A stretch of 63,220 bases of DNA, the filler included, from Collodictyon triciliatum (taxonomy: Eukaryota), in the NCBI GenBank assembly GCA_043381765.1. It is 11 parts of 11 records of this genome, joined end to end, with 100 filler letters (N's around TTAATTAATTAA, not from the genome) between each part and the next. Parts side by side here need not be neighbours in the genome. Positions count along the whole stretch, not along the records: positions 12,886 to 19,226 come from JBHJMP010004530.1; 10 more parts are not named here. The stretch is one strand, 5' to 3'. The notes under the pieces are model-generated. The model was not told the DNA's origin, made no database searches, and saw nothing but the letters and a program-made list of their open reading frames with translations. Below are positions 1 to 63,220 of the stretch, piece after piece (the stretch's first letter is position 1; each line of letters begins with the position of its first letter). A program made the position numbers and the translations under genes.

Positions 1-180
1 GATTTTCTTATTGATTTTCTTATTGATTTTCTTATTGATTTTCTTATTGATTTTCTTATTGATTTTCTTATTGATTTTCTTATTGATTTTCTTATTGATT
101 TTCTTATTGATTTTCTTATTGATTTTCTTATTGATTTTCTTATTGATTTTCTTATTGATTTTCTTATTGATTTTCTTATT
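1..180. repeat. 12-bp tandem repeat (GATTTTCTTATT)x15, probably intronic
   Basis: Perfect 12-nt period; ends just upstream of an AG acceptor at 205-206. Confidence 0.95.
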
Positions 181-206
181 GTTTGTTCATTTATTCATTA
201 TTTTAG

Positions 207-3200
207 AAAATTTGAAAAGGCTCACAGTCGCCACCTCAGAAGGCAGAGAGTCCGAGCCAACATCTTGTTAAAAGTACGTTTGAATATATTATGCTAAATA
301 TACGTACCAATGAATAGATGCTACTTAACTCTCTTAAAACAGATGCTCTAGACTCATCGGCCTCCCTCTTGATCAACGCAGTTGACACCCAAAAATTGCA
401 AGATACGCACACATTACATAAAAACAGTGTAACCGTGGAGTGCGATTCAGTCTGCTCAAGCACCCATCCTTCCACCGACCAAAGCGACGAAAACACTGAA
501 AAGACCCAAGGAAACGGCCGCCCTCGAAATCATTTTCAGTACCAAAAACATCTCGGCGTAGCATACGAATATACCGCACAAATAACATCACATCCACGAG
601 CCGAAGAAAGGCCACATCCTAACCCAGCTCTAGCCAGCAGCGGTAACACTCAAAAAGAATCAAATCTACATGAAACGCAGCAAGACCCTTCCATCCCTGC
701 ACCCACCATCCCCATACGTGATCCAAAATCAAACACCTTCATTCAGCCGCTATTCGGTTTGCAGAGAAATGTAAACGAACTTTCAGCTTTGGTGGCAAAC
801 CAGAAAACGTTGAGTGGTAAACAACCAATAGCAACTACACTCGGACGATCGGTTCTTCATGCAATCCCAGACCCAAATCAGCCCTTGAACCAGCCTATCA
901 GTTCGTATGCAGATTCTTTTCATCATGCAATATCACAATCCAGTCCATCGCCCCCATTAGGTATCTACCAATCGACTGATTCAGCTCATCCAGAGCGCAT
1001 CCTAGCTCATCAAGAAGTGGCCAAGTATAAATCTCCTAGCCAGGATGTCCAAAGGGATGTTTCAGCTGCAGATGTCGGAAGGCTAATCCAATCACGTTCT
1101 CTGTCGCATATGTATCATACGCCCAATCATGGTCCAGAACTGAGTCCAATACATACAAATATTTACGCTGGTCCATATTTGAATCAATGCATAAACGCAT
1201 CTTTCCCTGCATCTGTGGTACCTCATCATAATCCCATAGGAGGGCATTCCACACCTGTAAGCCAGTACGGCCACATGTATACGGCCGACCCAATCAGCAT
1301 GCACTCACAGCTGCGAGATATGAGCCCATATTATGGTCAACATCGAGTTATGCCTGGAATTGGGACGAATTATTCACATGGGCCCCATAGAATATACCAG
1401 CAATATGGGCACCCGAATTTTCAGTATTTTCTTACGGATATGCACGGCCAAAAAACCGACCCTACGAATCCAGCATCAGCGATGTACAAGACTGTTCTTA
1501 AACCGCAAGACAGGTATCTGGTTTTAATGTAAACATTTTGTATGCTTGATTACTTGGGCTGATGGCATTTCATTTATGTATGTGTCTCACAAGGACACAA
1601 GAAAGAGAGCATATTGACCACCTAGATGCGTCCATCAGAACTTCGGGAAAGGTACATTTGGTGTATATATTTATATTCGCCCCTCAATATCATATGTTTC
1701 TCAAGAGAACAGATCGTAAGATTTGCAAAGAAGTTTAATGCGACCGCTGTTTAGAACAAAAATATTGTTGACTGCAAAATATCTAATTATATTGCATATG
1801 CTATAGGATCAGAACATAGAATTCCCAAAGCCAACAGAAGATTTAAAAGGCTTCAACTCTCATCTCGGTGATGAGTTTCAAAATAAATGCTCTCGTACGC
1901 TCTTTGATCCACCAGCAATTAGTCATGAAAACCCCCCACCAGATATCGATCAATTCACAAACTTAATCACTCGAGCTGATTGCAATGATGACACTTACTC
2001 AGAGATGGAGGCTATATCACATGGAACTGTTCGATGTAAATATTGATTATATCAATTTGCAACAAGACTGCTTTTCTACATCCATCACATAACTATTTTG
2101 TTTCATTTTCGACTACTTTTTTTTAAAAAAAAAATCTTGCAAAATATGTTGACAACCTTGTCAACAGAATCATTCCCATATGAGCCATTTTACCAGACTT
2201 TCTTTGCATTTTTGTTTTATTGTTGTTATTCATACTATCATTCCATATACAGTGCAACCCCCTCTTTGTTCAGACTCTGGCCAACCTACCAATATGCCGC
2301 CACCAACCCAAACTCAGAATCTACCACAGTTAGAAACTCAAGCACAACCACAACCGCAACCAGAACTCCCACCAAATCAAGAATCAAAGTTGAAGCCACA
2401 ACCAGAATTGCATATAAATCAGCACCCACAAATACTCAGAAACTCTCAACTACAATCGTTTTTAAAAATTCAATCACAACTCCAATCTCAAAATACACCA
2501 ATAGCTTATGGACAACACAGTCAAATAGAGACACCCATCCAGCAACAATCATCAATGCATACTTTCATCATTCCGAGACGAGAATCTTTCCACCAGGCGC
2601 AGTCACCATTTCAAGGTGCATCACAACCATCGTATCTACGACCACACAACTCAGAAAGCGTCAAATTAACATCACAAGTTAGCACATCAACCATGGGTGC
2701 CTTCACAAAACCGCCCACACACTCAGCCACCCCAATGGCCCCTTCGTTGAATACTTTTTACTCGCTGCATAACCTCCAATATCAGATATCTTTGCACGAC
2801 TCAGAAAAACTTCCTACTAGCCCATACAATACTTCACCAAAGGTTGTTTCCCAGGCAAACCAATCACGTGAACTTATTCACAGACCTGATACTGGAATTC
2901 ATACGAATCAATTGAACGAGGATGCAAACGATGCCCATTTGAACTCTGGGGATGCTGTTGAGGAGGAACTTGTCCGAGGAGAAGTCTTTGTAGAAGCCAA
3001 AAAAATAAATGAGCCTGTCAGTGTGAAGCCTGATTCAAGAACGAGAGTAACCAGTGCAGCATCTAAAAGAAAGAGTTCCAATAATACTCTCCAGCAGAAA
3101 TCAAAAACAATAGGCGCCAATCGAAAGCCATCGGTTGGGACATCTCCGCCATGCACAGAAACACATATGAAAGCACAGGCACCTAAGAGACCAATTAGTG

Positions 3201-3993
3201 GAGAGAGTGTGCCATCAAATGGAAAAAAGGCTCCTGTTAATACTGAAACTTTTGACAACTCACAGCCTTCTCAAACCAAAGACACCGAAGCCCATTCGGT
3301 TGGAAAGAACCTAGCCGGAAAATTTGTGGCAGGTAGTAGTACCCCTTGCAAAGCACAGGTGGTGCCAACTGACCCACCATCAAGGAGAGAGATACTCGGG
3401 TTGTCAAACGAAGTTACTTTGAAGGCCTTTGAATTGAATCTTTTACATCTTCATCATAAATCTTGCAAAGAAATGGTCGCATCGGTATGAAATTTCTCCT
3501 GATTTTACAAACCATTGTATGCGAATTGCAATTATTTATGCGATCAATATTTTCCTTCCTTTTAATAGATTGTGAAAAAACATCTGCATAATCAGCCAAA
3601 TGGTGCGTATGCGGATATCATAAATAATTAAGATTGAAAAAAATTCAGGAACAATCATTTAAAATATATGTTCATGTGTTTCCAAAACTTCCTAAATAAA
3701 TCATCGTTACCTTTAAAGGACCTGATTATCGCCGTATACGAATATTCTTGAATATGCTATTGTGTTCCTCGTTGAACGTATCAAGCACATCAAGTTTATT
3801 GACACCGATGGAGTCTGAAATCACTCAAGTTTTATTTCACAATATGGCTGTCCAATTGGTAAGCACACAAAAGACTAATCAATTTTTCTCTGACATTCCC
3901 TCGACTTTTGTTGAAGAATAACTTTGTGGATATATCACTTTTTATGTACAAATTTCGCAGGCTTATATGAGAACAAAGCAACAGCCAACCTAG
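207..3993 (+). CDS. Hypothetical, largely disordered Q/P/S/H-rich protein, 5'-partial, at least 8 exons
   Basis: Phase-compatible GT-AG exons traced at about 207-273, 318-1513, 1594-1651, 1807-2035, 2253-3484, 3569-3602, 3719-3858 and 3961-3993 (TAG). These join the 404-aa and 436-aa ORFs. No recognisable domain. Confidence 0.7.
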
Positions 3994-4316
3994 TCACATA
4001 AGCAAAACACAGCTTAAGTACGAGTTTCGACCTGAAGAGCAGTATCATTATTTGCATCCCAAACAACCGTTGTTTTCTCCTGAATCTGCATTTTTTTTCT
4101 CGTAGATTATAAAAATTAAAAAAAATTACGTGGTATTTGTCTCATAAAGTCTCTGTTGAGACAAATATATTGCCACTTATAAAGCGCAGGCTGATAAAAT
4201 CATGAGTCTATATGTACAAATTTGCTACTTGCAGTTTTTTGGATTCATAAAATTCCACTTCGTAGTGTGATGCAAAGATTATCCTTTTTTTTATGTAATG
4301 ACAAGAGAATAATATC

Positions 4317-4325
4317 GATGATGAC

Positions 4326-4380
<55 letters not shown>
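4317..4380. repeat. (ATG)n microsatellite between two convergent gene ends
   Basis: Seen directly. Confidence 0.9.
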
Positions 4381-4382
<2 letters not shown>

Positions 4383-4573
4383 AGGGTTCACCCGTCGGGG
4401 ACATGTTTTCGTTGATTGGTGAAGGACATTTTTAAATGCCGACTATTGATAGTGCAGAAGGAGAAAAAAAAAAATACGAATTATGATAAAGGACGTTTTA
4501 GAGACATGTGATATTTCACAACAGAATTTGAATACGATAAACTCTGCTGTCCGACTATCCGTTTTGTTTTATT

Positions 4574-6054
4574 TCAAAGGCCAATCCAGTATGTACGTCC
4601 GTTGGGGTTGTGGACCGGAGAGATATCGGGGCTGCTGACGGACCATTCGTACCACACTTTTGTCTTCGAGGCACACCTCCAAAAGTGCGCCACGATTTCC
4701 GATGAGACGGGCACGTAAATCGGGCTCTTTATTACATATAAATCGGTGGCGATGGAATTGCATAATCAATCAATGAAACTCAATCATTCGGAAAAGATTT
4801 CATCTGTTTTTTTTTTGTTTTTTTTTACTAATAAATAATTAAATAAATAAAATCTTGGTAATCAATAAACATCAAGTGAATAAGGTAATTGTTTCATACA
4901 CGGAGCGGGAAGAAGATTGGAAACCAACTGGACATTTCAGGTGTGTGTGTCATCGGATTTGTACCTTTGATTAAATAAGAAAAAATAAGTGACCCACAGG
5001 TAGCGAACTCGCGAGGAGATAAAAAAAAAAGTGGAATCATGTAGCGAGTCGCATTTGCAATCAAACGCTATTCCTGGCCGGGCATTGAGAAAATAGTATA
5101 TTGTTTAAAATTACTTAGGGTGACATCGCCATAGAGAATGCATTCGAAATAACCTCCGAATCCATGCAAAATAGCAGAGTCTTCACAGCTGAAATGAAGG
5201 CTTACTTCACGGGTGTTGTTGATGGGGGACTACAAGCACAATTTAAGGAAAGTGTGTGAGTTTCCCAATATTTGATTGCTTGACACTTTCATTTACTCCA
5301 AATTTATGTTCTTTTAAGTAATTAAATATTTGCATTCTCTTCTGTGTGAGAAAAGAGAAAAACGTAGTAAAAGAGTAAAAGAAAAAAAAAAGGTATAGGA
5401 AAACCTCATGGTTTGGATGAACAAATCGAAAGCACTTTTGGGGGTCTGCAAGTCTACGATGCGCAAATAGCTTCACAACATATCCCGTCTCAAACCGAGC
5501 TTGTTCATTAAAGCTCTTCACATCGTTCCACAACTTTGAAGTGGTCACCGGCGACAGGTACGACGTATACTCACTCGGAATGCTGATTCCTCCATCTATG
5601 GATGTCCCATATTCGCTTGAGTATCTCATTCACATGTATGAATCGTTTTTCATGTGTGCAACAAAGTGTATCATCACCATGACATTGCTGATGATAATTT
5701 TGTGAGAAATAAGACAGGAAAAATGCCAGTATTTGCGAGGCGAATGTAAACATACCTTTGAGAAACTCCTGTCCAAAGTCGAGACACTCGGGTGATAATT
5801 CATTGTCTCCAAACGAGCCCAGAAGCTCGCTTACAATAATATCAGCTTTTGCCTCCGGCTTCCATTCGCGCATGTCTGGGGTGGGAGAAGAAAAGTTTTT
5901 GGGAATGGGAATGATGCACTTGACGTCACTTCAATTATGGTATGCTAATGTTGGGTGCCAATAAACTGAGAAAGAAAAGCATTATTAGTAAATACCGGTA
6001 TGGACGATACTGACGCGGGAACCCCATCCAAGGGTGACTCTCATATTTTGTAAT
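4574..6054 (-). CDS. PRMT5: Protein arginine N-methyltransferase 5, C-terminal part (5' end not on this scaffold)
   Basis: Spliced exons give [75 protein letters not shown] and VWYEW...[12 protein letters not shown]. These are diagnostic PRMT5/Hsl7 motifs. Stop TGA at 4574-4576. Confidence 0.95.
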
Positions 6055-6340
6055 CTGAAGCATACAAATAACATATGATTGAGTTTCGCTATGATTGGCT
6101 AGAAAAACGTTGCAATTTATTAATCCTATGAAATTGATTGTATTATGCATCTTGAATGTAAATATAGTAATTAAAATACTGGTCATTAATGTATGGGTTT
6201 TTCATTTCTCTTCTCTTTTCGTTTGTTTTCTTCTTCTTTTTTTTTCCTTTGTTTTCCTTTGTTTTCCTTTGTTTTCCTTTGTTTTCCTTTGTTTTCCTTT
6301 GTTTTCCTTTGTTTTCCTTTGTTTTCCTTTGTTTTCCTTT

Positions 6341-6440
6341 NNNNNNNNNNNNNNNNNNNNNNNNNNNNNNNNNNNNNNNNNNNNTTAATTAATTAANNNN
6401 NNNNNNNNNNNNNNNNNNNNNNNNNNNNNNNNNNNNNNNN
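6341..6440. other. Artificial scaffold spacer 44N-TTAATTAATTAA-44N; repeated at 12786, 19227, 25671, 32111, 38551, 44996, 51436, 57872 and 60654
   Basis: Ten identical 100-nt spacers; the 12-mer puts a stop in all six frames. Confidence 0.97.
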
Positions 6441-6845
6441 ACCAGGAAAAAAAAGGAGAAAAAAAAAGAAATAGGAAAAAAAAGAGAAAAGAAAAGAAAG
6501 GAAAAGAGGAAAAGAAAGGAAAAAAGACAAAAAAAAATAAAAAAGAAAAGGAAAAAGAAAAGGAAAAGGAAAAGGAAAAGGAAAAGGAAAAGGAGAAAAA
6601 GAAAAAAGGAAAAAGGAAAAAAGGAAAAAAGGAAAAAAGGAAAAAAGGGAAAATGGAAAAATGGAAAAAAGGAAAAAAGGAAAAGGAAAAGGAAAATGAA
6701 AAAGAGAAAAGAAAAGAAAAAGAAATAAAAAATAAAAAGGAAAAAGAAAAGAAAAGAAAAGAAAAAACAATCAGTTACAAGAGCTTCAGTAAACACCTCA
6801 CACATTCATTTATATTCATTTGGATGAAACACTTCATTCTCCTTA

Positions 6846-9400
6846 CCATACACCAACAAAAAGGCAGCCGGAGCGAGGCAACGATTTATGCGGGCGAGGT
6901 TGAGCTTTAGTCGAGTAGGCATTCCCAGCCGAGTCTGGGGAGGGGTGGTCGTATCACAGGCAGCGAACTGAGGCAAGGATGTTCCGAGCAGATAGTTGTT
7001 CTTGATTAATTAGGATATTAAAATAACGGAATATGCATAGAATAAGATACTCCTTTCGTGGGAAACGTGGCCATCAGCTCGGCAAGCATTCCTAACAGTT
7101 TCATAATAAATAGACACAGCTAGCAAATTAGAGTAATTGCAAAATTAAAATTCATCTTTCACACACGTTTTTTTTAATAGAATAGAAAAGTTAAGTTCTG
7201 AAGTCTGCAGGCACGGACATCGCTGCTGTATTAAGCTTTAATTGGTTATGAAAAGCAATATATAATTGCACTGAAGAAACACACATGTATTTTTTAACTT
7301 CATTGACATATTGATTTCTTTGAATAAAATATTAATCTTACAATACTACATGAAAATTGCAATTCATACAAATAGAATATAGATTTGTGATAACATACCT
7401 GCTCCATCGTGTTCAATTTAACACATTGAATATATTGAAATGATTTTTTTATTGTTTTTTTATATGAAATTTTGGACAACAAAGAGACTTACTGATTCTC
7501 ACACAACAACTCATCCCCACACCCCACAAATCGTTCTTTAGACCATCTCTTCATATCATCGGAAAAACTAGAAGCCGTCCATCCAACCACCCCTCCCCCC
7601 TCGGTAGTAGCAGCAGATCGAACAGTTCCCTTTCCCTTGGTTGTTTTGTCTCGTGTCCTTTACCATGACCTTCGCAGGATTCAGAGCGTGAGATAAAGTT
7701 AGTGAAAATCAGGTACAAAAGATGATTTCTATGTAATTGTTTGTTTGACACGAATGATTCAAAATATGACTAAACAAAGTCTATTAGAATCAAAACTCCT
7801 CAAAAAATATTCATATATCATCGTTGCTTAGTAAATAATATTTTGATACTAAATCATCGGGTTTCTCTCATCAGCTGGTTTGTTCTTATAAATCCAAGTA
7901 TGACATTCGTTATTCATTCATACGTTTCTTCTGATTCATCATTAAACAAGTCAATTGGAAATCAAGGTAAAATGAAAGATATATTTCGAGATTATTATGA
8001 TACTGATATATAAACACCCCTTGTTGCTTAAATATTTTTCGATTGAATCAAATACAAAAAAAAATGAACAATTAAAAAATATGATGTGTTGAGCTATTCT
8101 GATATTAGCTACATTAACGATGGAGCATGAAACGGACATAAATTTATAAATCTTTTATTTTAATCACGAAAAAAAAATAATGATGTAAAATAATAGCAGT
8201 TGTTATATATAATCTTTCAATTCAGGTAACGTAATAAACCCTGAGCCGCGAAACATAATAAGCAAGCAACTTCGTCTACTTTCGGCCATATAGGGTCTTC
8301 AAAAGCCTCCAACTGGTTCATGCATGGTTAAAACGAATATTAAGCTTTCTCATTAATGTGGGCATAACAATGAATACAATGATTATAAATAAATATTATA
8401 TTATATAGAATGAAAGCTATTCGGTTGTGCAGTGGCTACAACTGTTTATGGTTATTGAAATTGGATAAGAATTGAACGAAGGGATGATCAAAGTCGACTA
8501 AATTCATACAATCCCTGTATCAATTGATTTCCATGTGTGAAGTTAAAACAATACAGATTCATTATAAAACCCCTCCTTCACTTTCGTTTACTTCATCAGT
8601 CCATCAAGAGGCATGAATGCAGTCATTTCTATATGAATAAAAATACAAAAATTAGACATCAGAATGATAAATGAAGAATGATGCTGCCTCTAAATAGTAG
8701 TTTCAGACCTTATGTTGGCAATATCGACCTACATATGACGACATAACCATAGTGTTTATTCGTTTCCATATACATTTTATTAACGCTCAAAAATTAAATT
8801 AATTATATTCTAAAATGTATCACGTCTGAAATTATCGATGTGTAATTAGAAATACTTGAATTTACTAATCGGTGTGGGCTCGCCAAAACAATTCAATCGT
8901 GTCGTTTATTTTTCAACACAAAATTCGCAGAGCAGAAAACCATAGCCTATGATCGGATTAATGTTTTTTAATATAAATAATTATAGATAAATAAGTGATT
9001 AGTAACATAAGGCACCGATTTCAGTAACCTCTCCAAAAATTGTGCGCTACATAAAGATAAGGGAAATAAACCTGGTATTTATCGGAATGAAAGGTCAAAA
9101 AATGAAACTAATAAAATTTCGACGTACCAGAACGGATGAGTTTACACTTCTCACACGTGCAGGATGTCTCTTCATGCAATTGTTCTGCACGTGAATATAA
9201 ATATTATAAACTGTGAAAGTGTAGAAACTTTGCCACTAATGTGATATGACTCCCCATTTCCACAACTGATTATTTTACCATCTTCACATTCTTCATTAAT
9301 TGGACCCTGTGAGAAGTAATGTGTGTAAAGAAACCGAGAAAGTGATTTAACCTCCTCTTACCTCTCATGCACCATAAGAATTAGGCTAAAGGCCAGAGCG
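6846..9400 (-). CDS. Possible intron-rich hypothetical gene (fragmentary exons)
   Basis: Open AG..GT-bounded segments at about 6847-7000 (NNYLLGTSLPQFAAC...LARINRCLAPAAFLLVY), 7050-7091, 7493-7650 and 9128-9184. No full model could be built. Confidence 0.3.
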
Positions 9401-10552
9401 CGGTATGAAATTCTAATTACCGACTTCTTTTCTGTCACTCAGGTTCTGAGGAAGCTTCCGTGCAAACGAGAGCTAGCGAATCAAAGCCAACATACTTAAT
9501 CTTGCACAAATCAAATTGACAAAAGAAAAAAAGTTGATAAATCATCTCCAAATTGAAAAAAAGGTTCGCATAATTTAAAAAAATCAGCATGAAGAGTGTT
9601 TTATCAAATCATGTCTGGTTGTCTTATCGCATATTTACTCCAAACCGAGTATGGAGCCATGATATAAATCGACCTATGTGCTTTGAATAAAAAGTATGGA
9701 AAAAATTGAATGCAAGGAGAACAGTTTGGTTAGGGTTGCATCACTATTAAAGTTTTGTATCTAATCAAGTTCATAGCTATATGTCCATTCGGCATCGCTG
9801 AATTTTCTGGCTTCGTCATTCCATACTTTTTTAATTTTTGAAGCACCCATGACTCACTAGTCTTATAAATAATTGCAAATGAAATGAAACTTGTATATAT
9901 GCCACAGTTTCTATTAATATGTCATCTAATTACCGGCCATGTCGATAAGTTTTTGATTCAATGGATAACTCTTCGCATATGGAAACTCGCCCATCCCTTA
10001 ATACGGAATCCTCATACGTACGGCAGGTGACTAATATTCACATAAGCAACATAGTCAGCAAGCGATACATTGCAAAGATAGTCATATTTTTGATCACTCA
10101 TTTATGTCGAATGTAAAGCATACATGAAACCAGATAAATTTAAAATTGCGTATATTTGCTCCCTTCAATGTCTCATTCGGCATACAGTTTTTTTGTGATT
10201 CGTTACAACATTAGTTTATTGAGATAAAAACAAAGCCGAGGAAACCGCCTTCGCCTCTAGGACAAGAAATGAGCTGTGGACAAGACAGTGGAAAACCCCA
10301 GATTATGTGGTTGGAGTTTTTGTGTTTTGGGAGAAAGAGAGACAAAATAGAAAGGAGAGAAAGTGTTCTCACACGCAAACTATTCTACCCAAAGTGAATC
10401 AATTCCAACGCGATTTCTGGTTGTATTCGAGACTGACAGAAGAGCAGATGAAGTTGTCGGGTCGATGAAAGTACGCACATGGCTGTTACTTTGAAAATCG
10501 ATTCCGACGAGTCCATTCAACCATCTATCTCAGACAAGGTTTACATCCTATT

Positions 10553-11547
10553 TCATTCCACTGGATGAGTCTTTTGAGGGGACAACGGGTCACTTTCCTT
10601 GCGTTTCTTGCTGGGCGACTCTGACAAAAAGCAATACATCGTTGTTTGTCTGGCATTATCGGAAGTGGCGCTTGACCGTCCCACGGTTTCGGAACCATGC
10701 GTAGCCGGCAGTGGACTTTGCTTAACCGGAGTATGAATACGCGTTTGTGGTTTTAGAAACATACGCTCCTGCTTGCTCGGACTGTCTTTAGTGTGTGAAG
10801 TTCCAAGCTTGGATTCGACTTGTGCTATTTGCTCTTGCTCCTTGGTTCTTGGTGAGAAGGGCTGGGGCAGGGGAAACGGACTATCTTTGGTGGGCGCTGG
10901 TTCTTGCGTTGGTTTTGCTTTGGAGTATCCTTTTGGATAAGTAACGAAGACTGCCTTGATGCCTCCTATGTTAACCATATTCACGTCAGTCTGAATGGTT
11001 AGTTTAAGGGGGATTTCTTTCGGGGTTTGGAGATGCGCTGCTCTTGGGTCTTGCGATGTGCAAGCTTGTCCGGTGTTGGCGGTGGAGGGCTCGAGTACGA
11101 GGATTCAGAAGAGGAACCGAGATTTCCTTCCATGCCATCGTCGCTGTCTGCGCGTATCTGCTGTAAGTCTTGCGGACTCTGTTGTTGCCTGGCCTTGGCT
11201 TCCTTGACCCCGTTGCTGCTTGTCTGCTTGGCATGTGTATTCTTTTGCGGGGCTTTTACTTGTCGTTCGTTGTTCGCGGCTGGCGGACACTTTTTGAGGA
11301 TGCACTTTGGACACTTCTTTCCCATGACCATAAACTATGCAGGGAGCTGGTTCTTGTGAAAGAGAAGATTCACCACGGCCGTGTCTGTGAAGAAGCATTT
11401 GTCCTTTTTGATTTCCGCGTGGGTCGGTCTTAACGGCTTCAGCTCCTCACGAAGGAGTTGCGGCCACACGTCCAGCGGTAGTTGGTAGAGCATCATCGAG
11501 GTCTTTGTTGGTTTACTTCTGCTGAGGCTGCTCATAATATCGCTCAA
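10553..11547 (-). mobile_element. Degenerate interspersed-repeat ORF, probably ORF1 (gag-like) of an L1/Tx1-type non-LTR retrotransposon
   Basis: Intronless frame of about 330 codons, broken by a TAG at 11335-11337 and a frameshift near 11000. GC-richer than flanks. PLKLTI..V.IGG.KAVFVTYP resembles Tx1/L1 ORF1. A second copy of about 90% identity lies at 31932-32110. Confidence 0.6.
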
Positions 11548-12937
11548 ACTTACTTGCTTCAGCTCCAGAAGCTTCCGTCGTTTTCTCTAGTTTGGAAGGC
11601 AATCAGGCAAATACCTTCGCTGTCCGGTTAGCGCAATTGGATGGACTCTTCCCAAAGTTTGTTCCCTTATCTATTTCTTATTCCCCATATGCTCGGCGTA
11701 GGATTTATGTTCGTTTCTCTTCATTTCGCTGATTTCATCAGGGTGTCAAAACATTTAATCAGATGCGCCCAAGTATGAGAGCAGCCACTTCCGTTTCTAA
11801 TCATTACATTCCAGTAGCAGCACGTAAAAGGTGACTAAGTTGGTTTCCTACCAGGAGATAAAATATGGAGACGAAGAAGATTAGTGTAAAAAACTCTCTG
11901 AGTACAGACTGTGATAAGTAAGAAAAAGTGGATGTTGCAGGTGAAAAATTATAATCATAGGTCATGCCAAAGATGGACGTGAAGAGTGGTCAAGAGTGCA
12001 TTCAAAGGGAAGGCCAAAATGGTGCGTGACGAGGCAAACAAAGAGAAAACGGGAGATTAAGCCAAAGAAATGAAAGATTCTTGAGGCTAAAAATAAATAA
12101 ATAATCTGGCAAGGTTTAAAATGATTTATCTGGCTGTTGTAATCACAGTATAATTCTTTAATATATTTCCAATGTGTCTATATAATGCTCTGTAGATTTC
12201 GCTGACATTTATCATGATGACGCACTCTCACAGTTTGTGTGTGTATAGATCTGCAAGTCAGAATAAACGAAGCATTTGGCAATCCAAGCCTCTCTGCATC
12301 AGTGGTATCAGTCTGAGTGTAGCCTGGTTGGTTCCTTGTAATTGTGGTATACTTACATCCATTCCTTCTAACCTCGCTGCACTTTGAATCGAATAAAGGA
12401 AAAAAAAAACCAAAAGAATCTATGGTGCTTTTTTGTCATTATGCCGAACCGGGTGGCTTGTCCGAATCTTACGCTTTTTTGCTTTTGTTTCCTTTCATAA
12501 CCTGCTCACAAATCAGGAAGTTTATTTTCCATATTTGAATATAGTAATTGGCATGAATCACCATTTTTCTTTGGCATGGGTAGTCAGAATATTTCTGCGC
12601 ACAAAACATGATATATTGGACGAGTCGCTTTTCTCAGATCAAAACAAAAAAACAAAAAACAAAAAACAAAAAACAAAAAACAAAAAACAACAAACATAAA
12701 ACAACAAACATAAAACAACAAACATAAAACAACAAACATAAAACAACAAACATAAAACAACAAACATAAAACAACAAACATAAAANNNNNNNNNNNNNNN
12801 NNNNNNNNNNNNNNNNNNNNNNNNNNNNNTTAATTAATTAANNNNNNNNNNNNNNNNNNNNNNNNNNNNNNNNNNNNNNNNNNNNATACCAACACATCTA
12901 TCACACATAATTGTATTCTTTTACACAACCTGATTAG

Positions 12938-15900
12938 ATCACGAGTGTACCCGAATGGTTATGTAGCATGACGTGGCTTGAATCCCTTGATATCTCTATG
13001 AATTATGTATTTTTCTATTCTCTTTTTGATGTTAAATTTATCTAACTATATAGAAAATATTATATCACTCTTAATAATAAAAAATTATTTTACCACACAG
13101 AAATACTAATTAAAAAAATGTAGTCTAAGTAGTATTATTTATTCGATCTGTTAACATTAGTAATTAATTTCATTACAAAAATTCACAGATATCCGAAATT
13201 CCCAAGGATGTGATGCTTCTTTCTAATATTACAAATTTATCTATAATTTCCAATAAGGTCTGTAATTTATTTTGTTATTCATATACTTCATCACGTAAAA
13301 TATTATGTATCATTATGGTTTACACGTCTCCATTTAACAATGACTTTTAGATTTCTTCACTTCATGCCTCTTTTTTTTCAATATTATCCATCGAACGCTT
13401 ATGTTTATGCAATAACCAGGTAACATTGCTCTTTAAATCGATTATTTATTCTTTCTTAAGTATTAATACTATTTCTTCCCCAAAGCTTGGTTCCATACCC
13501 GAAAAAATCACGCATCTGGTCAACATGAAATTTTTTTCTATGAGTTCGAACAAGGTTTCAAGACCTTCATAAATGATTGTTTAAAAAAAAACCATAAAAA
13601 TTGAAATGAAGATATTGGAATAATTTTTTTTAAAAAAAAATGAAAAAAAATAGGTATCATTCATTCCTGAGTGGCTTTTTGGAATGTCTTCGATAGAGTC
13701 CTTGGACTTGTCATTTAATCAAGTTTGTTTACTTTTGAGGCAGTTTTCTTCTATTTGGCCCTCGAAATAAATATCTGCTTGTACCTTTATTTCAATTTAT
13801 TTGAAATTTCAGAAAGTATTTATTCTGACTTTCAGAACCCTATAGATATCATGTATACCCGATGTTGTCGCGAATCTACTGCATTTGAAAATGTTGAATT
13901 TGTCTCACAATGAGGTACATTTTTTTTCTTGGCGGGGATTTTATTGAAAAGGAGAAGGAAATGCTTGTTCTCGAATGTAGAGCATCATAGAGTCTTGTTG
14001 GCTGTAAAGTTAATTAGGTGCACCATATAGATTACCATGCTGCCTCCTTGCCTAGGAACTATTAAAGGTTTGCGAAATGGGTTAAAAGTTGATTCCAATC
14101 CTATAGGAAATGTACCGATGAATGTAGTCAATAGAGGAAGCGATTTCTTGTTTGATTATTTGGCAGCATCAATGGATGGGCTGGTTAAGTGGAGGCAGGG
14201 TAGACTTTTACTCCTAGGCGAAGGAGAAGCAGGGAAAACCACCCTTACTCGGGCTTTGATGCAGCAATCTGGAAGATTTGAAAGTGCTATAAATGACCAA
14301 CAAGGAAGGACTGACGGAATTGAAAATGTTGACATAGATATTCATGATATGAACCTTGGTCACTCTCGAGAAGATATTTCAGTCAAGGTATGGGACTTTG
14401 GAGGGCAAGATGAATTTCAAGTCACACATCCATTTTTTTTATCATCAGGGGCTTTAGTTTTGATATTATACAGACTTGATCAAAGCGTACAGAGAAACAA
14501 TATTTCACGTTGGATTCAAATGATCGACGATTATGCACCAGGCTCCAAAGTTATAATTGCAGGAACCCACGCTGACTGTGAGGATGAGTACCATTCTCGG
14601 AGAATGCAGAAAGAAATAGAAAAAGCAATTAAAAGGAACAAGAAAGGTCATTTGTACATCAGTTATAATCTTAAGGTGAGTAACAAAAACGGAATTGGAA
14701 TCCGCGAATTACAAATGAAAATCTATGAAGGCATGCTTCAACTAGATAATGTGAACAAAGACGCTCCTAATTCATATGTCCGTCTTAAAGAATACCTCGA
14801 ATCTAAGGGCAGAATAAGGAAATATGACAGCTGTCTCGAAGTATTTGATTTTGCAGAATATTCTCTAAAAATGGATGTAGATCGATGCTCCAGTGCTCTC
14901 AAATTCCTTCATGATCTTGGCTCGATTGTTTGGTACTCTTCTCATGAGAATATCAAGGGTTATGTTTTTTTGGATCCCTTATTCTTGATTAACGTCTTCA
15001 GGTGCGTTTTCAGTTTTCAAGGAATAGGCAAAAAATCGAATGGAATTATACTCTTGGAGAAACTAAGGACCCGAATAAATCAAGAATTAGGCATGGAGGT
15101 TGATGAACCAGTATTTCATGCAGTTATAAATATTTTTGACCACTTTGGTCTTGGCATCAACTACAACAAGGAATGTATCGCCTTTCCATCCTTAATGGAA
15201 AATTGCCCCAATTTAAATGTGATATGGAACCAAAAACCAGAGTCACATTGCATCTCAGAGATAAGTGTTGTGCTATCAAGTGGGAGCGAAGTCCAGCTGT
15301 CTGATAAAAGCGGTATCATAACCCTATCTCTTCGATTAACTAAAGGAGCTCCTAAACGTGTTCTGCATGAAGATGTATTTTTCAGAGACGTCGCTCTAGT
15401 TCATTTAACAGACCACCAACAACAGGATGGCATCCCCTATTTTTTGATTCCTGGAGAAGATCTAGGAATATTGATCCACATTCAGAAATCGTCCATAAAT
15501 ATCACCATACGAAATTATGAATCAGGTGTTATAAACAAAAAACCGGCTAACCTTTTTAAGGTTTTGCGCTTCTTTGTTGACAGGATATCTTCGATTCGCC
15601 CCAATCTCGTCAAATTTTGCAAATTTGAATGTTATGAATGTCGTAAACAGAGGTCAAATGGTTTTATTAAGTCACCTGTAAAAATCAATGATTCAGATTT
15701 GATCAAATGTACTATGGGGCATAACCTCGATGCTGGCGCTGTTAAACGTGGGCACGTTTTCATGGAAGAAGGTACGAGCAATTTTGAACGTCAAAGTGAC
15801 ATGAAATATGTACCAATCTTTCTATTCCGACAAAATTGCATCTTAAATCACGCAGAAATGGAAAGTATAATGTCACTCCTTTCACATACATACATACATA

Positions 15901-18900
15901 CATACATACATACATACATACATACATACATACATACATACATACATACATACATACATACATACATACATACATACATAGTGGAAATAAAAGCACTCAT
16001 TTTCAAACATCACATATTTATTGTAGTTTTTCATTCAAAAATTCTTACAGATATGATATTATTGATTGATTTTTATGCTGCAATAGGTTTTAAACATCTA
16101 CAATCAGAGACAAATCGGAAGCATAATCAGAATGAAAGTTCTGCAAAGAATCTAGAGGTGAATGCAATCGACAAAGAACTGCGTGACTTATGGATTCATG
16201 AAAGAATTGAGTTGATAGAGTACATCGGAAAGGGCGCATTTGGTCGTGTTTATAAGACTTTTTATCAAGGAGAAGATGCAGTAGTGAAAATACAAACAAT
16301 AACAAGCCTTGACCAGAAAGATATTGGAAGCATGGTCTCATCTCTTATTCTGGAGAGTCGTTTCATGTTTCAATGTAGTAATTGTGAGCAAGTTGTGAAG
16401 CTTTATGGGGTTTATCGTAAGGACAGTGAATTTTATATGATTATGGAGCACGCTGGAATATCATTGAAGGATGTTATAGAAAAAATACCGATAAAGCCTT
16501 CAACTCTCCATAAATCATTATACATTAAAAATATTATACAAGGATTGATATTTATGCACTCCAAGGATCTCTACCATGAAGATCTTAAAGCTGATAACAT
16601 AATGATTGTAAAAAATACCGCTAAAATTGTCGACTTTGGTATAGTTAGTCATCGTGGTCAAGAAAAAGTTGGTTCCAGTTTGCCCACTAAATATGGGGAA
16701 TGGAAGCAAGGAGGGACACCAAACTGGCAAGCTCCAGAAATTCATGAAGTTACGTGTAACCTATACTACAAAGATGATCCATCCAAGTATGGAGATACTG
16801 AAACAAATATTGGTCATCGTGGAGAGCCAAGTAATGTATATGCATTAGGAATGCTTGTGTGGTACATGTTCTCTGGTATTGAGCCGTTCAGAAATGAAAA
16901 ATATCCAGAGAATTTTACCATCAGAGGGCTAAGGCCTGGTATTCCGTTGGAAACTCCTTTAGAATTTGAGTACCTTTTTAAAGCTTGTTGGAGACAAAAT
17001 TATAAACTCAGACCAAGTTTACATATGGTTTCTTCTTACGTGAATGAGTTAATATCAAATAAGCTCCAAATGACCCGAATGAGGATGAAGGAATTGCTTC
17101 CTGTGAAGTATTCATACTTGGATGATATGTACAAAGGAGAGTTCGTGGAGTGGCTTTTGGATCATGGTTTCAACCTAATAGGCCATAAGCTGTCTGATGA
17201 AACATGGACCAAAAGCACTGAAATTCTTGAAAAATTAAGTCATGAGTCGATTAAGGATAATTATTTGGTGAATCGGCAGGACAAATATGTACTTGTTCAT
17301 TTATCGCAGCAGAAATTGCTCCATAAAACTACGTCAAATAAACAATACGTTGGTGAGCTATCACATTATGAGTTGGCTGAGCATTTTAAAAAGAGTTCAA
17401 ACCATGCTTCAACTAGGCTATATGAAAAAGTTAAAGCATGGAAGCTTGACGGACCGGCCATTTCAAAATTAAATGAACCAAATATATATACAAGATACTA
17501 CATTCCAGAGCAAGAAATTTCTTTTGTTGCTGAATTTATTAGTGATCAAAAATTGACGGAGCAAGGGACATCATCAACTGTCCTTCCTTTTAACGCTAAT
17601 ACATCTTTAGAGGGTGTAGAAAATATCGAACCGCGCTACACCCCTCTCTGTTACGGACTAATCCATTCCACCTCTCTTTGGCTTGGCGGAAAGAATCTCT
17701 CTTTTGTGCCTGATTTTACCAGATATTTGACCAAGATGAGGCGACTTTATTTGCATTCTAACAAAGTAAACCTCAAGATTACTATGTTTCCATTTATTTT
17801 TAAATAGGATTGGATTCATTCAACTGTTTTCTATAAAACATATGATATATGTCTTATTTTTATAATAACTCAATACTAATACTATGTAGCTCAAATTCCT
17901 GTCAGATGCATGTTTTGCTTTGACAGATTTGATTTCTATGGACTTTTCGGATAATAAGGTATTCAGCTGTTTCTGAAAATGTTATATTGTATACATAATT
18001 TCCAGCTAGCCTGATTTGATTATAAAAGAGCCTTATTTCTAATGCACTGCCCTTTTCTCTTTCTTTTTTTTAAACTATACTCCCTTTTTATTATAAGTTA
18101 ATTTGATTGGTTTGGTTTCATTTGGTTAGGTTTCACTGTTGCCTCAACAGATATCGAACATATCTTCTCTAGAATATTTGAATATGAGCAATAATAGATT
18201 ATCCAGCCTTCCGAATAGTTTTTCAATACTTTCTAATTTGAAGGGTTTAGATATATCAAATAATAAGGCATGTTTTATTATGTATTAATCGTTCACAAAT
18301 TAAGTTAGCATCGGATATTGCCTTAATACATATAAGTATCCACATTGTGACCTAGTGTGTTGTAGTCATATTTTTATTTACTATATTGATCTTATATATC
18401 ATGATATAAGGCTGATATTTATATATATATTATAGATTTCTACTTGTCCTGGCCCTATTTTCTTGCTGAAGTCGATTGAAACTCTCCATTTATCTGACAA
18501 CTATATTTCATTTATCCCAAATAACTTTTCAAATCTATCGCTATTGACAGAGCTAAGTTTATACGGAAACCCAGTAAGATTGAATCAAAAACCTTGAAAT
18601 AATTGATTTCATCATAATAATCATTTAAATTATCAAAAAAAAATCAACATTTCTCATTTAGGTGGAGGAACTACCATGCGAATTCAACAAACTCGTGAGT
18701 TTGAAGAAGTTGCTCATTAGGAGCGACAGTGGAGGCATCGAACTCCGAAGGGCGCATATTAGTATCACAGAGTTATTTATTTGGAAAAACATTGAGAACT
18801 CTGAGGCAGACTCAATCCGCTCCCTCAAATTGTATCACGATCCAGTAATTCTTCATGAATTGCGCATACTTTTTTCAACACTACATTATGCTGTCGCATA

Positions 18901-19198
18901 TATCTTTCCATTTACAACTTCGACTCGTATGAAGGGAAAAAAAAATCTATTTGTAACACAGGCGAACAAATCCATCATAGGTTAATTTTTTTTCAAAAAA
19001 ATCATACATTAGATTGGTCTTGGTTTAAAATATGAGTATTGTATCCCAAATAAAGAGGAAAAGATGAATTGGAAGCCAAATGAAGAGCAAATTAGAGACT
19101 GGAAGATGCTCGGCTTTGCAGGGATGGCCCTTCAAGCAATACCTCCATTCGTATCTATGTTAAAGGATTTGAATTATATCAGCTTCCATAATAACACT
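12938..19198 (+). CDS. Roco-family protein: LRR(n)-Roc GTPase-COR-protein kinase-SAM-like-LRR(n)-LRR, partial at both ends
   Basis: Roc motifs GEGEAGKT, WDFGGQ, GTHAD. COR motif LHDLGSIVWY..VFLDP. Kinase motifs GKGAFG, HEDLKADN, DFG, GTPNWQAPE, CW...RPS. LRR exons at 12938-13006, 13189-13257, 13351-13419, 13486-13554, 13654-13722 and 13846-13914; core 14031-15771 plus 16087-17765; then 17890-17958, 18130-18267, 18436-18573, 18662-18844 and 19013-19198. Confidence 0.93.
15885..15980. repeat. (CATA)x24 inside a stop-free 315-nt putative intron of the Roco gene
   Basis: Seen directly; donor GTACG at 15772, acceptor AG at 16085-16086. Confidence 0.9.
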
Positions 19199-19326
19199 GT
19201 AAGTATCCCGAACCATGCATGATAATNNNNNNNNNNNNNNNNNNNNNNNNNNNNNNNNNNNNNNNNNNNNTTAATTAATTAANNNNNNNNNNNNNNNNNN
19301 NNNNNNNNNNNNNNNNNNNNNNNNNN

Positions 19327-19790
19327 TTTTTTTTTTTTTATGTTTTTTTTTATGTTTTTTTTATGTTTTTTTTATGGGGTGATATGACGGAATTAATCCA
19401 TGGGAGGAATTTGATGAGAAGTGGGCCATTCCAAAATGCAGACAAGATGCTTCGATTGAATGTGTATAGTACGAGAAAGGTTTTCCTCGCCCAAATTGTA
19501 GGTGGGGCTATTTCATTATTATTTTTATCGAAAGCCGGCACCGGAACAGCTTCGGTCCAGCGAGCATTTGGGTCTCTCAACCTGGCCAAATGACAATCTT
19601 GCTAGCTGGCATACTGTATGTCATTTTTGCACAATTATGTCTTAGTTCACGAAATCTCTTGACATGTGTCAGCTTATGTGTGACACTTGTGTCAGGTAAT
19701 TTCCCTATTGCCCTACATAATTCTGCCTTTGACAGATTTGACATAGGACTTTGGACGGGGCGGGGCGTTCGGTTTCTGTGCTTTTTTTTT
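19327..19790 (-). mobile_element. 3' end of a poly(A)-tailed retroelement, possibly restriction-like-endonuclease (RLE) type
   Basis: A-rich tail at 19327-19375 on the minus strand. Frameshifted peptide PDTSVTH...ELRHNCAKMTY...VPAFD...LYTFNRSIL loosely follows the RLE C-terminal pattern. Confidence 0.4.
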
Positions 19791-21880
19791 TAGATTTTTT
19801 CGGTTTTTATATTTATTTTTTTTTTATTATTTGTTTTTGTTTTTTGATTTTGATTTTGATTTCGATTTTTTTCTTTCAATTTTTTTCTTTCAATTTTGTG
19901 CAGGATGGTTGAGGTGCTGGCTTTGGTTCGCTAGCCATCTTTTGTGTGGGCACCACTTGGTGGCCGGATGGTGGAGAAGAAGACGGTAATAAGGAATCGC
20001 ATCCTGCGGTTTGGCCTGTAGCCTGGGTCTTGTGCTTGCACGAGGGATACAAGGCGAGGTTTAATATCTTTCTCAGCCTCTTTACAAATGTCTCTTCTCA
20101 CAGGGTCTGAGTAATAGAGAACGTGCAGGTGGCGAAGGAAGCTGTTGAGGAAAGAGATTTGTATGATGTCATCCAGTCTGTTATCAGGAATGGGTGGCTG
20201 GTTGTTGAGTCTTGCTTTGCGTGAGTATATGCGCGCTATCCACATAGCCCATAGCAAATGGCCTCGCGTCACTGCCCAGAGTGTTTTTGCCTCTGGACGC
20301 AGCTGTTGCAGAGGCCCAAATATCGCCTGGATTGGGCCAACAGCTGCAGCCGTCTTGAGTGTCAGTCGAAGAATCTCACCGGCTGTTTCGCGCAGGTTCT
20401 GAGCGAAGAGACATTGCACAAATGTGTGCTCGATGGACTCATCATTGTTGCTGCAAAGTGTGCATTCTTGGGAGACTTTACCAGCTTTTGCCGCGCGTGT
20501 GCCTATTCATAGCTGCCTATTGGTGATATAAAGCATTAGAGAGCGGTGATTTGGTGTATATCTCATTTTGCTGGATACTGATGAAGATTTCACGAGCAAA
20601 GGAACGAACCTCATCCAATCAGAACTTCCTTGGGTGACTGCTTTGAGTAGATTCGTTTGTGAATGGAATCGTCTCGCTCCACGCCAAGCCCCGAGACATT
20701 CAACCTTTTTTTTTTTTTATTCTTCCTTTCAATTTTGTGCAGGATGGTGGGATGCTGCCGAGACATTCAACCTTACATATGATTGTGCAAGCTACCTCGT
20801 GTTTGTGGAGGGAGACGTACTCCTCTGCAGTCTTAGCGAAAGGGCGAGACAAAGTGAGCAAGAAGTACTTTGACAACTGAGGAAGTTGGTAGCTGTGTGT
20901 CGCGTCCTTCCACAGGAGGTGCTGGATTGTTTTACACCAAGGTAGCATTCACATCCCGCTTTTTTCTCGCATTGAGGTTGTTTGTGAGGCAGCCGCAAAG
21001 CCCCGCTGAGTCAAGCCTTGTCTTCTTTCCTCTCCTTGTGGCGAACAAGTTGGGATGTGCCACGCGCTATCCCGTCAGAGGAGAGACCCGTCAAGGCCGC
21101 GAGTTGAAACCATTTCTACGAGAGTCCAGTCGCGCCTCTAGCCACCTTTCTAGAGGGTTATAGAAGGGCTTCTTGCTTTGTCAGTCGCCCAGTTCTAGAG
21201 GCGAGGCCTAGCGGGACTCGACTTGCTTCGAAGGTTACATATGTGGTGTTTATTCGACATAAATCAGGCGGCAGCAACGACTGTGACTGCGACTGCGATG
21301 AACGGTCAAGCGCTCTGCAGCCAACTGTGTGAAAAGCAGAGGCGTGTTCAGTGCGAGATTCTGTGTCTGGTGCGTTACTCGATGGAAGGGATAAGAGAAA
21401 TGAAGGGAGGGCAATGTCAATGTCTGGGCCCTGAGCAAGTTGCTCCACAGCCGAGTGGCCGAAGCGAGCAAGCGCATTCGTGCCTTTCACAGCCATGGGG
21501 CAGACTCAGCCAGGGAAACGCACGCCTTTTGGGCGCAGATTCCCTTTTCCACCCAAGTTTTGCTGTAGCGCACTTTCGGCTCTGTTGTGGAATGTTGAGA
21601 CTGACACAACAGGAATTTGGGTGCGCTCGACATGAGGGTTTCATGGGGGTCAGTTGGTTGGCGAAGAGTTGGTTGGCGAAAGGAGGTAAGCACTTACGTT
21701 CACTTAGTTCTGCTTCCTCGGCGTCCTTTTCGGCTGCTGATCTGCTGGCATCGAGTCCTGATCCTTCGATTGGCTGAGAGCCGATCCTACCCACTCCTTT
21801 TGACTTTCTTTCACACTGCCAGGTGAATGGCGCAAACATATAAGGGACATCAGGCAGCCCACAAAGACCACAAAACCGGT
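19791..21880 (-). mobile_element. 5'-truncated L1/Tx1-like non-LTR retrotransposon (ORF2 C-terminus with zf-RVT), degenerate
   Basis: CCHC finger ECTLCSNNDESIEHTFVQCLFAQ, followed by LWAVTRGHLLWAMWIAR. W-to-TGA change at 20507-20509. A-rich tail at about 19791-19890. Homologous to 30160-31550. The 5' boundary is approximate. Confidence 0.85.
20691..20774 (-). mobile_element. 50-nt poly(A)-tailed micro-insertion with a 17-bp target-site duplication
   Basis: CCGAGACATTCAACCTT at 20691-20707 and 20758-20774. Insert 20708-20757 matches the element 3' terminus at about 19887-19919. Confidence 0.9.
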
Positions 21881-22097
21881 ATAGCAATAATAATAATTCA
21901 TGAGCTATATTATGATTTATTATATTTTTTTGTGTATTTTATCACACAATGAATATATAACATGATTATGTATATTTTCCAGAATGAGAATTTCCAATCT
22001 CGTTCGTTGGGAGTCATTCATGGATCTGTTTGAGAGATGTTGCTTTATTTGCACCGCAAAGATGCGCCCGCAGGAACAGAGGCAAAGGGGGGCTTTG

Positions 22098-25519
<3,422 letters not shown>

Positions 25520-27583
25520 TTTTCTTCTGGCAGGTCGTTTTTTTTTTTCGGTTCCATTCAGCAGATGGCCATGTGTTTGTTTTTGTTTGTTTTTGTTTGT
25601 TTTTGTTTGTTTTTGTTTGTTTTTGTTTGTTTTTGTTTGTTTTTGTTTGTTTTTGTTTGTTTTTGTTTGTNNNNNNNNNNNNNNNNNNNNNNNNNNNNNN
25701 NNNNNNNNNNNNNNTTAATTAATTAANNNNNNNNNNNNNNNNNNNNNNNNNNNNNNNNNNNNNNNNNNNNTTTTTATTTTTGTTTTTTATTTTTGTTTTT
25801 TATTTTTGTTTTTTATTTTTGTTTTTTATTTTTGTTTTTTATTTTTGTTTTTTATTTTTGTTTTTTATTGGTTTATTGGTTTATTGGTTTATTGGTCTGT
25901 TTGTTTGCTGGTACGTTTGTTTTATTGCTTCAGGATAGGCTGGCCGCGCAGAGCTTAGTGGCCGATCGCAGCCATGGATTAATGTGAGGATACTTGCCTG
26001 CCCTTTCATAAGCGCTTGTGCAGAATTGTGCGGCGAAGATGCCAGAAGCTTCCAGAGGGCAGCGCCACAAATCCGTAAATTCCAAGTCTGGCAAAATGTG
26101 GCTTCCTAATATATAAATTATAATTGGAATATATACGTCTTATGATTTTATACATTATAGATTGGTATTTATTTATCTTTAACATATAAAAAAATATCTA
26201 ATATACTATTAGTAGCTTATAGGAGACTCTAAGTGTCTACAGTTCCCTCGAGCAGCCACGCATGCCCAAATGCACGGATACCGGCGGGTCGAAAAAAACA
26301 GCGCCAGGGAATAACGGAAGAATGCAGGAAATGCGTACGAGAGAAACATTTTTTTTTATTTCACCCGCACAGCGCGAACGACCAAAAGAAATTTTGCAAG
26401 ACAGCCAGAGTGACGTCACACAGGGCAAGTTTGTAATGATTTTGATCGCCAAAGCCTTTGTGAGATTTGTCGACAGTTTTGTGGGTAGCAAGCTAAGCGC
26501 TTTTCAGGTGGGATTGTGGATCTTATTTGTTTCGCATGCACCAAAGCTTTTCGCCAGTCGATACAGTCCGTGTTTGTTGCAGGACGCTTTGACTACTCCC
26601 CAAAGCACTGGGGTGCATCGCTCGCCGGGATACCAACAATTCATTGCGCTAGTTGATCGACGTGTTGGGTTGTGGGAGTGGGTTTTCATAGAGTTTCATT
26701 TGAGAAAAAGTCCTATGCTTAGTTGAACAGACATTTAAATAGATGCTGTTTATTTGTGTCTCATTTTGAAAGGGCGTAAAACAAAAGAAAAAATACCAAG
26801 AAAATGTTCAAAAAGCAACCAAATTCAAATCATTAGTTCGTCCACGACAGTTCCTGCGCATGTGCGCATTGGGAAGGGAAAAAAAGGAGAAAGAATTTTA
26901 GGCTAGCTTTTTTTTTTTCCCCCTTCGTTTTCTTTTGCCTCGTTTTATTTCTGTGTAAAATTAAGCATAAGTGTCATTCGCGTATATAAACAGAACGAAT
27001 GCACAGCTACACATTTGTCAAGAGTCAGAGTGGCGCCATGATCGCTTCAACCACCGGCATAACAACCACCCATAATGACTGCCCGATGACAGCAACTTTC
27101 AACACTCCCCCAGCTCTGTCTCTCAGTATATTTCACCTACCTCTTTACCTTTTCAACTAAAGTGTGTAGGGTGCTGCTTTTGAATCGTTAGAGACGGCCC
27201 TTTCTCCTTTTTTTTTTTTTTTGATTCTCCAGTGTCTAACAAAGAGTAGGCGAGAAGGAAGAACAAGAAATGGCTATTGATTTGTTTACATGAAGAGATT
27301 TGTGGAGAAGAGCGTGGTATGTTCTTGAGGTTCTATGAATAGAGTTGTTATTTCAAACAACTCCCCATCCCGATGGCTGCCTCCTTCAAAATGGCTGTGC
27401 CCATATAATTCCCCTTTCCCATATGAATTAACGAATGCTAGAAGATCGAGTTGTGATCAATCTCTTGGGCAATTTATTCTCCCTGATGAAGATATACTGA
27501 TAAAGCACCTATCTATGTTTTTTGGCTGTTTCGTCCTCAAAGCTATATTCCATTCTTTCCTTTTTTATTTATTTATTTATTTT

Positions 27584-27646
<63 letters not shown>

Positions 27647-28077
27647 TCATACGCATTAAGTAGATTGTACAAGGCGTAACAATAACTGGGAAGACAAAAA
27701 AAGTTTGTATTCGAGCCAAACAAGACACTTGAAGCTACCAAAACAAGTCACAGAGGGAGACGACACAAGGTCAGGGGTCTACAGTAAGAGAAGAGAAATT
27801 TGCACACAGCGATGCTCAGGAGATTCACGGCTGCAGAAAATATTCATCCAGCCCACTGGCAGCAGAGTACATTCCCGATGTCATTGGCCCAATCCTTTGT
27901 TATTCCAGCCCATGACAGGTTCCTCTTTTTTTTTCTTTTTCTTTTTTTTTTGTTCATAGAGCCACAAAAAAACATCACAACTCTGCGATAACAAGGAAAC
28001 AAATTATAGACCAAGACTCTGTACCATAATTCACTTATTTTTTCCCAGTTCAATCACTAATAAACTATTACCTTAAG

Positions 28078-29774
28078 TCGGTTTAATTACGAGCCAATCT
28101 TAGTCCAAGTGAGCTTTCGATGCACGCACTTTCAGCGGCCCACTGATCCTGATCGCATCACACTCCCCATGAGGCGCACGACGGATCGCACCTCCATCCA
28201 AGTTGCCCTTGAGGTTTCCGGCTCTCTGCCATACGTCGTTTGGAAGAATATATCCTTCGCGGTCACCTTGAGAAATTGTCATGAAGCATCTGTAGACCAA
28301 GGATTAGTGTTATCCAAAGCACAATCTTGTACAAAAAAGAGAGTGAAGGTCTTTGCAGTAAGTTTTTCCTTTCCATCAGTACATATAATTGAGTGGGTTG
28401 CTCTAATTAAATCAAAGAATAAGCACCAAATGTATGGCTCTGTCTATGGTGTAGGACTCCATGACAGTATCCGTCACAGACTCAGCACTCAAGAAAGGAT
28501 TATCAACCTCACTGTCAACTGGTGATAGAACACACCAGCATGCAATACATCCCCAAAAAAGGACTCTCTTTATCATCAGTGGACACTTTGGACCTCACAG
28601 AACATCTTGTGATGTCTACGGGCTGTCTAAAATATCAGAGTTTATATCCCCTCATTATGGGATTCTTCATTTTCGTTTGTCTGTTTCATACAATCACGCT
28701 GAAGTTGGGTACATGACGCTACCTCCTATGTGGGTATTTAGTCGCAGGGATGGTGAGACCAGTGCAACGACAAAATTTCTCAGCGATTTAGAGAGAAGGC
28801 TGAATATAACTCATGACCTTCAATGGAAAGGGGAGACGATGCCACCTACCACAAAGAGAAAAAGCACGTCAGATTCTGATGCGCCAACCGGCTTGAATCA
28901 GCAATTACAGTCGATTGATAAAAGTTGTCGGGAAACAGTGATGATTTTCGGTAAGTGCTCTCTATTTTCCATTTGCAAAAGAGAAGGAAACAATTATTCA
29001 TTGTACTACATTATAATTCGCAGTACACAATCCCCCTTTATTTCTATGCTGGTTTTCTTTTGTTTTCTTTTGTTTTCTTTTGTTTTCTTTTGTTTTCTTT
29101 TGTTTTCTTTTGTTTTCCGTGGAATATCTGTTTTACGCATTATCGATTCGATAGCTTAATGCTGATTGTATACACTCTCAATAGTTGGAAATCATGCTCC
29201 ACGCAGTTTTGTCAAAGAGCACTGCAAAGCCACATCCCATTCTCAAAACTCTGACTTGTCTACATGCAGCGAAGGGTCGAATCATGGCACGACCCCAAAT
29301 GAAGAGCAAGTTGATGACAATCAAGCTCTGAAACGCCCAAAGATACATGAGCATACCGAGCCCTTCGAGGAATCAACGCGTGGAAGGCATATCCAAATAG
29401 TTGATTCTCATCCACCTAGATTTTCTCTTTTTCATAGGGGCCCTGAACAAGATAGCTCATGTATTGACGAATACCACAGCACTTCCAATAGACTTACAGC
29501 TCGCCCTATCGAGGAAAGCTCTTTCCCAAGATTCTCTGTCGAACTGGGTTCATCAAGAATATTTCAGCTTCCTCTTGAACCAGACAAGTGTCTCCTTCGA
29601 TTTCTGCCAAATTCTGCATCTGTCGGATGCTCATTGTGCATGATGAAGAGAGACAGTCATGCGTTTGAGATTGAACCTCTTCCATATCTACTGACATCCC
29701 AGAAAATCATACCTTACAAGCCCAGCGCCCAATACCACGCAGCCATACCTCGCGCTCACCTTGCCGAGCAATAG
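28078..29774 (+). CDS. Hypothetical protein, possibly a beta-sandwich DNA-binding (transcription-factor-like) protein; start not resolved
   Basis: Exons at about 28078-28357, 28454-28950 and 29185-29774 join three ORFs. A beta-rich domain ends in LPPMWVFSRR, followed by basic TKRK and LKRPK NLS-like motifs and a disordered tail. Confidence 0.55.
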
Positions 29775-30159
29775 TGATGACTTCTTGGATGTATCGGCAT
29801 ACGATGATGATAATATTCTGAATTCTGCTCTCCTTTGTGGGGTTCAAAAAAAAAAAGAAAAAAAAAGACACAAAACAATCTTTCAATATATTCCCTATCA
29901 ACTCCATAGTGGGTTCTTCCTAACTCGTCAGTTATATTTTAATTTACATTTAATCTACACCCCTTTTCTTCCATTCTGCTTTACATTTACCAATCAAAAC
30001 AGCTCTATTCAAGTTTTTTGGACATAAAGAATTGATTATCGAATAATTGAAATAAACAAGCAAATGAATGAATACAAAATACATAAGCTCGACCTTTTTA
30101 GCTCCCCACACAAACCTAATCACGAGACAAATGCATGCGCCATTCCCAGCAACAAACTA

Positions 30160-31550
30160 ATTTTATTTTATTTTTTTTTATTTATTTTTGTTGATTAGGC
30201 GATGCCAAGATAGGTATTAACCTGTCGCACCTAAGTATCTTTAATATCGATGGGGTATATATAGGTAAGTAGAATGGCCCTGGAAGTACGTAAAGGACCT
30301 GGGCAGCCGCCTCGGAGCGATGATGCCCAGCATCGAGTCCAAAACGAAGATGGGCGACTGGAAGCGCAACTGGTGGTGCGCAATCGTCGGCCGCACCAGC
30401 GACGTCCCATGCAGGTAATGGCTCTCGTAGATGCAGTTCGCCTGGTTTGCCGGGAAGATAAAGTCTGCGATAACCTTCTTCCGCAGGTCCTTCAGTAACA
30501 CCTGGCACGCTTCAATCTTGAGAACCTTCTCCTGCGCTGCCTCAAACTCATTATTTTCAGTGCGGGGTTTTTGTTGTATTTCTTTTTTCTTTTTTCTTCT
30601 TCCGGAGTGCTTTGAAATGGCAACAAGCATTCGCTTGCGGTCAGAGTAGCGAAGAATGCGGGCGTGTTTCAGCAGGCTGTTCAGGAAGCTGTATTGCACG
30701 AGGCTCTCAAGCCTGGCTACATTGATTTCTCGTTCGGATGAATCATTAGAGCGAGAGAATGCACGCATACTACACAAGAACCACATCATATGTCCCCTTG
30801 TGACTGTCCAGAGTATTCTAGACTCGTGGGTCATTTGGTATTGTGGGCCAAACAGGATATCTGACGCGCTGAGTCAGTTGGGAGCATAATCAAGCCCAGA
30901 GAGCATCTTGTGAGTAGATTCTGTCACTTTTTGAGCAAGGGAGCCCTTCACAAATGTGTGTTCGATAGAGTCATCTCCACTATGGCACATGGTGCATTCC
31001 GGAGAGGTCGTTGCTGCATGGGCTACACGCGCACCTATCCACAGCTCTCTGTTGCAGATATTGGGCACTAAGGCGCGGTGTTTCGGGAGTAACTGAGGTA
31101 TACGGGGTTGCTTCCAGCTTTTGACTATCGGCGGGTCTATAATGCCTATAGTTTCGGCCCAACGACTCATCTTCTCCGGTTTGTAGGGATTCGGGCGGAT
31201 GATTTTATATCGAAACAGCTTGGAATATGCCATGGCAACCATGAATTGTGGAGAGTCCGGTGTAATGGACCGCCTTCGGTTCTTCAGGCGAAAGAAAAAT
31301 GGCGACGGCGCTCCGTATGAGATGGGATGACGTGAGAACCATTCTCCTTTGTTGTTCGAGACGGCTGTGGTTGGGTGTGCATCTTTTGTGCAGAATGCGG
31401 CGGAACCTGGTGTCGTGATGTATGAGCCGTCTTTTTTGAATGAGATTTCGCTGATGGTGGCCGAGTTGCCTTCCTGAGCCTGTTTGATGATACAAAAGCC
31501 TTTCTGGTTGTCCCAACATATTTACCCTGCTGCCAATGGCTCGTTCAGGG
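30160..31550 (-). mobile_element. 5'-truncated L1/Tx1-like non-LTR retrotransposon (ORF2 C-terminus, zf-RVT), degenerate
   Basis: RELWIGARVAH..SPECTMCHSGDDSIEHTFVKGSLAQ and LWTVTRGHMMW...SFLNSLLKHARILRYSD. Collinear with 19931-20560 but a diverged subfamily. A-rich tail at about 30160-30190. Confidence 0.85.
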
Positions 31551-31931
31551 ATATTGACAAGTATTTCACTTCAATATATCAATTAGATAACATGAATTGC
31601 ATGATTGCTGAATCTTTCAACTTTTGAGGCATTTCGAATGACTGAATCAAGAATCCGCAAGATATTGCTGCCCAAAACTACGTTTTGTTAGCGTTGTTGC
31701 AGCAAGATTATGGGTGTAAATATTCATTTTTTCTATCATTTTCCTATAATGCATAGTAACTGAGACCACCTCACGAGTGTTGTCGTTTGAAAAAGAAAAT
31801 GTTTTAGAAGGCTAAGTGAATAAGCTTTCTGTTACCACACACACCTCTCCCAACACGACGAAATGATATTCTGTTCCACAAAAACAGCGTCCCATCGAAC
31901 AATAAGTATACATATTAAAGGAAGAAGCAAC

Positions 31932-32110
31932 AAAGGCTTTTTCACAGACACGGCCGTGGTGAAGCTTCTTTGTCACAAGAACCAGCTCCCTGCAAAGTTT
32001 AAGGTCATGGGCAAAAAGTGTCCAAAGCGCATCCTCAAAGAGCGTCCACCAGCCGCGAACAACGAACGACAAGTAAAAGCCCCGCAAAAGAATACACCTG
32101 CCAAGCAGAC
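31932..32110 (+). mobile_element. Second copy of the ORF1-like repeat, cut by the scaffold end
   Basis: About 90% identical to the reverse complement of 11222-11400. Has AAG where the other copy has TAG. Confidence 0.85.
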
Positions 32111-32425
32111 NNNNNNNNNNNNNNNNNNNNNNNNNNNNNNNNNNNNNNNNNNNNTTAATTAATTAANNNNNNNNNNNNNNNNNNNNNNNNNNNNNNNNNN
32201 NNNNNNNNNNAGAGAAGAGAAGAGAAGAGAAGAGAAGAGAAGAGAAGAGAAGAGAAGAGAAGAGAAGAGAAGAGAAGAGAAGAGAAGAGAAGAGAAGAGA
32301 AGAGAAAAAGAGTAAAATCCACAAGTATCTTAAGTAATTTCTCGCCCGCAATAGCTTTGATACACAAAATATGGCATTAATAAGTGGATAGGTCTGGTCT
32401 AAAAGAGACATGAGATAAACCATAC

Positions 32426-35400
32426 AAGCAGTTTTGAAATTTCCTGCAGGAATGTTTCGTATTCAAGAACCCTGAACTCATCAAAGGCCTTCATATTGAA
32501 AAAATTGTCAAGTTCGGAGATGCCAAACAAGGGAATGAGCTGTCGAAGAGCTCTTTTGCATGCCTACGTTAGATTAAATTTAAAACGTGTATCTCAATTT
32601 CTTTCTCAAAGTGACTTGAACCTATATAGAAGGTTGATATGTTATATTCAAATTATACAAGCAGCGATAAGTGACGTACTTTGATAACGTCGGAGCTTTC
32701 GTCATTAATGTGAACGACAAAACAAGGTAAACAAGCTTGTAGTTGTTCTTTAAAGGTTGGGGCAGCAGCACCCCCACCGAATCTCGACAAAGTGCCAAAG
32801 AGACCAAAGGCGGCCGCTCGAACCTCGGTCGTTTGCTACATTCCCAAAGTGTCAGAGATAGATAGATATAGATAGATATAGATAGATATAGATAGATATA
32901 GATAGATATAGATAGATATAGATAGATATAGATAGATATAGATAGATATAGATAGATATAGAGAGATATAGAGAGATATAGAGAGATATAGAGAGATATA
33001 GAGAGATATAGAGAGATATAGAGAGATATAGAGAGATATAGAGAGATATAGAGAGATAGAGAAGTAAAAAGGATTAACAGAAAAAAATAAAGACAACATC
33101 ACCACCTTATCAAAGAGCGGTTTTAGTCTCATGGTGATATTAACTATGATTGGACTGACTTGCTCCTCTTCAATCACGGCGAAAATCTGTTGAACAATAT
33201 AGTTTAGTAGAATGTCATGAATATTTCGTGCAATAGAAAAAAAGAAAAAAGAAAAAAAAAGAAAAAGAAACAAGTGAAACCATTATTATTTCATTCCAAA
33301 AGATAGCATACCCTCGACATGCTGTTCATGGATTCCATGGCGAGGACATCTTCTGGAAGATCCATTCCTGTCATGAGAGCGTTCATGAGTGTGTTGGAAT
33401 ACCTGTTCAAATCTTGCTTATGCAGAGTTGCTGCATTCCCAAGGCCACGGAAAGTAACCAGCCTGGCAGTCAAATCCTCATCACTGAGCCGGGTAAGTAG
33501 GCAGTTGATGTATTGTTGTATAAGAGGGTCCCCTTTCTAGTTGATTACCAAAAAAAAATAATCATAAAATAAGGTTAAAAAGATACAGAAAGTCAACTTA
33601 AACCATAGACAAATCTCATAATGTAACATAAAACAAAAGCAAACCGGTGCGTGGTTGATAAACTCAGAAATTGAAGTAACAGCAACGATTCTTTGTCCAG
33701 GAAAAGTGCGACTTAAGTAAGGGAACATAAATTCATGCATCGCCTTCATGTGCTCCTTGTGCTTCTTGCAAATCACACTAAACACATAATTCATGCATTT
33801 TAAACAATCAATTGAAGGTGTTTACTTTGTTAAGCCAAAATATGCAGTCATGATGAGACGTATGGCTGGTTATTACTATTACTATTTTATCAATCACGAA
33901 ACTTACTTCACGAGCTCAGTGATACTTTCATAAAAGTCTGTATTTGCAAGTCGTGTTTTAGTTTCGGGACTGGAGAGCAAATTGGCGACAGGGTCATCTT
34001 TGATACAACGCAGGTATTGAACAAAACATTCAATAGCTTCCCTACGATTTATAGTTTAGAGCCAAAACATCCGTCAAGTGTCATGAATTAAATACACAAC
34101 AGTAGAAAATGAGTTATAGCTATTCGTCAACCACAACTTGATGACAGCAAATAGAGGATTAAATAAAGTATTTGGAAAATAACAAAAAAATAAATAAATG
34201 ATAGAACACAGTGAAACTTCATGGAGTAGAAATAAATGAGAGGGATAGCATCTATCCAAGCAGACTTTGTGTACTGTCCATCCTTTCCGAGCCCATTGAC
34301 AGGACCGAGTCTCATGAGGAATGTGCAGATAATTGAAGGGTAATATGTTTGCCCGTGGGTTTCTAACTCCTCACATTGGAACATATCTCCCAATGCGGCA
34401 ATCGCCTATATGGCTCCATTCAATCAGTGACATTACAAAATTAAATCAAAAAGGTACGTACTTTAATAGAATTCGTTCCATAGAGAGAAAATTATTCACA
34501 AAAATATCTTGGTAAACCAGCTCACAGAATTAGGGACAGGACAAAGCACTCGTGCAGAAGGGCCTTTCTTCTTTAAATCAAACTTCTCCTCATAAGGTTG
34601 TTGATTGTTGATAACGTCCAGAAGATACTTTGTCATAGGTTCAACGGTGTCTTTGGTCTTGGCGATTATTTGAAGCATCTTAACAACATTCCTAGAGCAT
34701 AAAGTTTTCACATGAATTACGAGTAAGTTATTGTAAGGGTGAAAATCATCATACGGCGGATGTGGCACAGGGTGGCCTAAAAGCTCCTGCAGAACTAGAA
34801 CTAAATGAAATCTGTTGGAAGAGAACGTTAGAAGGTGAAATTAACAAGCAAAAGGGATCAAATGATTGATAAATCGATGAACAGAAAGAATAAATCACCG
34901 TGCAAGCGTTCGAGTAGTGTGCAGCGTGCCTGTTGTTGCGTGTGGATTTGTGATACCGTCCATTGAAGAAAGCATCCCACTGACAAGCTTAGGGACCTGG
35001 TCTTTGAGCTCGGCACCCCTGATTTTGATTAGAGCTATGTATGCAACGTCATAGAGTGAGGTGCAAGATTCTAGGCGCCAGACTTATGATATTTTTTGGA
35101 CAATAAAACCAGTAAAAAACGTGATAAATTGAAACCATTCAGAATGACTGCAGTGCCACTGCTGCTTGTGGGTTGCTTATCAGTTAGAAGGACAACGACC
35201 GCATGAAGGTAGTCAGGCAAATCTTTCTCCGTTATCTATTAACAACCAGTCCAATAATAGGAAATTGACTTTATTCCGATTTTTATCACTCGTTATGACA
35301 TGGATACAGATACCTCAATAAGATGAATTTCATATTCAAATAATCCCATCTCCTTTGCACAAATAATACTATTGTTCAATATGGTTGTATTCTTCTCCGT

Positions 35401-38310
35401 ATGTATACACCACTTACGAAAGTTCCAAGTACTTTCGCCAGGTCGCCCATCGCTGCGTAATGCTCGCCCTCATCGTTTTCTTTTACCCGAGCTCTAAACG
35501 TCATTTTTAATACATACAAAAATAATCGAGGCATAATTATAGCTAATGCGCGTAATTTTTTTTATTTTTAGATATGATGTATGAATGTTTCATGAATGAA
35601 AGAAACCTAATTTCTGTGATTTCCTGAACTGACTCGGGAACTGCGACGCCCTCTGCAATTTGTTTTTGGGGATGTGTAATCATGTGCCTGATATCTAAAT
35701 TTATGGGATATTTTTAATTTTGTAAGGGATGTAGTCGGCGTATCTAAAACGAAATTAAAGTAATATTTATTTTTTTGGATATAAGTTATTAGGGAAAATC
35801 ATGCAGAGTTGCTGCGCATGGAATAATAATAAATTTAGAGTGTTCCTACACAAAAGTGTCTGAGTTGCGCGCATAGATAAATCTCTGATGGTTGAAGTAG
35901 AATCGGTGCATCGAGGGGTATAGACAGAGAGGTAAGCACCAAAGTTGACAAAAGTGTTGTCACCCATCTAATTTATTTTTTTAGGGAAAATTGTTGGATT
36001 TGAGGCACAGCAGGAAAAAAAAAATAAAAAAAAAAAAAGAAGAAGAAAAGGAATAATAAAATTTAAAGAGGAAATGAAGCATAAACGATATAGACTCTTT
36101 ATGACTAAAATAATTCAGAAAATATGTTCACGACTTTCTCTGTGATTGCAATGTGAACCTTTTCACTCTGGGTGGCTTTCTTCCGAGAATACTCTACGAA
36201 TTTCTGCAGAATGTAAACAACAGTTTCTAAAGCCTTCTCACGGATTTGAGCCTTTTCATTGCTTACCCACGGCTCAATATACTGGAATATAAAAACAATT
36301 AAGTATATATATATATCTAAATGGTTTGAGAAATGAAGAGGTGATCTTTTCGTCTAAAATAAAAAATTGGCGAAAAAGAAAAAGAAAAAGAAAAAGAAAA
36401 AGAAAAAGAAAAAGAAAAAGAAAAAGAAAAAGAAAAAGAAAAAGAAAAAGAAAAAGAAAAAGAAAAAGAAACAGAAACAGAAACAGAAAAATAAACTATA
36501 TTTCGGAACTATGGATGAGCTGTAAACGAACCTTCAGCAACCTACACAAGCATGCTATGTTGGTGTTCATAAATAAGACAGCTGCAAAAAGCTCATCCAT
36601 TTTTTTCTTCAGCAAATTTACTTGAGCAGGTTCAACTTTTTCATTGAAATCCAAGAATGTCAGCGTGTTTGACAATCCTTTGGATTCCAAAACCTCGTCC
36701 AAAACAGGTAGCAGCAGCACAAGCGCTGTAGCAGCAGAAAGACCAGATATGCGAATGGCCGCCATGTTCTGAGGAGGAATATTTGCAGAGCCCGCAGCAG
36801 CATTTGTGTTTGAGTTTGGATTAGGCCCGCTTTTTTCGTCTGGGATGGGAACACCCATGAATGAAAGTAGGGATGTCATTAGTTGGTCGCGAGGCTTTAG
36901 CGTGTATTGTTCGGGCAGGCGCGATGGATGCACTGCACGGGCCACAAGTTCGATGGTGTTAATCATAGACTCTCTCAATAGAGGAGAGCGACACGTGGGG
37001 ATAAGTGGTGCAATATGATTCAAAATGTGAATCTCAACGCGCGATGCAATAAGCCTGATGAAACAGATGGTCAATAAAGGAAATAATATTTCAAAAAAAA
37101 TGTTTTTTAGACAATCAACGGCATATATAATATAAATTAAAAATAAGCGAACTAGCAGCTTACTTCACCGGACTGGAGGAGGCGACATTACCGAAGCTAA
37201 GGATGAGAGTTGCTTTCATGCATTCGATATCTGCATCTGACTTGTCCTTTGAGAGGCCGAGGAATCCGGTAGATTTCGGAATCAAGTCAACTGCATGCAT
37301 TTGAAATCCATCAGTAGTGTTGCTGGTTGAAACATGATTTTTTTTTTTTTGTGTATGGTGGAAACTAATTCTTCTTTCTCGTTACAATAAGGCCCACCTT
37401 TCACTATAGACTGGAGCTTTTCCAAGACTTGGTCAAGATGGCTGACAGAGACCAGTCCGTATGCCTATATAATATCATATAGGGTAAGCCAAATATAATA
37501 CAATATAAATATATATATAGATATATAAAAGGAGACACAGACAAACATGTTATATTTGAGCAGAGAAAGAAACATATGATGCTTCATATTACAAAACGCA
37601 CCTGCGCACACCCTTGACGAGCCAAGGAGAAAGAATGATTTACTGAATTGAAAAGGAAATCAAGCTTTGATCGGATGAAAGCCTGCACATTTTGGGAAAT
37701 ACTTTATTTCAGCTAAACGGACTGACATATTTGCGGAAGAAAGGGAGCATAAACATATTTATAAAATAGGAGTACTTCTCTTGATTACAAGAGAAAAACA
37801 TAAATATATATTTTTATTCCTCTTAAACATTAATAAAGCACCTTGTTTGTAGACTTTTGCATCGACATTCCAATGAATCGCGACAACTGGCGCTGTTTAT
37901 AGGAAATATGAGAGTTTTGCCAGCACAGAGCCCATGGATGAGCAACAATTGATGCAATGTGAGCTTAATTAATGCCACACAGAGATAAGTGTGCATAATC
38001 AAAGTATGACTAACGCGAAGATTGTCATCAGGCGCATACAAATCTGCTTGTTTCTCGAAAGACTCTCCTGTTGTTGTTTTTGATGAATTTTTTTTTATTT
38101 ATTTATCAATAAATCATGTATAAGTAACGCCGATTGCTCCAATAGAAATGATTGCGCAATACCAAAAGGATGTATAGGAGTTCAATCAGAAATATAACTA
38201 ACCCAAGGCTACAATCCACTCATCATCATTAACCCTGTCCATGGTTTCACCTAACAACCGGAGCAAAAGGTCGTCCCAGGCATCTTGAAAACCTTCAGCG
38301 TCTTTGTTGG
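32426..38310 (-). CDS. MROH1: Maestro HEAT-like repeat protein (MROH1/HEATR7A-like), internal portion, more than 20 exons
   Basis: HEAT-repeat exons include RQGCAQAYGLVSVSHLDQVLEKL, PYLSRTFPGQRIVAVTSISEFINH, RLVTFRGLGNAA, LAMESMNSMSR, VRAAAFGLFGTLSRFG and VVHINDESSDVIKACKRALR, matching the MROH1 organisation. Confidence 0.8.
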
Positions 38311-38509
38311 CTGCAACATATAATTTGGAATCAATTATTTGAAAGAGAGGTATATGATTTGGTTACTTCAAAGAAAAAAAATATAGATTCACTACAGAAA
38401 GTATGCATATAAATGTTAGTATCCCCACACAATACGGCGTATGGGTATGTTGATATGCAACTATATTTTTTTAAAAACAAAAAACAACAAAAAACAACAA
38501 AAAAAACAA

Positions 38510-38550
<41 letters not shown>

Positions 38551-38765
38551 NNNNNNNNNNNNNNNNNNNNNNNNNNNNNNNNNNNNNNNNNNNNTTAATT
38601 AATTAANNNNNNNNNNNNNNNNNNNNNNNNNNNNNNNNNNNNNNNNNNNNTTTTTCTTTCTTTTTCTTTCTTTTTTCTTTCTTTTTTCTTTCTTTTTTCT
38701 TTCTTTTTTCTTTCTTTTTTCTTTCTTTTTTCTTTCTTTTTTCTTTCTTTTTTCTTTGTTTCTAG

Positions 38766-39295
38766 TCTTACGAGACTCCCGAAGAAGTATCGGAATATAC
38801 CGAGCTTCAAGACGAAATCAAGGCACAGTTGGAGAAAGTAAAATCTGTACAAGTGAGAGCTTGTCACATCATGGGGACTTTGTCGTTTTTTTTTGTTTTT
38901 GTTTTTTTGCAGATTATTATGCATCTTTTTATAAGATCAATTAAAAATTAGGCCAATTTATCATTAATTACTAAGTCTGTCGTGATATAATATTCTGCTA
39001 AAGGACCGGCTCTCACGTCTTCAAGAGATGTTCGATGAATATAGTTCTGCCAGTGACCATGACTCAATTACCGGTATTTCAAAGTCTTCGAGTCTATCAA
39101 TGAAAATTTAATATATGAAATCCATTCCGCAAAATTGCAGATATGACCCCAATCTCGCACATATAATTATTTATCTTATCCATGGAAAGGAGGAACCAAG
39201 TCGCAGTCATTTGGACAATCAAACCTTGAAGGAAGTCATGGTCTTAAGTAATTATGCTTCTTTGCAATTATGCTTCCTTTTAGAAATATAACCCG

Positions 39296-39394
<99 letters not shown>

Positions 39395-40275
39395 TAGAAC
39401 TCCAAGCGAGGTTTCTGATACAATGAGTGATTTGATGTCCTCTCTTTCTGCCGCCTTGGAAGTAGAAGGTATTTTAAAAATTAAGTAATAGTCACCTGTT
39501 CTCACATGCTGAAAATCTATGTGTATTTTAATTATATTATAACAAGCATAGACTTTCGCAAATGAGCTAAACTTGAATTTAATTTAATTTTATTTTCCGT
39601 TGTAGATATCGGAAATATGACCGAATATGAAAGATCTCAGCTTGACCTGGAAGACATGCGGCTTGCCCTCTGCTACGCTAGAAGTTTGCCTGCTGAAAAG
39701 CGAGATACATTTTTCAAAGAGTACTCAAGATATTTTAAAAGAAGCCACGTAATATTGCTTAATTGATTTCGCATTCGATCGAACATCCCCATCGACTCAA
39801 AGTCATATGTCATCGCTATTTATTCATCTGCTTTTTTAATTGTAGGGAGTTGACAGCGAATCTGTCACTTCAAAATTTAGTACAGAGCAGTCTCAAAGGT
39901 CAGACTTAGTCACCGAAGAGGGAGAAAATGACACCATCGCCGAAACTGAAACATTATCGAATGCTCCGTCATCAGGTCATCTTACTCCTCCACGCTTCAT
40001 CCAGGGATTTACTCTGTCATCCCAAATAGAAATAAAACAAGTGTGCAGCCCACCAACATACTTATACTTCATCATCCAAACATAGCCAGCCACACATCAG
40101 CGTCTTCATTTGAGGATATAGTCATGCCCACCGTCGAGGATATGGAACAAGTATGACATATTATTCATCTTGATGTTGTAACTCATTTTCCCTTTTTTTT
40201 TCTTTCTCTATATTTTTATACGTATTATTATTATTATTTTGTGGGATATTGGGCCGGAGTTAATCGTTTTTTATT

Positions 40276-40343
<68 letters not shown>

Positions 40344-43300
40344 ATAATTTGAAGATTGTTGCTTGTAAGCAGAGTTGAAAAAAAATGTACCGAGTAAGAA
40401 ATTAATTATATCCTTCGATTCTAATAGATTCTAATTAGAAACCAAGGGAACCCTCAATTCCTTTCCAACGCTATCAGCTCTATTAGGCAGTAGGCACTTT
40501 TTAGAAAAGAAAGAGTTATCGGTCTTCTATCTAGCTGTATTCTTCAAAGATTATTTGCTAACATATTTTTTATATATTTCCACAGACTTGAATCGGGAGA
40601 ACTTCGGCGCTATGCCGAAAGACACTTAATAGCTTTGAATCCAAAATACAAGTGACTTTCTTAACATGTATACTTCAGTTTATGAACGATGGCGAATTGA
40701 CAAATAAATAAAAAAAAAAAAAATAGGAGCCAACTCGGTCAAACTCCGCAACATTCCCCACAAGTGGACACGAGGTATGACAGGCCCTCATCTTCTTTTA
40801 CCACTTATATGGCATACATTCCCGAAGGAATTCAGAAGAATCACTTTGTATTTGAGGTTTCGTACAAATACACGTTTTTTTTTTATCTAATTTACCGATA
40901 TTTACATTTTGAAGAATGCCTGGTAATACGACGATTCAGGTAATTGTGAAAGAAGAATCATTTACCTACTGGTATATAATTTTCGAACGCATTTAATTTG
41001 TTATTTCAATTTTATGTATTGACAATTCGAAAAAAATAGAATCGCTCTTCAAAGGCGGCTGCGGCATATGGTTAGTTACAATCATCAAAAATTGCATCGA
41101 TATTAAAATTTGCGTTATTCACTCCACTGTCTCTCTAAAACAGTTTACCCTGAAGAATCGGATGATGCAACGAGTACAGCCGACAGCAAAGTTGATAGTG
41201 AGAATGTCTATGCAGATAGTGACGTTGATGATGAAGATTACGAGGATGAAGACGAGGATGAAGAAGAGGATGGTTTTGAAGACGAAGGGGATGAAGAAGA
41301 AGAAGAGGAGGAGGAGGAGGCGGCGGAGGAAGTAGAAGAGGGGGAAGAAGAGGAACAAGAGGACAATATCAAAGATGAAGAAGATTTCGAAGATGAAGAG
41401 GATGAGGAGTTACATGAAAAACAGCAACTTGTTCTGGAGAATTCAGGGAAATTACCTAATGTGAGTGCATCAATGTCAAATAGAAGAATAGAAGATATCC
41501 CTAGCTCTATCAGCGGCCTCGCAAAGTACATGGTCAGTGTTGTTGGTGACGAAGAAAATGAAGATAAAGACACAGATAATATTGACAAAGCTGGAGAGGG
41601 ATTTAACCTTGGTCCGAATTTTGATTTTTCTGGAAGTGAAACAAGTGATGACCGCATTAGAAAACATTACTCGCGCATATTTCAAACGGTTGCACAACTT
41701 AAGAGCACACAAGAGTTTCAAAAGTCGGCGACTGAGAAGCCAACTCTTTCTGATGGTATTAGCTGATTCAAATGAGAATTATCCTATGATAATTTTGATT
41801 TCAATTTATTTTAATCTTATCTTTGCATATCTCTAACACGTATCATCACATCATACCTCTACGGAAAAGATCAAATTGATCAGGCGCCATATGACTATGC
41901 TGAATCTGTTGAATCAATCGGAGTTGCCTCCACTATTAATACTGAAGCCTCTGAGTCACAAGTCAGATTTCCCCGTCATTTGCACATGATTTTTTAATAT
42001 AAAAATTATATTTCCAGCCTGTCGTGTACTTATTATAGAAATCATCAATCAGACCAACTTTGATTCTAGTCAAGATTCAAGTGTTTCTTTTGAAAATTCC
42101 AGCCTGGAGGAACAACGAGCAGTAATTTTCCTTTTTCAAGTATCCCATCCGACTATAATAGGCTTAATAAAATAAAATCTGCCAGCAGAAAGTACTCTGT
42201 TCATTCACAATCAAAGATGATTAAAATATGAACTCATTTTAGGAGTACAAACAGGAGGTTCTTGATGACGAGGTTTGTTTGAGCTATCAAACGCATTGGA
42301 AGGTATTATCTTCAAATGACCATTTGCTTAAAATAATGATTCATGTTGTGTATTTAGGTAGCTCTCCTGAGGATTCGTTTACACATTGATAAGGCCGTCG
42401 AACAGGTTAAAAGAATATGTACATTACTATCGAATCTACTGTGCGTTTCTACGCAACATCCTTTTAATACTTTTCGAAACAGGGCGCTCGTTTCTTCACT
42501 CATGAAATCATCAAGGATTTGTATCAGATAATACTAGGTAAATATATCCATGGAAATACTTGTCTTTTTTAAGCTCAAGTTCAATGATGAACTCTACCTT
42601 CTTTTAACTTTTTTTATGCATCTAGATTCTGTCAATACCAGGAAGCTTGTGTCAGGAAAAATTGTTGATGAAGAGATATTGGTATCTCTAAGCGCAATTT
42701 TTTCAAAGTTTGAGGGTGTCTCGATTTTTGAGGTTTTTACTCTGTCTTTGTTGCAAATAGCGTGCGCTATCCTAACAACGCACTTTTATATCTAAATTGG
42801 TTTTCATACTTTGTTTCATTTTTACCATTTATTCCATTTAAAAATAGAATAAACCTGTCTTAATTCATGAGCTATCGTCAGTAATGTTTGATGAGGCTGT
42901 TTTTAACCGAACGGTCAGTCAAATCAAAAAAAGCTATGAGGAGGATATTGTAGGTTTGTATACCAAATAAAGCAATTCTATCACCTGACCACGAATGATA
43001 GTCTAACTTACATATTTTAAAATAAAATAATGCACACCGTGGTGTTACTTCCGAAGACCTACAAACGACACAACAGGATATAGCTATCGAACTAGATTTA
43101 TTGGAGAAACAGCGAGATGAAGATATTCGCCAACTCCATGTAAAAAGAGCCATCAATATCGCGCGCTATTTGGCAATCTACAGATGTATCGCCTTCCCCT
43201 TTTTTCTTTTTTTTTTTTTATGAAAATGAATGTTTTTTTTCATCTCATTCAAAAAAATGCCAAAGGCCGATCGCCAAAAAAAGTTGAGAGAAGCTATTGT

Positions 43301-55185: not shown

Positions 55186-57179
55186 TCAGAGCACGTTTGT
55201 CTCTACCCTTGAACCAAAGAAGCTGCGTCTGCCTTCTGATGCTGAGACCGAGGATGTCTCTGTGGACGAGCGATTAGACGTGTTGCTATCTGAGCGGGTA
55301 ATCCGGGCAGGGTCGCTTGGGCCGGCTCCTCCTTGATACTTTTGTGCGATTTTGGCCACTGTTTGTTGACGCTTCGGTAGGAATAAGTAAAAAATGTAAA
55401 TTACTTTGACCTACTGGTATAATCATTATAGTTTTTTTTTTTCGTGAAATTCAAAAAGAAACTTTATAAAAGCAAAAAGGTATAGTAGTTGATTTGAAGT
55501 AAATATAAAAGAATGAGAATCCTGAATACAACATACAGATAAATAGGTACATTGATGTGTTGTCATTGAGAGTTTGTTCTTTATAGAGAATTGAATGCAT
55601 GTACATATGTACCTTTTCATCCCGCTCTCGACGTCGCTGGTCGACACGCAATCTGGCTTCCTCTTCGATGGCCAGCTTCTCGCGCTGTCGCTTTTCATCC
55701 TCCACTTGTTTGATTCTTTTCTGGGCCTCTGTGGACTTTTTGATGGCCGTTGAAACCCATAGACATTCTTCCATGGCTGTAATGAATCGATCACGCTGGA
55801 CTTCACTGTCTGCCTCCAAATCCAATGTGCGCTGTGTCCCCACAATTGAGAAGCAACATTCATCCCGAACAGCTGTGAATTTCCTTTTGTTTAACTTCAC
55901 ATATGAAATTTCCTTTTATTTTTTTGCATGTGTAGATTCATCAATATCTCTAGTTTGTAGCTGAACAAATTTAAAAAAAAGAAAGAGAGGAATATATATA
56001 TATATATTCAGAAGTGGATAAAGATGAGCCATGAGGGCTTACATTTTCCTGTCTTTCTCATGATTGCGGTGCTCTTGCCTCGTACTATCTTTGAATCCGC
56101 AAGGTCCATGTCGCGGGGTTCTTCCTCGGCTGTCGGGTCGCTCCATATGATTTTGCTGTATTGCTCATTGACCCGCACAGATCTACGGTGAGGGAAACCC
56201 TTTGTGCCGTGCTTTTTGAATATAACACCTGGATTGCGGTAACACGAGGAGGTGTTATTAATATGTCATTTCTTTGCCTTTGTTTGTTTTGAAAAAAAAA
56301 TAATTCATTATACCAACATGGGGTAAAATAAACCTGCAAAATGTTGAATACTATATATATATAGAAGTATACACGTTTTCTGTCGTTTATTATACAGCTT
56401 TTAATAAAAGCGTCCATGAGTCAAACCAGTTTTGAGATATGAGGCATAATCCTCTTCAAATTGTCGGATGCGCATATCGTCCTTGAATGTTTTTTGTTGG
56501 TTTTCCTCACACGAGATACACATTCGCGGGCTATCCCACGGAAGAGAATCCTGCTTTCTTGAGATGCAGTCTCCACAATAAACCCGATTGCTGTGGAAAA
56601 TTACAATATTATAATCCTTGATATGACGTGATTGAGACAGACAAACAAACAAACAAACAAACAAACAAACAAACAAACAAACAAACAAACAAACAAACAA
56701 ACAAACAAACAAACAAACAAACAAACAAACAAACAAACAAACAAACAAACAAACAAACAAACAAACAAACAAACAAACAAACAAACAAACAAACAAACAA
56801 ACAAACAAACAAAACATAACAAGAAATAGAAAATAATAAAGTATATATGAGAAATAAGCAAATAAAGGGGTGATAGATAATAAAAAAACAGATGAGAAAT
56901 TCAAAAATAAATAGCTAGAAGATCATGAAAACATAAAAGTTTTTATATGGTAGTGACTCTTTTGAGTAATGGAACTAACCAGCAGGAGCATTCATGACGA
57001 CGCACGGTGATTGAAAAGCCCTTTTTGCAACCAATACAATATTCACTCATTTCCACAGAAGGCGGGGGCGCTTTCTTCGAGCCGGCCGATCCTTGTGTGC
57101 CCAGAGAAGCTGCTCGCTGTGTGGGTGCTTCGCTCTCGTCATCATCGCCGCCAAAGCAGATACTGAAGATATCACACAT
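55186..57179 (-). CDS. FYVE-type zinc finger + PH domain + coiled-coil protein
   Basis: FYVE-like CIGCKKGFSITVRRHEC..CNRVYCGDC...PRMCISC; PLC-type PH GVIFKKHGTKGFPHRR..IIW...CCFSIVGTQRTLDLEADSEVQRDRF; TGA at 55186-55188. Confidence 0.88.
56641..56812. repeat. (ACAA)n microsatellite in an intron splitting the FYVE domain
   Basis: Seen directly. Confidence 0.9.
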
Positions 57180-57840
57180 TCTACCTGCCAAGCGAACATT
57201 ACAGACAGTCAGTGGGTTTCAGCGATAAGGATTAAAGTTGCTTCGGACGTGCAACCAAAACCAAAGCCAACAAAAAAGAAAAAATTAGGGTAGAACAAGA
57301 TGAAGGATGTGTATCCACGGATCACAACTTTCTCTTCATCGCTCCTATCTTGTATTTATTTTATTTTATTTTCGTCGCACAGTTCTGGCTCTACAGACTT
57401 TGATATCTTTCTAGTGTCTGCTACACATGTACGTTCGTTGTCGTGAATGGCACTCCGATATCATTCTCGTCGTGTTCTGATTTGTGCCAAGGCGATCTAA
57501 GGTGAAACCATACACGCGCTCAAACTCCACATTTGTATCTCACAAAACGCAAACCCAGGCGAAGGGAAAGAAACCCCTAAAATCTTCAAAGCACAAAGCA
57601 CAAAGCACAAAGCACAAAGCGTAACATGTCAAACACCATAAAATCAACGCCTCAACTCATCAAAGTATAAACCCACAAAGAAAACTCGCATCCCATGGAA
57701 TCCACTCTTGCTCAGCTCCAAGCATTTGTATTCGCACTTTCAGGACGCAACCACTGCGAGGCGGAGCAGGTAACTCCTGACAGCATATACCAACTCAGCT
57801 CCAACCTTCCAAGCAAGAAAAGCACTTCCACACACACACA

Positions 57841-57871
<31 letters not shown>

Positions 57872-58244
57872 NNNNNNNNNNNNNNNNNNNNNNNNNNNNN
57901 NNNNNNNNNNNNNNNTTAATTAATTAANNNNNNNNNNNNNNNNNNNNNNNNNNNNNNNNNNNNNNNNNNNNTGCGTTGTTTTGTGTTGCGTTGTTTCTGT
58001 TTCTGTTTCTGTTTCTGTTTCTGTTTCTGTTTCTGTTTCTGTTTCTGTTTCTGTTTCTGTTTCTGTTTCTGTTTATGTTTATGTTTATGTTTATGTTTAT
58101 GTTTATGTTTATGTTTATGTTTATGTTTATGTTTATGTTTATGTTTATGTTTATGTTTTGTTTTGTTTTGTTTTTTAGTAAAAATTAAAGAAAGCAATAG
58201 ATGAAGTGTAAAAGGCTACAAAAAAAGTTTCAAAAAAAAGTAGG

Positions 58245-60470
58245 CTACTTCCTCTCCGCCTTAATTGCTTCATCTAGGTCCTTTAGTAACATGCGATCGC
58301 GTATTATCTGCCTCTCTAACATATCCTAGAATAATATCAAATAATTGAACGACTATAAAAGAAAAAGATGACTGGATAATCATTATTTTATTTAAATAGA
58401 ATATTAATTTTGAAGAGCGATTATGGAACAAGTAAAAGAAACCGAATAAGTTTGGCTACGTTTTTGCTTCGGATTTTCTCCTTGTCCATGAATTTTCGTG
58501 TTCTTTTTGAAATCAACTCTTCATCAAGACCAGTAATAACCCTGTACAATGATTTTAATTTTAAATCACAAAAATATTTTGGGTGTTTTTGGTTTTTTAT
58601 GTGAACACTCCTTGACAATCACAAACATAAAAACACATCAAAAATATATAAATATATAAAAAAATTGAAGAGTAAGGATTAGAAACTATATTTTCTCGTA
58701 TTAATAAGTGTTTAATTTCCTCGATGCGTTTCTGGTTGAAGATTTTTTTTCCTTTATTCGATCATTTCTGGTTGAAGATATCGCTTTCATTTTATTTTTA
58801 TTGGGTTAAAAATCCACATTTTGTTAACACGCGCATACCTATTTCGTAGGTCATGTAATTGCCGAATCGACGATTCGCTGAGTACATATATTTTTTTCTT
58901 CTCAACTAGTCTATATGTATTTGAACATAAGTCCACATCTTTACACAGATTCCCTGATTTACTTAAAAGGGTACTTGGTTCTTATATTTTTTTTCTGCGA
59001 GCTTACACATTTGTATTCGGAATAGTCTTCAAGATGTATTCAGTTGCCTGAGAACTGAGGCCGTTTACAGGATTCCTCTCGACTATGATAAGTTTTTTTT
59101 TATTACTTTATTGATTATTTACATTATTTTTTTTTAGAGAGGACATGTGGATGGTATAAAAGTTAAATATAAAAGAAAAGGTTATGTTTGTAGTTAAGGG
59201 TCCTCCCAGAGTGGATATATGTTGATATAATTCATATTCACGTAATAAAGAAAAAGAAGGATAATTTGCTTCAATACTTGTAATTAAGTAGAGTAAAGCT
59301 CGAAGAGCGCTATTTTTTTGCCTTGTTTAGTAGATGAAAAAGATTATATACTGAAATAAAATATTGTTACAACCTCTCAGCCCTTCCTCTTCTGGGGAAC
59401 AATCCTCTCTTAACCAGGCTGATACATGAGACCTGGAAAGCTGTGAATAAATCGATCAGTATGAATCGATGATTACAAGACATCCATCACATTTTAGACT
59501 AAAACACTTGCATGAATACGCACCGTTTTTTCCGCAAAGGATTCAGCCAAAGTTTGGCCCATGGAATGTGCATTTTCGGGCCCTTTTTTCGAGGCTGCTT
59601 TCATGCCTTTATGTTGAACTAAAACCATATTTGAGCATGGTTGAGAGTGTAAAGGAAGAAATATTAACGCATAGCAGAGACTTTTCAGTACGCTTAACTC
59701 TTCCTAGCTTTATTCCCTTTTTAAAAAATATATATTATGCAACTCTCAGTTACGGCTAGACGGATGAATTCATGGCATAACCCGCTCTCTATAACGTCCA
59801 TTTCTTCTAAACTCCGAGGTTCGGGTATATGCGCCAACAAAAATAAAGATAATAATAATAAAGAAACGAATAAGAAACCTGAAAAGAACCAAGAGCAACG
59901 AAAAATCATCGGCAGATTAACAAAAACATGCAAGAGCAAAGAGAAGCAGCTGATATTCAACACCCGTAAATACCCTGTGCTTTGGAGGGGAATTGGGGGC
60001 AGCGCTTTGATCAGAGATGGATCAGGGAAATCAGCAAATATTATCTTGATCAACAAGGGTATTGCGTCTGTGCAGTCCCATTAATTGGGGTGTTTCGTTT
60101 GATTTATTCGGGACGAGGAATAGCCTTTTGGGTTGGGCGTTATAGTGTAGAGACGGTTTTCATATCAGTCACACACTTTGGTTGAATATAGAAAAGAAAG
60201 AAGAAGGAAAAAAGACAGATGTGTGTTATTACTCACCCCGTGCCATTGGCAATAGCCGAAGATGCTCTTTAACTTAGAGGAATATGGGTTTCTTCCGGTG
60301 ATTCTTCTCGCTGGATTTTTTTTCGTGCTTAAGATTCTTCTGTTCCGAAAACATGAGGCCGTATTCCAGGAAACTCATGAGAACGCAAGAGCAGCTTTTG
60401 GATCAACAGAGGAAGGTTTTTTGTTATCCTTTGACCCTTTGTTGATTTCTTTCTTTTTTTTTTCCAACCG
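58245..60470 (-). CDS. Hypothetical coiled-coil protein, 3' part
   Basis: Exons SLEEMDVIESGLCHEFIRLA, KRIEEIKHLLIRENI, VITGLDEELISKRTRKFMDKEKIRSKN and DMLERQIIRDRMLLKDLDEAIKAERK* (TAG 58245-58247). Confidence 0.55.
58729..58779 (-). mobile_element. 21-nt poly(A)-tailed micro-insertion with a 15-bp target-site duplication
   Basis: TTTCTGGTTGAAGAT at 58729-58743 and 58765-58779; the insert reads TGATCGAATAAAGGAAAAAAA on the minus strand. Confidence 0.75.
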
Positions 60471-61063
60471 GCTACAATCACCTATTATCTATTACTTTCT
60501 CTGTCATGGCTATTGGTATTTTATCATGTAAGCAAGGTACTTTTATTTTATTCTATTTATTCTATTTATTCTATTTATTCTATTTATTCTATTTATTCTA
60601 TTTATTCTATTTATTCTATTTATTCTATTTATTCTATTTATTCTATTTATTCTNNNNNNNNNNNNNNNNNNNNNNNNNNNNNNNNNNNNNNNNNNNNTTA
60701 ATTAATTAANNNNNNNNNNNNNNNNNNNNNNNNNNNNNNNNNNNNNNNNNNNNTTTTGTGAATAATTATTTTTATTGGATGGGGTTTGGTTGGGGGTTTT
60801 TTTTTTTTTTTTTTTTTTTTTGTTTTAATTATCATTCATCCAATAATTAATTCAAAACCTAACTTCGATTCATACATTATGATATGGTCGTGTAATTTTA
60901 AAAGTAGAAATGTATAAGATTGTATCTTAAATACTGTAATTTATATCAAGCGATGTCAAAGTCATCTTTATTGTCATATTCATGGGTATATGCATAATTG
61001 ATCAATTTCTTCACTTGTAAATTTCTTTCAAAAAGTATAAAAAAAAAAATACATAAATAAAAG

Positions 61064-61329
61064 ATACTGTTAACCTGGCCGCTCATCTCATGTGTCAAAA
61101 TTTGGGTATTCTCTGCGATGAATCGACATATTCTTCTTTGGTGGGAATGATAGAATTTCAAACAATTCAAAATGTTAAAATAAAAGGTTTTATTTAATTA
61201 TGTGTAATTTTTTACATAATATCTAGATTGTTTTCCTACAGGCTGCTGAGTCTCTTTTTCTCTTCCAATTTCTCTTCCAATTTCTCTTCCAATTTCTCTT
61301 CCAATTTCTCTTCCAATTTCTCTTCCCGT

Positions 61330-61385
<56 letters not shown>

Positions 61386-63048
61386 TTTTTTGTTGTTGTT
61401 GTTGTTCTTTTGTTTCTTTAATGCAAAGTGCTTATTGGTATATATTAATTTCTAGGTAAAACGGATGGGATAACAGTATACCAACCTATCACTGCCAATA
61501 CAAAATTATCTTCACAAACGTCCGCTGTAGGGAGAAAACTTAGTACATTCTCACCTGGTTCAGGTTATCAAATGACTTTAAATAAACTTATCGGTCGGGA
61601 CTCTGAGATTGAAAGGGTAAACATGCTGGTCCAATCCACAAAAAAATCCACCGAATCAAAAGATGTTGTTCGAATTATCTTAGTTGAAGGAGATATCGGC
61701 ATGGGGAAAACAGCTCTTGTTGAGCAAGCACATATTTTAGCAACAAAAGAGGGATTCACTACAGGTTATGGATGTCCATCAATTGCAACAGAGAGTACTT
61801 GTTTTAATGTATGGAGAGAATTTTTTATGTCCGCATATCCCTCTATAGCAAACGGAAGTGAGGAAGATAGACTAGTGGTATTTACCTTATTTAAATAATT
61901 ATAGAATTAGTCGGGCCTTTTTCAATCATTTTGAAAATATGGAGATAATTATAACAAAATTATTATTCCTATCTTTCATAATTATTTAGTTTTTCCGGAA
62001 AATTCTCGCCCAGTTTGACTTTGGCAGTTCTTCTTTCAGATCAAGCTTTAATGATTTTGATTCGAATATTGAAAATCCATCGAATTACCTGCCATTGCTT
62101 GGCCAAGTTTTCGAATTTCCAGCTGAAGAAACGCAAGCAACTCAAGGACTTTCACCGATTCAGCGTTTAGAATGTGTAGCAGAGATTTTGAAATATTTCT
62201 TCGGGTCAAACACGCTCTTGAAGTACTTATGTATTTTTGAACAAGTACAATGGTATGTTTTATTTATACTTTTACAAGATAAATTATCTTCCTCTCCTAT
62301 ATTTACAGAAATTGTATTATTTCGTTAACTCTCAATCGTAAGCGATGATGGTATCTCTTAATGAATAATAATTAGGTTAGACCCTTTTTCATGGACTATG
62401 ATTATTGACGTAATGAGGAACTTGAATAACATGTCTATGATTCTGACTTATCGATCGTCTTATTCAAGCCTCGTTAAAGAGAAACTGTCCAGTTTGATTG
62501 CAGCACAAAGAGTGGAGACAATTACACTCTTGCCATTAGATTCTGTCCAAATGGTTGATATGGTTAGAAGAAAGTTGGGTGTTTTGAAGATTCCTCGAAA
62601 CCTCGTTGATTTTCTCTTTCAGAGGAGTCAAGGGATACCACTGCATATAGAGGGTTCCGCCTTTCATTATCATCTAGCATTTTTATTCATTATTCATTAT
62701 TCATAGTTATATGGACCTTACCTTGTTAATAGATATGTGAATTTAACTTTTAAATAAACAAGAATAATTTTTAATCGGTAATAAATTATAATTTCTCCTA
62801 CTAGAAATCTCAAGGTTTCTAGTCCATAAAGGGATTATAAAAATTAAGAACTTCGAGTGTGAAATTGCTGTTGACGAAGACCTGAGAAGCATACCATTTC
62901 CTGAAAGCATCGAAGGATTAGTAATATACAATTTCCATAAGAATTTTATCCTATAAACGTGACTCTGATTTTTTTATAATCTTTTATAGATAATTCAGAG
63001 AATTGATGAATTAAGTACAAATTGCTCTCTTTGTCTTAAAATAGCTAG
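61064..63048 (+). CDS. Soluble adenylyl/guanylyl cyclase-like protein (end of class III cyclase domain plus STAND AAA NTPase), partial
   Basis: Cyclase C2 end DTVNLAAHLM..GILCDESTY..VKIKGKTDGITVYQP; then LIGRDSE, Walker A GDIGMGKT, Walker-B region IFEQVQWLDPFSW, RSQGIPLHIEE and PESIEGLIIQRIDEL. This is the ADCY10/SgcA architecture. Confidence 0.88.
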
Positions 63049-63220
63049 GTTAGATTCATAATGTATATTTTATGAGGTTCAAATATATAGCGATCTATTA
63101 AGTCTATCTTTCTTTCTTTCTTTCTTTCTTATTTTCTTTCTTATTTTCTTTCTTATTTTCTTTCTTATTTTCTTTCTTATTTTCTTTCTTATTTTCTTTC
63201 TTATTTTCTTTCTTATTTTC

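Follow-up and report, generated by a model that had tools for sequence, protein, structure and literature searches.

A ROCO kinase gene of Collodictyon triciliatum with leucine-rich repeats in uniform phase-0 exons, probably derived from old tandem duplication

The window analysed here, a stretch of 63,220 nucleotides (filler included) joined from 11 records of the Collodictyon triciliatum assembly, contains a ROCO kinase gene in which six successive 69-nt exons each encode one 23-residue leucine-rich repeat (LRR), and in which further exons cut at the same point follow the kinase domain. The gene lies on the + strand of contig JBHJMP010004530.1 (12886-19226, 6341 nt), and its domain order is LRR, Roc, COR, kinase, linker, LRR, with at least seven LRRs visible before Roc and at least eight more after the linker. 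Most probably (we would put the probability at about 0.6) the array arose by old tandem duplication, within a ROCO kinase gene, of a unit made of a one-LRR exon and an intron, and its exons are constitutively spliced. The gene is incomplete at its 5′ and 3′ ends alike. The preliminary description of this DNA had overlooked that it sits on a short contig with both ends lost; since the contig ends cut it off, the exon named N1 is not the true first exon and six N-terminal LRR exons are a minimum.

Structure of the gene

The six N-terminal exons (12938-13914) are bordered by AG and GT, are open in frame from their first base and carry Asn at position 22 of 23 residues in every case. Their sizes, borders and open frames, reported previously, were confirmed, and the common cut that had been placed just after the conserved Asn of the repeat falls exactly one residue past it in each exon. 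The introns that follow measure 182, 93, 66, 99, 123 and 116 nt. GC content is 0.17-0.30 in introns 1-5 and 0.37 in intron 6, against 0.28-0.41 in the exons. Intron 3 (13420-13485, 66 nt) is open in frame. We considered whether it might be retained in a regulated way and rejected the idea, since it is one open intron among eleven, the chance expectation for a short intron. When both strands of the 63-kb window were scanned for a 69-nt open frame between AG and GT matching the LRR pattern, eight matches were obtained. Seven belong to the ROCO gene, and the eighth (18251-18319), also on the ROCO contig, is spurious; the other contigs gave none. Taken singly, three of the six exons have sub-threshold Pfam LRR matches (E 0.0026-0.025), and the other three, as well as exon C2, have no Pfam match, pieces of 23 residues being too short.

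The post-kinase block obeys the same rule in its exonic segments of 69, 138 and 138 nt, as had been stated, with the qualification that the 138-nt exon C3 ends at a GC donor; this rare donor (18268) is required by one of the predicted introns. The cut point is shared by all six exon ends of the N-terminal block and by five in the C-terminal block (C1, C2, C3, C4 and the last exon). All 11 visible introns of the LRR blocks are in phase 0 and every exon is a multiple of 3, the putative exons of 183 and 141 nt included. Since the exons are symmetric and in phase 0, the earlier proposition that any LRR exon can be skipped, duplicated or swapped holds for the reading frame and equally for the repeat register. 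Units of the N- and C-terminal blocks resemble each other (6.8 of 23 aa) as much as units within each block do (6.4 and 6.7). Intron length is divisible by 3 in 7 of the 11 introns (P = 0.039, post hoc), which is unexplained.

The frame from 14031 to 17807 is open throughout and includes an (ACAT)24 microsatellite at 15884-15980. This microsatellite most likely marks the one apparent core intron of the preliminary description, which we place around it with predicted boundaries. The Roc GTPase domain matches Pfam PF08477 (71.9 bits; cut-off 27) and contains GTHAD, in keeping with the THxD G4 motif typical of Roc domains. COR follows directly, with a match to COR-A (PF16095, 41.9 bits; cut-off 35.3) over residues 246-353. 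No Pfam model for COR-B was matched at E ≤0.01, and the alignment with homologue P0002 continues to 15635. The kinase domain, too, scores above its Pfam cut-off; it also has the AVVK and APE motifs, and the motifs of kinase and GTPase are intact. The linker of about 230 aa after the kinase has no Pfam match at E <0.01.

Table 1. Features of the ROCO contig and its borders (positions in the window).
Feature	Position	Strand	Evidence or remark
Contig linker N44-TTAATTAATTAA-N44	12786-12885	.	5′ portion of gene absent beyond
LRR exon N1, 69 nt, phase 0, PEWL...ESLD subtype	12938-13006	+	unit HMM 37.5 bits (training unit)
LRR exon N2, 69 nt, phase 0	13189-13257	+	splice sites and LRR pattern
LRR exon N3, 69 nt, phase 0	13351-13419	+	splice sites and LRR pattern
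LRR exon N4, 69 nt, phase 0	13486-13554	+	splice sites and LRR pattern
LRR exon N5, 69 nt, phase 0, PEWL...ESLD subtype	13654-13722	+	weak Pfam LRR_8, E 0.0026
LRR exon N6, 69 nt, phase 0	13846-13914	+	splice sites and LRR pattern
Large exon: last divergent LRR, Roc, COR	14031-15771	+	Pfam Roc 71.9, COR-A 41.9 bits; motifs
Last N-terminal LRR, divergent	14031-14099	+	homologue alignments begin exactly at 14031
Roc P-loop GEGEAGKT	14217-14240	+	motif
Roc DFGGQ	14394-14408	+	motif
Roc GTHAD	14562-14576	+	motif
Probable single core intron, 279 nt, phase 1	15772-16050	+	predicted boundaries, best frame-keeping pair AAG/GTACGA...TTACAG/
Large exon: protein kinase, linker, LRR C1	16051-17765	+	Pfam Pkinase 115 bits; motifs
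Kinase Gly loop	16227-16250	+	motif
Kinase HEDLKADN, hence non-RD	16575-16598	+	motif
Kinase DFG	16632-16643	+	motif
LRR C1, last 69 nt of large exon, same cut point	17697-17765	+	LRR pattern
LRR exon C2, 69 nt, phase 0, same cut point	17890-17958	+	splice sites and LRR pattern
Two-LRR exon C3, 138 nt, phase 0, GC donor (not GT)	18130-18267	+	Pfam LRR_8 31.7 bits (cut-off 27)
Two-LRR exon C4, 138 nt, phase 0	18436-18573	+	Pfam LRR_8 31.0 bits
Putative 183-nt exon, LRR-like start, then non-LRR	18662-18844	+	weak tblastn match to P0003; no Pfam
Putative 141-nt exon, ends in LRR at same cut (NNT/GT); gene runs past contig end	19058-19198	+	
Contig linker N44-TTAATTAATTAA-N44	19227-19326	.	3′ portion of gene absent beyond

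Splicing in silico gives a product whose alignment runs uninterrupted across all junctions, from the LRRs into Roc, and whose exons upstream of Roc align with the LRR domains of homologues. Residues 1-167 match residues 138-303 of P0009 with 34.7% identity (E 3.5e-28). Relative to the unspliced exon 7 alone, splicing raised the score from 246 to 283 bits against P0001 and from 241 to 298 bits against P0003. The region 12886-15870 was also compared with four of five freshwater metagenome entries with a share ≤0.07 (X2 and X3 are apparently a single data set under two entries), in which the matches are short contigs only. Seven stretches are matched with 0-2 differences. Contigs of 151 nt from at least two separate data sets, identical in layout to the gene, cover 13390-13540, 13840-13990 and 13986-14136 and show 0-2 differences each; the first is colinear with the N3-N4 stretch and has both its 2 differences in intronic sequence, and the second has none.

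Diphylleia rotans is the source of the nearest relatives for three genes in the window, which points to a little-studied freshwater protist resembling Diphylleia. The sole Rfam match in the window is a tRNA at 49506-49577, which provides no taxonomic marker. A single PRMT5 exon, on another contig, is 75-90% identical to animal, fungal and plant sequences and says nothing about affinity by itself; PRMT5 became informative when four exons were compared with 7 of the matches listed (at least 120).

Origin of the repeated exons

We propose that the ancestral unit consisted of one 23-residue repeat and one phase-0 intron, and that it was multiplied by tandem duplication through unequal crossing-over. 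One such unit, cut one residue after Asn, would fill both the N- and the C-terminal blocks; the 138-nt exons would be two units whose intervening intron was lost or never there. The duplications would be old: the DNA identity of exon pairs ranges from about 25% to 57% (39 of 69 nt at most), and between introns there is nothing alignable. The exons, assumed to be constitutively spliced, would yield a single cytosolic LRR horseshoe offering a binding surface to the Roc-COR-kinase switch. We infer the duplication mechanism, the constitutive splicing and the binding role.

The spacing from Asn to Asn is 23 residues in 37 of 42 cases in five Diphylleia homologues, and in 267 of 347 cases in P0006-P0059, which are mostly prokaryotic. 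Intron-free prokaryotic relatives also have this period, and the 69-nt length follows from it. The length would persist because the LRR solenoid of the ROCO family needs a period of 23 residues, and not for the sake of cassette exchange. The full symmetry of the exons, with phase 0 and multiples of 3, also fits a system selected for cassette exchange.

Such a system is the first alternative to be weighed. The preliminary description had suggested receptor diversification analogous to that proposed for brown algae, in which combinatorial splicing of LRR cassettes, exon exchange among many ROCO paralogues, or both, would generate varied cytosolic sensors. Symmetric phase-0 cassettes allow this arithmetically, and the kinase is non-RD, a class reportedly linked to pattern-recognition signalling. 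Diphylleia has at least five distinct ROCO transcript clusters, which points to a multi-copy family in the nearest relative. Moreover, splice variants with differing LRR sets are seen in brown-algal ROCO genes that have the repeat-per-exon layout (PMC11378527). However, the evidence at the locus goes the other way. No exon pair exceeds the 57% identity given above, and no DNA repeats occur between exons or between introns, the contig having only the microsatellite and short chance pairs. Orphan 69-nt exons, which had been suggested as something to look for in introns, were searched for with an HMM of the repeat unit and none was found in introns or elsewhere in the window: the exons used for training score 27-38 bits, the best non-exon match in the window reaches 10.3 bits, and the ROCO contig, once the 13 training units are set aside, gives at most 4.3 bits.

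The resemblance of exons N1 and N5, from which a duplication had been suspected, is real (11/23 aa, 37/69 nt) but does not exceed a column-shuffle null (P = 0.23 among six exons). The PEWL...ESLD subtype that they share occurs 17 times in five Diphylleia ROCO proteins, so that the likeness reflects a family-wide LRR subtype. A four-exon super-repeat, with N1-N4 copied to N5-N8, was also tried and rejected, N2/N6 (8/23 aa) and N3/N7 (3/23) being at background level. Among Diphylleia Trinity isoforms clustered at 90% identity, 11 comparisons in five ROCO clusters revealed no insertion or deletion of an LRR unit; the sole internal differences are an insert of 49 aa that resembles a retained intron and does not lie in the LRRs, and a C-terminal difference of 17 aa. 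The metagenome pieces, short as the contigs are, keep the same local order. A single-protein query of the metagenome loci returned no paralogue or close relative, and an alignment query returned 79 loci of 22-29% identity that are prokaryotic-ROCO-like, with no paralogue among them. The ROCO locus shows no recent duplication. Nor is there a sign of ongoing shuffling, each test at this one locus having come out against it, although the tests are weak. We therefore consider active diversification unlikely.

Equally unlikely, in our estimation, is parallel intron gain, whereby the array would have been built intron-free, like prokaryotic ROCOs, and introns would have entered independently at a repeated proto-splice site (the codon AAG, CAG or GAG after Asn, then A or G). 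Seven of the 11 cut-bearing exon ends do finish in AG (AAG, CAG or GAG), and the two intron-less unit boundaries inside the 138-nt exons lack it (AGA, TAT). The core is intron-poor: its roughly 3.5 kb of coding sequence hold one probable intron, against at least three in about 0.7 kb of PRMT5 coding sequence, which would fit a gene that arrived, or was rebuilt, intron-free. Nevertheless, eleven independent gains at one codon boundary are unparsimonious compared with duplication of an intron-bearing unit, and selection on splice sites would by itself lead one to expect AG at exon ends next to introns. Finally, mis-assembly of repeats or a pseudogene with accidental open frames is largely refuted: the assembly is fragmentary (contigs of about 6.3 kb), one GC donor is required and the core intron boundaries are predicted, but the frames of 12/12 exons are open with intact catalytic motifs, the seven stretches recur, at 0-2 differences, in independent metagenome contigs, and homologues can be aligned along the whole length of the spliced product.

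Comparison with known systems

A layout with one LRR per exon has precedents. Repeat-per-exon ROCO genes in brown algae, cited in the preliminary description, are indeed on record for Ectocarpus and Saccharina (PMC3341825, Zambounis et al. 2012; PMC11378527, Teng et al. 2024). They resemble the Collodictyon gene in having N-terminal LRRs before Roc-COR, one LRR per exon, and exons of equal length whose removal or addition leaves the frame intact. However, their type I exon is 72 nt long and in phase 2, with the unit GxxPxxLxxxxxLxxLxLxxNxLx, whereas that of Collodictyon is 69 nt long, in phase 0 and cut one residue after Asn. Given these differences in length, phase and cut, the cassettes are not interchangeable, the introns lie elsewhere and the two are not the same inherited structure. 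The brown-algal ROCOs have neither a kinase nor a second, C-terminal LRR block, both of which are present in Collodictyon. The brown-algal system is characterized by an expanded family of clustered genes with pseudogenes, by orphan LRR exons lying within introns and by splice variants of the LRRs; at the single Collodictyon locus, neither recently exchanged or duplicated exons nor orphan LRR exons are found. No brown-algal protein occurs among the homologue matches that name their source (about a quarter of the 101 listed).

In Tetrahymena, LRR genes have 90-bp exons and more than 96% phase-2 introns; the exons number in the tens of thousands and the genes, which are young, in the thousands (PMC6564038). 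Their tandem LRR exons of one length are likewise read as the footprint of exon duplication, and some are fused to protein kinase domains; they are not ROCO genes, however, and the Collodictyon case is one old locus with 69-nt, phase-0 exons. Human NLR genes such as NLRP3 have 171-bp exons that encode a pair of RI-type LRRs (28-29 aa), and the exon boundary falls within the beta-strand (PMC6642158). The LRR exons are also strictly modular, and skipping one of them changes NLRP3 function (PMC6642158), but the signalling module is NACHT instead of Roc-COR-kinase. Since exon length, phase and cut point all differ from these systems, the Collodictyon version is an independent variant. In a limited survey of the literature we found no published description of 69-bp phase-0 LRR exons, and LRRs are not mentioned in the Diphylleia or Collodictyon genome literature among the matches listed.

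The nearest relatives, known as transcripts only, are from Diphylleia rotans (EukProt EP00002), with 33-37% identity over Roc-COR; over the kinase the figure is 47%. Their LRRs have the same 23-residue period and include the PxW(I/L) subtype as well. However, the five Diphylleia Roc-COR relatives have DUF4062/AAA-type domains and no kinase Pfam domain, and no relative with the order LRR-Roc-COR-kinase-LRR was found. ROCO kinases of the LRRK2 and Dictyostelium type (P0013-P0015) have LRR, Roc, COR and kinase in the same order, at just 22-27% identity. The Collodictyon gene has its C-terminal LRR block where LRRK2 has WD40. No report of a regular one-LRR-per-exon design in ROCO kinases of this type was found in the limited literature surveyed.

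Significance

In its structure alone, the gene adds another independent lineage in which LRR arrays grew through duplication of an exon with its intron, to a list that already includes brown algae, ciliates and vertebrate NLRs. It represents a eukaryotic supergroup that has hardly been sampled, can help to date introns and serves the argument that repeat-per-exon designs arise convergently. A bolder reading, which we regard as somewhat less likely still than either of the two main alternatives above, is that this deep-branching CRuMs protist, a relative of Diphylleia, independently evolved 69-nt phase-0 LRR cassettes on both sides of a Roc-COR-kinase, which would be alternatively spliced or exchanged within a large ROCO family and would diversify cytosolic sensors of prey or pathogens. 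If so, this would be the third or fourth independent immunity-like diversification based on LRR cassettes, and the first in which a single signalling core bears two cassette arrays. Combinatorial use of the cassettes would give a free-living heterotrophic flagellate a diversifiable family of cytosolic receptors, and would bear on how early such receptor systems arose.

Exon organization of the two LRR blocks

The ROCO gene on the piece at 12886-19226 extends past both of its ends: the first visible exon is preceded by just 52 nt of intron, and the last carries a GT donor at its end, 28 nt short of the linker. Hence earlier exons must lie upstream of the 'exon 1' of the preliminary description, and the count of six 69-nt LRR exons before Roc is a lower bound. 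These consecutive phase-0, one-LRR exons, already recognized in that description, were found both by reading the sequence and by a mechanical scan, in agreement. The 23 residues encoded by each follow the pattern (I/L/V)-(S/T)-x-(I/L/V)-P-x7-8-L-x2-L-x-(L/I)-x2-N-x, with the Asn at position 22 in all six and the cut one residue past it. The introns of this block are 66-182 nt long and AT-richer than the exons (GC 0.17-0.30 in five of six, exons 0.28-0.41), with the exception of intron 6 (0.37). Intron 3 (66 nt) is open in frame. A scan of the whole 63-kb window on both strands for the same exon class (AG/69-nt LRR/GT) returned eight matches, seven in the ROCO gene and one, spurious, on the same contig; the class was absent beyond that contig.

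Exon 7 begins at 14031, exactly where tblastn alignments of homologues start, with a divergent last LRR followed directly by Roc. When the seven exons were joined in silico, the product aligned across every junction. Its residues 1-167 match residues 138-303 of P0009, a relative named 'internalin A' by its source, with 34.7% identity and essentially no gaps (E 3.5e-28), and residues 1-545 match P0005, a Diphylleia rotans ROCO transcript protein. When the joined product replaced exon 7 alone, the score to one Diphylleia relative rose from 246 to 283 bits and that to another from 241 to 298.

Beyond the kinase, the LRR that closes the large exon (17697-17765) shares the cut point of the N-terminal exons, and the following exons of 69, 138 and 138 nt obey the same rule, as previously proposed. 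Next come two putative exons, one of 183 nt and one of 141 nt, the latter ending one residue past Asn. The inferred donor at 18268, after the first 138-nt exon, is GC and not GT (AAG/GCATGT); reading the sequence near 18268 revealed no GT donor that preserves the frame. Seven of the 11 inferred introns (13007-19057) have lengths divisible by 3 (93, 66, 99, 123, 171, 168 and 213 nt; post hoc binomial P = 0.039).

Features of the ROCO gene and of the other pieces of the window
Feature	Position	Strand	Remarks
LRR exon 1	12938-13006	+	69 nt, AG/GT flanks, open from base 1
LRR exon 2	13189-13257	+	69 nt, AG/GT flanks, open from base 1
LRR exon 3	13351-13419	+	69 nt, AG/GT flanks, open from base 1
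LRR exon 4	13486-13554	+	69 nt, AG/GT flanks, open from base 1
LRR exon 5	13654-13722	+	69 nt, AG/GT flanks, open from base 1
LRR exon 6	13846-13914	+	69 nt, AG/GT flanks, open from base 1
Post-kinase LRR exon	17890-17958	+	69 nt, same rule as N-terminal block
Two-unit LRR exon	18130-18267	+	138 nt, passes Pfam LRR_8
Two-unit LRR exon	18436-18573	+	138 nt, passes Pfam LRR_8
PRMT5, four exons	4577-6053	-	
AAA_16 ATPase start, open frames	61449-62703	+	E 1e-6, below Pfam cut-off
zf-RVT motifs, non-LTR retroelements	19934-20506, 30877-31521	-	
14-mer AAAACAACAAACAT array	12640-12785		at contig end
GT/ACAT-type arrays	45124-45711		contig other than ROCO contig
Linkers 1-5	6341-6440, 12786-12885, 19227-19326, 25671-25770, 32111-32210		N44-TTAATTAATTAA-N44
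Linkers 6-10	38551-38650, 44996-45095, 51436-51535, 57872-57971, 60654-60753		N44-TTAATTAATTAA-N44

The Roc-COR-kinase core, its relatives and the surrounding pieces

The open frame 14031-17807 encodes Roc (71.9 bits), COR-A (41.9 bits) and Pkinase (115 bits) domains, all above Pfam cut-offs. Both the GTPase motifs (GEGEAGKT, DFGGQ, GTHAD) and the kinase motifs (Gly loop, AVVK, HEDLKADN, DFG, APE) are intact. The catalytic loop HEDLKADN (16575-16598) makes this a non-RD kinase, a class linked to pattern-recognition signalling. The stretch of about 220 residues that separates the kinase from the C-terminal LRRs (17040-17696) gave no Pfam match at E < 0.01. An (ACAT)24 microsatellite (15884-15980) lies inside the open frame between COR and kinase. 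The best frame-keeping candidate intron (15772-16050, AAG/GTACGA...TTACAG/) fits the single intron formerly proposed for the core, with putative boundaries. The core is indeed intron-poor for this genome, since PRMT5, on another contig, has at least three introns in four exons and 233 residues; the LRR blocks have an intron per 69-138 nt.

The closest Roc-COR relatives are five D. rotans transcript clusters (33-37% identity). Searched exhaustively, the kinase half likewise has D. rotans as its top match (47%); among the matches ranked 1-9 and 11, five of ten were from D. rotans and three from other named organisms. Two PRMT5 exons are 84% and 74% identical to the D. rotans protein, and six other taxa reach 34-61% in the same exons (seven compared, of 120 matches listed), so that PRMT5 acts as a marker of the lineage. 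The genome is probably that of a freshwater Diphylleia relative (Diphyllatea, CRuMs) distinct from D. rotans. In the Diphylleia proteins P0001-P0005, PxW(I/L) LRR units often directly precede an interruption of the LRR array, for instance units with non-Asn tails, and may be capping or hinge repeats.

The window joins 11 unrelated pieces (nine of about 6.34 kb, one of 2682 nt and one of 2467 nt) through linkers about every 6.44 kb, and any feature spanning a linker is a concatenation artefact. The pieces carry eukaryotic gene fragments (PRMT5, glutamine synthetase, argininosuccinate synthase), retroelement zf-RVT pieces, an AAA_16 ATPase and one tRNA. The frames with the ATPase start may belong to a further STAND-like or ROCO-associated gene; Diphylleia ROCO relatives, too, have AAA_16/AAA_22 domains. 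The zf-RVT stretches have a higher GC content (0.45-0.49) than the remainder of the window, and microsatellites are plentiful, at 12640-12785, 15884-15980 and 45124-45711.

Origin and stability of the LRR exons

Both LRR blocks were most likely filled by copies of a single symmetric phase-0 unit, made up of 23 codons and an intron, which would have multiplied through unequal crossing-over. Units are as alike between blocks (6.8 of 23 residues) as within them (6.4 and 6.7). The 138-nt exons would be doublets without the middle intron, and the copies would be old. In the simplest view the product is a single, presumably constitutive LRR-Roc-COR-kinase-LRR protein, whose LRR horseshoes may bind partners and whose Roc-COR switch would gate a predicted active non-RD kinase.

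Parallel intron gain at an AAG/A proto-splice site in each repeat has some support: AG ends seven of 11 intron-bearing boundaries and neither of the two intron-less internal ones. However, selection on splice sites is expected to leave the same AG pattern.

Active diversification of LRR cassettes, the interpretation first put forward, is allowed by the exon arithmetic, and the design does permit shuffling or combinatorial splicing; however, it is unsupported by every test possible at the locus. Pairwise identity among the 15 units peaks at 39/69 nt and 11/23 residues, within a column-shuffle null (P = 0.19-0.23 for the six exons, 0.19-0.55 for all 15), and repeat finders returned nothing but the microsatellite and short chance pairs. 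The likeness of exons 1 and 5, once read as a duplication, loses that meaning: the five Diphylleia ROCO proteins contain 17 instances of their PEW(L)...ESLD signature, and none of 54 other, mostly prokaryotic relatives has it. It is a lineage-wide LRR subtype and no mark of a recent copy. Orphan 69-nt exons, a check proposed in advance, were absent from introns and window: a 13-unit profile scores its own units at 27-38 bits, and its best other score on both strands is 10.3 bits in the window and 4.3 bits on the ROCO contig. Diphylleia, as a proxy organism, adds a faint indication, with no LRR-unit indel in 11 isoform comparisons from five ROCO clusters; isoforms differ in their ends, by 17 aa at the C terminus and by a single retained-intron-like insert of 49 aa that lies outside the LRRs.

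In the Diphylleia homologues, 37 of 42 Asn-to-Asn intervals measure 23 residues, and so do 267 of 347 in P0006-P0059, the remaining relatives, which come mostly from prokaryotic sources and are therefore intron-free. The 69-nt length thus follows from the 23-residue period of the family and introns at equivalent positions, and requires no selection for exchangeability. The locus points to an old and static LRR array.

Finally, an artefact is largely excluded, as it is contradicted by the homologue alignments and by short freshwater-metagenome contigs, whose seven matched stretches show 0-2 differences from the gene, from at least two independent sets (X2 and X3 being apparently one data set).

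Comparison with known LRR-exon systems

Repeat-per-exon ROCO genes of brown algae, rightly cited earlier as a precedent, have 72-nt, phase-2 LRR exons encoding GxxPxxLxxxxxLxxLxLxxNxLx, together with intronic orphan exons, gene clusters, pseudogenes and LRR splice variants, according to PMC3341825 and PMC11378527; the latter also cites gonadotropin-receptor LRR exons as phase 2. The present gene differs in its 69-nt, phase-0 exons, its cut one residue past Asn, its kinase, its second LRR block and its CRuMs host. Because cut point and phase are unlike the brown-algal design, the exon structure does not go back to a shared ROCO ancestor. The present gene also differs from Tetrahymena LRR genes, whose exons of exactly 90 bp, more than 96% of them phase 2, number tens of thousands (PMC6564038), and from human NLR genes, where 171-bp exons hold two LRRs and NLRP3 alternatively splices one LRR exon (PMC6642158). 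A literature search found no report of 69-bp phase-0 leucine-rich-repeat exons, and the Diphylleia and Collodictyon literature among the matches listed does not mention LRRs. The exon design of the Collodictyon gene is an independent variant that works like the known repeat-per-exon cases.
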